Shown in pieces: positions 1 to 64,000 of a stretch of DNA of 64,000 bases. This DNA comes from Candidatus Poribacteria bacterium (lineage in GTDB: Bacteria; Poribacteria; WGA-4E; WGA-3G): assembly GCA_965205025.1 (NCBI GenBank), contig CBDBFU010000004.1, positions 89,453 through 153,452 on the forward strand, in the 5' to 3' direction. Under the pieces are notes generated by a model. That model was given only the letters and a program-made list of their open reading frames with translations. It did not search any database and had not been told where the DNA came from. The position numbers and the translations under genes were made by a program. The first letter of the stretch is position 1; the number at the start of each line of letters is the position of its first letter.

Positions 1-1087
1 ATTTCTCCCATTCTACTGTTGTATTGTCATAGCCTTTTGCCTTAAAATGAGACTGCACGGTTTGCGACCATAGAGTTTCAGAATTCAGATACGTAATAAT
101 CCTATTTCTAAGAAGATCTTTCTCTGATTCACCTGTAATGACACCTATTTGTTTGAGTACATTCCGAACAATAAAATCAGAGAATATCATTTTTCCACTT
201 TCATCTACAAATTCAAGTAATAACTGTGTGCCTTCAACTATCTTGATAGTTAGTAGTCCTGTTTCCTTGTTAAAGTCGGCAACTATATCACTATTAGGAT
301 AGTACTTCTCTTTATAGAAATCTTGAATTGCTAAGATTGCATCATTTACATCGGATTTACGATATACTTCTCCAATAAACTCTCCTGCGACCCCCTTAAG
401 ATATTCAGAGAATACTGTTGAATTTCCTTGAAGATGGAATTTAGAGATAATTGTTGGACTCCCCAAGTCAATCTGATATGTTAAAATCCCAGTATCTGTT
501 TCTGTAATTATCTCTATCTGGCTATTAAAGTATCCATTATCCGCACACACTTCCTTAATCGAACTTTCATCTCTCTTAGCAATAGTTGGTAGATACATCC
601 CACCAGGTTCCAATCTAATCGTATCTCGGATTGCTTTATTTAGTTCATCTGAATCGACACCTATAAGTTTTATCGATTGAAGATGCATAACATTCTCTAA
701 TTCAAACTGCACAACAATCCCTTCAGATGTATCTTTGGTGTATACATTAATTTGTGAAAACTGATTTAAAGAATAGAGAGAATTTATACTCAGTTTTATT
801 GCATTCCGGGAAAACTTTGAACCAAGCTCTATTTGTGTATGTTCTTTTAGAATGTTATGAATTTGGTCGTTAGTTACAGGTAGATTGTCTATGGTGTATT
901 CAATCCTAACGACCTTTTTTGAGTGCAAGGAATGCTCTGTAGGATTTATGGGTAGAACAGTAATGTTCTCCTCTGCTGAATAAGAATTCAAACAAAAGAC
1001 ACACTGGAATAACAGAATTATCCCTTGAAGAATATAAACCTTATCAGACAGATAGGTAAAGGATCTTAACTTGGTGTTCAGACACAT
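1..1087 (-). CDS. POTRA-domain outer-membrane assembly protein (BamA/TamA family), partial, runs off the left edge
   Basis: Not in the ORF track. Manual translation from ATG at 1087 (2 nt after the TamB stop) gives MCLNTKLRSF...IILLFQCVFCLNSYSAEE (signal-like), then POTRA-like segments (GSKFSRNAIKLSINSLYSLNQFSQINV; DNGYFNSQI; AIQDFYKEKYYPNS; HFKAKGYDN). The frame stays open to base 1. It lies directly downstream of a TamB-like gene. Confidence 0.8.
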   Translation of the reverse strand, partial: MCLNTKLRSFTYLSDKVYILQGIILLFQCVFCLNSYSAEENITVLPINPTEHSLHSKKVVRIEYTIDNLPVTNDQIHNILKEHTQIELGSKFSRNAIKLSINSLYSLNQFSQINVYTKDTSEGIVVQFELENVMHLQSIKLIGVDSDELNKAIRDTIRLEPGGMYLPTIAKRDESSIKEVCADNGYFNSQIEIITETDTGILTYQIDLGSPTIISKFHLQGNSTVFSEYLKGVAGEFIGEVYRKSDVNDAILAIQDFYKEKYYPNSDIVADFNKETGLLTIKIVEGTQLLLEFVDESGKMIFSDFIVRNVLKQIGVITGESEKDLLRNRIITYLNSETLWSQTVQSHFKAKGYDNTTVEWEK

Positions 1088-1089
1088 TA

Positions 1090-4000
1090 TTAGAAACGTC
1101 TCTCCAACAACTGTAAATCAACCCCAAATTCACCTTTTTCATCTCCTTCCATTCTAATAGACATATTATTCCCAAAAGGCAAAGGATATTCCCCGATGAT
1201 GTGACGTTGTTTTGGATCAAACCCTGAGGAGATAGTGAATGTGATACCAGCAAAAGACCTTGAAATAGAATTGCCTGGTGAAAGCAACGCGAGAACATCC
1301 GCATCAGTAAATATAACAGTCGTAGAAGAATTTATGGGTTCAGCCCCTAAATTAACTTTCGCATTACCTATGTCTCCATTTTCGAGTTTGCCTGTAACTG
1401 TTGCAGTAATCATTAAATCCGCTATGCTTCCATCACTAAGTACCACACCTCGAATTGGATTAGGTGTCATGAGTATAATGTCTAACTCTGGATTAAAGGA
1501 TTTGTCACTAAGATTTCTGATTGTAGACCCCTCTTGTATCTCAAATATCTGTGTTATAATACTAATCTTCCCTCGTAGAATAGAAAGATCCCCCGTAAAA
1601 ATAGGTGCTTGAATTGCCCCAGTAAGTTGTCCTCGACACTTAATCTCAATGTCTGTATGTCCCCCAGTTGATGATAACAGGTGAAATTTGTTAGGGATAT
1701 CTATACCCAAATCTAAGGTGACATTTCGTATGAATGGCATATAGAACAATAGATCTGTATCAGTTACTGTACCTGCGGAGAATGAGTCAAGGAGATCTTC
1801 CCAATTCCAATTCTGTTTATATTGCCCCGAATGGATTCTGATATCTCCATTAAGCTTTGTGTCTGCAATCATCCCTGTTAAATGTAAATTCTCAGAACTT
1901 AACTCAATCTGGTATTTTTCATTTTCAGTAAAGATAGAGTTTTTCATACTACCTATAACATCCACACTCTGAACTTGAAACCAATCAGTAATTATATTAC
2001 CATTTGCTGTGAAGTCTCCACCGTTTAGTTGTCCTTTCATTTCATCAAATCTAATACCTTGTTCTGTGAATTCAAAGGTAGATTCAAGATTCTCAAAAAA
2101 TATAGGAGAACGTGCAATAGATAGTGAATCAATATTAAAGTTGCCATGTCCAGAAATCTTTGATGCATCTACGTTTCCAGTAATTGTTGCAGTGATATTA
2201 CCTTCCCCAACGGCAGATTGAACATGAGGATCAATAAGTGGTAATATACCGAGTTGATCCATTATTACACTAATTCTTACATCCATTGGATCTGATGAGG
2301 GTTCAATTTTTGATTCTATCAGAGATATATTTAAAGGAACACTACCTGAACAAATAACTCTATTCTTACCAATACGAATTTGTGTTTTCTCTTCTACAAT
2401 CGTCCAATGTTGGTTGAGAGAATCATAACGAAACTCTCCAGAAAATTCATCAATCCCAGCTTGATTTATAGTCAGTCTTTCTCCTTCTAATCTGATAAGA
2501 ATATTCGGTGCAGCGTATTCACCTGTAATACTAACAGTTGTGGACAACATTCCATTCATTTTATAGAGTTTTGTAAATTCATTAGGTAGGAAATAATTAA
2601 GGGTAGAAATATTGAAATTGCTAATCTTTAGATTGGCGAAGATCTCTCCATACAGATCCAGTCTGCCAAAACAACTTAGAACAAGCGGATTAGTGACTTC
2701 ATTTGGATTGACAGGAATCGTATTCTCAAGTCTTAACCCTTTCAATCTGAATGTGCCAGTATTAAGAGTAAATGGAACGGTTTCTGGATTTGTAAATTCA
2801 TATTGCTGATCTAAATAAAGAAAACCGAATGAAATATGATCGATAGTAAATTCTGCTTCTGCCTCACGCGAAATAGCATCAAAGTTTACACTTCGAACTA
2901 TTTTCGGTATTGGAATTTCCTCTCCTTGTTGAAAGAAACTATCAAATGATAACATCATTTTAGAAATAGATGTCGTCACCTCACCATTTACTTCCTTGAA
3001 GAAATCAGAAGGTAGAACCTTCTGTAAAACAGAACCCAGAGGGTATTTCGTGAATGATACATCCTCGATGATTAAATGCTTAGGCATTAACCCCTCAAGT
3101 TGTAATTCGCCTTTTCGTAGATCGAAATTTCCATCACCCATTTCAAATTTACATTGAACTAACTCAATAAGACCTTCACGTGCCTTAAGTTGTAACCTCA
3201 TCTTTTCCAACACTTGATTTAGTGCTTTCGTCTGAACTTTCCTTGCTTCTATAAATACATTTCCATCCATATAAGGACTTTGGGTCGTACCATTTAGTGA
3301 TAATTTAATATCGGTGACTCCATCTGCTTCTGCAAAAATAGTGTCTATTCCTGGAAAAAATGTAAGCGGCAATTCATTTCCTGCCAATTGAAGATTTATG
3401 GGTAAATCAATAAACCTGTCTCGTATTGAAACTTTTTCTAAATTTAGGTTGAAGGGAATAAATCCAGTTAGTTTTAGTGAATGTCCATTATTGTTAAGTT
3501 CAGATAGTATAGTTATCTGCTTTTCCAAATACTGGATGTTCCCACTCCATTGGATAGGTAGATTGGATTGTTTGTGTAATAGGTTTATAAGTGATCCTTG
3601 CCAGTTAACATCTATTTTAGGGGTGATAATATTCCCCCCAATACCAATGTTAACTTGAGAATTGAGAGTAGGAGAGGTAAGTCTTAGAGGAATTAATGTG
3701 GTTATGATACTATCTTTTAATGCTAAATCGATAGGGGTAATATTGGTAATTTGGATATTGTGGCTATTTAAAATAAGCTCATGAATCTCGCTGGTCATTG
3801 AAATATCATTATAGTTAAATCCGTTACCTGAAATTTTCATACTTCCACTGATATTTCCAGTAAGGAGTGAAGAATCTACATTGAAATCCTTGAGAAAATC
3901 GGCAATTTCCAACTTCTCAGCAGAAACTGCTAAGGTATAATTGATTTTCTTATTGTTGATCCTTGAAAATGATGTCTCGCCATCTACCTGGATATTACTT

Positions 4001-7000
4001 TTCCCAATCTGACCATTGACTAATAAATCATTAATACCAACTAACTCTGATCCAATCGTTGCAGTGGCATGTATTTTATCCATTCTGATAGGTTTTTCAA
4101 ATGTACCAATGTATATAGGATAATCATCAACTGTATGTGAATTAATGTCAATAATAGGTTCTGCTATACTACCATTAATATTTAGTTGCACTTTAACATT
4201 CCCGTTTAAAAATGTCGTATCTCTTGCAGAAAGATGGTTCACTACTTCATTAGGTAAAGAGTTTTTCAGGATATTTGAGAAATTAGTTAATCCGATATCA
4301 TCACCGTTGACATTCAGCTTGAGTTGCGATTTCTCAATGTTTTCTTGATTGATTGTTATATCACCATCTACTTGAATGATATTATTCAATAAATCAAATG
4401 AGAATGGCAGAATATGTAGTTTATTATTATTATAATTAAACTCACCATTAGCATTACTAATCCCAATATCTCCTGAATCAGTATTCCAAACTAAGGAGGG
4501 TATTTGCCAACTAACACTCACTATAGGATTGGTCAAAGTGCCTTGCAGTTTCAGATCATAATATGCTAATCCAGTAATCGGAAGATTTAATTCATTGACG
4601 AAAGCATTTAGTGTTAAGTCTTGGTTATGAGATGATACGATGTTAATCTTTTCAGTTTTTGCATCAATTGTACCTGCGATTTGTAGGAAGGGTTCCCGAC
4701 CTTGACCTATAGCGAGGGAACTATCAGTGAATGTTATAATATCATCCAGAATTTCTATTCGAATAGGGTTGGGGTTTGAGAAATGTAATGAATTGTATTG
4801 AAGTTCAGTGTCGTTGATAACTATATCAACATCATACGGATATACCCGTCTTTCTGACTCCTCTTGCTTAGTAGATGCCAACTCAGCAATTGTGCCTTTG
4901 ATTCTAACTATGCTGTCTGCTGTTCCTGTTATGGATTCGAGGGTAGGATGGAAGATCCGTAAAATCGGTGCTGCAGCGATTTTCTTACTTATAGCTGTAA
5001 AGTCATAGGGATTGTCTGCACCAACACTCACTGTACCTTCTATATTGGTCGTATCTTCAAATGCTTTACCAACGAATTTAAAATATCCTGGATCAGTACT
5101 TTTCTCAGGTGGCTCTATTAATTTACCATGAACATACCCATCACCGAGAGGATTATTATTGAATGAAAGATCTGTAATGTGTATTGAAACTTCTGTAGAG
5201 GAAACATCTGGTTTTTTATAGAATGAGGTGACATTTACATTCATCATACCATTGAATGGAAAATCATCAATACTTGCAGCAACAGCAATCTCAGACATTT
5301 TAATTGGATTGTCTTTATTATTCTTTAGACTAAAATCAAACTCACCTGTCTTAGATACATGTGTATTAAGAGTAACTAATTGATCCCGTGAAGTTATTTG
5401 GAAATCTTGGATAGTTAAGGAGGTATCATTAATATCTAATTGAAACTGCAATGGATCTAACTTAATTTCCCAAGCTACTCCAGATTCAACACTAAATTCT
5501 CCTCTACCATCAAGATGTGTAAGAGAATTGTAAAGATTTAACTCACCAGAGATGATCCCATCTATTGGATAATTATTCTTAAGAAGGATTCTGTTATAGT
5601 CTTGATCCAAAACGAGTTTTTCAGCAATTATTCTCATATTGACAGGGAGTTTCCCTTCCAACTTAACTTCACCCTCAATGGCTATTTTTGTGTCTCCATC
5701 AAAACCATTCTTTGTTAAGTATGCGTTTTCAAAATACACAGTACCATTCTGGTATTGATAATCCCCTGCCAATCGTCCCATTGGAATATAATCATTATCA
5801 AAGAAGGCATCTGGTATTTCAATATGTCCTGTAGCAGTCCTATCCTCTTTGATTTGTGTTGTAATCGTACCAATACCTTTTAGGGGTAATGTATTAGCAA
5901 TTTCACAGAGCTTACCAAAGTCTACATTACTCAAGACCACCGTTGGAGTTTTAAGATTCCCATTAATATCAACATCAGATCCGTCTATTTTCCCATCTAC
6001 CATTATTGCCAATGAATCATCAGATTCTGGTTTGATAGTACAATTTAGAGATGAATCCTGTAATTTGATAGTCTTAGTCCGAGTTAGTAAACTTGCATCT
6101 GATAGTTGTATATTTCCATTAAAATCAAAGTTTCCATTATTAGTATTACCGGTTAGTTTTGCTGAACCAGAAATGATCCCAGATTTAATTTGTGGGACTG
6201 AAGATGGAATTTCAACCCAAATAGGAATAAGTGGTTTGAGTTGAACATCAGATATATCCCAATTGCTCTTATAAGATATTGGATTTTTTACGAAGTGTTG
6301 GATTCTTTCGATAATATTCCCTTCAGATGAATTGTCAAATGTCAAACTACCCGTGCCAGAAAGATTACCCTCTGCAATCTGTAGACTTAACTCATTAAAT
6401 GTAATCATTGAATCTTCGTTTAATTCTAATGATGTATCAACAAATATATTTGAAATGTCTATCCGTTTTGTGTTGGTTATTAATGGTGTCTTCAGATCTA
6501 CCCTCTTCTCAATTAGCAATTTCGGTGCTACTACAATAATAGAACCATTTAGAGTTGTGTTTGTTCCGTTAACCTCAATTGAAATCTTCCCATTCCCATT
6601 TAATTGTAGATCGTGAATAAAGAGTCTTTCAATATCTGCTGCGTCAAAATCCAGCTCTGCGTTTAACTCCCATTTATTATTATTCCACTCACCACTCAAA
6701 ATGAGATCTGAGTTGCCAAATTTCAGATGATGTTCTCGTAAATTACCCCCTGTTGACGATAGGTTAAATTGGATTTCCTTCTCTAAAGTGTCAACAGATA
6801 ACTCTTCTCCATCTATAGAAAAACTACCTTTGCCAAAGATAAGTTTGCCAGAATGTCCGGATTCCTTTTGCTTTCCATCCACTTTTAAGGTGATGTCTGG
6901 GAGGTTAAACTGGGTATTATTCTTTTTATCAATGAAATTAATTTGACCCTTTTTGACATTGACATTTGAAATATCTAAGGTAAAAGATGAGTCCGATTCC

Positions 7001-7410
7001 TGAGATGATTCCCGTAATACTTGGGTAAGGTTGACCTGTCCTTCAGCATTGCGACGTATGTTTAATTCAGGATAGTTTATTTCCAGACCTGAGATAACCA
7101 ATTTGCGTCTAAGTAAACCAAAAAAATCGTAATTTAATACTATATCTGTTGTAGTGAGAACAGGAGGAGTATCAACATTTTTTTCTCTTATCCTAAACTC
7201 TTTAACTTCTATTCCAGTAAAAATATTTCCACTTAACCTATCAATATATACAGTGTATTTAGCATCTATTTGATCCTCTATGACTCGGATTATGGGTTCT
7301 TTAAGAAATTCATCCAAGAAATAACTTGATCTAAGGAATAGAAATCCAAACAATCCAATTAGTAAAAAGCATATAGTAAATGCAAGTATTATTTTCTTTC
7401 TTCGTGTCAT
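1090..7410 (-). CDS. TamB/AsmA-like translocation and assembly module protein (2106 aa)
   Basis: N-terminal signal anchor, AsmA-like N-terminus (LNIRRNAEGQVNL), long beta-rich repeats, DUF490-like C-terminus (GQLTGAIQAPIFTGDLSILRG...FNPELDI); adjacent to a POTRA gene. Confidence 0.8.
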   Translation of the reverse strand: MTRRKKIILAFTICFLLIGLFGFLFLRSSYFLDEFLKEPIIRVIEDQIDAKYTVYIDRLSGNIFTGIEVKEFRIREKNVDTPPVLTTTDIVLNYDFFGLLRRKLVISGLEINYPELNIRRNAEGQVNLTQVLRESSQESDSSFTLDISNVNVKKGQINFIDKKNNTQFNLPDITLKVDGKQKESGHSGKLIFGKGSFSIDGEELSVDTLEKEIQFNLSSTGGNLREHHLKFGNSDLILSGEWNNNKWELNAELDFDAADIERLFIHDLQLNGNGKISIEVNGTNTTLNGSIIVVAPKLLIEKRVDLKTPLITNTKRIDISNIFVDTSLELNEDSMITFNELSLQIAEGNLSGTGSLTFDNSSEGNIIERIQHFVKNPISYKSNWDISDVQLKPLIPIWVEIPSSVPQIKSGIISGSAKLTGNTNNGNFDFNGNIQLSDASLLTRTKTIKLQDSSLNCTIKPESDDSLAIMVDGKIDGSDVDINGNLKTPTVVLSNVDFGKLCEIANTLPLKGIGTITTQIKEDRTATGHIEIPDAFFDNDYIPMGRLAGDYQYQNGTVYFENAYLTKNGFDGDTKIAIEGEVKLEGKLPVNMRIIAEKLVLDQDYNRILLKNNYPIDGIISGELNLYNSLTHLDGRGEFSVESGVAWEIKLDPLQFQLDINDTSLTIQDFQITSRDQLVTLNTHVSKTGEFDFSLKNNKDNPIKMSEIAVAASIDDFPFNGMMNVNVTSFYKKPDVSSTEVSIHITDLSFNNNPLGDGYVHGKLIEPPEKSTDPGYFKFVGKAFEDTTNIEGTVSVGADNPYDFTAISKKIAAAPILRIFHPTLESITGTADSIVRIKGTIAELASTKQEESERRVYPYDVDIVINDTELQYNSLHFSNPNPIRIEILDDIITFTDSSLAIGQGREPFLQIAGTIDAKTEKINIVSSHNQDLTLNAFVNELNLPITGLAYYDLKLQGTLTNPIVSVSWQIPSLVWNTDSGDIGISNANGEFNYNNNKLHILPFSFDLLNNIIQVDGDITINQENIEKSQLKLNVNGDDIGLTNFSNILKNSLPNEVVNHLSARDTTFLNGNVKVQLNINGSIAEPIIDINSHTVDDYPIYIGTFEKPIRMDKIHATATIGSELVGINDLLVNGQIGKSNIQVDGETSFSRINNKKINYTLAVSAEKLEIADFLKDFNVDSSLLTGNISGSMKISGNGFNYNDISMTSEIHELILNSHNIQITNITPIDLALKDSIITTLIPLRLTSPTLNSQVNIGIGGNIITPKIDVNWQGSLINLLHKQSNLPIQWSGNIQYLEKQITILSELNNNGHSLKLTGFIPFNLNLEKVSIRDRFIDLPINLQLAGNELPLTFFPGIDTIFAEADGVTDIKLSLNGTTQSPYMDGNVFIEARKVQTKALNQVLEKMRLQLKAREGLIELVQCKFEMGDGNFDLRKGELQLEGLMPKHLIIEDVSFTKYPLGSVLQKVLPSDFFKEVNGEVTTSISKMMLSFDSFFQQGEEIPIPKIVRSVNFDAISREAEAEFTIDHISFGFLYLDQQYEFTNPETVPFTLNTGTFRLKGLRLENTIPVNPNEVTNPLVLSCFGRLDLYGEIFANLKISNFNISTLNYFLPNEFTKLYKMNGMLSTTVSITGEYAAPNILIRLEGERLTINQAGIDEFSGEFRYDSLNQHWTIVEEKTQIRIGKNRVICSGSVPLNISLIESKIEPSSDPMDVRISVIMDQLGILPLIDPHVQSAVGEGNITATITGNVDASKISGHGNFNIDSLSIARSPIFFENLESTFEFTEQGIRFDEMKGQLNGGDFTANGNIITDWFQVQSVDVIGSMKNSIFTENEKYQIELSSENLHLTGMIADTKLNGDIRIHSGQYKQNWNWEDLLDSFSAGTVTDTDLLFYMPFIRNVTLDLGIDIPNKFHLLSSTGGHTDIEIKCRGQLTGAIQAPIFTGDLSILRGKISIITQIFEIQEGSTIRNLSDKSFNPELDIILMTPNPIRGVVLSDGSIADLMITATVTGKLENGDIGNAKVNLGAEPINSSTTVIFTDADVLALLSPGNSISRSFAGITFTISSGFDPKQRHIIGEYPLPFGNNMSIRMEGDEKGEFGVDLQLLERRF

Positions 7411-7435
7411 TCTTTATATTTAGGTTATTGTCCAA

Positions 7436-8263
7436 TCATTGATAAAAAATACTATGGGCGGTATCCACAACCTCAGTTACGTAATCGGTAATAAATGCTA
7501 AATGTTGTTCTACCTTAGAATTATGATCTTCTGTGTTAGTTTGTTTTTGTGCCCACAACAAATATTCAATATTCTTAATATCTTGGTGAATTGGTGAAAA
7601 ACTTATCCCTTTTGTCCATAAAGAACAAGTTTCTTGTAGATAAACGATTAATTCTATCAAGGTTTCCCTATGTACATTAGGATCATCAACAATACCGCCT
7701 TTTTTGACATATACACGTCCAGCTTCAAACTGTGGTTTTACAAGTGCAATTATTTCAGTAATCTCTAACGTATCAAGTACTACTGGGATTACTTTACGCA
7801 AAGAAATAAATGAGACATCGAACACAGCGATATCAAGTGGATGTGAAAATAAATCCGGTTTTATGTGTCGTATATTCGTCTTATCCAGTATTTCTACACG
7901 AGGATCTTTTCTAAGCTTCCACGCAAGTTGTCCGTAACCTACATCAACAGCGTATACAAAAGCAATTTCATGTTGAAGTAAACAATCAGTAAAACCCCCA
8001 GTAGAAGCACCGACATCAATTGCGACTTTGCCCTTTACAACAATATGAAAATCTTGCAATGCCTTCTCTAACTTGAACCCTCCCCGACTGACATATCTTG
8101 ATGGGGTAGCAATCTCAATTTCAGCTTCAGGAGAAATACGTTGTCCAGGTTTTAGGTTTGAATTGTTATTTACCTTGACAGCACCAGCCAATACAAGTCG
8201 TTTTGCTTGAAGACGAGTTTCTGCCAAGCCTTTCTGGACAATAAGAACATCTAACCTTTCCAT
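7436..8263 (-). CDS. tlyA: TlyA family rRNA 2'-O-methyltransferase
   Basis: S4 domain ERLDVLIVQKGL, YVSRGGFKL, DVGASTGGFTDCLLQ, DVSFISL, LVKPQFE. Confidence 0.95.
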   Translation of the reverse strand: MERLDVLIVQKGLAETRLQAKRLVLAGAVKVNNNSNLKPGQRISPEAEIEIATPSRYVSRGGFKLEKALQDFHIVVKGKVAIDVGASTGGFTDCLLQHEIAFVYAVDVGYGQLAWKLRKDPRVEILDKTNIRHIKPDLFSHPLDIAVFDVSFISLRKVIPVVLDTLEITEIIALVKPQFEAGRVYVKKGGIVDDPNVHRETLIELIVYLQETCSLWTKGISFSPIHQDIKNIEYLLWAQKQTNTEDHNSKVEQHLAFITDYVTEVVDTAHSIFYQ

Positions 8264-8318
8264 TCCTGATAGTTTCCTATGTAAAAAACACTAATGATCT
8301 CAATCCGTCCCAACCGAT

Positions 8319-9542
8319 TCAATCAGTTTTGCTTTTTAATAATGAGCTAACGGTAATATCTTTTAGTATTTCTGAATGCGTGTGCTGTAATTCACTAAAT
8401 ATCTCTCTTAACTTTGAGGATGTTGGTAATATCTTCGAAAAATTTTCTGTAAGTTCTCCATCAACTACTTCTATAATAGAATATAATGTAATTTCACTTA
8501 ACGAACATGCTGGAAGATATCCTTTTGTATCCCCTTCTACTTCATATATTAAGTCCAAATTTTTAAATCGTTTAAATACTCTCTGTACGATTGATTCTGG
8601 AACCCCTACTGTTGCAGCGATGTCTGATGGTAGACATGCACCTTTACCTTCATGGAAATGATTAGCAGCAACAAGGAATAATGTAATTATACCTTGTAAA
8701 TTGATATACTCACTATTATCATTTATCTGTTTTCCATATATACCATTCTGATGATTGGTATGCTGCGTTGCATGGGTCACTTCAACACCCAATAGAATCA
8801 CAATCCATGTGGCATAAATCCAAATTGCTAATAATACTAATAATGCAAATGTACCGTATATTTCACTGTAATTATTGTAAACCAACTCAAAATAATAACT
8901 AAAGACAATCCGCGCAATTTGAAATAGCGTACCAGCTATAATTGCCCCCGTAAGAGCAGCTTTCCATTTGACGCTGGTGTTTGGTAATGCGGTATACATG
9001 AAAAAGAACAAACAATAGATAAGAAACCATGGAAAAAAGTTCGCCAATAATCTGTTATCCACAGTCGAAAAAATAAAGAATATTGCCAGTGGTCCTACCA
9101 AAAGCAACATACAAAGAACTGAGTATTTTTGAAATGCTCTTATAAATGGCAGACGTTGTCTACTTCTCCATATAGTATTGAAATGTTCTTCAATAGACAT
9201 AAAGAGGATTACAGATACTACGAGGAATAAGAGGAAACCACCAACACCAAGGCTGGTAAGATTTCGAGTAGCAAATTCAGAGATCCCAGCAACAATTTCT
9301 TCTGCCCCATAGTGTGGAAAGAAGTCATTCAATGCAGCAATTAAGGGAGAATCTTTATTTTCAACTACTCCGAATGTTTTTAGCAAGAAAAGTGCTACTG
9401 CTGAGAGGGGTATGAAACTGAGAAGGGAGTTAAATGCAAGTGAGGCTGCTTGATGTAAACATTTATCCTGCTTAAATTGCGATAATATATTTGCACTGAT
9501 ACCCAATACATAGGTAGAGAACGACCTAAATGTGTGATACAT
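8319..9542 (-). CDS. YihY/BrkB family membrane protein with C-terminal Rrf2-like HTH
   Basis: AASLAFNSLLSFIP, IEEHFNTIW, YSEIYGTFA...WIYATWIVILLG; C-terminal winged helix ending GYLPACSLSEITLYSII. Confidence 0.85.
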   Translation of the reverse strand: MYHTFRSFSTYVLGISANILSQFKQDKCLHQAASLAFNSLLSFIPLSAVALFLLKTFGVVENKDSPLIAALNDFFPHYGAEEIVAGISEFATRNLTSLGVGGFLLFLVVSVILFMSIEEHFNTIWRSRQRLPFIRAFQKYSVLCMLLLVGPLAIFFIFSTVDNRLLANFFPWFLIYCLFFFMYTALPNTSVKWKAALTGAIIAGTLFQIARIVFSYYFELVYNNYSEIYGTFALLVLLAIWIYATWIVILLGVEVTHATQHTNHQNGIYGKQINDNSEYINLQGIITLFLVAANHFHEGKGACLPSDIAATVGVPESIVQRVFKRFKNLDLIYEVEGDTKGYLPACSLSEITLYSIIEVVDGELTENFSKILPTSSKLREIFSELQHTHSEILKDITVSSLLKSKTD

Positions 9543-9691
9543 TTTGTATATTTAGATGATATAAGCATTAAACCAAATTGACTGTAAAATGAATCTCATA
9601 TCCCATTATCAAACGGATTCGAATCGACTATTTCCATATAATGTCTAAAATTCGACTCAATCTTAATTTAGCCCACACAATTCAATCTATT

Positions 9692-11551
9692 TTAAGATTT
9701 TACCGCTAAAGCAATACCTGCTCGGATAATCGCTTGCGTATCATAACCATAACGGCTGTATAGAGTTTCAACATCTCCGTGTTCTATAAATCGATCTGGT
9801 ACACCAAGGGTAGTCACACGAACATTTGTAAGACCTTCAGCTGCCAGTGTTTCAAGTACAGCACTCCCAAAACCTCCCATTAATGCCCCATCTTCTACTG
9901 TAATAATCTTGCCGATTTGTCTTGCTAAATCTACGATTAATGTCTTATCTATAGGTTTAATAAAACGTGCATTTACAACTGTAGTATTGATTCCTGTTTC
10001 GTTTAAAGTTTGTGCTGCTTCAAGTGCAGGATATACCCTATTTCCAATTGCCAAAATGACTAAATCCTCACCTTCACGGCATATCTCAGCTTGCCCAATT
10101 GATAGAGGAGTAGGGTCGTTTGTCAACTTAACCCCTATTCCTGTTCCCCGTGGATAACGTAACGCAATAGGACCTAATTCATAGGTTAGTACGGTTTTTA
10201 GCATGTGTTGTAATTCGTTCTCATCCTTTGGTGCCATTGACACGATATTTGGAATAGCTCTGAGATATGAAATATCAAAAACACCATGATGAGTAGGTCC
10301 ATCTGCCCCAACTAACCCGGCACGATCAAGTGCGAATATAACCGGTAAATTTTGAATACAAACATCGTGAAGAACTTGATCGTATCCTCGTTGTAGAAAG
10401 GTTGAGTAGATTGCAACCACAGGTTTTAACCCTTCAGTCGCGAGTCCAGCAGCAAATGTGACAGCACATTGTTCTGCTAACCCAATATCAAAACATCGAT
10501 CAGGAAATACTTCTGAGAATTTATCTAATCCTGTTCCGCCTAACATGGCTGCCGTCACGCCAATAATTCGAGAATCTTGCTTGGCTTCTTCAATAAGTGT
10601 ATTGCTAAAAACATCGGTATATTTAGGAGTAGCAGAGGAAGGTCGGAGTGATTTACCTGTCTCCAAATCAAATTGCCCACTAACACTATAAAACCCTTCA
10701 GGATCTTCTTCAGCAGGTTTAAACCCCTTTCCTTTCTTTGTTACCACATGGACCAAAATAGGTCCGGTTAACTCTCGTATCCCTGTCAAAACAGGGATAA
10801 GTGATTCTAAATCGTTACCGTCAAGAGGACCAAAATACCGAAAACCAAATTCCTCAAATAAAGTGCCAGGTTTTAGTGAAGCCTCAATTTTCTGTGCAAG
10901 TGCTTTGGCATCAGATGATATAAAATTCACTAATTCCTTAGCACCTGATCGAAGGCGATTATATCCGCGTGAACTAATCAATTTATGAAAATGTTTAGAG
11001 AACGCACCAACAGTAGGTGAAATAGACATCTGATTGTCATTTAGGATAACTAACATATCCTTCTTGTAATCCCCAGCGGTATTTAATCCTTCAAGTGCCA
11101 TACCTCCTGTTAATCCACCATCACCAATAATTGCAATAACCTTAAAGTCATCATTGTTTACATCACGAGCTGCTGCAACACCTAATGCAGCAGCAATTGA
11201 TGTACTCGAATGTCCTGCCCCAAATACATCATACTTACTTTCTTCACGACTTAGGAATCCACTTATTCCATCGGTTTGACGCAAAGTATCAAATACATCA
11301 AGTCGACCTGTAAGTAATTTATGTGGGTAAGCTTGGTGTCCTATATCCCAAATTACTTTATCATAAGGAGTATCAAAGACAGTGTGTATAGCGATTGCGA
11401 GTTCTACGGTACCAAAGTTGGGTGCAAAATGCCCCGGATGTTTAGATAAGACAGTCAAGAGTTGGGCGCGCATTTCCTGGGCAAGTGTTTTTAATTCGGA
11501 TATCTTGAGATTCTTAAGGTCAGAAGGATCCTTTATTTTCTCTAATACCAT
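9692..11551 (-). CDS. dxs: 1-deoxy-D-xylulose-5-phosphate synthase
   Basis: WDIGHQAYPHKLLTGR, GAGHSSTSI, GDGGLTGG, DRAGLVGADGPTHHG, LRYPRG. Start moved to ATG 11551 (MVLEKI), which follows GGAG. Confidence 0.97.
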   Translation of the reverse strand: MVLEKIKDPSDLKNLKISELKTLAQEMRAQLLTVLSKHPGHFAPNFGTVELAIAIHTVFDTPYDKVIWDIGHQAYPHKLLTGRLDVFDTLRQTDGISGFLSREESKYDVFGAGHSSTSIAAALGVAAARDVNNDDFKVIAIIGDGGLTGGMALEGLNTAGDYKKDMLVILNDNQMSISPTVGAFSKHFHKLISSRGYNRLRSGAKELVNFISSDAKALAQKIEASLKPGTLFEEFGFRYFGPLDGNDLESLIPVLTGIRELTGPILVHVVTKKGKGFKPAEEDPEGFYSVSGQFDLETGKSLRPSSATPKYTDVFSNTLIEEAKQDSRIIGVTAAMLGGTGLDKFSEVFPDRCFDIGLAEQCAVTFAAGLATEGLKPVVAIYSTFLQRGYDQVLHDVCIQNLPVIFALDRAGLVGADGPTHHGVFDISYLRAIPNIVSMAPKDENELQHMLKTVLTYELGPIALRYPRGTGIGVKLTNDPTPLSIGQAEICREGEDLVILAIGNRVYPALEAAQTLNETGINTTVVNARFIKPIDKTLIVDLARQIGKIITVEDGALMGGFGSAVLETLAAEGLTNVRVTTLGVPDRFIEHGDVETLYSRYGYDTQAIIRAGIALAVKS

Positions 11552-11552
11552 C

Positions 11553-11780
11553 CTATTCTCCGTTTTCAAAATCTTCCATCGGATCGGATTCATCCTCAGT
11601 CACTTCTTCAGTTACATTTTGTATTCTTAACTCTGCCTGTTTAAGAAGTTCTTTGCAGGAACGTACTAAACCAACACCTTCTTCAAACAAGTTTAGAGAA
11701 GCATCTAACTCCATCGTTTCTGGGGACTCTAATTCTTCAACTATATTTTTTAATCTTTCAAGTTTTTCTTCAAATGTCAA
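11553..11780 (-). CDS. xseB: exodeoxyribonuclease VII small subunit
   Basis: TFEEKLERLKNIVEELE...LDASLNLFEEGVGL; follows xseA; AAGGAG before a TTG start. Confidence 0.93.
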   Translation of the reverse strand: MTFEEKLERLKNIVEELESPETMELDASLNLFEEGVGLVRSCKELLKQAELRIQNVTEEVTEDESDPMEDFENGE

Positions 11781-11794
11781 TATATTCTCCTTAA

Positions 11795-13036
11795 CTATTC
11801 ATTAAAACTCTCATCAACAGTACACCTGAGACTTCCTTTTGATAAAGTTACATCAAGTCCATCACCTTTGAATAACTGATGACTCGATGTTATAATTTCG
11901 CCAGACAAATTCCTGGAAATACTATATCCACGTTCAAGAGTTGCTAAGGGACTTACACCATGTAGTCTCGCAGACATAGACTGTAGGTTATTACTTTCAG
12001 ACTTAAGTTTTTCAGTAATTGCTCTCTGATACGCTGCTTCCAAATCATCAATTGACTGGGATAGATTATTAATGGCGTCTCTTCGTCTTTCTGGGGAAAG
12101 TCTGGAGTTTAGATCTGTTAGTATTCCTTTAAGACCACTTAATTGATTCTGTGATGCATTCGTCAACCGTTGTAACCACTGTTCAAGTTGAGTAATTAGT
12201 TCATCTTTATCTGGAACAACATGCTCCGCAGCAGCGGTTGGGGTGGGAGATCGATGATCAGCGACTAAATCTGAAATAGTAAAATCTATTTCATGTCCGA
12301 CAGCAGAAACAATCGGAATCTCAGAAGCAAAAATAGCTCGTGCAACAATTTCTTCATTAAAAGCCCAAAGATCTTCAATTGAACCACCACCACGACCTAC
12401 GATCAAGACCTCAATGTCCTTTCTCCTATTCATCGCATTTATAGCTTTAACTATTTGGCGTGGTGCTTTATCTCCTTGAACTGAAGTTGGATACAGCAGA
12501 AGTTCTGCTATAGGATAGCGTTTTTGAATCCGTTGATATATATCCTGAATAGCTGCTCCTGTTGCAGAAGTAATAACTCCAATTTTCTGTGGATATCTTG
12601 GTAATGGTTTTTTGTGAATGTCATTAAATAGACCTTCTTCTGCGAGTTTTTGCTTGAGTTGCTCAAATGCTCTCTGGAGTGCACCTTCACCAAGTGGTTC
12701 TATAGTGTTTATTTTTATCTGATAGTGGCTACTTGCTGGATATATATCAATTTTACCTTGTACCAATACTTCCTCTCCATCCCGGAGTTGAAACTTAAGT
12801 TTTGCAGCATTGTTGCGAAACATGACAGCATTTAAGATATTGTTTCCATCTTTTAAAGAGAAATATATATGACCAGATGAAGGTCGTCTTAGATTTGATA
12901 TTTCTCCTTTAACCCAAACATCACTTAATTGCGGATGTTTCTGGAGTATACGACTTATAGTCCTGATTATTTGTGATACAGAGTATATAGTTCGAGGTAT
13001 TGGTATATCTAATTGCATACTTGTCAAATAATTCAC
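11795..13036 (-). CDS. xseA: exodeoxyribonuclease VII large subunit
   Basis: VWVKGEISN, SGHIYFSLKD, GVITSATGAA, GRGGGSIEDLWAFNEE, SAVGHEIDFTISD. Confidence 0.97.
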   Translation of the reverse strand: MNYLTSMQLDIPIPRTIYSVSQIIRTISRILQKHPQLSDVWVKGEISNLRRPSSGHIYFSLKDGNNILNAVMFRNNAAKLKFQLRDGEEVLVQGKIDIYPASSHYQIKINTIEPLGEGALQRAFEQLKQKLAEEGLFNDIHKKPLPRYPQKIGVITSATGAAIQDIYQRIQKRYPIAELLLYPTSVQGDKAPRQIVKAINAMNRRKDIEVLIVGRGGGSIEDLWAFNEEIVARAIFASEIPIVSAVGHEIDFTISDLVADHRSPTPTAAAEHVVPDKDELITQLEQWLQRLTNASQNQLSGLKGILTDLNSRLSPERRRDAINNLSQSIDDLEAAYQRAITEKLKSESNNLQSMSARLHGVSPLATLERGYSISRNLSGEIITSSHQLFKGDGLDVTLSKGSLRCTVDESFNE

Positions 13037-13062
13037 TAAGTGATATAAACTAATCTAAGCAG

Positions 13063-13848
13063 TTATATTTTGTATTGAATCCTTTGAATACTTTCAGCTA
13101 AACCGGTGTTATCATCCAATGTAATATCTACAGCATTAAGTCTGATATTGTCTTTTGCCACAACAAAACGAGTTGGCATCATTGTTAGAAAACTCTCAAC
13201 AACTTGCTCTCTTTTACTACCAATTACCGAATCATGAGGTCCGGTCATACCTACATCTGTAATATAAGCGGTACCCTTAGGTAAGACCCGTTCATCCGCT
13301 GTTTGTACATGTGTGTGTGTACCAATTACAGCTCCAATTTTGCCGTCTGCATGCCATCCCATTGCTATTTTCTCAGATGTTGCCTCAGCATGAAAATCCA
13401 AAATAACGAATGGTGTTTCTGCCTTAACTTCAGTTAATATGGAATTCAACGCATGAAATGGATTAGCATATCTATTCATAAATATCTGACCAGCAAGATT
13501 GATAACTGCAAGTTTTGTACTCCCATCAACAGAAGGAACTATTGTCACTCCTTTTCCCAGTATTTCTGTCGGATAATTGGCAGGACGAATAAGTTGCGGG
13601 GTAGTATCAATAAAGTCAAAGATATCTTTGTTATCCCAAACATGATTCCCTGTTGTAATCGCAGAAACACCGGATGCTAACAGTTGGTCTACAATTTCAA
13701 ATGTAATTCCTTTACCACCTGCAGCATTTTCACCATTCGCAACTATGTAGTCGTATGTAATAGAGGATTTATTAAGTTCTTTTAGATATTCAGTTGTTGC
13801 TTTCCTTCCGGGGTTTCCGACAATATCACCAATAAAAAGTATTCTCAT
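13063..13848 (-). CDS. ymdB: YmdB/TIGR00282 family metallophosphoesterase
   Basis: FIGDIVGNPGR, NGENAAGG, TTGNHVWD, DFHAEATSEK, GTHTHVQTAD, TDVGMTGP. Confidence 0.93.
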   Translation of the reverse strand: MRILFIGDIVGNPGRKATTEYLKELNKSSITYDYIVANGENAAGGKGITFEIVDQLLASGVSAITTGNHVWDNKDIFDFIDTTPQLIRPANYPTEILGKGVTIVPSVDGSTKLAVINLAGQIFMNRYANPFHALNSILTEVKAETPFVILDFHAEATSEKIAMGWHADGKIGAVIGTHTHVQTADERVLPKGTAYITDVGMTGPHDSVIGSKREQVVESFLTMMPTRFVVAKDNIRLNAVDITLDDNTGLAESIQRIQYKI

Positions 13849-14049
13849 TTTATTCCCGTATTTATTTAAGTGTTTATAATTGGTTTATGGTATATATTCT
13901 GTGTGCTTATTGTAATTTTATTTTGATTTATGCAGAAATAACAAACGATATATTAGTTTATGGTGAAGTTGAAATATACACTTTTTACCACGGTAGGTGT
14001 TGAATGTATAATTAATTCTAAGACTATCATAGTTAATTTCATAAATGGT

Positions 14050-14571
14050 CTATACTGATTCAAGTTCAGCAAGAGTAAAGACTGATGCGAAATTACACCC
14101 AATTGCTTCTATCTTTTCACTACCACCCGATTGTCTGTCAATAACTGAAACCACATGTTCTACTATGTATCCTTCATCTCTAATTTGAGCTACGGATGTG
14201 CACACCTGACCAGCTGTTGTAATCACATCTTCAATTACAACAAGTGAACTTCCCTTTTCTACACCCCCTTCAATTAAATTACAAGTACCATATTTTTTCG
14301 CTTCCTTACGTACAAAACAACTCGGAATTCCTGTCTGTAAAGAGATAGCTGTGGCAAGTGGAATTCCTCCCAACTCTAATCCTGCCAATCCATCGATAGA
14401 ATTCGGCAAGAGATTTATCATCTCATTCGCAATTTCTCTCAATAAGTTTGGATTACTTTCAAAGCGATATTTATCCCAATAGAAATTGCTTATATTTCCA
14501 GAACGAAGTATAAATTCTCCTGTAAGATAAGAAACTAACTTAAGCTGTTTAGCCAATTCAAACTTTGTCAT
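14050..14571 (-). CDS. pyrE: orotate phosphoribosyltransferase
   Basis: GEFILRSG, GLELGGIP, VRKEAKKYGT, PRPP loop VIEDVITTAG. Confidence 0.88.
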   Translation of the reverse strand: MTKFELAKQLKLVSYLTGEFILRSGNISNFYWDKYRFESNPNLLREIANEMINLLPNSIDGLAGLELGGIPLATAISLQTGIPSCFVRKEAKKYGTCNLIEGGVEKGSSLVVIEDVITTAGQVCTSVAQIRDEGYIVEHVVSVIDRQSGGSEKIEAIGCNFASVFTLAELESV

Positions 14572-14593
14572 TAAGAGTCACCAATCAACCTAT

Positions 14594-15640
14594 TTAATAC
14601 ACCTGAATATGAGCAATATCAGAGTCTACTACTTCTCCGATAATGGCGGCTTCTGGACAATTCCCAGAATGTAGTTCTTCTATTGCAGAATCCGCATTCT
14701 CTGCAGGAAGTGCAAAGAGTAATCCACCAGATGTTTCTGCTTCCATCAATATATGCTGCATCTCATCGGAAACTGTGGACTTAAATGTCACTTTATCAGA
14801 TAGAAATGCAGTATTGGCAAGATACGCTTGTGTGTAAGTATCTTGAGCAACAAGAGAAGGAGCATCTGGGAAATATGGGACAGTCTTACAGTTAATCATT
14901 AGGCCAATATCATTTCCGCCAGCCATTTCAGATGCATGTCCAAGTAGTCCATAACCGGTTACATCTGTACAAGCACTCGCATCATACTTTAACATTACTT
15001 CAGAAGCCGTAGCATTTAATCTTGTCATAGATTCAACAACTTGTGGCAATATCTTATCGCTAATTTTGTCAAATTTTAATCCTGTTGTGAGAATACCTAC
15101 ACCCAGATTCTTCGTTAATATCAGGACATCTCCCGGTTGTGCTCCATAATTCTTAATATATTTCTCTGGATGAACAACCCCTGTAACCGCTAATCCATAC
15201 ATCAATTCTGGTGAATCTACTGTATGGCCTCCGACAAGAACAGCCCCTGATTCTACAACTTTATCCGCGCCACCTTTGATAATATCACCAAGGACTGACA
15301 ACTCAAGATCAGATTTTGGCCAGCATGTAATATTCAATGCTGTCTTCGGCTTACCCCCCATACTATACACATCACTTAATGAATTTGTCGCTGCAACAGC
15401 ACCGAAAGTATATGGATCATCAACAATTGGTGTGAAATAATCTACAGTATTAACAAGAGCAATATCATCTGAGAGACGGTATATTCCAGCATCGTCAGAT
15501 GTTTCAGTTCCTACGAGCAAATTGGGGTCTGTTGATTCTGGCAAGTTATCCAATATGTGTTCAAGCTCACCCGGAGCAAGTTTAGATGCTCAGCCAGCAC
15601 ATTTTACAGTAGCAGTTAGACGAATCTTTTGTTTAGTCAT
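14594..15640 (-). CDS. selD: selenide, water dikinase (selenophosphate synthetase), selenocysteine-containing
   Basis: Manual translation from ATG 15640: MTKQKIRLTATVKCAG-TGA-ASKLAPGELEHILDNLP, continuing in frame into the track ORF (DDAGIY, TVDYFTPIVDDP, NSLSDVYSMGG, GGHT, TDVTGYGLLGH, ETSGGLL). The TGA (15592-15590) is codon 17, at the catalytic Cys/Sec position. Confidence 0.95.
15565..15577 (-). promoter_or_regulatory. candidate bacterial SECIS apical hairpin in selD mRNA
   Basis: mRNA reads UGA-GCAUCUAAACUU-GCUC-CGGGU-GAGC: a 4-bp stem with a G-rich loop starting 16 nt after the UGA. Confidence 0.55.
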
Positions 15641-15738
15641 AGTATAGGATGTGTATTGAACAGATCTTTGTATGAAGAATTCTATATTATGTGGTTATCA
15701 TTGAAACCAATTATGATAAACCATTAACATCGTATAGG

Positions 15739-16638
15739 TTAGTCTTTCAGTTGTTTAAGAACGGTTTTCACATACGCGACACTTCGTCCATCTTGATGGA
15801 ATTGGTCTCCATAGCGGACACCTTCGATTGCCAAATACCCATCGAAATCAACATTATACAATGCGGAAATAGCAAATCGGTAATCAATTTCACCATCAGG
15901 TAGTGGAACTTGGACATAAATCGCAGTTTCTAAATCGGGGATATGGACTCGATAAAGACTCTTACAATGCCAATAGTTGACATGTGGTGCTAATGCTACA
16001 ATCGCTTCTTCACAGGTTTCTTCTGGTATGTCGTAAGTCCAATAAATGTTACCTAAATCCGGATTTAATCCAACGTTAGAAGCATCGATCAACTCAAGTA
16101 GATGTAAGGCTGACCAACTATTATCTACAATTGAATTTTGATGAACTTCAATTGAGATAGAAACATCTTTATCAGAAGCAATTGCCGCTACTTCAGAAAT
16201 GGCATCCGCTGTCCGTTCATAATCTAAAGTTCCTGCGTGACGACTTGAACCTTGAGAAATGGGTTCACCACGATATGTGCCTTTTGCGTTTGGATCCTTT
16301 GGAGGTGTAGTGACAGTAGAATTAACTACTTTGGATCCAATTTTAGTAGCAAAATCCACTGCATTCTTCATGGCTTGTTTATTATTCGATGCAGTTCGAG
16401 GATGAGCTGCACCACCTCCACCGCGGACAGCAGCACATGTTAATCCTGAATCTTCAATCTGTTTTCTAAGATCACCAATTTCTGTATCTGGAAGATTCAT
16501 CGTTGGTAGTTCAATACCATCAAATCCAATTTCTTTAGTTTTCTTAAGAAACTGTAGTCGGTTATCTAAATCAGATGGTAACCCTCCACCATTGTATGGA
16601 AATAGAGCACATCGTCGAAAAGCATAAGCTATCTTCAT
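15739..16638 (-). CDS. sugar phosphate isomerase/epimerase (xylose isomerase-like TIM barrel)
   Basis: GFDGIEL, SIEVHQNS, GLNPDLGN, WHCK, GEIDY, FDGYLAIE. Confidence 0.85.
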   Translation of the reverse strand: MKIAYAFRRCALFPYNGGGLPSDLDNRLQFLKKTKEIGFDGIELPTMNLPDTEIGDLRKQIEDSGLTCAAVRGGGGAAHPRTASNNKQAMKNAVDFATKIGSKVVNSTVTTPPKDPNAKGTYRGEPISQGSSRHAGTLDYERTADAISEVAAIASDKDVSISIEVHQNSIVDNSWSALHLLELIDASNVGLNPDLGNIYWTYDIPEETCEEAIVALAPHVNYWHCKSLYRVHIPDLETAIYVQVPLPDGEIDYRFAISALYNVDFDGYLAIEGVRYGDQFHQDGRSVAYVKTVLKQLKD

Positions 16639-17246
16639 CCGTCTTCTCCATCAAAAAGGTATGTCACAACCTGCTGAAGTTCTTGAAAAAGTTGATTGAA
16701 TTGTTTTATAACATCCCCATTACACGTCTGCAATTTCTTACTTTCAATCTGTGTCCGTAAACTTTCTAATATGTTCTTATAATACCAAGTCTGTTCTGGC
16801 AGACCTCCATGAAACCGTTCCCATATAGTGTCCCCAATCAAATCGTACTCAGAGATAACTGTACGTAGGTTATGTAGCTTATCGGCACATGTGACTATAC
16901 ACACCTCAGCACTTGCATTCTTTAATGAATTAATACATTCAGTTTTACGCGCTCTCCACTTAAGGGACTTATTCTCTGAACAACCATCTACTATATCTGC
17001 AATGGTGTCACCAAAATTTTCACGAATGGAAGCGAGTGTTAGATCTGTGTCTTCAACAGTATCGTGTAGAATACCTGCAATAACCACAGTTTCTGAACAT
17101 CCTGCATTCATTAACAGTAAACCTACAGCATAGGGATGAGAAATATAAGGGGTATTAGTTCCTTTCCGAAATTGTCCGTGGTGGGCTTCCGCTGCGACTT
17201 CAATTGCTTCCTCAATTCGATTTTTACGAGTTCCTTTTTCAGTCAT
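16635..17246 (-). CDS. stand-alone HD-domain (p)ppGpp hydrolase-like protein (Mesh1/SAH type)
   Basis: AHHGQFRKG, PYISHP, AGILHDTVEDT, CADKLHNLR; no synthetase domain. Start taken at ATG 17246. Confidence 0.85.
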   Translation of the reverse strand: MTEKGTRKNRIEEAIEVAAEAHHGQFRKGTNTPYISHPYAVGLLLMNAGCSETVVIAGILHDTVEDTDLTLASIRENFGDTIADIVDGCSENKSLKWRARKTECINSLKNASAEVCIVTCADKLHNLRTVISEYDLIGDTIWERFHGGLPEQTWYYKNILESLRTQIESKKLQTCNGDVIKQFNQLFQELQQVVTYLFDGEDG

Positions 17247-17473
17247 ACCACAGGTCGCCAATCCCAAAAGAGTGAGTTGCCATCCTAATTAAACAAAGAG
17301 AATGTGAAGTGCGTGTCTTAGAAAAATGAGGATTTTTAGCGTGTTAAATGATACACTATTTAATGCTATCGGTCAAGATCTTTTTATACTAACATGAATA
17401 ATCAATTTAATACCTTGTTATGTTTCTTAACAACGTCAATTCACAATAGGGGTGTAAATCAAAGGACACATTT

Positions 17474-18928
17474 ATGGGTACAATCGCAATTGGTGGGATA
17501 ATGCATGAGTCAAATACGTTTAGTACAGTAACAACTGATTTTGATGCATTCTCTCATTCTAATGGGGACAATCTTATTGATAAGTGGGAAGATACTCACC
17601 ATGAAATGGGTGGCTTCATTGAATATTTGGCAGATCAGAACTACAGGATGCATCCCACACTCATGGCTTCTGCTACACCCGCTGGTCCTGTAACTGATTC
17701 AGCATTTGAGCAACTCACCACTGATCTAATAAATCAATTACTATCATCACCGAATTTAAATGGAATACTCTTGGCTTTACATGGTGCGATGGTGGTAGAA
17801 AGTTATCCTGATGGGGATGGAGAAGTTCTAAAAAGACTACGTGATAGCTTCGGTGAATCAATACCGATTGTTGTAACACTTGACCATCACGCGAATGTTT
17901 CACAACAAATGGTAGATAAATCAACAGCTCTTGTCATATATAAGACGAATCCTCACATAGATCAACGTCAAAGGGGAATACAAGCAGCAGAACTGATGAT
18001 AAGGATACTTGACGGTGTGGTTTCACCCACACAAGCACTTGCAAAGCCTCCTATGATATTAAACATACTTTATCAAAATACAAGTGCTGCACCGATGAAT
18101 CCTATATTAGATGAGGTTAAAAGGCTTGAATCTCAAGGTGACATTCTTGTAGGTAACGCTGCAGCTGGGTATCCTTATGCTGATGTATACGAAGTTGGTC
18201 CATCATTTGTTATCGTAAGCGACAATAATATGCAAATTGCCCAAAAAGAAGCAGATAGATTATCAGACATGTTATGGGATGAGCATAAAAACTTAACCCT
18301 CAATCTTCCAGATGCCGAAAACGCTGTAAAGCAAGCCATAGAGAGTGATAAATATCCTGTTATCTTGGTGGAAATGGGGGACAATATCGGTGGTGGTTCA
18401 CCTGGGGATAGTACTTTTATTCTATCTGAATTAGTCAAACAGAATGCCTCAGGGTACGTAGTTGTTATCTGTGATCCAGAATGTGTACAATCCTGTAGCC
18501 AAGCCGGTGTCGGTAATAAAGTATCCTTACAAGTTGGAGGTAAATCGGATAACCAACACGGCGAACCTGTTTCAATACAAGGAACGATACGATCCATCCA
18601 TGATGGACATTTTATTGAGACGGAACCAAGACATGGAGGACAAAGGAATCATGACCAAGGGTTAACTACAGTTGCTGCAGTGGATGACTCTTTGGTTGTA
18701 TTAACAAGTAAACGTCAAACACCGTTCAGTTTACATCAACTGTATAGCCTCGGTATTGATCCTGAAAGGATGCGAATAATAGTCGTTAAGGCAGCAATAG
18801 CATACCGTGCAGCTTATGAACCAATTGCAGGCAAAATCATTGAAGTTGACACTCCTGGATTGACTGCAGTGAATCCATTGCATTTTACATATAACCATGT
18901 TCGTAGACCTTTGTTTCCATTGGATTAA
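17474..18928 (+). CDS. MlrC / M81 family metallopeptidase
   Basis: HESNTFS, LALHGAM, TLDHHAN, YKTNPHID, DNIGGGSPGDST. Confidence 0.9.
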   Translation: MGTIAIGGIMHESNTFSTVTTDFDAFSHSNGDNLIDKWEDTHHEMGGFIEYLADQNYRMHPTLMASATPAGPVTDSAFEQLTTDLINQLLSSPNLNGILLALHGAMVVESYPDGDGEVLKRLRDSFGESIPIVVTLDHHANVSQQMVDKSTALVIYKTNPHIDQRQRGIQAAELMIRILDGVVSPTQALAKPPMILNILYQNTSAAPMNPILDEVKRLESQGDILVGNAAAGYPYADVYEVGPSFVIVSDNNMQIAQKEADRLSDMLWDEHKNLTLNLPDAENAVKQAIESDKYPVILVEMGDNIGGGSPGDSTFILSELVKQNASGYVVVICDPECVQSCSQAGVGNKVSLQVGGKSDNQHGEPVSIQGTIRSIHDGHFIETEPRHGGQRNHDQGLTTVAAVDDSLVVLTSKRQTPFSLHQLYSLGIDPERMRIIVVKAAIAYRAAYEPIAGKIIEVDTPGLTAVNPLHFTYNHVRRPLFPLD

Positions 18929-18944
18929 CGTATTTCTCCAAAAG

Positions 18945-18981
18945 TGTCAAAATTGACAACTCACTTCTCCTGTGGTATTCT
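18945..18981 (+). promoter_or_regulatory. sigma70-like promoter with a dyad over the -35 element
   Basis: TTGACA (18953-58), 17 nt, TATTCT (18976-81); TGTCAA-AA-TTGACA palindrome at 18945-58. Confidence 0.5.
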
Positions 18982-19023
18982 GAAAAGCAAAGAAAACCAG
19001 AAAATGTGTAATGAGGAAGAAAA

Positions 19024-20625
19024 TTGAAACGATTTGGCACACAAGGTCCTGTTCATCCTGATAGGAATTATATTGTCAGTCGATCAGAAGAGATTAATGA
19101 CTTCATTGATCGAGTTAAAGATGGACGGTATATTGTAGTCTTCGCCCCTCGTCAGACTGGTAAAACTACTTTTTTCCAACGAGCACTTGAAGCGTTTGCT
19201 AACCCTGAATCAACTTATCTACCTATACAATTGAACTTTGAAGAATATCATGACTCTCATCATTCCATCTTTTACAACCACCTGCGTCAAGATATTTATG
19301 ATGAGATTGAAAAGACACTTCAGAAACGAAATCAACACATGTCAGGTTCACTTCAGAACTTTATAAATGATGCTGACATTACCGAACATATATCAATGCG
19401 AAGATTCTTTATGGAGTTAGATGAGATTGTTAGAAGTGAATTTAATATAAAAAGAATCATTCTAATAATTGACGAATTTGATGGTATACCTAAAGTAGCC
19501 ATCAGTGGATTTCTTCATTCACTTCGTAGAATATATTTGTTAGATTCACCTTATAAATGTCCACATAGTGTTGGAATTGTTGGTGTGAAAAATATAGCAC
19601 AACTCAATTTTGATCGCTCAATTTCTCCATTCAATATTCAAGATGAATTCTATCTACCAAACTTTAATCTTGAACAAGTACGAGATCTCCTTCAACAGTA
19701 TACAGATGAGGTTGGACAGTCATTTGATACGATTGTAGTTGAATCTATTCACAAACAGACTGCTGGACAACCATTTCTGGTGAATCGGTTAGCACAAATA
19801 CTTACTGAAGAATTAGAAATCTCAAAAACTGAAACAATCTCAATTGAACATTTTCTACAAGCACACACCCAATTACTTCATGAGAGTAATACGAACATTG
19901 AGCATTTGACAACTAATGTTCGACGAAATCCAAAATTCGAGAGTATTTTGATGAAAATAACTGCTTCAGAGGATAGTGTTCCATTTAACCTAAGGGATGA
20001 ACTGATTAGTGAACTTTCGACTTATGGTGTCATTCGTAAAGGTACAGATGGAATGTGTGAAATAGCGAACCCTATCTATCTATACACCATATTGCAAACA
20101 TTCAAACCTGCTGTAAATGGATTAGAACAGCAATACCTCCCTGAGGACACGAATAACGGGTTTCTTGATTATCTGAAATCAGATGGACATATCCAAATGG
20201 ATAGGCTGTTGGATAACTTTCGGGATTTTATTACCCGCGCTGGATATAAGATATTGGAAGTGCCTGATACCCCTCAAGAATCTGTGGGTCGTCATCTTTT
20301 ACTGTCATACTTTGAGCAGTTTGTCAAGTTAGTGGGAGGCTTCATGCACATTGAAGTGCAATCAGGACGGGGTAGACTTGATTTATTAATCACTCACAAC
20401 CAACGGAAATATATCGTTGAAACAAAGGTATGGAGAGGGAAAGCCAGATATGATGCTGGTAAAAGACAACTTGCTTCGTATCTCAATACCGAAGGTGCTA
20501 CTGAAGGATATTATGTTGTCTTTGATCACCGAACAAACCCCGAACCTCGTTCTGAAACAGATGAACTTGATGGTTATCTTATCAGAAGTTATGTAATTCC
20601 AGTTATACAACAGCGTCCGACTTAA
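19024..20625 (+). CDS. AAA-family ATPase with C-terminal PD-(D/E)XK nuclease-like domain
   Basis: Walker A APRQTGKTT, Walker B ILIIDEFD, TAGQPFLV; C-terminal GRGRLDLLI...IVETK...QLASYL. Confidence 0.85.
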   Translation: MKRFGTQGPVHPDRNYIVSRSEEINDFIDRVKDGRYIVVFAPRQTGKTTFFQRALEAFANPESTYLPIQLNFEEYHDSHHSIFYNHLRQDIYDEIEKTLQKRNQHMSGSLQNFINDADITEHISMRRFFMELDEIVRSEFNIKRIILIIDEFDGIPKVAISGFLHSLRRIYLLDSPYKCPHSVGIVGVKNIAQLNFDRSISPFNIQDEFYLPNFNLEQVRDLLQQYTDEVGQSFDTIVVESIHKQTAGQPFLVNRLAQILTEELEISKTETISIEHFLQAHTQLLHESNTNIEHLTTNVRRNPKFESILMKITASEDSVPFNLRDELISELSTYGVIRKGTDGMCEIANPIYLYTILQTFKPAVNGLEQQYLPEDTNNGFLDYLKSDGHIQMDRLLDNFRDFITRAGYKILEVPDTPQESVGRHLLLSYFEQFVKLVGGFMHIEVQSGRGRLDLLITHNQRKYIVETKVWRGKARYDAGKRQLASYLNTEGATEGYYVVFDHRTNPEPRSETDELDGYLIRSYVIPVIQQRPT

Positions 20626-20758
20626 AATATTTCCCATACTCTAAGACTATCTTCCTGATTTAACCTTCCAATCCTATCCTTCCATATAGATTTTAATCAA
20701 CCATTAAGAAATATTTTCGTTAAATACAGCATATACTGTTTTAATTACGGAGTTTTTT

Positions 20759-23227
20759 ATGCACCATCCGATGTCTGGTCACTCTGGTCGTGGTCGATCT
20801 TCACGGATGAGCTCCTATGGTGGAAAATCGCGGTTCAAGAAAAATGGTGATAATCCATTAAATACAAAAGAAGAAGTGCCTGAACTACTCGAAAAACAGG
20901 CGACAGAACTACTTGATAATGGGGAGGAAATAAAAGTAGCTGTTTCAACCGACTTGCGTTTTGACAGCACTTATGGAAAAGACTGGTTATTAATTACTGA
21001 AAAACGGATCATCGCATTTAATCAGAACGGAGTTATAGGTCATAACATCAAGGAAGTTTCTTTAGATTCTGTAGAAGATATTGAAATCCTTGAGATGTAT
21101 GGTAATAATATTCTCAAAATTATTACAACCGATAATGCAATTGAATTAGCTCGGTATTCAAAAAAATTAACACAGAAGTTTAATCTTGCCGTTAATGAAT
21201 TAGAAGAACTATCACAGAATGGTAGAAGTTCTACTGATAAAAACGAAGGACGGGGTCCAAGTGGAAGACGTGGTCGACGTCGTCCAGGTGGGAAACCAGG
21301 AGCTGATAAGAGTCGGTGTGATAAATGCGGACAACCCATCCCCAGTTGGTCTGGTATCTGTGTCAACTGTGTTCAAAATAGTAAGTTAATTTTCAGGCTC
21401 CTCAAGTATTCATTTCCGTATCTACACGTAATCATCCCTGCTTTATTATTGATCTTAGTCATTAGGTTCGTCACCTTATACACACCAGTACTGAGCCAAC
21501 AGTTAATAGATCATATTTTAATCCCTGTAGGAAATGCTGTTTCTAATAACCAACCCTTACCTGAAACCACTTGGGGACCTCTCCAAGGCACTGTGGACAT
21601 GTTAAGTGGTTGGTTCGGACCTATGCCTGCGGGTGGTTCCTTTGGACATCTTATCGGTATTGTGTTACTTATGGCTTCCATTCGCTTATTTTCTATGGTC
21701 ACCTCGTCTATTCGTGGATATATGATGGCATGGGTTGGACAAAATGTCACAAGGCGTCTTCAAAATGAAGCCTATGAACATTTAAATACCCTTTCAATTG
21801 ATTTCTTTCAGGAACGGGATACTGGAAACTTGATGTCCAGAATCACCAGCGATGTTTCCAGACTTAGAGACTTCATTTCAAACGGACTTCAAGATATAAT
21901 CGGGGATTCACTAACTCTCATCTATATGTGTATTTTTATGTTCTATGTCAATTGGTATCTGGCATTTTGGACATTGATACCAATACCGTGTTTAGTATTC
22001 TTCACCATCTTTTTTGGAAAGAAGTTGAGTAAAGTATATAGTGTTTTATGGAAAAGGTATGCTAATATTAGTTCCATTCTTGCCAGTACTATTCCTGGCG
22101 TCAGGGTTGTCAAAGCATTTGCTCGTGAACGTTATGAAATTAGTCGATTTAGTGATCTGACCCACCAAGTATTTTCTGGGGAAATGAACGCAGCCAAACT
22201 TGGTACTCTTTTTCGGCCAATCATGGAGTTTATCACCTATTCTGGTTCTATAATAATCTGGTTGATTGGTGGATGGCTGATATTTCAAGATGATATCACA
22301 TTGGGTACTCTGTTTATGTTTCAATCCTACATGATGCAGTTCTTTGGACCAGTACGAACATTATGCCAAATGAATGAAAGGTTCATTAGAGCAGGAACTT
22401 CGGCAGAGCGGGTCTTTGATATATTGGATACCCCACCAAGTGTGGCAGATAAGCAAGATGCTGTAGCATTAACAAATATCAAAGGTGATATTCAATTTAG
22501 AGATGTTTACTTTACTTATGATAATGAGAAAAATGCCCTTAACGGTGTTAGTTTTGATGTCGATGCTGGTGAAATGATCGGTTTAGTCGGTCATAGTGGA
22601 GCAGGTAAGAGTACACTGATAAATTTGATAACACGGTTCTACGATCCCAACCAAGGATCAATTATTATAGATGGACACGACAGTAAAGATATTCGAGTTA
22701 AAGCACTCCGACAACAGGTTGGTGTGGTACTACAAGATCCTTTCCTATTTGAAGGAACTATAGCAGAGAATATAGGATATTCCAAACCGGGAGCATCACG
22801 ATATGAGATTATTGCCGCAGCTAAAGCAGCAAATGCTCACGATTTTATTGTTAAATTCCCAGATGGTTACGATACGATGGTTGGTGAACGCGGGGCTCGT
22901 GTCTCTGGTGGTGAACGCCAAAGGATTTCCATTGCACGTGCTATCTTGAAGAATCCGCGTATCCTAATATTAGATGAAGCAACATCTTCAGTTGATACAG
23001 AAACTGAGTCGAAAATACAAGAAGCGTTGGAAAGACTCGTCCAAGGTAGAACAGTATTTGCTATAGCACATAGACTATCTACACTTAAATATGCTGACCG
23101 TCTTGTTGTATTAAAAGAGGGTGAGGTAGACGAAATTGGCACACATGAAGAACTGATTACACAGGGTGGTACCTATGCTGGATTGTGTGAAAAACAGACT
23201 GAATTATCCAAGATCCGTGCTTGGTAA
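20759..23227 (+). CDS. ABC exporter, fused permease/ATPase with N-terminal extension and CxxC...CxxC motif
   Basis: GHSGAGKST, VSGGERQRISIARA, ILDEATSSVD, IAHRLST; TM domain; CDKCG...CVNC upstream of the TM helices. Confidence 0.92.
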   Translation: MHHPMSGHSGRGRSSRMSSYGGKSRFKKNGDNPLNTKEEVPELLEKQATELLDNGEEIKVAVSTDLRFDSTYGKDWLLITEKRIIAFNQNGVIGHNIKEVSLDSVEDIEILEMYGNNILKIITTDNAIELARYSKKLTQKFNLAVNELEELSQNGRSSTDKNEGRGPSGRRGRRRPGGKPGADKSRCDKCGQPIPSWSGICVNCVQNSKLIFRLLKYSFPYLHVIIPALLLILVIRFVTLYTPVLSQQLIDHILIPVGNAVSNNQPLPETTWGPLQGTVDMLSGWFGPMPAGGSFGHLIGIVLLMASIRLFSMVTSSIRGYMMAWVGQNVTRRLQNEAYEHLNTLSIDFFQERDTGNLMSRITSDVSRLRDFISNGLQDIIGDSLTLIYMCIFMFYVNWYLAFWTLIPIPCLVFFTIFFGKKLSKVYSVLWKRYANISSILASTIPGVRVVKAFARERYEISRFSDLTHQVFSGEMNAAKLGTLFRPIMEFITYSGSIIIWLIGGWLIFQDDITLGTLFMFQSYMMQFFGPVRTLCQMNERFIRAGTSAERVFDILDTPPSVADKQDAVALTNIKGDIQFRDVYFTYDNEKNALNGVSFDVDAGEMIGLVGHSGAGKSTLINLITRFYDPNQGSIIIDGHDSKDIRVKALRQQVGVVLQDPFLFEGTIAENIGYSKPGASRYEIIAAAKAANAHDFIVKFPDGYDTMVGERGARVSGGERQRISIARAILKNPRILILDEATSSVDTETESKIQEALERLVQGRTVFAIAHRLSTLKYADRLVVLKEGEVDEIGTHEELITQGGTYAGLCEKQTELSKIRAW

Positions 23228-23282
23228 ATAACGTTTAATTTCTGTAGTTTTGTGATAATAGGATTTCATTAGGAGTTAAGCA

Positions 23283-23792
23283 ATGCGGGAAGCAATAAAA
23301 GTCACTGATGACTTAATATTTCTTGATGCAAATACGATTAGCATACAACGTAATGCATTTGGAGAAATTGTTGTTCAGTTACCCGATGGATATACACATA
23401 CCAAGGTTGAGCCGATACGTAGTTTTCCTGTAAGTGAAACAACCAGGTATATAGCACTTATTGACAGTGAGGGTGAGGAAATTGGCATAATTGAGGATCT
23501 GAGAAACTTACCTGCTAAGTCCCGTGAAATACTTGCGGAAGAGTTACAGAAACGGTATTTTATGCCAAAAATTACAAAAATTAATTCGATTGAAGGACAA
23601 TACGGGGTGACGCATTGGAATGTTGAAACTTCTCAAGGAGATGTTGAATTCGGTATGCGTACACGGTACGATATTGTAACTCTTGAAAATGGACGTGTAC
23701 TCATTAAGGATGCTGATGGAAATAGGTTTGAAATTGAGAATTATGAGAAATTAGATCCAAAAAGTTATGCGTTACTTCAAACACAGATATAG
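23283..23792 (+). CDS. DUF1854 domain protein
   Basis: VEPIRSFPVS, EIGIIEDL, LAEELQKRYFMPKI, WNVETSQG, LIKDADGNRF; DUF1854 is the usual partner of this ABC exporter type. Confidence 0.85.
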   Translation: MREAIKVTDDLIFLDANTISIQRNAFGEIVVQLPDGYTHTKVEPIRSFPVSETTRYIALIDSEGEEIGIIEDLRNLPAKSREILAEELQKRYFMPKITKINSIEGQYGVTHWNVETSQGDVEFGMRTRYDIVTLENGRVLIKDADGNRFEIENYEKLDPKSYALLQTQI

Positions 23793-23868
23793 CTGCTATA
23801 AAACTGCATATTTCTTCTTTAGAATCAGAATAAAATTCACATAATTTGTAGCGATAAGGAGACCAAAG

Positions 23869-24993
23869 TTGGATAATGTAAAGATTGAACGGATTGAATG
23901 GGCGCGTCTAACAGGTGAACGTCCCCGTAAGGCAGGTTGCAACTCGCGTCTCGGTGAACATGGTTTGCATGTAAGACCACCGATTGCAAGAATAACTACC
24001 TCTGACGGGATATCTGGTATAGGGTTTTCATCTATCTCCCGTGATAAAGCAGAAGCTATAGTTGGATTTCAATTGACTGAAGCATTCGATCCTGAAAATG
24101 GAGTTTCAGAAGATTATCAATTTATGGAATACCCTATATGGGATTTGGTTGGACAGTTACAACAAAAACCTGTATACGAAATGTTGTCCAATGGGAACGG
24201 TGACTTTAAAGTACGGTGCTATGATACCTCTCTCTACATTGATGACCTACACATAGACGATAATAAAGAAGCAGCTGCTCTAATTGCCTCCGAAGCACTT
24301 GAAGGAAAAGCGCGAGGACATAATGCATATAAGATCAAGGTCGGTCGCGGGGCAATGCACATGCCTCTGGAGAAAGGGAACCAGCGGGATATAGATGTTA
24401 TTAATGCAGTACGTGAAGCAGTGGGATCTGATGCAACTATTCTTATAGATGCCAACAACGGATATAATCTAAATATCACGAAACAGATATTAGGTGAAAC
24501 AGCGGAGGCAAACGTATATTGGATGGAGGAAGCATTCCATGAAGATGCACGGGTATACTCACTCTTAAAAGAATGGTTAAATGCCGAAGGAATAAAGACC
24601 AAGATTGCGGATGGAGAAGGTAGTGCATCTCCACATTTAGTTAATTGGGCAAAAGACGGTATTGTTGATATTCTACAATACGATATATTCCATCCAGGAT
24701 TTACACGATGGTTAGAATTAGGTCCCGAATTAGATGCAGTAAATGTGGGAACAGCACCTCATCATTATGGTGGATATTACGGTAATTTCGTTACTGGACA
24801 TCTCGCAGCTAAAGTTGAGAAGTTTGAGTTTGTTGAATGGGATCATGCAACAACTCCTGGAATAGATGATTCAGCATATACTATAGAAAACGGATTTATT
24901 AATGTGCCAAACCTACCTGGGTTTGGCTTGAGTATTGATGAAGACCCATATCAAGAAGCAGTTAAAGAAAACGGTTTCACAGTAAATTTATAA
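23869..24993 (+). CDS. mandelate racemase/enolase superfamily protein
   Basis: KIKVGRG (KxK), IDANNGY, WMEEAF, ADGE, PNLPGFG. Confidence 0.85.
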   Translation: MDNVKIERIEWARLTGERPRKAGCNSRLGEHGLHVRPPIARITTSDGISGIGFSSISRDKAEAIVGFQLTEAFDPENGVSEDYQFMEYPIWDLVGQLQQKPVYEMLSNGNGDFKVRCYDTSLYIDDLHIDDNKEAAALIASEALEGKARGHNAYKIKVGRGAMHMPLEKGNQRDIDVINAVREAVGSDATILIDANNGYNLNITKQILGETAEANVYWMEEAFHEDARVYSLLKEWLNAEGIKTKIADGEGSASPHLVNWAKDGIVDILQYDIFHPGFTRWLELGPELDAVNVGTAPHHYGGYYGNFVTGHLAAKVEKFEFVEWDHATTPGIDDSAYTIENGFINVPNLPGFGLSIDEDPYQEAVKENGFTVNL

Positions 24994-25007
24994 TAAAGGA
25001 ATACATA

Positions 25008-25745
25008 ATGCCATTATTGACTGATGCTGATAAAGATTTTTTCAAAGAAAACGGTTATCTTGTTGTCCGCGGTGCACTTACTCAAGATCAGATTGATGCC
25101 GCATTGGATAAAGTTTGGGATTCCCTTGAAGAAGATAGAAATGATCCTGAATCTTGGATTAAGAAGGGATATCGTACGGCTCCAGTAGGTGGAGATGAAG
25201 CTATCAAAGGAACTGTCTATGGAAACAACGTCTTCACTATGGCTGAAGAGATGGTGGGTGAAGGTAAACTACATCCCGATGGTGGTGCTGGTCCTCACAT
25301 TAATTTTCCTGATCCTGATAGAGAGTGGAGTCAGCCGATGGGACACTTAGACGGATACCATACCCCTTCAAATGGAGTTCCAAAAGGGGTTGTCGGTGCA
25401 TTTACACTTGCTGCTACAGTTTATATTGATAAAGTAGAAAAACAGGGTGGTGGTTTTACCATCTGGCCAGGAAGTCATAAAATCTGGGCAGAATACTTTA
25501 GACACCATGACCTTGATAGCCTTCCGGGTGGTGTTGCTCCGTTTGATCTCGGTCCAAGTTATGAATTCACAGGTGAAGCAGGGGACGTCTGTTTTTGGCA
25601 TCACCAAATGAGTCATACAGCAGGACCAAACTGTGGACGTAATGTGAGAATCGCTCTTATCACAAGATATCGTAGGAAAGATTTAGACGATATTAGATTT
25701 GAGACTCCTGAGGATATGTGGAAATATTGGGATGGGTTATCATAG
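25008..25745 (+). CDS. phytanoyl-CoA dioxygenase (PhyH) family Fe(II)/2OG enzyme
   Basis: FFKENGYLVV, canonical HxD (GHLDG), WPGSH, AGDVCFWHHQMSH, R of RIALI. Confidence 0.85.
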   Translation: MPLLTDADKDFFKENGYLVVRGALTQDQIDAALDKVWDSLEEDRNDPESWIKKGYRTAPVGGDEAIKGTVYGNNVFTMAEEMVGEGKLHPDGGAGPHINFPDPDREWSQPMGHLDGYHTPSNGVPKGVVGAFTLAATVYIDKVEKQGGGFTIWPGSHKIWAEYFRHHDLDSLPGGVAPFDLGPSYEFTGEAGDVCFWHHQMSHTAGPNCGRNVRIALITRYRRKDLDDIRFETPEDMWKYWDGLS

Positions 25746-25993
25746 ACTCAGATCCGACAGATTGATTTCTTGACGAATACATCACGCTTACTCGGAGTTA
25801 CAATGTTTAAACACACCTCAATCACACTGTTTCCTATCTAATAATCCTTCTCTCTAAACTCTTGATACCACAAACGCTATTCATACCTCCAAAGTAAGAT
25901 AAAAGATCTAATTATGTTAGAGGTATTGATAATGTGAATGGAGAAAGGTGTTAATATCTGTTGTTCTGTGATGTTTTCACTTTCACGGAAACC

Positions 25994-26179
25994 TTCACGG
26001 AGCAATTTTACGAACCCTTATTCATGAAGATTAATTTACTAATTCGGTAACTTTCCTGTAAAGTCCGGTACGGTTAGGAAACCGCACCTACCGGGTTTGG
26101 GAAAGTAGAATTACCGAAATATTTACTTAATCCTCATCTATAAGGGTTTATAATTTTAATGATACCTATTCTCCGTGAA
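25994..26179. repeat. nested inverted-repeat element around a GTAG-type REP-like palindrome
   Basis: Paired arms TTCACGGAG/CTCCGTGAA, AACCCTTA/TAAGGGTT, TTCGGTAA/TTACCGAA, CTTTCC/GGAAAG around a minus-strand core GTAGGTGCGGTTTCCTAACCGTACC (26091-26067). Confidence 0.75.
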
Positions 26180-26252
26180 TCACATTCGTTAATAATATTA
26201 TAACTTAAGTGTGTATTAAGTGCTTATATGTTTTTCATACGAAGTGTATTGT

Positions 26253-26325
26253 GACATAGCACTCCGCTGGAGTGCCAGACTGTTCCGATATTGTTTTCTA
26301 TAGACATAGTACTCCGCTGGAGTAC
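26253..26325 (+). repeat. two direct copies of a 23-bp hairpin unit, 50-bp period
   Basis: GACATAGCACTCCGCTGGAGTGC (26253-75) and GACATAGTACTCCGCTGGAGTAC (26303-25). Confidence 0.8.
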
Positions 26326-26787
26326 TGTATTCTTGATATTGCAAACTCCAAAAAATAGACTTATCATTAGATTCTCAGTTGCTCCCTGAAATGGAATTGT
26401 CAAAATTATAGTAGTGAAGAATAATCTGTAATTCTCGAAATTCAGACTGGATGAATTGGAATTGAGATTTCATTGGTGTTAAGTAAAGTTCTTAGCATGA
26501 AATTCCCTATCTTGTGTTTGGATTCGCAGATAACACATATTTCACGTATTAGATCGGTATCATTTTGACATTATTTCACTTTTAGGCTTTGTATAAAATT
26601 GGCATATATTGGTTTTGAGGATACTCTTCAATATCTGACATTTATGATTGTTAAAAAAGCATCAAACCAGATATTTAATCCTAATATACCAACTAAAAAC
26701 ATTGTATAAAAACAGACATTTAATCCTAAATACTTAGACGGTAGATCGTGTTGTTGCATTTCTCTATGCATCGAAAACATGAAAAAA

Positions 26788-26814
26788 GTTACACTTTTCG
26801 TTACATGGTGTAAC
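26788..26814 (-). repeat. 27-bp dyad motif, copy 1 (inverted)
   Basis: Reverse complement is GTTACACCATGTAACGAAAAGTGTAAC, identical to 28245-28271. Confidence 0.9.
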
Positions 26815-27034
26815 GTTGAAATTGGTGTGATTTACCCCTATAACCCCTGTCATAGACTGACTTTACACCACTTTGAATTGACTTTATAAGAAATTCGAAA
26901 AAATGTGATTTTGTGTTATTGTTGTGCTTCCTGATTTTGAGATTCCCAACGGTTAAAAAGGTATGCTTTTTTGACGTATATGAAATTTTGTAATTAGGAT
27001 CGTTTTTATAAATTGTCATTAGTTCAGCAATTTT

Positions 27035-27135
27035 CAATATTAAATATGCATATTGTGCGTCAATGACGGGCGGGGAAACCCCGCCCCTACGGGTTGAACA
27101 CCTATCGAAAATCACAAGATTATTATTTAATATTG
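27035..27135. repeat. GTAG-type REP-like palindrome with flanking inverted arms
   Basis: Minus-strand GTAGGGGCGGGGTTTCCCCGCCC (27090-27068), flanked by CAATATTAAATA / TATTTAATATTG. Confidence 0.75.
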
Positions 27136-27146
27136 CTTAGTCATGT

Positions 27147-27602
27147 CTATATGTGACTAATAGCACCGATAGAACCGAGATGCTGTGTGATTTGCTCAAT
27201 AACAATAGGTTCAGGTTTTTGCGGAAGTATTTTTAATGTTTCCTCTAAATACTTCATAGCTCGGAATCTTGCTTTCAAATCTAATACGCTACACGCCGTG
27301 TTTTTAAACCGAAATGTTTTTACCATTTTCGTACTCACATTTACCATAAACAAGGATAAGTTCACTGCATTATTCACAGGTGTTTTTTTTACATTCATAA
27401 AATCTTCCAACCCCAACACTGTAATGAGATGTAGACCATTTTGTTTTACCATTTGTAAAGCATAATTGTGTCCGAAAAAACCATCAAGAACAAAATAACG
27501 GACTTTGATACGATTGTTCATCTGTTGGAGAAATGACTTGACCAGTGTTTGAAGTTGTTTCAAAGTATTGCTGTACATAACATCCTTCCCCCACAAGATC
27601 AT
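27147..27602 (-). pseudogene. DDE transposase remnant (IS4/IS701-like), internally deleted
   Basis: YFVLDGFFGHNYALQMVKQNGLHLI is joined directly to GLEDFMNVKKTPVNNAVNLSLFMVN...SVLDLKARFR. The N-terminal part and the segment carrying the catalytic Glu appear to be missing. Confidence 0.7.
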
Positions 27603-28244
27603 AATAAAAATAATGAATTAACACATAGAAAAATTCAACTTAAACACAACAACCAAAAAATAACTGAAAAATATTGAAGAAAACCAAACCATAAATCAAC
27701 TAAAGACATGAAATAATATTAGACTTGACACAGCTATTTTTATTATGTTACTATATATATCACAGTAAAATCAGGCTGAAATGTATCCACGAAAGTATTG
27801 CAACTGTTGTAAAAAAGAAATTAAAATCTCATACCCTTACAAACCTATACCAGAACAGGGTTTAGAACACTTCAAACAAGAACAGAGTATGAAATTTCAA
27901 AAAAAATAAAAAAAATTAACATTTTTTTAGGTATTTCTATAAAACCCGTTCTGGGACTAACTTTAGAGCAGTTTTAAACATTGCAAACTTAAAATTGTGT
28001 TGTAAAAATAAAACTATGGTGTATCTCATAAATATGAATCGTTATGCACATCAACAGAAAGAAGATAGAGCAAGAAATAGGAACATGAGAAATGACAATC
28101 CAAGATTTTCATAAAAATAGCGAATGGCTTCAGGGGTCAGGAAATTCAGGAAAACCAGAAAATGACACAAAACTCAAAATTCTAAAATTTCAAGAAAATT
28201 ATCATAAACCCAGTCCACTACAGGGATTAGAGCAATATTACAAA

Positions 28245-28271
28245 GTTACACCATGTAACGAAAAGTGTAAC
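28245..28271 (+). repeat. 27-bp dyad motif, copy 2
   Basis: GTTACACCATGTAACGAAAAGTGTAAC. Confidence 0.9.
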
Positions 28272-28331
28272 TTTTTCATTTTACTCTCTTTCGTTTTACT
28301 AAAGAGTATCACATTAATACAGTTCCTCTTC

Positions 28332-28354
28332 GTAGGGACGGGGTCTCTCCGTCC
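28332..28354 (+). repeat. GTAG-type REP-like palindrome
   Basis: GTAG-GGACG-GGGTCTCTC-CGTCC. Confidence 0.65.
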
Positions 28355-28595
28355 GTATTTTCGATATATTATACATGGCAAGAACAATGAATCCTCCAAA
28401 TTTATGATTTATGGGATATGTTCCCATATCTTGTCAAAATGGACGGTTAAGATATTTCACATTCATACGATCCGAAATGGATGGATTAGAAGAATAGAGA
28501 AAGACACAAGGTTCATCATTTTGTTAAATTATTGTACCCTTAAAAAAGTGGCTATAAACATAGTGTAGTACTGACGGGAGAGAGGTTTTACCAAT

Positions 28596-28622
28596 GTCAC
28601 ACCATGTGACAAAAAGTGTAAC
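28596..28622 (+). repeat. 27-bp dyad motif, copy 3 (variant)
   Basis: GTCACACCATGTGACAAAAAGTGTAAC, 24/27 identical to copy 2. Confidence 0.85.
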
Positions 28623-28862
28623 TTTATTAAACATATAGATAATATAAAATTTACTATTGTGAACAACTAAAATACAGAATTTACACAAGAATTACCCTTC
28701 GTTTAATATTATACATGGCGAAAAAAGAACCCTATGATTCCGTTATATTCATGCCAAAAACTTTACACACCCTACAAGTCTTTTAACTTGCGTAAACCCA
28801 TCCTAACATGTTATAGTTTAAGACTATACTCAGCATAGAAACATGACAAAAACGGTGTCTAA

Positions 28863-29921
28863 GTGGAGTTATCATTAGCCAATCCATACCTAACTCATCT
28901 ACAACCCCCACCAGCACACAGTTATCGATACAAACAGTGGTGTGCAAGGGGTTATCAACCCAATCTTCATCCCTTATCATCCGACAGTGAAATAGGCACT
29001 TTTATCGGACAAATGGGTTGGGTCGGAGCACATGCACACTCACACGATTATCTATGGGCATCAGCGGGGAATATGGGTGTGATATTGTCTGAGACAGTAG
29101 AGGAAAAATGTCTACTTACCTTTGAACAATCTCCTCGATATGCACTCCCTGAAGCAATTGTGGTTAAAGGATTAGCAGGAAGACATATCCTTTTGTCCAA
29201 ATCAGGTTCAAGATTGGATATGATTGGCATAGAACATCCTGCATTAAATCTCACCGTTATAGAAGTTGAACCAGATGGAACACATTACCGGATGCGGTTC
29301 GGTACACAAACACAAGAACAGTTGAATCATGCCAATTTAGAGGATTCGACTATAAAATGTGTCCCAACAAGCGAAATGTTCCACTATCTTCTTGTTTTTG
29401 AACAGTTAGAGAATGATGGATTCCAAGCATTAGTCCACTTGCAACCCAAGTTTTTAAACCTTATTTCCCGTACACAACATGGACACCCAGATAGATTTTA
29501 CAGTTTTCTGAGAGGATATGAACCCGAAACACCGATTATCTATGACACCTGTGGTGGGATAGGATTCGTACAAGAGAGAGTTCCAGGAATACCTGATTTA
29601 TCGTTTGAAAGTCTAAGGTTATTTGAAAATGGATCTGATCCCATGCGTTACATATTATATTGGATTGGACATGGAACATTCTCACGCGGGTTAGATCTTT
29701 TAGATGCATATAAACATGCCGAATATTTCGAAGCAGTGGCACGAATGGCTTGGGAGGCAAATCAAGGACAGGTTTCTGCTGAGGCATACAGCGAGGACAT
29801 AGTTGACTGTATCCTTCGTGAATTCAACGCAAGTCGTAATCAAGACTCAGTTGAACCCATAACACATATAGACCAAGACCAAGATGAAGAGATACCTCAG
29901 AATCTGTATAACTATCCATAA
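28863..29921 (+). CDS. class II aldolase, rhamnulose-1-phosphate aldolase-like, divergent
   Basis: WASAGNMG (cf. ERNGGN), PTSEM (cf. PTSEL), ALVHLQP (cf. IMHCHAT), GIGFVQERVPG, YWIGHGTF (cf. LWPFHGVF). Start uncertain. Confidence 0.7.
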   Translation: MELSLANPYLTHLQPPPAHSYRYKQWCARGYQPNLHPLSSDSEIGTFIGQMGWVGAHAHSHDYLWASAGNMGVILSETVEEKCLLTFEQSPRYALPEAIVVKGLAGRHILLSKSGSRLDMIGIEHPALNLTVIEVEPDGTHYRMRFGTQTQEQLNHANLEDSTIKCVPTSEMFHYLLVFEQLENDGFQALVHLQPKFLNLISRTQHGHPDRFYSFLRGYEPETPIIYDTCGGIGFVQERVPGIPDLSFESLRLFENGSDPMRYILYWIGHGTFSRGLDLLDAYKHAEYFEAVARMAWEANQGQVSAEAYSEDIVDCILREFNASRNQDSVEPITHIDQDQDEEIPQNLYNYP

Positions 29922-29997
29922 TAATTGAAGAATGTAATATTTAAATACACAAAATAGTCGTAAGAAACATATTTATATCTGATTTACCGAATATATG

Positions 29998-30112
29998 ATA
30001 CCATTTCTAATTGAAAATGTCTCTTTTTTGTACCACAAACTTTCAGTTTGTGACCTGAAAAATGACTACCATAATAACCGCCTAATGAGACAATAATTTA
30101 TAGAAGTGGTAT
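29998..30112 (+). repeat. 115-bp MITE/REP-like element, copy 1
   Basis: Terminal inverted repeats ATACCATTTCTA...TAGAAGTGGTAT; internal CACAAACT-TTC-AGTTTGTG hairpin; near-identical to 34578-34692. Confidence 0.85.
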
Positions 30113-30238
30113 GATATTGGTTATGACAGGAAAAAACACATATCGTTTAAACATCAAAACCAGAATATCGGTAACAGATTACATAAACAAAAAGATAGGA
30201 TATACATCTAAGTTTAAAATTGTCTAAGGAGATTGTTA

Positions 30239-30706
30239 ATGCGCGAAATAAAACCCTCTCAGATTGAAGAATCACAGGAGCAAGAAACTCCTCAACAACC
30301 GAACTTAGAATCATATCTACGCGATAATATTTTTGGTGATGATTTCCGGGCATATAATGAGAAAATAGAACAATTAACACAGGAACTTGAAGATACGCGA
30401 AAGAGTATCTCAGATGTCGAAGCAAGGCTTGTGAGTGAACTCTCAGAGGTGAAAGAACAACACGGGAATTTACCTGACAATATAGTACAACGGGTTGATA
30501 CACGCATTGATGAACTAATTAGTCGCAGCGAAAATGATCTTGATAAATTATCACAACTTATCAATGAGTTTGCTACTGATTTCCAAGCTCAGATTGAAGA
30601 ACTTAGAACAGAATCCAAAATGCTTCAAGAGAATAGTCAAGTAGACCGATATACGTTTGCTGATGCACTGATTAGAATCGGTACACAACTGAAGAATGAA
30701 GAATGA
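30239..30706 (+). CDS. hypothetical coiled-coil protein
   Basis: AAGGAG then ATG 30239; LRDNIFGDDFRAY, heptad-rich body, VDRYTFADAL; overlaps the next gene by ATGA. Confidence 0.75.
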   Translation: MREIKPSQIEESQEQETPQQPNLESYLRDNIFGDDFRAYNEKIEQLTQELEDTRKSISDVEARLVSELSEVKEQHGNLPDNIVQRVDTRIDELISRSENDLDKLSQLINEFATDFQAQIEELRTESKMLQENSQVDRYTFADALIRIGTQLKNEE

Positions 30707-31824
30707 AAACACAAGTCCTTTACCTCACAGTTGCAATTGTTTTATTACAAAGTGGGATTTCACTCATAGCAGCATCCACGACCCCACAAGAAAGCGAGAG
30801 TGAAATATCAATAATTGCCGTTGGTGATATCACCATCGGAAGCACCTTCACCCCTTTGATTGAACGGAGTGGCGCAGGTGTATTTTTTGAAGGAACGGCA
30901 TCGATAATTCAATCTGCAGATGTAGCCACTGTATCCCTCAATTCCAGTATATCAGATAGAGGCGAACCTGATCCAAGTCAAGAGTTTCGATTTCGTGCAG
31001 CACCCGGACTTGCACGCGCTTTAGCAAATGCAGGTTTTGATGCTATTTCCTTAGCAACACCCCATATCATGGATTTCGGTATAGTTGCGCTTGAAGATAC
31101 GGTAACAAATCTGGATTGGTATAATGTGAAATCCATGGGTGCCGGTATTACACCAGAAGCAGCAAACGAACCCGCGTGGATAGAAGTTAACGATAAGAAT
31201 ATCGCATTTTTTGCCTATCTCCGTGGTAATGAATTCAACATGGCGACCTTAGATCCTGTTGCTTCAGCTGCCTATAGTCAAATGACCCGGGCAGTTAGAA
31301 GCGTTGATAATCAGGCTGATCTGGTTATCGTCTGGCTACATTGGGGTAAAAGTGAAGCTGATGCAGAGACCAGAAAAGCAAGTATTGGTCGACAACGCAT
31401 CTTTGCACAAGCACTGATTGACGAAGGTGCCGATTTAGTCTTATGTCAACAACTTCATTCACTTGGTGGGATAGAAATCTATAACAAAAAACCAATTATT
31501 TATAGTTTAGCTGACTTTATCTACGACAACTACTCTTTACAATATGCTCGGACTGTGATTCCAAAAATTGTCTATGATGATGGAAAACTAAAATTCATTG
31601 AATTGATACCAATCTTAGTAGATAAAATGGGAGAATCAATTCCGCAACCAAGTCTACTACATGCAAGAGAAATCGTTCCAAAAACAAAAAAGCTAAACTT
31701 AGAAGGAACAGCAATAGAAACTTTGAAGGATTATCAGAAACGGTGCGCTGAACATAATACAGAGGTTATAATTAGAGAAGAACGTGGTTGGATTGAAACT
31801 ACTAACTTAACAGGTGATAATTAG
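30703..31824 (+). CDS. CapA (PGA_cap) family exported metallophosphatase-fold protein, degenerate motifs
   Basis: Signal peptide, AVGDI, AGFDAISLA, VWLHWG, IDEGADLV, PIIYSLADF. Confidence 0.8.
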   Translation: MKTQVLYLTVAIVLLQSGISLIAASTTPQESESEISIIAVGDITIGSTFTPLIERSGAGVFFEGTASIIQSADVATVSLNSSISDRGEPDPSQEFRFRAAPGLARALANAGFDAISLATPHIMDFGIVALEDTVTNLDWYNVKSMGAGITPEAANEPAWIEVNDKNIAFFAYLRGNEFNMATLDPVASAAYSQMTRAVRSVDNQADLVIVWLHWGKSEADAETRKASIGRQRIFAQALIDEGADLVLCQQLHSLGGIEIYNKKPIIYSLADFIYDNYSLQYARTVIPKIVYDDGKLKFIELIPILVDKMGESIPQPSLLHAREIVPKTKKLNLEGTAIETLKDYQKRCAEHNTEVIIREERGWIETTNLTGDN

Positions 31825-32005
31825 ACATTTATTTGAAATATTGCTAAACTATACACTACGGACATTATCTGTAGGAATCTTTGTTAACGGAGTCTCAGTG
31901 CAGAAGTGTATTGGTTAGTCAAATTATTAGGTCTTCATTATACATCCTAACTCTACCTGAAACCACCGTATCGATACACCTGAAATAATATAGGAGGCGA
32001 TAACT

Positions 32006-34498
32006 GTGGAAAATGAAAACAAAATAGAACAAGAAGATGCTGAAGATATCAAAGAGGTTAAAGTTAAGAAAGACTCTGAAGATATTGAGGAAGCAGAAGA
32101 AGAAGAAGAAATAGTAGAATTACCTATTCTACCAGTTGATGATCTGGTTGTATTCCCTTCAATGCCACCGGTTCCACCTTTTCCACCACATCACGTCGCG
32201 CTTTCAGGTAAAACTGTTATGGATGCTGTTGATGATGCAATGCTAAATTGTAAACGAGTACTTTGTATCTTCCAAACAACATCTGGTCGAAGTTTAGACA
32301 CAGATCCCGACGTTGTGAAGGATATGACGATCGATGAATTAAGTCCCATTGGTAGTCAGATTAATATCCTACGATCGAAAAAAGATGATGACGATGTTCT
32401 CTTTCTCGCTTACGGACGTTCCAGAGTACAGATTGAGGAAATTCTTCACACTGAACCATTTCTAAAAGCACGGGTTCGTCTAATTCAAGATGAAGAAACT
32501 CCAGAATTATCTAAAGAAATATCCGAGTCATCCGATCAAGATGATATGGAGATTGAAGCACTTGTCCGCAGCATAGACGAAATGTTCCAACGGATTGTAC
32601 AACTTTCCTCACGCTATCAAGAGGAACATGGACTGATGACAAAAAATATTGATGAACCCGGTCAATTGGCGGATTATGTCGCGGCTGTCTTAGATATAAA
32701 ACCCCAAGAAAAACAACAGATCCTTGAAGCCATTGATATTCCTGAACGGTTAAACAAACTCACTGTTATCCTCGCTAAAGAAGTTGACCTCCATGAATTG
32801 GAAAGTAAAATTCAATCCAACGCACAGGCTGTTATCAATAAGGGACAACGCGAATATTTCCTACGTGAACAACTAAAGGCTATACAGACAGAACTCGGTG
32901 AAGCAGATGATATAACAGCTGATATTGATGAGATGCGGGAACAATTAGAATCCGCTGATCTACCTGAAAAAGCAGAAAAAGCGGCATTAAAAGAACTCAA
33001 TAGATTGTCAAAGATGCAATCCTTTTCTCCAGAATCAACTGTATCCCGCAATTATCTTGATTGGCTACTAAACCTGCCATGGTCGGTAAGCACAGAGGAT
33101 TCTATCGAACTAACGAAGGCTATGGAGATTCTTGACGAAGACCATTACAACCTGACAAAGGTAAAAGAAAGAATCGTTGATTATCTGGCAGTACAGTTAC
33201 TCAAATCCGATATGAAGGGACCTATCTTCTGTTTTGTAGGACCACCAGGTGTTGGAAAAACCTCTTTGGGTAAATCAATTGCTCGTGCAATCGGAAGAAA
33301 ATTCGTTCGGCTCTCTTTAGGTGGTATGCATGACGAAGCGGAAATACGCGGTCATCGTCGAACATATATAGGATCTATGCCGGGACGGATTGTCAAAGGC
33401 ATACGACAAGCAGAATCTAATAACCCTGTCTTCATGCTGGATGAGATTGATAAACTCGGTTCAGATTTTCGTGGGGATCCTGCAGCAGCACTCCTTGAAG
33501 TACTTGATCCTGAACAGAATAACGCATTTACTGATAACTATTTAGATGTCCCATTTGATCTATCCAACATCATGTTTATCACAACTGCTAATCAAGTTCA
33601 TACGATTCCACCTCCCCTACGCGATCGTATGGAAACAATTGATTTGCCAGGATATACCTCGAATGAGAAAAAACAGATAGCCAAGCAATATCTAATTCCT
33701 CGACAACTTACAGCTAATGGAATCACTGAAGAACAATTAGAGATTTCCGATGACGCTATTGAAAATGTTATTACAAAATACACCCGAGAAGCAGGAGTTC
33801 GAAACTTAGAAAGAGAACTCGGTACACTTTGTCGGAAATCCGCACGCAAAGTCGCTGAAGGAGAAATAGAACTGACTACAATCGAAGATGATGAGATTCC
33901 TACCTACCTTGGTCCACCAAAGTTTGAATCCGAGATTGCAGGACGGGAACCTGATGTAGGGGTGGCTACAGGACTTTCTGTTACACCTGCCGGTGGAGAA
34001 ATTCTCTTTGTGGAAGCAACAGCAACACAGAGTCAGACCGGAAAAAGTGATTTACGTATTACAGGTCAGTTAGGTGACGTAATGCAGGAATCCGCACAAG
34101 CTGCTCTCACTTATGTTAAATCACAATCATCTACACTCAAATTTGAGTCTGATGTTTTGCAGGATGATATACATATCCATGTTCCTGCTGGGGCAATACC
34201 AAAAGACGGTCCCTCCGCTGGTATAACAATCGCAACTGCGATCGCCTCAATAGCAACAAAACGTGGTGTAAATCCCGAAATCGCTATGACCGGTGAAATG
34301 ACATTAAGAGGTAGAGTTCTTCCTATCGGTGGCATAAAAGAGAAAATACTTGCTGCCAAACAGGCTGGTATTAAGACGGTTATTGTACCACAAGGTAATG
34401 AGAAAGATTTTGTTGAAATCCCAGAAGACATTCAAGACGGTCTCAACTTCCATTTTGTTGAACATGTTTCCGAAGTCTTTTCTGAGGTTTTTGTATGA
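32006..34498 (+). CDS. lon: ATP-dependent Lon protease
   Basis: AGGAGG then GTG start; LON N domain, [38 protein letters not shown]. Confidence 0.97.
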
Positions 34499-34577
34499 CA
34501 TTAGTTCAGAATTAAGGTATAATTAGCATCAATAACAACTAAAAGGACTTTCATACTGCTTAATGCAATAAGAACTT

Positions 34578-34692
34578 ATACCATTTCTAATTGAAAATGT
34601 CTCTTTTTTGTACCACAAACTTTCAGTTTGTGACCTGAAAACTGACTACCATAATAACAGCCTAATGAGACAATAATTTATAGAAATAGTAT
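34578..34692 (+). repeat. 115-bp MITE/REP-like element, copy 2
   Basis: Differs from 29998-30112 at about 4 positions; ends TAGAAATAGTAT. Confidence 0.85.
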
Positions 34693-34868
34693 TACAACTT
34701 CTTGACAACATCTTAAAACAAGCACTCAATGCCGAAACACTTGACGACATCAATTTACAAGGTACAGACAATTAATATTCATATTGAATACCAGAGAGAT
34801 CACATTACGATACTTGCTATGTGATAAAACATCGATACGAATTCCCTTATTTGGGAAGGAGAGACGAT

Positions 34869-37130
34869 ATGAAAAGCGTTAGATGGAAAATCACTATACC
34901 CCTTCTGATAGTATGTGCAATCACTGCATATACATATATGGCTGCTCCAACAATTTGTTGGGGACAAGCAAATAGTGAAACCCAACCCGATGACGAAGTA
35001 ACCGAACGTACACCTCTTTTCCTCAAAGATATCGCACCTATTCTTGATAAGCAAGGATGTTCCGCAGGATTATGCCACGGAAAATTTGGCGGACAAGGTG
35101 GGTTAAATCTATCTCTTCTCACCCTCAATCCTGAATCGGATCATAAACCAATTGTATTCCATAATCGTGGTAGACGGATCAACCTAATTGAACCAGATCA
35201 GAGTCTACTATATCTTAAACCCACAGGACAAATTCCACATGCTGGTGGTATGAGATTTGAACCTGATTCTGATGAAGCAGATACAATTCTTCGTTGGATT
35301 TCTGCAGGAGCTCCCTTCTCACCTGATGAACCCCGTTTGGATAAACTTGAGATGCAACCAAATGAGGCTGTCTTTAATACTGTCGGAGAAACAAAACAGT
35401 TAAAAGTCATCGCACATTTTACAGATGGTTCGATAGAAGATGTAACTCACCATGCCGTCTTCGAATCTAAGGACGAACCTGTTGCAGCTGTCACAGAAAA
35501 TGGATTGGTAACGAGCGAACGGTGGGGTGGAACTGCTGTCTTAGCACGATACTTAGGTGTGGTCTCGTCTACATTCATTACTGTTCCACGAGAATCAGAT
35601 GGTGAACCTTATTCTGAATTGCAAAAGAATAACTTCATTGACGATTTTGTTGCAGCGAAACTTAATAAACTAAACGTCCGTCCCTCTGAACTCTCATCGG
35701 ATGAAGTATTTATTCGTAGAATTTATTTGGACACAGTTGGAAAATTACCTACCACTGAAGAAGTTCGTACATTTCTCAACGACGAAAATCCAGATAAACG
35801 ATCCGTACTGATTGATACCCTAATGAACACACCTGAATGGGTTGACCTCCGGACACTGAAAAAGGCAGATATGTTACGGGTGCATCCACGTAGACTTGGA
35901 AATGGACAATATGGAGATAGAGCTGCAACCCTATTCCATGAATACATAAGAGATTCAGTCGCAGAAGATAAACCCTACAACCAATTTGTCCATGAAATCA
36001 TTACTGCACGAGGGAGTACATATCAGCATGGACCTACAAACTATTATCGTATTGAACGCCAACCTTCAGGTAGAGCAGAAACCACAGCACAAGTCTTCTT
36101 AGGTATACGCCTAAGTTGTGCCAGATGTCATAAACACCCATTTGACGAATGGACAACTGATGATTATTGGAACTTTGCTGCATTCACTGGTAAAGTCAAT
36201 ACTCGTGGTGGTGAAATATATCAAGAGCTCGTTGTTTACCACAATCCTGGTGGACGGGTCATAAATCAATCTGTTCAAGGAAATAGAGGACAGGTAGCTG
36301 TACCAACATTCCTCGGAGGAAATACATTACCAGAGGCATATAGACCAGATGCTATCAACCATCTCGCGGACTGGATTATTGATGATTCAAATCCATATTT
36401 TGCAAAAGCTACGGTTAACCGTCTATGGAGCTACTATTTTGGTAGAGGTATCGTTGATCCTGTAGATGATATGCGTGCAACAACACCCGCAAGTGTTGAA
36501 GGACTATTAGAAGCGTTAGCAGAGGAATTTATACGAAGTGGATACGATACCAAACATATCATCAAACTAATTCTAAATTCACGCACCTATCAACTGTCAG
36601 CAGCACCGAATGAAACAAATGAATTGGATGATAGATTCTTCTCGCGTTTCATGCCAAGACCTCTCATGGCACAAGTTTTACTGGATGTGCTAAACGATGT
36701 TACTGGGACATCACAGAAATTTGGACGGTATCCTGACGGCACGCGAGCAATTGAAGTACCACTACCCGTCAGTTCACGTTTCCTTAATCTTTTTGGACGT
36801 TCTGACAGGGAATTCTTAGGCAACTTAGATCCATTACTTGAACCGACACTGACACAGGCATTACATATCATAAACTCTCAAAATATGAATGAGAAGTTGA
36901 ATGCACGGAAAGGTACAATCACACAACTTCTTAAACCGAAGACGGGAGAAAAGTTGCCACCAAAAGATCTCGTTAACGAATTGTATCTAATGACACTAAG
37001 TCGTTACCCGAGTGAAGTGGAACTTGATACAGCATTAACACATCTTACTGAAGAATCAACAAGGCGAGATGATACTGAAGACCTGCTTTGGGCATTAATA
37101 TCTTCTCGATCTTTCCTCTTCAATAGATAA
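34869..37130 (+). CDS. DUF1549/DUF1553 (PSCyt2/PSD1) exported protein with Ig-like domain and heme-type motifs
   Basis: GGAG then ATG 34869; signal peptide; CSAGLCHG, NNFIDDFV, FIRRIYLDTVG, LSCARCHKHPF, VNRLWSYYFGRGIVDPVDD. Confidence 0.88.
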   Translation: MKSVRWKITIPLLIVCAITAYTYMAAPTICWGQANSETQPDDEVTERTPLFLKDIAPILDKQGCSAGLCHGKFGGQGGLNLSLLTLNPESDHKPIVFHNRGRRINLIEPDQSLLYLKPTGQIPHAGGMRFEPDSDEADTILRWISAGAPFSPDEPRLDKLEMQPNEAVFNTVGETKQLKVIAHFTDGSIEDVTHHAVFESKDEPVAAVTENGLVTSERWGGTAVLARYLGVVSSTFITVPRESDGEPYSELQKNNFIDDFVAAKLNKLNVRPSELSSDEVFIRRIYLDTVGKLPTTEEVRTFLNDENPDKRSVLIDTLMNTPEWVDLRTLKKADMLRVHPRRLGNGQYGDRAATLFHEYIRDSVAEDKPYNQFVHEIITARGSTYQHGPTNYYRIERQPSGRAETTAQVFLGIRLSCARCHKHPFDEWTTDDYWNFAAFTGKVNTRGGEIYQELVVYHNPGGRVINQSVQGNRGQVAVPTFLGGNTLPEAYRPDAINHLADWIIDDSNPYFAKATVNRLWSYYFGRGIVDPVDDMRATTPASVEGLLEALAEEFIRSGYDTKHIIKLILNSRTYQLSAAPNETNELDDRFFSRFMPRPLMAQVLLDVLNDVTGTSQKFGRYPDGTRAIEVPLPVSSRFLNLFGRSDREFLGNLDPLLEPTLTQALHIINSQNMNEKLNARKGTITQLLKPKTGEKLPPKDLVNELYLMTLSRYPSEVELDTALTHLTEESTRRDDTEDLLWALISSRSFLFNR

Positions 37131-37149
37131 TTTCCTTACAATACCTACC

Positions 37150-37188
37150 AAATAAGGCAGATGGATAAACTCCTATCTGCCTTATTTT
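37150..37188. terminator. bidirectional intrinsic terminator
   Basis: AAATAAGGCAGAT...ATCTGCCTTATTT stem between convergent genes, with A/T runs on both sides. Confidence 0.8.
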
Positions 37189-37268
37189 ATGTCTAAATTC
37201 TCTAACTTTCCAAATATATCTTTTTTAGGAATCTATCTCCTAATCTATCAAAGTACAAGTAAAATGGA

Positions 37269-40200
37269 TTATTCAGGTAATGTATCAAATGCTCCTGATG
37301 AAACAATGTGATTAATTATTTCATTATTAATTGCATCCTCTCCAAAACGATCTTTGAAGTCAGAAATTGAAATAAATATACCGTTACGATTTCTTTCTGT
37401 AATAATCGAATCAACTATTTCTTCATTAAGTTCGTCAATAGTGAGTAGACCAACTCGGATACTCTTTCCGTCTATTGTGAAGTCTTTTGAACTATAGTTG
37501 ATATCTAATGGAAGTAGGTTGATTTCTACATCCAAGAAATCTTTGAGTCTTGAACATTCTGCTTTGTAAAGCTGAATTTTCTCTGAATCTGTGATCTCGC
37601 TATTCATTATTGCTGTCATAAATTCATGCGGATAATGAACTTTGAGATATGCCATCCTATAGGCTAACAATGAATAAGAAATAGCATGTGATCTGTTAAA
37701 AGCATACTCCCCAACAGTTTTCAGATAGTCAAATATTTCTTGAGCATCATCTCTTATCATACCATTATTCATTGAACCGCTTATGAAATCGGAATGTAAT
37801 TCATTTGTTGTAAATTCATCCCTTTTACCTATTGCATTCCGCAGTATTTCTGCCTTACCAAGAGAAAATCCCGCTACATCACATACAATCTGCATAACCT
37901 GTTCTTGATATAAACAGATACCGTATGTATTCTTCAAGACTGGTTCAAGGGATGTATGTATGTATTCTATCGGTTGATTGCCATGTTTACGTTCTATGAA
38001 CAATTGAAGATCCCCGTTATGAATAGGTGCAGGACGATACAGGGTAAGGATAGCAGAGAATTCTTCGAAGTTCTCAGGTCTTAACTCTGCTACGACCTGT
38101 TTAAAATCTTGTGATGTATCAAATTGAAATATACCGGCAAGTAATCCTTCACTAAATAGTGTATAAGTTGTTATATCATCAAGTGGGATATCTTCAAGAT
38201 TAATCTTGACTTTATGATTCTCTGAAATCATTTCCAAACAGTCTGCAGTTTCTGATAGACTCCGTACACCGAGTGAGTCAAATCTTACTAACCCTATATT
38301 TTTAATGTCTTTACTTCCAAACTGAGCTGCTATTTGCCCCTTTCGATCCTTAAAGAGAGGCACGTATCCAGTGAGTGGACCGTTTGCAATCGCGATTGCA
38401 GATGCATGGGTGAAGACATGATGTTTCATTCCTTCTATTGCTCTACTAATTTCGATTAATTCTTTATTCTCAGGTAGTTCTACAAGTCTTTGAAATTCTG
38501 TATCTCGTTTTATTATTTCATCAAGAGAAATACTTATACCTGGAACAAGATCAATCAACTCCTTAATTTTCTCATTTGAAATTTCCAGAACACGTCCAAC
38601 ATTTTTTATAGCATCTCTTGCCCTAAATGTTGTGAAGGCTGCGATTTTCCCTACAGAATCATGCCCGTATTTTCTTACGATATAATCTATCACATCGTCA
38701 AGAGCATTATCAGCAAAATCAATGTCAATATCAGGTGATTTCATCCTATCAAGGTTTAGGAATCTTTCGAATAAACACCCATAATCCATTGGATTAAAGT
38801 TAATTACACCCAATGCATATAAGGCAAGACTACTCGCTGCAGTACCGCGAGCTGACATTAGGTGTCCTTGTTTCTTCGCATAATTAACATAATCTGAAAC
38901 GATTAAGAAAATGTCAGCACTGCCTGTCTTTTCTATTATATCTAATTCGTAATCCATTCGTTTTCGAATTGGATCAGAGAGATGACTCCCGTATTTTTCA
39001 TATAACCCGTCATAACAAAGTTTCCTTAAGTAAGTTTTCTGTGTATATCCTTCAGGAACATCAAACTTGGGTATCACTCGATCATCGTAGTTAAGTCGTA
39101 AGTTACAACGTTCGGCTATCTCAAGTGTATTAATAATAGCTTCAGATGGATAATCCTTTAGGGCATCCTGCATTTCCTCAACATTCTTAAAGTAAAAATG
39201 GTTGTTGAATCGCACACGATCTGGATCGTTGACAGATTTCTTTCCTTTAATACAGAGTAGTATATCATGCATTCTATGGTCAGATTTTCTAAGATAGTGA
39301 CAGTCATTTGTTCCGACTATTGGAATATTATACTCTTTGGCAAATTCCACCATTTTAGGATATACTGCCATCTCTTGATCTATATAATGGTTCTGTATCT
39401 CAACATAGAGATGATCTTCACCCATAATATCCTTTAATGTCAATAGATTACGAATGGCTTCATCACTCTGATTTGAATAAATTAGTTTTGGTATTATTCC
39501 ATTAATACATCCTGTAAGAGCGATAATACCAGAGTGATATTCCCGTAACATTTCCATATTGATGTATGGTTTCCTATGAAATCCATGTGTATAACCCAAT
39601 GATGTCAATTCTAATAGATTATGATATCCTTCGTTATTCTCAGCCAGTAAAGTAAGTTCGTAAGATGTCCCTTCCCCCTTCACGACGTTTGATGAATCTT
39701 CTTTCTTAACATTTACCTCGCATCCAATAATTGGGTTAACACCTTCATCTCTTGCAGTTCTGTAAAACTCAATCGAACCGAACATATTCCCATGATCTGT
39801 CAATGCTAATGCAGGTGAACTATTCTCAACTGCCCAACGTACCATATCTGGAATTCTACATGCACCATCAAGTAGACTATATTCACTATGATTGTGTAGA
39901 TGAACAAATTCTTTATTTGTTGATTTAGTACTAAAATTACCATGTTTATTTGAAGGACTATCACTTCTTAATTCTTTTGAATAATCTACTTTATCTGACA
40001 TATTTTCCCCCTCTATAGGTTCCATCTGAAATTCTTTACGAAGAAGTTTCCTAATTTCACTTAGTCTTGATTTAACTGTTCCAATTGGAATATCCAATTC
40101 ATCTGAAATCTCTTTTATGCTGTACAGATCAAGATAATACATTATGGCAATAGAACGGACTTTATGCGGAAGATGTTTTACAGCCTCTATAGCATCAGAT

Positions 40201-40583
40201 CGGATTCTTGCTTCATGAAAACGTTGCTCAGCTTCTCTATCAATTAGTAATGCAATGTCATCGTAGTTCTGTAATACTTCTGTGTTCCTCTTAGTATTAG
40301 AGGCATAATATCTGTTGCATGCAGTATAGGCAATCCGTCGTAACCATCCACCAAAACTCTCTGTTTTCCGAAGTCCGATAATATTGTCCCAAACTGTAAA
40401 CCAGATATCCATTAGGATCTCTTCAGCATCACGTCGCTGCCTTGAGTTTTGAACAATTAAGTTCCAAATTCTGGGACTGTATCGTGACATTAATTCTGCG
40501 AATGCTGCTTCATTACGACTTTGGACATGGTGAACCAGTTCTTCATCTGTGTATGTGTTTGGTACAATAAAATTGTATTCCAT
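37269..40583 (-). CDS. dnaE: ECF sigma factor - DNA polymerase III alpha (DnaE) fusion, C-terminally shortened
   Basis: aa ~10-185: sigma regions 2 and 4 (AFAELMSRY, DAEE, FGGWLRRIA, LPHKVR, SIKEIS, IPIGTVKSRL). From aa ~225: PHP domain (FVHLHNHSEYSLLDG, LTDHGN, GCE, TNDCHY), palm (FERFLN...PDIDIDF; GLVRFDSLG), fingers (LYQEQVM, AFNRSHA). Ends at the HhH-region motif GAFD. GGGAGA SD before ATG. Confidence 0.93.
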   Translation of the reverse strand: MEYNFIVPNTYTDEELVHHVQSRNEAAFAELMSRYSPRIWNLIVQNSRQRRDAEEILMDIWFTVWDNIIGLRKTESFGGWLRRIAYTACNRYYASNTKRNTEVLQNYDDIALLIDREAEQRFHEARIRSDAIEAVKHLPHKVRSIAIMYYLDLYSIKEISDELDIPIGTVKSRLSEIRKLLRKEFQMEPIEGENMSDKVDYSKELRSDSPSNKHGNFSTKSTNKEFVHLHNHSEYSLLDGACRIPDMVRWAVENSSPALALTDHGNMFGSIEFYRTARDEGVNPIIGCEVNVKKEDSSNVVKGEGTSYELTLLAENNEGYHNLLELTSLGYTHGFHRKPYINMEMLREYHSGIIALTGCINGIIPKLIYSNQSDEAIRNLLTLKDIMGEDHLYVEIQNHYIDQEMAVYPKMVEFAKEYNIPIVGTNDCHYLRKSDHRMHDILLCIKGKKSVNDPDRVRFNNHFYFKNVEEMQDALKDYPSEAIINTLEIAERCNLRLNYDDRVIPKFDVPEGYTQKTYLRKLCYDGLYEKYGSHLSDPIRKRMDYELDIIEKTGSADIFLIVSDYVNYAKKQGHLMSARGTAASSLALYALGVINFNPMDYGCLFERFLNLDRMKSPDIDIDFADNALDDVIDYIVRKYGHDSVGKIAAFTTFRARDAIKNVGRVLEISNEKIKELIDLVPGISISLDEIIKRDTEFQRLVELPENKELIEISRAIEGMKHHVFTHASAIAIANGPLTGYVPLFKDRKGQIAAQFGSKDIKNIGLVRFDSLGVRSLSETADCLEMISENHKVKINLEDIPLDDITTYTLFSEGLLAGIFQFDTSQDFKQVVAELRPENFEEFSAILTLYRPAPIHNGDLQLFIERKHGNQPIEYIHTSLEPVLKNTYGICLYQEQVMQIVCDVAGFSLGKAEILRNAIGKRDEFTTNELHSDFISGSMNNGMIRDDAQEIFDYLKTVGEYAFNRSHAISYSLLAYRMAYLKVHYPHEFMTAIMNSEITDSEKIQLYKAECSRLKDFLDVEINLLPLDINYSSKDFTIDGKSIRVGLLTIDELNEEIVDSIITERNRNGIFISISDFKDRFGEDAINNEIINHIVSSGAFDTLPE

Positions 40584-40613
40584 GAATTATCTCCCAATTA
40601 GATTCAGTTATAA

Positions 40614-40641
40614 TGAGGACAACTTTTTGGATTTAGGTTTA
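40614..40641 (-). promoter_or_regulatory. possible ECF-type promoter upstream of the sigma-DnaE gene
   Basis: Minus strand TAAACC-N15-GTCCTCA, about 30 nt before the ATG; resembles the AAC...GTC pattern of ECF promoters. Confidence 0.3.
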
Positions 40642-40778
40642 AAAAAATGATGTATAAAGTGAAGTATAGTAGATATTTAATGATATTTCACGAAATATCT
40701 ATATTTCAACATTAACCTGAGTGATAAAATTCCCTGCAGAGTTGAAACTAAATAACCGTGGTACCTATAACCCATATC

Positions 40779-40808
40779 TTTACAGAATAATCTCAAATAT
40801 GATATAAT
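40779..40808 (+). promoter_or_regulatory. sigma70-like promoter for the rhamnose isomerase operon
   Basis: TTTACA-18 nt-TATAAT with an extended -10 TG. Confidence 0.55.
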
Positions 40809-40846
40809 TACCTGCAAATTATGCCTTACAAATCAGGAGAAACCTA

Positions 40847-42064
40847 ATGAGTAGCAGTCCTGCCTATAACCTGTTAGCTGAAACATTAGAGAAACAGGGA
40901 ATTCAGATAGAGACTATTAAGACATATCTCAAACAACAACATATAGAAACACCGTCATGGGGTTACGGGAATTCGGGGACACGATTCGGTGTATTTGAAC
41001 AACCCGGCGCAGCCAGAAACGCTGCGGAACGTCTCGAAGATGCTGCCACCGTTCACAAATTCACAGGTGTTTCACCTACTGTCGCTTTACACATACCGTG
41101 GGATAAAACAGACGATTGGGGTGCATTAAAACAGTATGCCGCGGATGTAGGTATCGGAATCGGAGCAATAAACCCAAATGTATTCCAAGATCAAGAATAC
41201 AAACTCGGTAGTGTATGCAATCCACATTCAGACATACGTCGTCTTGCAATTGATCATATGTTAGAATGTGTTGACATTATGGAAAAAACAGGTTCAGACT
41301 TACTGAGTCTTTGGTTTGCAGATGGCACAAACTTTCCCGGACAAGCAAACTTCAGAAAACGGAAACAGTGGATGTTTGATGCATTAAGTGAAGTATATGA
41401 TGCACTTCCTGATGCAACTCGTATGTTAATCGAGTATAAGTTTTTTGAACCTGCATTCTATCACACCGATTTGGCTGATTGGGGTACCGCTTACCTGATG
41501 GCAACAAAACTCGGTTCAAAAGCACAAGTCTTGGTGGATTTGGGTCATCACCCTCAAGGTGTCAATATCGAATTTATCGTTGCATATCTTATTGATGAAG
41601 GTAAACTTGGAGGATTCCACTTCAATTGCCGAAAATACGCTGATGATGATCTTACTGTTGGCTCCATCAACCCGCAAGAACTCTTTTTAATCTACACTGA
41701 ACTCGTTGCTGCTGAACTTGATCCTGATACTGAAACCGATATCGCATACATGATTGATCAAAGTCATAATTTGAAACCTAAAGTCGAAGCAAGCATTCAA
41801 TCAGTATGTAATCTGCAAAAGGCTTACGCAAAGGCATTGTTAGTTGATCGTGAAGCATTAGCGGAAGCACAAGATGCTGCAGATATTGTGGAAGCTGAGG
41901 GTATTCTGCAACGGGCAAACGAAACTGATGTGAACCCTTTACTTGAACAGGTTCGTTTGGAAATGGGACGAGATCCACACCCACTAACTGCATACCGAAA
42001 AAGTGGTTACTACGAGAAAATTAGTAAAACCCGTGTCGGTGGTGAAAGTCAAGGGTGGGCATAA
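40847..42064 (+). CDS. rhaI: L-rhamnose isomerase (RhaI type)
   Basis: [58 protein letters not shown]. Confidence 0.92.
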
Positions 42065-42137
42065 CTTCTTTTTTATTTTAAACAAGACAAAAATAGAAAT
42101 CACAAGTCAATTTATCTGAATTTCATATAGGAGAACT

Positions 42138-43109
42138 ACGACAATTAATATCGGTATAATTGGATCCGGAGGAATGGCACGCCATCACCTCAAGCAATTC
42201 TCATCTATAGAAGCAGTTAACATCTGTGCCATTACCTCCAGAAACGAGCAAACCGGCAGTCAACTTTCCACAGAGTTCAATACTAAATACATCCCAAAAT
42301 GGAAAGATCTATTACAGCAAGATGAAATAGATGGTGTAGTTATCTGTACTCACAATGATAGTCATGGTGATATTACCCTTGAAGCATTGCAAGCTGATAA
42401 GCATGTTTTTGTTGAATATCCTCTTGCTAACAATGTTAACCAAGGTGAACAAGCCATAAACCTCGCCAAAGCACGGAGACGTGTTTTACGTGTTTCCCAT
42501 CCAGAGGTAATCTCAAATACACATGAATCGCTAAGACAGAAAACAGAAGAACTTGGTGATTTACTACTATCCTCATTTGTCCGATTAACGCCAGGTCGTG
42601 GAGCACGTCCTGAAATTCTATTCAACCTACCTGTATCTGGAATACCCACACATTTCTTCATCTACCATATTTATCCTGTTGTGGATCTGTTCGGTGAAGC
42701 CGCGTGGGTAGAAGGTGCAGCATGTTATCAAGGATTAACTGAAACGGGACAGTATAATCGTTTCGTTAATACTGTTACTATTGTATTCAAACAGGGTGGT
42801 ATCGGTCAGTGGAGTTGGGCAGGTGGCATTGATATTAGTGAATCACAGCAACACCAACGATATGTCCTCACCAATGGAACGCTTATCAACGAAGGCAACG
42901 GGTGGCACTGTTCAACACCAGAGGGAGTCTCTGAATTACCGATCAATAAAACTCCGCAACCCTCTCTACAGGAACTATGGCTATCAGAAATACAAGATTC
43001 TAATGAGAATGACCCATGTTTTAAAGATGTTGAAGTTGCCCTTTCTGCAATCAGGATAAGTCTTGCAGCAGCACAATCAATAGAAGATAATAGACGGATA
43101 GAATTATAA
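42138..43109 (+). CDS. Gfo/Idh/MocA family oxidoreductase
   Basis: Rossmann strand INIGIIGSGGMA begins upstream of the track start (42174); IDGVVICT, HVFVEYP. Start placed tentatively at ACG 42138 after AGGAG. Confidence 0.82.
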   Translation, partial: TTINIGIIGSGGMARHHLKQFSSIEAVNICAITSRNEQTGSQLSTEFNTKYIPKWKDLLQQDEIDGVVICTHNDSHGDITLEALQADKHVFVEYPLANNVNQGEQAINLAKARRRVLRVSHPEVISNTHESLRQKTEELGDLLLSSFVRLTPGRGARPEILFNLPVSGIPTHFFIYHIYPVVDLFGEAAWVEGAACYQGLTETGQYNRFVNTVTIVFKQGGIGQWSWAGGIDISESQQHQRYVLTNGTLINEGNGWHCSTPEGVSELPINKTPQPSLQELWLSEIQDSNENDPCFKDVEVALSAIRISLAAAQSIEDNRRIEL

Positions 43110-43110
43110 A

Positions 43111-43785
43111 ATGAACACAGAACAACAAAAGAAGATTGCCGCAGAAAAAGCAACTGAGGAAGTTAAGGGCGGGATGATTCTCGGCTTAGGCACAGGATCA
43201 ACTGTCTACTATACCCTGTTGAAACTTGGGGAAATGGTACGGGATGGTCTAAATATCATTGGAATACCTACATCTGAGGGTACAGAGAAGATTGCCACAG
43301 AACAGAACATTCCACTTTCTTCACTGGCTAAACATCCTACAATAGAACTCACGATTGATGGTGCTGATGAGGTGGATGCACACCTGAATCTCATCAAGGG
43401 TGGTGGTGCTGCCTTGGTTAGAGAGAAGATTCTCGCAAATGCCTCAAAACGGATCGTTATTGTTGTAGATGAAAGTAAGGTGTCTCAAGTTCTTGGATCA
43501 ACATTTGCATTACCTGTAGAGATAATTAAATTCGGATGGGAAGCTACGCAACGGGAAGTTGATAAAATATGTGGTAAATCTGACTTACGTGGTGGAATAG
43601 ATAATCCATTGATTACTGATAACGGGAATTATATTCTTGATTGCCACTTTGATGAAATCCCTGAACCTGAGAAAGTAGAACTGCAGCTAAACAATATCCC
43701 CGGTGTTGTTGAAAACGGTATTTTCGTAGATCGTGCAGATAGAGTCATTATCGGTACACCCAATGGTATCAAATACATGGAATAG
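43111..43785 (+). CDS. rpiA: ribose-5-phosphate isomerase A
   Basis: GLGTGST, IDGADEVD, IKGGGAALVREK, TDNGNYILD, IPGVVENG. Confidence 0.97.
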   Translation: MNTEQQKKIAAEKATEEVKGGMILGLGTGSTVYYTLLKLGEMVRDGLNIIGIPTSEGTEKIATEQNIPLSSLAKHPTIELTIDGADEVDAHLNLIKGGGAALVREKILANASKRIVIVVDESKVSQVLGSTFALPVEIIKFGWEATQREVDKICGKSDLRGGIDNPLITDNGNYILDCHFDEIPEPEKVELQLNNIPGVVENGIFVDRADRVIIGTPNGIKYME

Positions 43786-43800
43786 TCAATCATACTGCCT

Positions 43801-44622
43801 ATGATACGATACCTGACCTTATTCTCTTTAATATTGAGTATATACTTATTATTCTCTCCAATCGTTAGAGGAGATATCTTCAAAGATAGTGGTTTAGTAG
43901 ATATTCCCACAGGTGAGATATTAAAACATGGTATATTCGGAGTAGGTGTGAATACTTCCTTCCTCAATGAACCCTCATTATCGCGGGATGTCACAGCTTT
44001 CAGAGTTAACTTTGGGATGTTTGATAGATTAGAAATTGGTCTGGTGCACCTGTTAGAGATAAATAATGGATTACACAGCAGATCATTAGCACACCTAAAG
44101 GCACAACTCATAGCAGAATCAGGATTGATACCCAATATTGCATTAGGTGTGGAGAATCTGGGTGACAAGATTCCTCCAAAATGGGAAACTTACCAAACAC
44201 AATCGGCTTTTCTTGTAATCAGTAAAACCTTTACCATACCCAAACTTCCAATTTTTATGGGACATATCGGGATAGGCAATCATCGATTTGCATTAGTAGA
44301 TCAAAATATCGGCGTGTTTGGCGGCGTGAGTACGGGGTTTCATCCATCATTCACAAGAGGGGATATAAAACTATATCTGGAATATGATGGAAAAGGCATA
44401 AACACAGGTTTACGCCATACTGCTGATACAGGACTTCAAGTAGCAGTTGGTGTTGATACACTTAACAAACCAGAAGAAACCCGTTATCTGTTTTCTGTTT
44501 CATGGACGAATAAAAAGATGATTGAGCAGATAGCAGGAGCAAATCGACTGGCACGACAAGCAGCAAGACTCGCATCTCAGGCAAAAAATAAATCTACCAA
44601 TACAGAGACTCCAAAAGAATAG
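43801..44622 (+). CDS. YjbH-like outer-membrane beta-barrel protein
   Basis: Signal peptide, SGLVDIPTG, PNIALGV, FGGV, LEYDG...NTGLR. Confidence 0.65.
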   Translation: MIRYLTLFSLILSIYLLFSPIVRGDIFKDSGLVDIPTGEILKHGIFGVGVNTSFLNEPSLSRDVTAFRVNFGMFDRLEIGLVHLLEINNGLHSRSLAHLKAQLIAESGLIPNIALGVENLGDKIPPKWETYQTQSAFLVISKTFTIPKLPIFMGHIGIGNHRFALVDQNIGVFGGVSTGFHPSFTRGDIKLYLEYDGKGINTGLRHTADTGLQVAVGVDTLNKPEETRYLFSVSWTNKKMIEQIAGANRLARQAARLASQAKNKSTNTETPKE

Positions 44623-44623
44623 A

Positions 44624-45520
44624 CTACTGTTTTTCCTCAATTGATTCCATTACACTTTGAAGTGACTGCAGCAACTCGGATAAGAAATCTTGTGGAGGAA
44701 CGAGGATAATTTCAATCCGACGATTTTTTGCCTTCGCTTCCGCCGTTTCCGCTTTATCTATCGGTTGGTAGAAAGCATAACCTGTTCCTGATAGACGTTC
44801 TGGGGTAACTTTAGCATTTTCCTGTAAATACTTAACCGCAGATATAGAACGTTGTGTTGATAGATCCCAGTTCCGAAGTGCTGAACCCGCAATTGGGTTA
44901 TTATCTGTATGTCCTTCAACACGTATCGCATAAGAAGTATAATCTTCATTGAGCAACACTTCTTCAGCAATTGCATCTAAAAGTGCTTTACCTTCCTTAC
45001 TCAGTACAGCACTACCGGTCTCAAACAATATTTTCCCCTTCACATCAAGCGTTAACCGTCCAGCCTCATCCAACACAGCACCTACAGTGTCTTTAAACCT
45101 GTCCTGAATAGCAGCAATTGAACGTTGTGACTGCTCCCGAATACGTTGTAGCTCCGATTCAATTTCTGTCAATTTTGCACGTAGACTTTCCTTTTCAGTT
45201 TCAAGATTAGTTTTATCCTGTTGTAGTTTGTTCCGTTCAGCGGCTATTTTCCGAGCAGCTTCACTCTCATTTTCCAAGATCTCTTTCGTTTGAGTCAACT
45301 CTTCCTGAGTGCTCTTCAAAGATTTCTCGGTTTCAGTTAGCTTCTTTTCAACATCGGCTTTATTTGATTCAGTCGTTTTCAATTTTGTGTTAGTAGTATT
45401 TAGATCATTTTGCGTCAGTTTGAGTTCCTCAGATGTTAAGTAAAGTAGAACTCCTAAAGCAACAGCTGCAATTACAGCAACAACAATCGCTCCAATTGAT
45501 AGAATCGCTTTCTTACTCAT
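44624..45520 (-). CDS. OmpA/MotB family peptidoglycan-binding protein with coiled-coil stalk
   Basis: N-terminal TM, coiled coil, ILFETGSA, VEGHTDN, NWDLSTQRS, KNRRIEI. Confidence 0.88.
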   Translation of the reverse strand: MSKKAILSIGAIVVAVIAAVALGVLLYLTSEELKLTQNDLNTTNTKLKTTESNKADVEKKLTETEKSLKSTQEELTQTKEILENESEAARKIAAERNKLQQDKTNLETEKESLRAKLTEIESELQRIREQSQRSIAAIQDRFKDTVGAVLDEAGRLTLDVKGKILFETGSAVLSKEGKALLDAIAEEVLLNEDYTSYAIRVEGHTDNNPIAGSALRNWDLSTQRSISAVKYLQENAKVTPERLSGTGYAFYQPIDKAETAEAKAKNRRIEIILVPPQDFLSELLQSLQSVMESIEEKQ

Positions 45521-45818
45521 TTATTACTCCTTGTAGATTAAGAATAGCTTCAAAATTATCATTCTTTGATACCTTATTCCTTCTTATAATCCCACACAAT
45601 ATACACTTATGAGAAAGTATATAATCACCCTGTTTATGCGTATACCCAATAGGTTCCATTAACCCGTGACAAGTTTCAGCACGATCCCCAGGATTGACAT
45701 CAACATGCTGACTCCAAAGACATTCGGGACAGTGATTAGTATAACCGTCACCTACGACAGATAAACCGCATTTTCCGCAAATAAAATCTTCAATGTGACG
45801 TTGAAATCTTTTATTCAT
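45513..45818 (-). CDS. RNHCP domain zinc-binding protein
   Basis: FICGKCG, YTNHCPECLWSQHVD, PGDRA, CHGLM, HKCILCG. Confidence 0.88.
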   Translation of the reverse strand: MNKRFQRHIEDFICGKCGLSVVGDGYTNHCPECLWSQHVDVNPGDRAETCHGLMEPIGYTHKQGDYILSHKCILCGIIRRNKVSKNDNFEAILNLQGVINE

Positions 45819-45879
45819 TATACAGGATCAACCCTTCAGCATTTTCAATAAAACGGATAATGTTAATTCTATTTGAAAG

Positions 45880-48052
45880 CTACGTATTTAATATAGACTT
45901 CACATCCCATAGTAGAATAGTTCCGTCATAGCTCCCACTTGCAAGTAATGTTCCATCAGGTGAAAAGGTAAGAGACTGTATATCTGTTGTATGTCCCTTG
46001 AAGGTATGGATATTCTCACCAGTAGCAACATCCCATAAACGGATTGACATCTTCTTCATACCTCTTTTCCACCAAGTGCCTGATGCCAAATATTTGCCAC
46101 ATGGAGAAAATGCGAGTGAATATGGGTAGGATTCACCTGCCGGTTGTTGAATTATACGAATTTGACTTAGATCTTCAGATCCCCAAAAATATATACTCTT
46201 ATATATACCTGCAGCTATCATATTTCCACTTGGAGAAGATGTGAGTGAATTAATTGTATCAGGAGTTTCAACTGAAGCAATTTCTTTCCCAACATTACCC
46301 TCCCACAGCTGCACATTTCCATCCCAACTCCCAATTACCAATTGGTTACCATCCGATGTAAAAGTCATAGAAGTAATACTATCCTCTAAACCCGTATCTA
46401 TTTCTACCTTTTTATCAGATTCAATATTCCATATAATTGGTATTTGCACCTTACTTGAGCTTTTGCAATCAATTGCCAAACGTTCCCCTGTTGGATCAAA
46501 TGCTATAGGACTTCGCAAACCTTGATCTGAAAAGCTGCCAATTAATAAGTTGTCTGGTTCACCTAATTCCCATACTTGTAAGGTATATTCATCGTATCTG
46601 TTAGCAATCAATAAGTTACCATTGTCCAAATAGGTGAAATAATCAATTGATCCTTTTTTCGCCAATGTTGCATGTACCTTCTTACTTTCAACATCCCATA
46701 ATACCATCGCATTCCAAACACCTGTACTTGCTAATGTGTTCCCATCTGGAGAGAAAACAATCGGTTCAGGATAACAGGTAGCAACCCGGAGTGATTCGAA
46801 AGTAATATGTTCATCGGTTCTATCCTCTATATTCTTAAGTGTGTGAGCAATTGCCAGTTCTGGACATTTTGAAAACCATCCATGTCCTATACTTTCAACC
46901 TGAAGTTCATACATTCTTGCTTTTTCGTGAGATTCGACATCCCACACTTCCATCACCTCTGTTCCGTGTGGTAATACGGTAGAATATAGACCTCCATCAG
47001 GTGGATAGTACGTTTTAATTGAATATGCCTTTTGGGCAACTTTCTTTGAATCGTTCTTTTTTCCAATCTTCCGTATTAATTTCTGTAGCCAATTTTTTGA
47101 TGAAGATGTGTTATAATGGTACACCTTCTTCTCTTTACTGGTTAATAATTCCCATTTCCGCAGCGTTCCGCCATTATCACAGGACACAAGAAACCTACCA
47201 CAAGGTGAAAATGTGATACTTGTTACAGGTTTGTCATGCCTCTTAAAATAAGCAACTCGTTCACCTGATTCTATCTCCAAGACAGAAATAAAACAGGGAA
47301 CCCCCTTAGTTCTTCTCCTGTTTCCATCCGTACATACATAAGCTATGAATCTGCTATCAGGTGAGAATGTAAACTCTCCTCCATTAATTTTGGCAATCTG
47401 TTTTCCAGTTTCTGTGTGATAGAGATAAGTCTGCGGATTATGCGTTGCTATACTAACGATGTGACCATCCGATTCCACTGGAATTTCCCATGTCGCAGCG
47501 AGGATTTCACTATTCGGAGAAAATGCAAGTTGAGATAGACTATCCCATTTTTCATTTCGGACATCCAGTTCAATTTGTAAAAGACACTCACCATTCTTAG
47601 TATCAAATATCTCAATTTTGCCCTGCTTGTCTACGGGGATAGCAATTCTCTGGTTATCTGGTGAGAAAGCTATTAATTTAGTAGTGAAATTTTTACTACG
47701 TTTCATCTTAGCAATACATTCACCGTTTTGGATATCAAAAACCTTAACATCACCATCCCCAATTAGCGGTAGCAACTAACATACCATCAAATGAAATATC
47801 CACGGCAGAGATAAGACCACGTTCCGTTTCCCATAACGATACTGGAGACATTGTAGAAACATCATACCACCATAATCCTGTCCCTGTACCTGCCGCGAAA
47901 TAGTTTCCACAAGGAGATAGAGCAACATCCCCCAAAATCGATGTCCGAGAGTACGCTCCCTTCCCAAATCGTGCAATTGCACCTTCTGGTAATGCCCACG
48001 TATTTCCAATAGGATCATCTGGTACGACATTCATCTTTGCAGGTTCAGACAT
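45880..48052 (-). pseudogene. WD40-repeat beta-propeller protein with a single-base frameshift
   Basis: Track ORFs 47750-48052 and 45880-47775 join if one G is removed from GGGG at 47760-47757 (TANW-DGDVKVFDI). The joined protein is collinear with the paralog at 48095-50143. Confidence 0.85.
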
Positions 48053-48094
48053 TTTACTCCCCTGTTATCAATATCATAGTACAAGACATAAACT

Positions 48095-50143
48095 TTAAGA
48101 AGTAATCGACTTGAGATTCCATAACAAGGTTGTTCCATCAAAACCACCACTCGCCAACAATGTTCCATCTGGTGAAAATGTTAATGTTTGAATATCAGTG
48201 TTATGTCCCCAGAAGGTTGTGATATTTTCTCTGGTTTCAATATCCCAAATACGGATTGCCATCTTATCCATGCCTCTTTGCCACCAAGTTCCAGAAGCAA
48301 GGTATCGTCCACACGGTGAAAATGCAAGAGCATAAGGTTTTTCACCACTCTTTGTTTGTGGAATTGTGTGTAACGGTGTAAGTGTTTCAGCACACCACAA
48401 ACGAATTTCTTCGAACATCCCACCTACAATCACGGTATTACATGGAGAAAATGCCAATGCAAAAGTTGTCATCGGTTTCTCAGAGGGCAAAGTTGCAATT
48501 TCTTCTCCCAATTCAACATCCCAGAGTCTGACTGTGTTGTCGATTGATCCACTGAGCAGACGAGTTCCATCTGATGAAAATGCCAGGGACCATATAGTTT
48601 TCGTATGTCCTATTAGTGATCTTGGCTCTGTATTCTCTTTAGGTTGCCACAGATAAAGTCTTCCATCTTTACCACCAAATGCGATTTTGGAGTCTATAAA
48701 TGCAAAGGTATGCCGACCTAACTCCATTGTCGTAAATTCAGCAATTAGATCCTCACTTGTATGGTTAATATCCCACACCTTGTAATTTACACTGCTACTG
48801 TTAAATCCCCGGTCGCTACCTATAGCAAGGATGTCTCCACAAGGTAAATACGTGATTGCATCAACCGGTTCATTATGGATTAATATATGCTGTGTCTGTT
48901 TACTTGTAATATCACATAAACCTATACCTTTTAATTTACCTTTGATTGCGAGCGTGTTTCTGTCTGGTGAGAATGAGATAGATTTGGGAAAACTCATAGG
49001 TTCGTGAAGTGTTGAGAAGGTATATATTTCCTCAGAAACTGTAGTCTTTTGCGATAAGGTATGTGCAATAAATAATTCAGGACGTTTGAAAAACCAATGA
49101 TAACCGATTCTGTCATCTTGTTTTTCATAGGTCTGTAATTTTTCACATTCTTTTACATTCCATACTGTATAAGTTTCTTCGTTCGACTCGATTGATAATA
49201 TGGTTTCATCATCTAAATAGAACAACTTTATGACATATCCACTAAAATAATCATACGATTCTTCCAGTGTACCTGTTTTTAAATTCCATACCTGTACTGT
49301 ATTATTGAAGTCACTTATTGTAAGAAATTGACTACACGGTGAAATTGCTTTACTCCCTTTGAGGTAATGTTCTTCCGATAACGTCCTTACAAGTTCCCAT
49401 GTATTATTATCCCATACTGAAATAGAGGTTGCACCACGGGGTGGGGTAGTATCAGGTATTACATAATGATTCTCACTTACCAATAAGTTGTTATCTAAAG
49501 TAAAAGTAAAATTCCTACCTTCAAGAATCTTAGCAATTTCACCTGTATTGGGATTCCAAAAGTAAGTTTGCCTACCTACTGTGGCAGTAAGGTGTTCTCC
49601 ATCTGGAGAGAACCCAAATTGGAGAATACGATATGAACCGTCCTTCTCCGTACCCCAATCCATCTGAGAAATACATTCACCATTTTGAATATCTATGATT
49701 TCTACTAATCTACTTCGAATTGCAGTGGCAAGCCGTTTTGAATCTGGAGAAAAAACAATATGTGAATAAATATTACGGTCTTCAGAACGTTTTATCTGGG
49801 TAATCAAGTCACCACTCTTAATATCCATTATTTTAATAATTCCATTACAGTTGGCAATTGCAATCAATTTTCCATCAGGAGAGATATCTATAGCTGAAAT
49901 CATCCCATGATCCGTATCCCACAAGGCTATAGGAGTCATTGTAGCAATATCATACCACCATATACCAAGACGGGTCCCAACAGTGAAGTATGAATAATCT
50001 GGCGAAAGTGCTATCCAACTACTACCCATTTTCTCATGGAAACCCTTCCCAAATCGTGCAATTGCACCTTCGGGTAATGCCCACGTCTTACCTGTAGGAT
50101 CGTCTGGCATGACATTTAATGGTGCTGGTCTTGGATTTTTCAT
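48095..50143 (-). CDS. WD40-repeat beta-propeller protein
   Basis: TWALPEGAIARFGKG, repeated FSPDG...WD, GHTKTIWSLAFS, GHNTDIQTLTFSPDG. Confidence 0.92.
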   Translation of the reverse strand: MKNPRPAPLNVMPDDPTGKTWALPEGAIARFGKGFHEKMGSSWIALSPDYSYFTVGTRLGIWWYDIATMTPIALWDTDHGMISAIDISPDGKLIAIANCNGIIKIMDIKSGDLITQIKRSEDRNIYSHIVFSPDSKRLATAIRSRLVEIIDIQNGECISQMDWGTEKDGSYRILQFGFSPDGEHLTATVGRQTYFWNPNTGEIAKILEGRNFTFTLDNNLLVSENHYVIPDTTPPRGATSISVWDNNTWELVRTLSEEHYLKGSKAISPCSQFLTISDFNNTVQVWNLKTGTLEESYDYFSGYVIKLFYLDDETILSIESNEETYTVWNVKECEKLQTYEKQDDRIGYHWFFKRPELFIAHTLSQKTTVSEEIYTFSTLHEPMSFPKSISFSPDRNTLAIKGKLKGIGLCDITSKQTQHILIHNEPVDAITYLPCGDILAIGSDRGFNSSSVNYKVWDINHTSEDLIAEFTTMELGRHTFAFIDSKIAFGGKDGRLYLWQPKENTEPRSLIGHTKTIWSLAFSSDGTRLLSGSIDNTVRLWDVELGEEIATLPSEKPMTTFALAFSPCNTVIVGGMFEEIRLWCAETLTPLHTIPQTKSGEKPYALAFSPCGRYLASGTWWQRGMDKMAIRIWDIETRENITTFWGHNTDIQTLTFSPDGTLLASGGFDGTTLLWNLKSITS

Positions 50144-50159
50144 TCTATATATTCCCTTA

Positions 50160-51398
50160 TTACAATTCTGATCGCGTCATAAAGACAGCATAGATAGCAC
50201 ATGTCCGTACAAGATCAGGAATATGTACACGTTCATTTATCGCATGTCCCCTCTCACCTTTTGGTCCATAACCAATTCCCGGTAAACCTGTATTCACAAA
50301 GTAATGTAAATCTGTGAAACCAGCAGTACTTTTAAATTTAGGTTGATGATATCGAACTGTACGTACTGCATCAGCGAAACTTTGGGCAAATGGTGAATCG
50401 GTATCCGTTAAACACGGTTCAATACGCAAAATAGCTTTAACATCAGCCTTCAAATCAGGATAGTATTCACACGCACCTACAATAGCCTCTCGCAACTCAA
50501 GTTCAGCAAACTCCAACTTCTCATTCGGTACAACCCGTCTATCAATTGAAAATGTAAGATTTGCAGGAACAGTATTTACCTTATCTCCATCTGTACCATG
50601 GAACGTACCACCAATATTCATAGTTGGAAAACGTTCAGCACCATCATTCGTCTTAAAAGCACGGTCAGGTGATTTCAACCCTCGTTTTACCCGTTGTAAT
50701 GCTGAAACAAGTTCTGCAGTTTTCTCAAAAGCATTTATTCCTTTATCCGGTTGAGATCCGTGTGCAGCTTTTCCTTGTACATCAATTTCCAACCAAAGAA
50801 CACCGTTGTGTCCATTTCCGATATTCATCTCCGTTCCACCTTCACAGATGACTACATAATCCGCATCCACCAATCCCTTTTCAACAATATATCCCGCACC
50901 TAATTGTCCACCCGTCTCTTCATCACACGTAAACGAACATTCAATATTAAACTGTGGTTCAATATCATTCTTCTGAATTGCTTCAATGGCAAATAACAAT
51001 GCAGCGATAGAATCCTTCATATCATCGGAACCGCGTCCATACAGCCAATCACCGTCAATCTTTCCACTAAAAGGATCATTGAAACGCCATTTTCCAGCTA
51101 CAGGAACAACATCGTAGTGAGCGTTGAAATGGACAGTCTTTTCAGCACCAACATCCCAGCGTGCAATAAGATTTAACCGTGGATGGGTTGCCGCGTTTGA
51201 AATAACCTCTTCAGCTCGAACTTTGGTTACCTTTACTACTCTTGTATTCATACCTAACGACTGGCATTTTGCCTCAAGTAGTTCTACAATCTCAGCATAA
51301 TTCTCACCCGGAGGATTAACAGTAGGAATTCTAACCAATTCTTGCAGCAATTCACATAATGATGATTGATTATCTTTAATATACTTTTGTACGGACAT
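50160..51398 (-). CDS. M20 family (ArgE/DapE-like) metallo-amidohydrolase
   Basis: IPTVNPPG, FNAHYDVVP, YGRGSDDMK, DEETGG, ICEG, GKAAHGS, GHAINE. Confidence 0.9.
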   Translation of the reverse strand: MSVQKYIKDNQSSLCELLQELVRIPTVNPPGENYAEIVELLEAKCQSLGMNTRVVKVTKVRAEEVISNAATHPRLNLIARWDVGAEKTVHFNAHYDVVPVAGKWRFNDPFSGKIDGDWLYGRGSDDMKDSIAALLFAIEAIQKNDIEPQFNIECSFTCDEETGGQLGAGYIVEKGLVDADYVVICEGGTEMNIGNGHNGVLWLEIDVQGKAAHGSQPDKGINAFEKTAELVSALQRVKRGLKSPDRAFKTNDGAERFPTMNIGGTFHGTDGDKVNTVPANLTFSIDRRVVPNEKLEFAELELREAIVGACEYYPDLKADVKAILRIEPCLTDTDSPFAQSFADAVRTVRYHQPKFKSTAGFTDLHYFVNTGLPGIGYGPKGERGHAINERVHIPDLVRTCAIYAVFMTRSEL

Positions 51399-51424
51399 TC
51401 TCAAGTCTCCTCTACTTGCACCGT

Positions 51425-51838
51425 CTACGATACGACAGCTTGATCACCCGCAGACAAATGCCCCACAGTTTCACCCGTGTCCGTGAAAGTACGAGTCACC
51501 TCTACAGAAGCGTATGTCCACAATATCTTCATCGGAGCATCACTTTCATTCCAAAAACGATGTGGTATTCCGGCAGGGACAAATGTTGTGTCATACGCAT
51601 TCATTGTGTAAACTTCACCATCCACTTCGCATGTCGCTTCACCTTCAAGAATGGTAACAGACTCATCACAGTTGTGGTAGTGTCTGGCAATCGCTGCCCC
51701 AGGTTCAAATATTGTTACACCGTTAGTAAGTGATGTTGAATCAATCCATTTACCTGCTAACGGAACTGTTTTTACACCTGTACCACGGTCAATAGGATCT
51801 TTTTTTCCAAAATTAATCACATGTGCTTTATTACTCAT
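51425..51838 (-). CDS. cupin domain protein
   Basis: PGAAIARHYHNCDESVTILEG, VPAGIPHRFWN. Confidence 0.9.
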   Translation of the reverse strand: MSNKAHVINFGKKDPIDRGTGVKTVPLAGKWIDSTSLTNGVTIFEPGAAIARHYHNCDESVTILEGEATCEVDGEVYTMNAYDTTFVPAGIPHRFWNESDAPMKILWTYASVEVTRTFTDTGETVGHLSAGDQAVVS

Positions 51839-51943
51839 AATCTGAATTCTCTTTCAGTTGTATTTGTCATAGTTTCACATAAATACCTACAAATATCAAC
51901 ATGTAATTATGTCCAGATGATACAAAGTGCTGTCTTATTTGTT

Positions 51944-53119
51944 CTATTTTCCATAATACTGCTTCCAAACTTTTCTAAAACCAAGTTCAGCAACCTGTAT
52001 ATCAAGATCTGTATGTGTTGCCATAGCAGTAACACGCAAACGACTTGTCCCTTCAGGGACAGCAGGGGGACGAATTGCAGGGGCAAACACATCCTCCTTA
52101 ATAAGTGCTTCAGCAATATCCGTTGTACGTTTGGCATCTCCTAATATGACAGGTATAATTTGCGTCTGACTGGGTAAGAGAGTATAGCCGATACTCGTTA
52201 GTACTGATCTTAAAGTCTCAGCATTCTCCAGTAGCTGTTTCCGTAAAGAGGGTGTAGAACTCATTACCTTTATAGCCGTATTTGCAGCAGATAACACAGC
52301 AGGAGGAAGTCCTGTCGTAAAAATAAACCCGCGGGCTTTGTTGATAAGCAATTCAATCAGTTGTTGACTCCCCGCTATATATCCTCCTAATCCTCCTACT
52401 GCTTTACTCAACGTCCCCATCTGAATAATATCTTCACCTTCTAAACCACAATGTGACACTGTACCCCTACCTTTTTTTCCCAATATACCAAATCCGTGAG
52501 CATCATCTACCAACAGCATGGCATCATACTCCTTTGAAAGTTGGTATATATCCTGTAAAGGAGCAATGTTGCCATCCATACTGAAAACACCATCCGTTAC
52601 AATAAGTCGTCGTCTAAAACCTGAAGATTCTTCTAATAGAGATTTAAGATGTTCCACATCACAGTGTCTGTAGACCTGTTTAGTGGCGCGACTCAGACGA
52701 CATCCATCAATGATACTTGCATGGTTGAGTGCGTCGCTTAAAATTAGGTCTCCTTCTCCAGCAAGCACAGGAATGATGCTCGTGTTCGCCGCATAACCTG
52801 AACTAAAAACTAATGATGCTTCTGTCCTCTTTAATTCGGATAGTGTATTTTCCAAAGTTGTGTAAAGCTCGGTATTCCCTGTTAGTAGACGAGAACCGCT
52901 TGCACCTGTACCATAAATCGTCCCTGTGGAGGCTGCAGCAGAAATAACCCTGGGGTGGGTGCTTAACCCCAAATAGTTATTTGAACCGAGCATAACAACA
53001 TAGTCTTCATCAATTGTAACAGTATTTGCTGGTGGACTCCTTAGGGTACGAAGATGACGCAGCAATCCTGCTTCTTCCAGTTCTGTGTATTCCGTTTGTA
53101 TCCAATTATAAGTATTCAT
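51944..53119 (-). CDS. bioF: 8-amino-7-oxononanoate synthase
   Basis: [57 protein letters not shown]. Confidence 0.9.
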
Positions 53120-53122
53120 TTT

Positions 53123-54037
53123 TTACCCTATAAATTGTCTTAAGAAGATATGACTCTGTCTTAACGCGCGTTGTCGCATTTCTAATGTGTCTTCATAAGC
53201 GCGGTCTTCAACTTCAACACAGACTGAACCTGTATATCCAGTTTCACTCAGAGTGGAGAAAAAATTACCCCAATTTACATCTCCCAGTCCAGGAAGTTTT
53301 GGCGTATGATACGATAGTGGAGTCGCTAAAATACCTACTTGATTCAGTCGTTCCTTATCCAAACGCACATCCTTTGCATGTACATGGAAAATGCGATCAG
53401 AAAAGGTGACAAGAGGTTTCAAGTAGTCCATCTGAAGCCAAATAAAATGTGAAGGGTCAAAGTTGAGTCCAAAATATGGAGATGGAATCTCTTCAAACAT
53501 CCGTTCCCAAATGTCAGGAGAATAGGCAAGATTTTGTCCAGACGGCCATTCGTCTTCTGTAAAAAACATCGGACAATTTTCAATTCCTATACGTATACCA
53601 TTATCTTCAGCAAATTGGATTAAGGGTTTCCATACCAGTATAAACCGCTCCCAATTTTCATCTATCGTCCGAGTTTGATCTCTCCCAATAAATGTATTGA
53701 CAATGCCAACTGACAATCGTTTTGCAGCCAATATCAACTGTTTAAGATGTTCACTATAGATATTCGCCTCAGTTTCGTCAGGGGTTAAAGGATTGGGATA
53801 ATATCCTAACCCACTAATTGTTATACCTGCATCAGAAACACATTGCTGTATAATATCTACATCTGCATCAGAAAGTGTAACCACATCTATATGGGTTACC
53901 CCCGCATAACGGCGTTCTGCTTTCCCTTTCGGCCAACACATCAGTTCTACACAATCATAACCAGTTTCTGCAGCAAACCCTACTACTTCATCCAATGTTT
54001 GGTCAGGTAAAATAGCACTTACAAATCCAAGTTTCAT
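53123..54037 (-). CDS. sugar phosphate isomerase/epimerase (TIM barrel)
   Basis: [42 protein letters not shown]. Confidence 0.88.
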
Positions 54038-54090
54038 TAACATACTCCATATATTTTTTCAAACATTATATAATGCATCATACAATATTT

Positions 54091-54183
54091 ATACCATTTC
54101 TGATAATTAAGGTCTCTTAAATTTAGCATAAACTTCCAGTTTGTGCAGTATTTCAAGAGAGACTTAACAACTGTTGATGGGTA
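54091..54183 (+). repeat. degenerate third member of the ATACCATTTCT element family
   Basis: ATACCATTTCT...GTCTCTT...TAGCATAAACTTCCAGTTTGTGC...GAGAGAC. Confidence 0.6.
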
Positions 54184-54200
54184 AACATTTATAAAAATGG

Positions 54201-54355
54201 TATAATAACGTCAGTATGATAATAAAAAATGTCAGTTCGATAAACAGAATTTTGTCCTGAAGATAGTCTTGTAGCACAAACTTTCCAGTTTGTGCACTCT
54301 GGTGTTGACTAAAAGTTCGGGTTACAATGTGTCTTATCGAACTCACGTTATAATA
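54201..54355. repeat. nested inverted-repeat element around a GTAG REP-like core
   Basis: Core GTAGCACAAACT-TTCC-AGTTTGTGC (54271-95); arms GTTCGATAA/TTATCGAAC and TAACGT/ACGTTA. Confidence 0.7.
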
Positions 54356-54382
54356 TGTTAATCATAGGACACATTAGAACAA

Positions 54383-55228
54383 ATGAGACAATCAGATAAT
54401 ATTAACTCTGCACCTAACAATATACTCGGTTTAGACAGAATGGTATTAATCCCTGCAGGAAACTTCCAGATGGGGAACATAGAATACTATGGCAAAGACG
54501 AGGAAAAAGGGTTCCACACTGTATACGTTGATGCATTTTATATTGATATGTATGAAGTGACAAATGCAGAATACAAGATGTTCGTAAATGAGAATCCAGA
54601 ATGGAGAAAAGAGAACGTCTATCAAGGATACAGTGAAGGATACCTAACACATTGGCGTAATAATCAAATTTCACAGGGTTACGAGGAACATCCTGTTGTG
54701 TTTGTAAGTTGGTATGCTGCCATGTCGTATGCGAAATGGTTAGGAAAACGCCTGCCAACAGAGGCGGAATGGGAAAAGGCTGCACGCGGAGGTTTGGACT
54801 ACCAAGAGTTTCCTTGGGGTAATGCTCTGCCAGATGGAACCCAGTGTAATTTTGCCGATAAAAATACGGACCTTGAACGGTCAAATAAGGATGTAGATGA
54901 TGGATACAAGTGGACTGCACCTGTAGGAAGTTATCCACCAAACGGATTCGGATTGTATGATATGACAGGTAATGTTGCAGATTGGTGTCTGGATAAATAT
55001 CACTATCAGATTGACACCAATTCTCCAAGATGTAATCCGATTGGAGGGGCAGAAAGAATAGCCGATGTCGTAGAAAACTATAAGGCTATTGAAACTGAAC
55101 GCGTGATGCGTGGTGGAGCATGGGACGATGATGCAAGATTCTTGCAGGTAACATCTCGCGATAACTATCCTCCTGTGAACACAGAAGATCGTCTCGGTTT
55201 CCGTTGTGTAAAAGATATAACAGTTTGA
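54383..55228 (+). CDS. FGE-sulfatase (SUMF1-like) domain protein without the catalytic Cys pair
   Basis: IPAGNFQMG, YEVTNAEY, RLPTEAEWEKAARGG, NGFGLYDMTGNV, RGGAW, GFRC. Confidence 0.9.
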   Translation: MRQSDNINSAPNNILGLDRMVLIPAGNFQMGNIEYYGKDEEKGFHTVYVDAFYIDMYEVTNAEYKMFVNENPEWRKENVYQGYSEGYLTHWRNNQISQGYEEHPVVFVSWYAAMSYAKWLGKRLPTEAEWEKAARGGLDYQEFPWGNALPDGTQCNFADKNTDLERSNKDVDDGYKWTAPVGSYPPNGFGLYDMTGNVADWCLDKYHYQIDTNSPRCNPIGGAERIADVVENYKAIETERVMRGGAWDDDARFLQVTSRDNYPPVNTEDRLGFRCVKDITV

Positions 55229-55330
55229 TCTACGACATTCTAACTACTTCATATCTGATTAAATGAATTTCGTTCATAAAATATAAGATATATGGTACAA
55301 TTCACAACATTAGCCAAAGTGGAGGTTTCT

Positions 55331-56146
55331 ATGACTCCGAAACAACGATACTTATTTGATTTAACGGGCTATCTTCACCTTAAGAACGTCTTGAACGAAA
55401 AAGAATTGCAGAAAACTCAGGATGCTGTTGAAGGGTGTGTCCAAACACCTATAAACGAACTTCCACCCGGTATTAGCTATGGTGGTGGCGGTTTTTCTAA
55501 TGGATTTTCCTTTGATAAATCTCTTGAAGCACTAACACTCCATCCAAAAACATGGGGTATTGTTAAAGAACTCACAAGTAATAGACCACGTTTTAATCGA
55601 GGTAGTTTGGTTGCCAAATCTCCTGAACACGACCAAGAAATCGGTAAACTACATTGTGCCCGCGAAGATTGTGGTTGGCAAACTCGACGCTACACCGTGA
55701 AAAATGGACATATACATAACAATGACTTTGCAATCTTCTTCTATTTTACTGATGTTTTTCCGGGTGATGGTGGATTAGTGGTATTACCCGGTTCACATAA
55801 AGCAAACTTTGATAGACCAGACGATATTTTCTTCCCTGATCCAGAAAACCCACCGGAACAACTCCACCCTGCACTTGTTAATGTAACAGCTCGTGCTGGT
55901 GATGCAATTGTTATGTCAGAATTACTTACACATGGTGTACTTATCTGGAAACCGCAGGAACGGTATAGACGCTTTCTTATCCTACGTTACAAAACACAGT
56001 TCTTCCAAGATAACAGAGGAAATAGAGATCCATTCCCACCTGAAGTAATGGAACGACTTTCACCAGAAACCGTTGAACTCGCAAGTCACGCACATTATAC
56101 ACATACAAAGGATATTGTTAATCAGGAACATGTTCAATTAACCTAA
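55331..56146 (+). CDS. PhyH-family Fe(II)/2OG enzyme with His-Cys-Ala motif
   Basis: GGAGG then ATG 55331; YLFDLTGYL, LHCARED, GGLVVLPGSHK, ELLTHG, RRFLILRY. Confidence 0.85.
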   Translation: MTPKQRYLFDLTGYLHLKNVLNEKELQKTQDAVEGCVQTPINELPPGISYGGGGFSNGFSFDKSLEALTLHPKTWGIVKELTSNRPRFNRGSLVAKSPEHDQEIGKLHCAREDCGWQTRRYTVKNGHIHNNDFAIFFYFTDVFPGDGGLVVLPGSHKANFDRPDDIFFPDPENPPEQLHPALVNVTARAGDAIVMSELLTHGVLIWKPQERYRRFLILRYKTQFFQDNRGNRDPFPPEVMERLSPETVELASHAHYTHTKDIVNQEHVQLT

Positions 56147-56158
56147 AAGGAACGGAGA

Positions 56159-56998
56159 ATGACACCAGAACAACGTTATCTGTTTGATGTTACAGGATAC
56201 CTACACATCAAAAATGCAGTTACAGGAGAGGCGCTGAAAAAAGCACAAGAGGCTGTTGATAGTTATATCCACATGCCACTTGATGAACGTCCTGAAGGTT
56301 TCACAACGCGTCCAAAAGAATTAGAACCCGGCAAAGGTGGTAGATATGAACATGGGTTTGCATTTGACCGTTCACTTGAGGCGATGACAGTTCATCCTGC
56401 TATCTGGTCTCTTGTAAAAGAATTCACATTTGGGATGCCAAGGTTTGTCTCAGGAACACTTACACTTGAACAACACAACCCAGATAGACAACCTATGGGT
56501 ACAAATCCAGCAGGACTACATTGTGCACGGGAAGGGAGACATTGGTTAACCCGATACGAAGTCAAGAACCAACAAATCTATTGCAACGATTTTGTGACTT
56601 TCTTCTATCTCACAGATGTTAACCCCGGTGATGGAGGACTTATTGTCATACCCGGTTCGCACAAGAGTCAATTTGAACGACCTGAAGACCTACTAACACC
56701 TGGACCAGACGGTATTGATCCTGAACCAGATAATGTTTTCACGAATCTCACACCAAAAGCTGGTGATTTTCTTGTTATTTCAGAGCTGCTAACACACGGT
56801 GTTCTAAAGTGGAAGCCTAAGGACAGGGATAGACGTTTTCTTATATTGCGTTATCGTCCACAATATGAAGGCAGATCCGGAATTCCAGAACCAATCTTTG
56901 AGCGATTGTCCCCAGAAGTACAAGAATTAACGCAAACCGCTTCTTATGGACATACTAAGGAAGTTGTTAAACATGATGTTATCCAATTATCTGCTTAG
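56159..56998 (+). CDS. PhyH-family Fe(II)/2OG enzyme with His-Cys-Ala motif (tandem paralog)
   Basis: YLFDVTGYL, LHCAREG, GGLIVIPGSHK, ELLTHG, RRFLILRY. Confidence 0.85.
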   Translation: MTPEQRYLFDVTGYLHIKNAVTGEALKKAQEAVDSYIHMPLDERPEGFTTRPKELEPGKGGRYEHGFAFDRSLEAMTVHPAIWSLVKEFTFGMPRFVSGTLTLEQHNPDRQPMGTNPAGLHCAREGRHWLTRYEVKNQQIYCNDFVTFFYLTDVNPGDGGLIVIPGSHKSQFERPEDLLTPGPDGIDPEPDNVFTNLTPKAGDFLVISELLTHGVLKWKPKDRDRRFLILRYRPQYEGRSGIPEPIFERLSPEVQELTQTASYGHTKEVVKHDVIQLSA

Positions 56999-57040
56999 CA
57001 GACAAGATCCTTCAAAATTAATATCAACGGAGGAAATCCG

Positions 57041-58084
57041 ATGAATAATACAGAATATACAGCATGTATTGTTGGTTGTGGTCGTATGGGTGGAACAATT
57101 GATGAAGAGGTAAAAGGTTCACCCCACGGAGCACTTCCATATTCACATGCTGCAGGTTATACAGCCTATGAACGCACAACTATAGTCGCTGGTGCGGATG
57201 TAGTTGAAGAGAAAGCAAAGTATGTCTGCGACAAATGGGATATTCCAAAATACTACCTTGACTATCAAGAGATGATTCTTCAAGAAAAGCCTGATATTGT
57301 TAGTATTGCAACACGACCAGGTAACCACGCAGAGATAACACAATTTGCTGCTGAAAATGGAGTTAAAGGAATCTATTGCGATAAACCCCTCTGTGCATCT
57401 ATGGAAGAAGCGGATGCAATGTTGGAAGTTTGTGAGAAATACAACATCAAGTTCAACCTCGGCACACAACGACGTTTTACTCCCGGTTATATGAAAATGC
57501 GTGAAATCCTTGAAAGTGGAGAAATCGGTGAACGACGTTCTATCATCTCATATACAGGCGGAGGAGCTTTGTGGGGTTACACACATGCTGCCGACCTAAT
57601 TCTCTTTCTGGCAAGCGATTCTCCAATCGAATATGTACAAGGTAACGTGGCTATTGATGATGCAGAATTCGAGAACAATCACACAGATTCAGATCCAAAT
57701 ATTGTAATGGGATTCATTCGGTTTAAAAACGGTGTTAATGCCATCAGTATACCGGGAACTGCATACGAATTCGAAGTGAATTGTAGTGATGGTACAGTGC
57801 GTTCTCTAAACAATGGTCTCGGTTTTGAACTAAGAAAACGGCAAGGACAATTTAATGAAATATTAGATGCACAATTCCCACAATTTGAGCGAAAAAGCGG
57901 TACTGTCGGTTGTATTGAAGATATCGTTGAAGCAATAGAAACCGATACTGAGACACAAGGCAACATACAACTCGCACATCGCAGTACAGAAATGGTCTTT
58001 GCAATCGTTGACTCGCAACGCCAGAAGGGAATTCGGGTCCCAATTCCAATGGAAAACCGACAACTCTACCTCGGAAGGTGGTAA
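57041..58084 (+). CDS. Gfo/Idh/MocA family oxidoreductase
   Basis: IVGCGRMG, PDIVSIAT, IYCDKP, GTQRRF. Confidence 0.88.
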   Translation: MNNTEYTACIVGCGRMGGTIDEEVKGSPHGALPYSHAAGYTAYERTTIVAGADVVEEKAKYVCDKWDIPKYYLDYQEMILQEKPDIVSIATRPGNHAEITQFAAENGVKGIYCDKPLCASMEEADAMLEVCEKYNIKFNLGTQRRFTPGYMKMREILESGEIGERRSIISYTGGGALWGYTHAADLILFLASDSPIEYVQGNVAIDDAEFENNHTDSDPNIVMGFIRFKNGVNAISIPGTAYEFEVNCSDGTVRSLNNGLGFELRKRQGQFNEILDAQFPQFERKSGTVGCIEDIVEAIETDTETQGNIQLAHRSTEMVFAIVDSQRQKGIRVPIPMENRQLYLGRW

Positions 58085-58896
58085 CACAAATGAAGTTAAA
58101 AAGTCTGATAGTTGAGAACACAACTCGTATATCCAACCTTACAAAGGCATTTCCTTTCGTTGTTTGTATTCTGTTTCTACTAAACCATACTGCAACCACA
58201 CCACAGGGAGATTCACATAAAGAAACTGGTTCCTCACGGCCAACCAGTACATTATATACACGGCAACCCCCTACTCGTGATGGTATCGGTAAAATCTATA
58301 TGGGGCGCGAGATTTCAAAGGTTATGGGACATCACGGTGCTGAATGGTTAGAACGTCCTGAACGCGAAATTGAAGAGATGCCGAGTCGTCTCATTAAACT
58401 AATCAATTTCAAAGCAGGAGATGTCGTAGCAGATATCGGTATTGGAACAGGTTATATCGCCAGACGAATCTCACCAAAGATCGGTGACACAGGACTAATA
58501 TACGGTGTGGAAATACAACAGGAGATGCTTGATATTCTTGATGTAAACATGAAAGAAGCCGGCATCACAAACGTAAAAGGTATATTGGGTACAATCGAAG
58601 ATCCGAAACTACCACCGAATTCTGTTGATGTCGCTATTATGGTGGATGTATACCATGAATTTTCGCATCCGTATGAAATGATGCAAAACATCTGTCGTGG
58701 TGTCAAACCAGGTGGAAGAGTTGTGTTCGTTGAATACCGTGCCGAAGATCCGAATGTACCAATTAAACCACTCCATAAGATGAGTGAGTTACAGGTTCTT
58801 AAGGAAGCAACCCCACATCCGCTTGTCTGGGTAGATTCACTCTATGGTTTACCGTGGCAACATGTAATCATTTTTGAGAAATTGGAACAGAAATAG
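58078..58896 (+). CDS. class I SAM-dependent methyltransferase, possibly exported
   Basis: VVADIGIGTGY, YGVEIQ, MVDVYHEF, KPGGRVVFVEYR; hydrophobic N-terminal segment; start may be ATG 58090. Confidence 0.85.
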   Translation: MVTQMKLKSLIVENTTRISNLTKAFPFVVCILFLLNHTATTPQGDSHKETGSSRPTSTLYTRQPPTRDGIGKIYMGREISKVMGHHGAEWLERPEREIEEMPSRLIKLINFKAGDVVADIGIGTGYIARRISPKIGDTGLIYGVEIQQEMLDILDVNMKEAGITNVKGILGTIEDPKLPPNSVDVAIMVDVYHEFSHPYEMMQNICRGVKPGGRVVFVEYRAEDPNVPIKPLHKMSELQVLKEATPHPLVWVDSLYGLPWQHVIIFEKLEQK

Positions 58897-58967
58897 GAGA
58901 GTAAGGAATTTTAGAAAGTGTGAAGTTCTTGTATAATAAATGGTTGTAGGTGTAGAATCCCAAATTA

Positions 58968-59318
58968 TTATATTTCAAAATCTATTATAGTGGTGATCGC
59001 AATAACAATTAGATCCATTATTGACTGAGGTAATTCTCCTATTTTTACAGTAAATCTCTGGGTATCAAGTCCTCGAAGTTGTAATGTATCAACTGCAGAA
59101 GATTTAACTAAGTTATTATTTAAATCGGGATCTAACTTAACATGCCAAACATTATCTGCAAAAGAAGTCTTCCATTCGGTGATTGGAGCTACAAGTCGAA
59201 TAGGTAATATACCAATCTCGTCAGAACTTATTACAATAACCGGACGTGTCTTACGAATTTCTGTACCAAGGGTAGGATCAAGATTTGCAATCCATATTTC
59301 TCCGCGCTTCGGATTCAT
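58968..59318 (-). CDS. PemK/MazF family toxin
   Basis: PKRGEIWIANLDPTLGTEIRKTRPVIVIS, VAPIT, SAVDTLQLR. Confidence 0.93.
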   Translation of the reverse strand: MNPKRGEIWIANLDPTLGTEIRKTRPVIVISSDEIGILPIRLVAPITEWKTSFADNVWHVKLDPDLNNNLVKSSAVDTLQLRGLDTQRFTVKIGELPQSIMDLIVIAITTIIDFEI

Positions 59319-59562
59319 CTATAAATTCACCAGTCTGCCAATCAGATCGTTCAGTTGTTGTATCTTCATAGTGTGTCTTTAGTTGTTCTGCTTGTTGTGA
59401 TAACAGTTGTCGACGTTCTTTAACAGATAGACGCAGAAATTTTTCTTGAGGTGATTCTCCACCATCGGTTAATTCGCTTAACAAACGGTATGCTAATGGT
59501 AGTTTGGATTCAGGAAGTTTAGATACTAACTCTTGTATTTTAGTGTGGGTAATAGTAGGCAC
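59278..59562 (-). CDS. putative antitoxin upstream of the PemK/MazF toxin
   Basis: Small helical protein, AGGAG then GTG start, overlaps the toxin start; TA-operon geometry. Confidence 0.65.
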   Translation of the reverse strand: MPTITHTKIQELVSKLPESKLPLAYRLLSELTDGGESPQEKFLRLSVKERRQLLSQQAEQLKTHYEDTTTERSDWQTGEFIDESEARRNMDCKS

Positions 59563-59834
59563 ACAGATCTCCTGATATTAGATTTTTATAATGGTCTAAC
59601 ATTGTATTGTCAAGAATTCCTGTTGGAACATCACTATTTATAAAGTATACTACATATTCCATATTTCTACAATAACATTACAAATGAAAATGTTGTTGTA
59701 TTTCTTACATAATTTATTCACTACTGAAAATACATATCTATAAGTTCCATACTGAATACTATACATTTCTTATCTACAGAACCGTATATAAGCATTATAA
59801 CAAGAGAAAACTAACCTATTTATCCAAAATGTAA

Positions 59835-59863
59835 TTGACAATAAGACTCTCATTATTTAGAAT
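59835..59863 (+). promoter_or_regulatory. sigma70-like promoter
   Basis: TTGACA (59835-40), 17 nt, TAGAAT (59858-63). Confidence 0.65.
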
Positions 59864-59966
59864 GACACTTATATTTAAACCTTTTGTTTGCTATGACGTT
59901 ATTTAACACAATCCTACTAAAACAATTTCAGTTTGAAAAGCCAGAAAGAAAAGGGAGTGAATTCCA

Positions 59967-62900
59967 GTGAAAAGTGCTAATAGTTCCATTCCACTATTCT
60001 GTGTGATGTTATGTCTATCTCTAATCGTTTTTGGACTTCATCACGCATCTGCAGATCATCATGAAACCCCATTAAAAACCGTAGATTATAACCAGCATAT
60101 CCGTACAATATTATCGGATAATTGCTACGCGTGTCACGGTCCAGACGAGAAAGCACGACAAGCAAATCTCAGACTTGACACAAAAGAAGGTGCATTCTCC
60201 GAACCCAGCGGATATCCTGTTCTCGTTCCAGAAAAACCAGATGAGAGCGAACTCTATCTACGTATCGCTTCTAATGACGAAAACTATAAAATGCCACCCG
60301 CAGGATTCAACAAGACACTTACCCCTGAACAGATTGATCTAATCAAACAATGGATTAACCAAGGGGCAAAATGGGAAGATCATTGGGCATTTACCACACC
60401 TGTACGTCCTACGCCTCCTAAAGTGAAAAATCCAGAGTGGATCAATAATCCAATTGATGCATTTGTACTATCACTACTGGAAAATGAGGGTTTACAACCA
60501 GCCAAACAAGCTGATAAACGAACACTTATCCGACGGCTCAGTTTTGATCTCACTGGATTACCACCCACACTTGAAGAGATACATCGTTTCCTTGGAGATG
60601 ACTCCTCTGATGCCTATGAGAAACTTATTGATGCATATATGGCTAAACCTGAGTATGGCGAACATATGGCACGCTTCTGGTTGGATGTAGCACGATATGG
60701 TGATACACACGGACTTCACTTAGACAACTATCGTGAAATGTGGCCCTATAGGGATTGGGTCATCAAGGCATTTAACGATAAAATGCCTTTCGACCAGTTT
60801 ACTGTTGAACAGTTGGCAGGTGATCTTCTTACACAACCCACACTTGATCAGAAAATCGCTACCGGGTTTAATCGATGCCACGTAACTACAAGTGAAGGCG
60901 GTTCTATTGCTGATGAATACTATGTCCGTTACGCTGTTGATAGAGCCAACACAACTGCTACCGTCTGGATGGGATTAACCGCAGGGTGTGCACAATGCCA
61001 TGACCATAAATACGATCCAATCTCACAGAAAGAGTATTACCAACTATACGCATATTTCAACAATATCACTGAAAATGCAATGGATGGTAATAGGAAGGAT
61101 TCTCCACCTATTGTTAAACTTCCCACACCAGAACAACAAGCACAACTTGATAGGTATGATAATAGAATCGCTGAATTAGACGCACAAACTAAAGGTGCAC
61201 TACCAGAGGTTGATGCAGCCCAAACCGCATGGGAAAACAGGATGCCACAGTGGACACCTGTGAAACCTAACGTTGTTCGTTCTAAAGGTTTAGCTACATT
61301 GACAATTAACGAGGATAATTCTGTTCTGGCAAGTGGCATAAATCCTGATGATGAAGTATATGAGATAATTGCCGAATTACCTGCTGGAAAATGGACTGCT
61401 GTTCGATTAGAAGGTCTCACTGATCAATCTCTACCGGGAAAGGGAATCGGACGTAGTGATAATAGTAATGTTGTCCTAAGTGGGTTTACTGTTGACATCG
61501 CTTCCCCTGCTGATTCTGAACAATTGCTCAATGAAGCGAAGGAAGCCGCAGCAATGGATGCTGAGGCAGCCAAAATTAAAGCAGAACAACTCGCTGAGGA
61601 AGCAAGAATAGCTGAAGAGGCGAAAAAAGCTGCAGAAGCAAAAGCACAAGCAGAAGAAGACGCTGAAACTACAGATCCTGCTCCTGAAGAAGCAGAAACT
61701 CCCGTTGAAGAAGCAGAAGAAGAAACACCAACTGATGTTGACACTCCACCAGAGGAAGAAGTAGAAAACGCAGAAACCCCGCCTGAGGAAACTGCAACTG
61801 AAGAAACCACACCTGAAGAGACTCCAACAGAAGATGCCGCGCCTGAAGAAACTCCAACAGAAGCCGATGACAAGACAACTGAAGAGACTGAAGAGAAAGT
61901 TGAGGAAAAAAATCCTTGGACCCCAATTAACATTGTCAAAGCATGGGCAGATTACGAGCAAGCAGGTGATAATTTTGTTATTGCCAATGCAATAGATGAC
62001 AAACCTGAATCCGGTTGGGGTTTGGAAAGTAATAAAAATCGTGGGAACAACAGACAAGCAATTTTCTTGGTTGGAAACCACTTCGGGACTGATGGTGGAT
62101 TGTTGAGAATCCGTTTGAAGCATGAATCTGAGAGTAAGAAACACCATTTCGGTCGATTCCGAATTGCTATCTCTGATGCACCTACCATCTATCCAATCGG
62201 TTCTAAAGTAGCACTTAGCAACTGGCATTCTGCTGGTCCGTTTGCTGCAGAACACGGTAACATCGCATTCTATAACGTATATGAACCTGAAACAAAACCT
62301 GTCAATACAGGAGATAAATTCACATTTGGTACACAAACGATAGAATGGAAACAGCAAACACATTGGAAAGATGAGGAAGTTCATAACGACATCATCGGAG
62401 AAAATAGTGCAACCTATCTAACCCGAAACATCAATTCTGAAACGAAACAGAAAGCAACTCTCTTCCTGAGTAGCAACGATGCAATTAAAGTTTGGGTGAA
62501 TCAATCTGAAGTGCTTGCCAGTAATATTCAACGTGATGCTGCACCAGATACGGATAAAGTACAAATTCAGCTTAACTCTGGAAACAATGTATTACTCCTA
62601 AAGGTTGTTAACTATTCCGGTCCATCCGGTTTCTATTTCAGAATGGAATCAGATGCACCCATGGTAACAGCAAACATTGTTGACATCGCAGCATTAGAAA
62701 AAGGCAAACAGAACGGTGAACAACAAACCAAAATTCGAGAATACTACCGTCGAAATGTCTCAAAAGATAAAGAGTTGAAACAACTATACGCCGATTTAGG
62801 GGATACACAAAACAAGAGAAATTCCCTAAACAACTCACTCACCACGACATTAGTTATGCAGGAACGTTCAGAACCACGAGGCGCGTATGTACTCGAACGG

Positions 62901-63935
62901 GGAGCATACCAACACCGTGGAGAACAAGTCTATCCAACAACACCTGCAGTTTTACCACCGATGGTAAAAGGTTCTCCACCAAATCGACTCTCATTGGCAA
63001 AATGGTTGGTTTCACCGAAACATCCACTCACCTCCCGTGTGACGATTAACCGTTTTTGGCAAAATATCTTTGGTAAAGGTATTGTAAAGACATCTGAAGA
63101 TTTCGGAACACAAGGGGCACCACCATCACATCCGGAACTTCTTGATTGGCTTGCTACTGAATTTGTTGAATCTGGTTGGGATATTCAAGCAATGCAGAAA
63201 CTCATGCTTACCTCCTCAACATACAAACAGAGTTCACAGGTTACATCTGAAAAATTGGCACGTGATGCTGACAACATACTACTCTCACGATCCCCAAGGT
63301 ATCGATTCGATGCTGAAATCGTACGGGATAACGCACTTGCTTTAAGTGGATTGTTGTTTACAAAAATTGGTGGTCCAAGTGTCAAGCCTCCACAACCTGG
63401 TGGACTTTGGAAAGCTGTTGGATTTACCGGTTCAAATACTGACACATTTAGAAAGGATGCAGGTGCTGATAAGGTATATCGTAGAAGTCTATATACTTTC
63501 TGGAAAAGAACTGCACCTCCACCACAGATGAATATCTTGGATGCTCCTTCACGTGAAGCATGCACAATTCGTAGGGAACGTACAAATACCCCTATGCAGG
63601 CATTAATGCTGATGAACGATCCGCAATTCGTTGAAGCAGCACGCGTCTTTGCTGAACGGATTATAAAAGAGGGTGGACAAACTCCTGAAGAACGGATTGC
63701 TTACATATTTGAGGTGGCAACAGCACGCGAACCTAAACCTCAGGAAGCTTCATTAATTCTTGAAACGATGCAGGTACATGAGGAAGAACTGAAAGCCAAT
63801 CCTGAAGCAGCTAAGGAATTAATCGCTGTCGGTGAATCAAAACCTGATGAAAAATTAGATGCGGTTGAAGTTGCGACATGGACGATGATTGCAAACCTCA
63901 TCCTCAATCTGGACGAAGTTCTAAACAAAGGTTAA
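59967..63935 (+). CDS. planctomycete cytochrome c (PSCyt1) / DUF1549 / DUF1553 exported protein with acidic insertion
   Basis: Signal peptide, CYACHGPD, NPIDAFV, LIRRLSFDLTGLPP, WLDVARYGD, CAQCHDHKYDP, PSHPELLDWLA, RRSLYTFWKR, TNTPMQAL. Confidence 0.92.
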   Translation: MKSANSSIPLFCVMLCLSLIVFGLHHASADHHETPLKTVDYNQHIRTILSDNCYACHGPDEKARQANLRLDTKEGAFSEPSGYPVLVPEKPDESELYLRIASNDENYKMPPAGFNKTLTPEQIDLIKQWINQGAKWEDHWAFTTPVRPTPPKVKNPEWINNPIDAFVLSLLENEGLQPAKQADKRTLIRRLSFDLTGLPPTLEEIHRFLGDDSSDAYEKLIDAYMAKPEYGEHMARFWLDVARYGDTHGLHLDNYREMWPYRDWVIKAFNDKMPFDQFTVEQLAGDLLTQPTLDQKIATGFNRCHVTTSEGGSIADEYYVRYAVDRANTTATVWMGLTAGCAQCHDHKYDPISQKEYYQLYAYFNNITENAMDGNRKDSPPIVKLPTPEQQAQLDRYDNRIAELDAQTKGALPEVDAAQTAWENRMPQWTPVKPNVVRSKGLATLTINEDNSVLASGINPDDEVYEIIAELPAGKWTAVRLEGLTDQSLPGKGIGRSDNSNVVLSGFTVDIASPADSEQLLNEAKEAAAMDAEAAKIKAEQLAEEARIAEEAKKAAEAKAQAEEDAETTDPAPEEAETPVEEAEEETPTDVDTPPEEEVENAETPPEETATEETTPEETPTEDAAPEETPTEADDKTTEETEEKVEEKNPWTPINIVKAWADYEQAGDNFVIANAIDDKPESGWGLESNKNRGNNRQAIFLVGNHFGTDGGLLRIRLKHESESKKHHFGRFRIAISDAPTIYPIGSKVALSNWHSAGPFAAEHGNIAFYNVYEPETKPVNTGDKFTFGTQTIEWKQQTHWKDEEVHNDIIGENSATYLTRNINSETKQKATLFLSSNDAIKVWVNQSEVLASNIQRDAAPDTDKVQIQLNSGNNVLLLKVVNYSGPSGFYFRMESDAPMVTANIVDIAALEKGKQNGEQQTKIREYYRRNVSKDKELKQLYADLGDTQNKRNSLNNSLTTTLVMQERSEPRGAYVLERGAYQHRGEQVYPTTPAVLPPMVKGSPPNRLSLAKWLVSPKHPLTSRVTINRFWQNIFGKGIVKTSEDFGTQGAPPSHPELLDWLATEFVESGWDIQAMQKLMLTSSTYKQSSQVTSEKLARDADNILLSRSPRYRFDAEIVRDNALALSGLLFTKIGGPSVKPPQPGGLWKAVGFTGSNTDTFRKDAGADKVYRRSLYTFWKRTAPPPQMNILDAPSREACTIRRERTNTPMQALMLMNDPQFVEAARVFAERIIKEGGQTPEERIAYIFEVATAREPKPQEASLILETMQVHEEELKANPEAAKELIAVGESKPDEKLDAVEVATWTMIANLILNLDEVLNKG

Positions 63936-63945
63936 TTATTTATAT

Positions 63946-63973
63946 TTGGGTGCGACATATTAGTCGCACCCAA
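63946..63973 (+). terminator. perfect 11-bp hairpin after the PSCyt gene (terminator or processing stem)
   Basis: TTGGGTGCGAC-ATATTA-GTCGCACCCAA; weak U tract. Confidence 0.55.
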
Positions 63974-64000
63974 CTTATATAATGACAACCTAAACCTATA

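Follow-up and report, generated by a model that had tools for sequence, protein, structure and literature searches.

A sigma factor joined to a shortened replicase core in Candidatus Poribacteria: a derived member of a sigma-FtsZ-DnaE family

The window, a stretch of 64,000 nucleotides from a Candidatus Poribacteria bacterium, carries on its minus strand a stop-free open reading frame (ORF; 37269..40583) that starts with ATG and encodes a protein of 1104 aa, P0001. An earlier note had described it as an ECF sigma factor fused through a linker to a DnaE core, with its own Shine-Dalgarno sequence and a downstream terminator, and the domain searches with Pfam and NCBIfam agree with the layout. 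An ECF sigma module (aa 1-190; 40014..40583, minus strand, as for all features of the gene) is joined via a linker of about 35 aa (aa 186-222; 39918..40028; placed by linker comparison and contigs) to a DnaE core, in which Pfam finds a PHP domain (aa 228-399; 39387..39902), palm and thumb (DNA_pol3_alpha, aa 518-772) and fingers (aa 781-941; with palm and thumb at 37761..39032), and a helix-hairpin-helix domain, HHH_6 (aa 1021-1102; 37278..37523), which forms the protein's end. The Shine-Dalgarno sequence, GGGAG, lies 7 nt 5′ of the ATG at 40591-40595. The terminator stood only in part: folding (z -2.87) revealed between two convergent genes a hairpin (37150..37187), a possible two-way terminator, whose stem of 13 bp plus is followed by UUAUUUGG, but a terminator consensus scan downstream of the fusion gene gave no match, and a terminator here is plausible but weak. 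The neighbouring genes encode a DUF1549/DUF1553 protein, Lon, a xylose-isomerase-like protein, a GFO oxidoreductase and RpiA, with no anti-sigma gene among them.

The sigma module lies above the cut-offs of the sigma70-ECF family (TIGR02937, NCBIfam; 65.8 versus 42.9, over aa 27-184) and of Sigma70_r4_2 (aa 132-181; 40041-40190; 37 versus 25.7), and Sigma70_r2 (aa 31-98; 40290-40493) scores 23.8 bits, marginally below its cut-off of 24. From aa 10 to 193 the protein matches structures of ECF sigma factors. Having regions 2 and 4 only, in about 190 aa, and scoring above the curated family cut-off, the module belongs to the ECF (group 4) sigma factors.

The polymerase part scores 912 against a cut-off of 434 for the DnaE superfamily (TIGR00594, NCBIfam) and possesses the domains of DnaE1 (PHP, palm, thumb, fingers and helix-hairpin-helix) together with the Asp triad D618, D620 and D769. 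It stays below the DnaE equivalog cut-offs of NCBIfam (947.9 versus 1260; 934 versus 1002) and falls outside DnaE2/ImuC (NF004225; 524 versus 939). The module ends early, matching positions 2-882 of 1151 and 3-884 of 1146 of the NCBIfam models, and aligns with residues 4-891 of E. coli alpha and with Taq alpha up to residue 946. P0001 lacks the clamp-binding motif, the OB fold and the tau-binding C-terminal domain, and stops about 35 aa short of the position at which the canonical paralogue, a separate full-length dnaE product of 1180 aa in the same genome, has a clamp-type motif (QMNLF). The earlier note did not stress this C-terminal shortening.

The active-site residues are largely retained across the family. 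The triad reads DDD in 112 of 121 family proteins, the other nine showing eight substitutions and one gap; the fingers motif YQEQ is found in 119/121 (2 gaps) and His966 in 118/121 (3 gaps). P0006, which is 83% identical to P0001 and has the same architecture, has DND. In the PHP metal site P0001 retains 8 of 9 residues, with Glu309 in place of His107 of M. tuberculosis DnaE1. The nine-residue motif given for active PHP domains is HHDHEH[C/H]DH (PMC12926913); P0001 departs from it with HHDHEECDH, and it is intact in 107 of the 121 relatives. This His-to-Glu change occurs in 6/121 proteins, all of the P0001-P0007 lineage, and P0005 has Asp.

The sigma-DnaE fusion is genuine, as is confirmed by contigs of two samples and by further genomes. 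The whole stretch of the fusion is covered by an 11,144-nt contig of run X1, which may be the source sample, and 38190-40900 including the junction by one of 7,622 nt from run X2 (a second sample of the same study), both with 0 differences; proteins of 1104 aa and identical architecture are encoded in two other assemblies (P0002, 91% identity, and P0006). That the fusion could be an assembly chimera or a frameshift artefact, for which a source assembly of 33 contigs with an estimated contamination of 4.3% might speak, is next to inconceivable and, as far as assemblies can tell, already refuted, since besides these two samples contigs of two other studies also run through this junction, there with an in-frame FtsZ, and the fusion is found in 62 genomes, many of them closed single contigs. 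For the whole of P0001, structure prediction from a family alignment of 88 rows was of poor quality (mean pLDDT 58.2, pTM 0.33) and uninformative on domain packing. A complex prediction of sigma (aa 1-190) against DnaE (aa 223-1030), run without controls, gave no answer either way (0.00 against a mark of 0.32), and an ESM Atlas search returned no usable match.

Within a larger sigma-FtsZ-DnaE family the window gene is a derived form. Most relatives are triple fusions of 1342-1454 aa, with an FtsZ module placed between sigma and DnaE. Where the window has 9 nt (39956-39964), contigs of runs X3 and X5, from other studies, have 1011 nt, and the G004 orthologue carries a 343-aa FtsZ module at this site and is 92% identical on either side of it. 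The window gene thus lost FtsZ by an in-frame deletion, the scar of which (39956-39964) follows R206; Pfam finds no FtsZ/tubulin GTPase domain with a GGGTGTG box in P0001. Five of the 121 family proteins lack FtsZ, and the boundaries of the loss differ among them, falling into at least three sets; a search for direct repeats behind the recurrent deletion found only a GA|A microhomology. The insert of about 340 aa in the relatives had also been considered as an intein, which was ruled out, the insert being an FtsZ domain (Tubulin and FtsZ_C). The start of the remaining linker, EFxxEPIxGxxM, is common to P0001 and its closest sigma-WD40 paralogues.

GGGTGT is present in 109 of the 116 family proteins with an FtsZ module, and the G-box is degenerate (GGETGT) in sisters of the window's lineage. 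Canonical FtsZ terminates in WDIPTFLRVQ, and no CTP-like motif was found in the fused FtsZ linkers (0/112). Both passengers keep their catalytic or assembly cores and are devoid of the parts used for docking, which for the replisome are the clamp motif, the OB fold and the tau-binding end and for the divisome the C-terminal DIPxFLR-type peptide.

The architecture that the earlier note proposed for a search in related genomes was found. Among the best 120 matches listed, sigma, Tubulin/FtsZ and PHP domains occur together in 116 of 120 clusters, of which all except one also carry polymerase domains, and the named clusters among these 120 are all from Candidatus Poribacteria. One Candidatus Poribacteria family has the FtsZ-DnaE junction in a single frame in 62 of its 112 genomes (18/40, 1/1 and 43/65 in three genera; 0/6 across three others), and the fusion gene is absent from 49 of the 112. 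In a DnaE tree with poribacterial DnaE2-like genes (about 32% identical) as outgroup, the fused modules form one clade (support 0.906) within the family's DnaE1 clade (1.0), separate from the DnaE1 of three sister families. In the sigma tree, sigma-FtsZ forms without DnaE are nested at several points, and some of them retain a remnant of PHP. Among 176 genomes of the phylum surveyed, the fusion-bearing family alone has extra FtsZ copies as a rule: all but a few of its 111 genomes gave 2-4 matches, and in the remaining ten families all but three of 64 genomes gave one. The fusion arose once, in one family, from local duplicates of the chromosomal dnaE and ftsZ, and the housekeeping copies of both genes are still present elsewhere.

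TatD and permease genes lie immediately upstream of the fusion in 11 of 12 loci, and in the window's genome this TatD/permease cluster is found on contig C20 without the fusion. The gene has thus been inherited vertically at a fixed locus and relocated in the lineage of the window's genome. A link to the dcw cluster was considered and rejected, the conserved upstream genes being those of an MR_MLE enzyme, an SDR, TatD and the permease and none of them serving cell division. Against a phage or mobile origin stand the fixed chromosomal locus and the viral-contig relatives, among which the best 80 of 206 match the DnaE part alone at no more than 41% identity. The GC content of the fusion gene (0.354) is below that of the genome (0.385) and of canonical dnaE (0.402); fused orthologues are GC-poorer than canonical dnaE in every genome tested, and because low GC is common to all of them it is no argument for transfer.

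The sigma module derives from a genome-wide expansion of C-terminally extended sigma factors. The genome has 68 sigma ORFs, 53 of them with a C-terminal extension; one extension type is common to 47 of the 53, with WD40 repeats in all three members scanned, and 41 of the 53 have a transmembrane-like segment about 35 aa past region 4. The sigma module of P0001 is 46-49% identical to three sigma-WD40 paralogues in its own genome.

ECF sigma factors typically have a cognate promoter with an AAC-type -35 and, at about 17 nt, a short -10, mostly ahead of their own gene. Comparison of orthologue upstream regions brought out an ECF-type promoter-like element, TTTTTAAACC-N17-CCTCATTATAAC (40608..40645, minus strand), with AAACC at 40636-40640 and CCTC at 40615-40618. 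AAACC-N17-CCTC is conserved in 13/13 of these regions from three genera, is also found in the same genome upstream of a sigma-FtsZ(N) gene and of the three sigma-WD40 genes closest to the fusion, and moved along with the gene at its relocation. Its 17-nt geometry is identical to that of GCAACC-N17-CGTC, which lies upstream of 22 of the 53 extended sigma genes versus 51 of 3923 ORFs overall. The element is presumably recognised by the fusion's own sigma. Scanning the genome with a strict motif gave 6 sites, three of them at sigma genes, and no regulon; a looser scan gave 26 sites with no coherent set.

None of the findings that the earlier note had named as refuting its reading turned up. Its dN/dS is not neutral: the sigma, FtsZ and DnaE modules are all under purifying selection. 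For sigma, eight orthologue pairs give 0.03-0.11 and the G000-G004 pair gives 0.34; the values for the FtsZ module and the fused DnaE are 0.18-0.26 and 0.12-0.19, respectively, against 0.02-0.10 for canonical DnaE; in the G004 comparison fused DnaE has 0.19 over 880 codons. Fused DnaE accumulates non-synonymous changes 2-13 times faster than the canonical copy does, and dS is mosaic among orthologues, which is taken as recombination. Sigma is the most constrained module and the sole constant one in the family.

In the window's own lineage constraint seems to have relaxed, judging from its long branch (P0001-P0007, 0.286), the PHP His-to-Glu change, the degenerate G-box of its sisters, the loss of FtsZ, the relocation, the dN/dS of 0.19 for DnaE and 0.34 for sigma, and the low GC.

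What, then, does the fusion do? The evidence tilts towards sigma as output and the extension as input or tether. Sigma appears as the output because FtsZ and DnaE have each been lost repeatedly while sigma is constant, and because the promoter element is kept in all 13 orthologues and was carried along at relocation. The tether view draws on analogy with most paralogues of the same genome, in which sigma would be held at the membrane by the transmembrane segment, followed by WD40 propellers. The reading that we favour, tentatively and as one that may well be wrong, is an autoregulated ECF sigma whose C-terminal extension tethers or gates it through the cell-cycle machinery. Sigma would direct transcription from AAACC-N17-CCTC promoters, its own included, and the extension would hold or position it on a large cellular structure, the DnaE core docking on DNA with primer ends and the FtsZ core on FtsZ polymers, so that the availability of sigma to RNA polymerase would follow the state of replication or division; a conformational change or cleavage of the linker might release it. 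Absence of the fusion from 49 of 112 family genomes indicates that it is not a core cell-cycle regulator. The Asp triad (112/121) and the PHP site (107/121) are kept beyond the apparent need of a mere tether, which points to a catalytic role. The interpretation given in the earlier note is, overall, partly supported, and each of its three mechanisms, a sensor, a decoy and a tethered polymerase, keeps some probability.

Such a catalytic role would be central if the polymerase were the effector, sigma addressing a clamp- and tau-free Pol III core to AAACC-N17-CCTC promoters or to RNA polymerase, where it would extend transcripts or 3′ ends in transcript-primed local DNA synthesis, repair or mutagenesis. 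The crystallised core of E. coli alpha, residues 1-917, is active as a polymerase, and the fused module has about this extent; its triad is intact in P0001, the YQEQ and His966 residues are kept, its dN/dS is 0.12-0.19, and a DnaE2-type polymerase is found in none of the 112 family genomes (0/112), as compared with 9/11 and 6/29 in sister families. However, DnaE has been repeatedly lost while sigma-FtsZ stays, nine of the 121 proteins including P0006 lack the full triad, no role is left for the FtsZ module, and the motif-bearing promoters found are those of sigma genes only; an effector polymerase seems unlikely. Its more specific form, a promoter-addressed DNA polymerase that would act within the holoenzyme and prime on the nascent transcript or a nearby 3′ end, with the FtsZ module of the relatives adding GTP-dependent clustering, is a shade less likely again.

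Similarly improbable is an integrated decoy or guard, in which the FtsZ and DnaE copies would bait phage or toxin inhibitors whose binding frees sigma to switch on a defence programme. FtsZ and components of the replisome are targets of phage proteins. Each passenger is a paralogue of an essential protein, the genuine copy of which is still encoded elsewhere, and both lack the parts needed in the replisome or divisome; the spread is patchy (62/112 genomes), with repeated module loss and recombination, non-synonymous change is rapid, and the sigma family, with its protein-binding propellers, has undergone a huge expansion. Nevertheless, no defence genes adjoin the fusion in either locus type, the motif scans found no regulon, and active-site residues are kept more strictly than bait seems to require; the viral-contig matches (best 80 of 206, DnaE part only) carry no information on inhibitors. 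We know of no bacterial precedent for an integrated decoy.

The DnaE extension might finally be a decaying passenger in the window's lineage, kept for folding or stability or in the course of being lost, with sigma alone mattering. Besides the long branch, the altered PHP site and the relocation, the deleted FtsZ with its degenerate G-box in sisters, the highest dN/dS among the tested pairs (0.19 and 0.34) and the missing catalytic Asp of P0006 would fit such a course. Yet three lineages, down to 83% identity, retain the full 1104-aa frame, dN/dS over the 880 codons is well below 1, and the triad of P0001 is intact, and we consider decay about as improbable as the decoy.

Sigma factors, the replicase and FtsZ serve transcription, replication and division, and copies of all three (two in P0001) are joined here in one polypeptide, which selection has maintained in dozens of sponge-symbiont species, all uncultured. 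Gating of sigma by the extension would be a new direct wiring of gene expression to the cell cycle or to DNA status, and would extend the one-component ECF concept beyond small sensor domains to entire enzymes. With the polymerase as effector, the fusion would be a case of natural promoter-targeted DNA synthesis, and in the promoter-addressed form the site-specific, transcription-primed synthesis would mean a local start of replication, repair or targeted mutagenesis. With the passengers as baits, the fusion would represent an integrated decoy in bacteria.

Among known systems, P0001 shares with the DnaE1 enzymes of E. coli, Thermus aquaticus and M. tuberculosis (2HNH, 2HPI, 5LEW/7PU7) the domains from PHP to helix-hairpin-helix and the Asp triad, but differs from them in its N-terminal sigma, in lacking the clamp motif, OB fold and tau-binding domain, and in one changed PHP ligand. 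It resembles DnaE2/ImuC as a second, non-replicative C-family polymerase beside the replicase, but is not an orthologue, its DnaE lying in the DnaE1 clade. In plant NLR integrated decoys a copy of a pathogen target is fused to a signalling protein; these are eukaryotic and have a different output. The poribacterial fusion might likewise carry copies of pathogen targets on a signalling protein. The SpoIIE route of Bacillus subtilis works through separate proteins and phosphorylation of an anti-anti-sigma. It provides a precedent for sigma activity linked to the FtsZ machinery, as activation of sigma F is tied to the division septum via SpoIIE, an FtsZ-binding phosphatase (PMC4714977), whereas in the poribacterial proteins DnaE and, in the relatives, FtsZ are covalently joined to sigma. 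Literature searches, which included the main texts of PMC7826278, PMC8999054 and PMC12926913, found no description of a sigma-FtsZ-DnaE or sigma-DnaE architecture, in line with the earlier note, and the main texts of the first two, supplements apart, contain none of the terms FtsZ, tubulin, 'polymerase III' and 'DNA polymerase'. The closest likeness in layout is to ECF sigma factors with fused C-terminal regulatory domains (PMC7826278; PMC8999054; PMC5766207), such as ECF41/sigmaJ with SnoaL_2, ECF42 with TPR, ECF44/238 (Cys-rich CorE), ECF57 (WD40-like) and ECF01-Gob, the likeness to ECF57 resting on the WD40 extensions of the paralogues of P0001. Like them, P0001 has a sigma2-sigma4 core, an extension directly after region 4, no neighbouring anti-sigma gene and an ECF-type promoter-like element before its own gene. 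Unlike them, it has an extension of 900 aa, which in relatives reaches 1250 aa. Extensions of known ECF sigma factors are small ligand- or protein-binding domains, and those of the fusion family are paralogues of two housekeeping machines, in P0001 of the replicase alone, with active sites that look intact.

An ECF sigma factor and the core of a DNA polymerase III alpha subunit (DnaE) are encoded in one open frame of 1104 aa, which starts with ATG and occupies 37269-40583 on the minus strand. As the earlier note described, domains of both are in frame in a single ORF: Pfam assigns Sigma70_r2 (aa 31-98) and Sigma70_r4_2 (aa 132-181), followed by PHP (aa 228-399), DNA_pol3_alpha (aa 518-772), the finger domain (aa 781-941) and HHH_6 (aa 1021-1102). 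Among NCBIfam models, the ECF model TIGR02937 scores 65.8 against a cut-off of 42.9 and the DnaE superfamily model 912 against 434; the two DnaE equivalog models fall under their cut-offs (947.9 vs 1260; 934 vs 1002) and are covered only up to positions 882/1151 and 884/1146. In a comparison with solved structures, the DnaE part aligned to residues 4-891 of E. coli alpha. These matches indicate that the polymerase retains the PHP, palm, thumb, fingers and helix-hairpin-helix domains and lacks the clamp-binding motif, the OB fold and the tau-binding end. GGGAG lies 7 nt 5′ of the ATG, in agreement with the claim that the gene has its own SD. The downstream terminator claimed with it stands in part: folding gives a strong hairpin at 37150-37187, but a consensus scan found no terminator at this gene.

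The sigma-DnaE junction, for which spanning reads had been proposed as a check, is crossed without any difference by contigs from two samples of one study: the first (11,144 nt, possibly the source) covers the whole stretch under comparison and the second covers 38190-40900. Proteins of the same build and of the same length, 1104 aa, are encoded in two further assemblies, P0002 with 91% identity and P0006, annotated as DNA polymerase III subunit alpha of Candidatus Poribacteria, with 83%. Within what assemblies can reveal, an artefact of assembly as the source of the fusion is ruled out.

The counterpart in the closest genome (G004, of the same genus) is 92% identical to the window protein in both halves and has the same flanking neighbours, and in its frame of 1454 aa sigma and DnaE are separated by an FtsZ module of 343 aa. 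Ten other genomes of this genus share the arrangement: in nine the frame is 1412-1453 aa long, and in one, G019, stops interrupt the match. Contigs from two other studies, several per cent divergent, have 1011 nt replacing window 39956-39964. Among the best 120 clusters listed, 116 combine sigma, PHP and polymerase domains with a Tubulin domain (PF00091), which FtsZ_C accompanies in nearly all cases; most are 1342-1442 aa long and one has 1743 aa. Thus, the window gene belongs to a sigma-FtsZ-DnaE family and has had its FtsZ deleted. One lineage, represented by P0097 (1743 aa) and by an open frame of 1744 aa at G137:C1:2601294-2602073, exceeds the usual length of the triple fusion by about 320 aa.

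Homologous fusions in relatives, which the earlier note had wished to see, are widespread in one Poribacteria family. A probe consisting of the FtsZ end, the linker and the PHP start matched in a single frame in 62 of 112 family genomes (18/40 in genus g1, 1/1 in g12, 43/65 in g13 and 0/6 in g9-g11), and remnants were found in three further ones. A survey of 176 genomes of the phylum gave 2-4 FtsZ matches in all but a few of 111 family genomes, and a single match in all but three of the 64 from the other ten families; additional FtsZ copies are usual in the fusion-bearing family only.

Five of the 121 family proteins lack FtsZ, and the boundaries of these losses fall into at least three distinct sets. 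In P0001 (the window protein), P0002 and P0006 the deletion is in frame with identical boundaries, at window 39956-39964, and the boundary DNA has only a GA|A microhomology. These three are not each other's closest relatives: in the DnaE tree and again in the sigma tree, each stands beside an FtsZ-bearing sister, and each resembles its own sister in the residues right after the junction. Either the identical deletion arose in three independent events or recombination involving very short flanks has spread one allele.

An HMM of the sigma module detected 68 sigma ORFs in the genome of the window, 15 of them of 175-230 aa and 53 extended. Many of the ECF sigma ORFs are arranged in tandem on contig C2 (for example C2:344230-347211, C2:380375-384247 [L065] and C2:271963-276108 [L064]). 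The extensions form one similarity cluster in 47 of the 53, and each of the three that were scanned has WD40 repeats; of the others, one has PD40 repeats, three are of unknown type, and the remaining two are the N-terminal FtsZ half and the window DnaE. A sigma module of this kind is also fused to another essential protein, a case that the earlier note had proposed to look for: FtsZ in relatives and its N-terminal half in this genome. The latter protein (401 aa; C5:24084-25289, 1474-2679 of locus L006) consists of an ECF sigma and only the GTPase half of FtsZ, a form represented by about 45 clusters among the matches listed. All FtsZ-linked sigmas fall in one group (support 0.808) of the sigma-module tree, and DnaE-less sigma-FtsZ forms, some with a PHP remnant, are nested among triple fusions at several places. 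Sigma is the constant part, and the FtsZ and DnaE passengers come and go.

GCAACC-N15-18-CGTC is found upstream of 22/53 extended sigma genes vs 51/3923 ORFs overall, and this motif is of the classical ECF type, ATGCAACC-N17-CGTC. The element upstream of the window gene, TTTTTAAACC-N17-CCTCATTATAAC, shares this layout and differs in sequence; it occurs in 13/13 orthologue upstream regions from three genera, including those of two relocated genes, and before the four closest paralogues, among them the sigma-FtsZ(N) gene with its AAACC...CCTC. A transmembrane-like segment lies about 35 aa past region 4 in 41/53 extended sigmas; the window protein lacks it, and so do sigma-FtsZ(N) and the three closest sigma-WD40 paralogues. 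The facts are best fitted by an autoregulated ECF sigma factor whose extension is an input or a tether, a reading that we favour tentatively, at slightly less than an even chance. Most paralogues would hold sigma at the membrane; in the fusion subfamily it would be held by the FtsZ copy, which may bind FtsZ polymers, and by the copied polymerase core, which may bind primed DNA. The held sigma might then be freed by some release mechanism.

The genome keeps canonical copies of both passengers. The separate full-length dnaE asked about in the earlier note is present (1180 aa, 56% identical), as is an ftsZ of 442 aa ending in WDIPTFLRVQ. A FastTree phylogeny was built from 142 DnaE cores, with a DnaE2-like gene as the root. 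In it the 121 fused modules fall into a single clade (0.906), which is nested in the DnaE1 clade of the family (1.0) and separate from DnaE1 of three sister families; the branching order of the fused clade, the canonical copies and a third paralogue clade has a support of 0.091. Some members of the genus have this third, free-standing paralogue (992-1185 aa, loci L054-L059 in G012, G002, G007, G023 and G010), whose C-terminus is eroded to varying degrees. An order-wide search found DnaE2-like genes in 0/112 genomes of the fusion family and in 9/11, 6/29 and 0/7 of sister families. TatD and permease genes lie directly upstream of the fusion gene in 11/12 loci from three genera, preceded in 10/12 by MR_MLE enzyme and SDR genes; Uma2-family putative endonuclease genes adjoin this ancestral locus in two genomes (L044 34-726; L045 10337-11161). 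In the window genome and G004 the fusion gene is elsewhere, and in the former another gene follows the ancestral cluster, on contig C20. Just downstream of the fusion, and convergent with it, are a Lon protease gene and a DUF1549/DUF1553 (PSCyt2/PSD1) gene at window 32006-34498 and 34821-37130, a pair that flanks the fusion in G004 too.

The catalytic triad of the polymerase is DDD in 112/121 family proteins, the PHP motif HHDHEHCDH is intact in 107/121 and the FtsZ G-box GGGTGT in 109/116 with the module; a DIPxFL-type peptide after the FtsZ core was found in 0/112 fused proteins. Both passengers thus retain their cores without the docking parts. Because the polymerase residues are strictly conserved, which argues for a catalytic role, a tethered working polymerase stays alive as a reading, albeit an unlikely one. 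Nei-Gojobori dN/dS over nine genome pairs (six for canonical DnaE) is 0.03-0.11 for sigma (0.34 in the little-diverged pair of the window genome and G004), 0.18-0.26 for the FtsZ module and 0.12-0.19 for fused vs 0.02-0.10 for canonical DnaE. This faster evolution, the patchy spread, the module turnover and the loss of docking parts would also suit a decoy or guard, which we consider similarly improbable. The dS values of sigma, FtsZ and DnaE differ two- to four-fold within a given genome pair (L011/L017, L012/L015; in G014-G013 they are 0.12, 0.10 and 0.39), which suggests recombination within the fusion gene. The window protein has the DDD triad, with Glu309 at the position of M. tuberculosis DnaE1 His107; the PHP change, the long branch and higher dN/dS of its lineage, the lost FtsZ and the relocated gene are consistent with a passenger decaying there, an equally doubtful alternative to the autoregulated sigma.

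A full-text literature search found no description of a sigma-FtsZ or sigma-DnaE fusion. The main texts of an ECF re-classification (PMC7826278) and of a review of non-canonical ECFs (PMC8999054) contain neither 'FtsZ' nor 'tubulin' nor a polymerase term, and that of a 2026 survey of bacterial DNA polymerases (PMC12926913) contains none of 'sigma', 'FtsZ' and 'Poribacteria'; the terms were searched in main texts, and group-level domain tables of such papers would sit in the supplements. Public annotation names the family proteins DNA polymerase III subunit alpha, cell division protein FtsZ or sigma-70 family factor. Unlike the window protein, the canonical DnaE paralogue of the same genome continues to a QMNLF sequence, which lies about 35 residues beyond the point at which the window protein ends.
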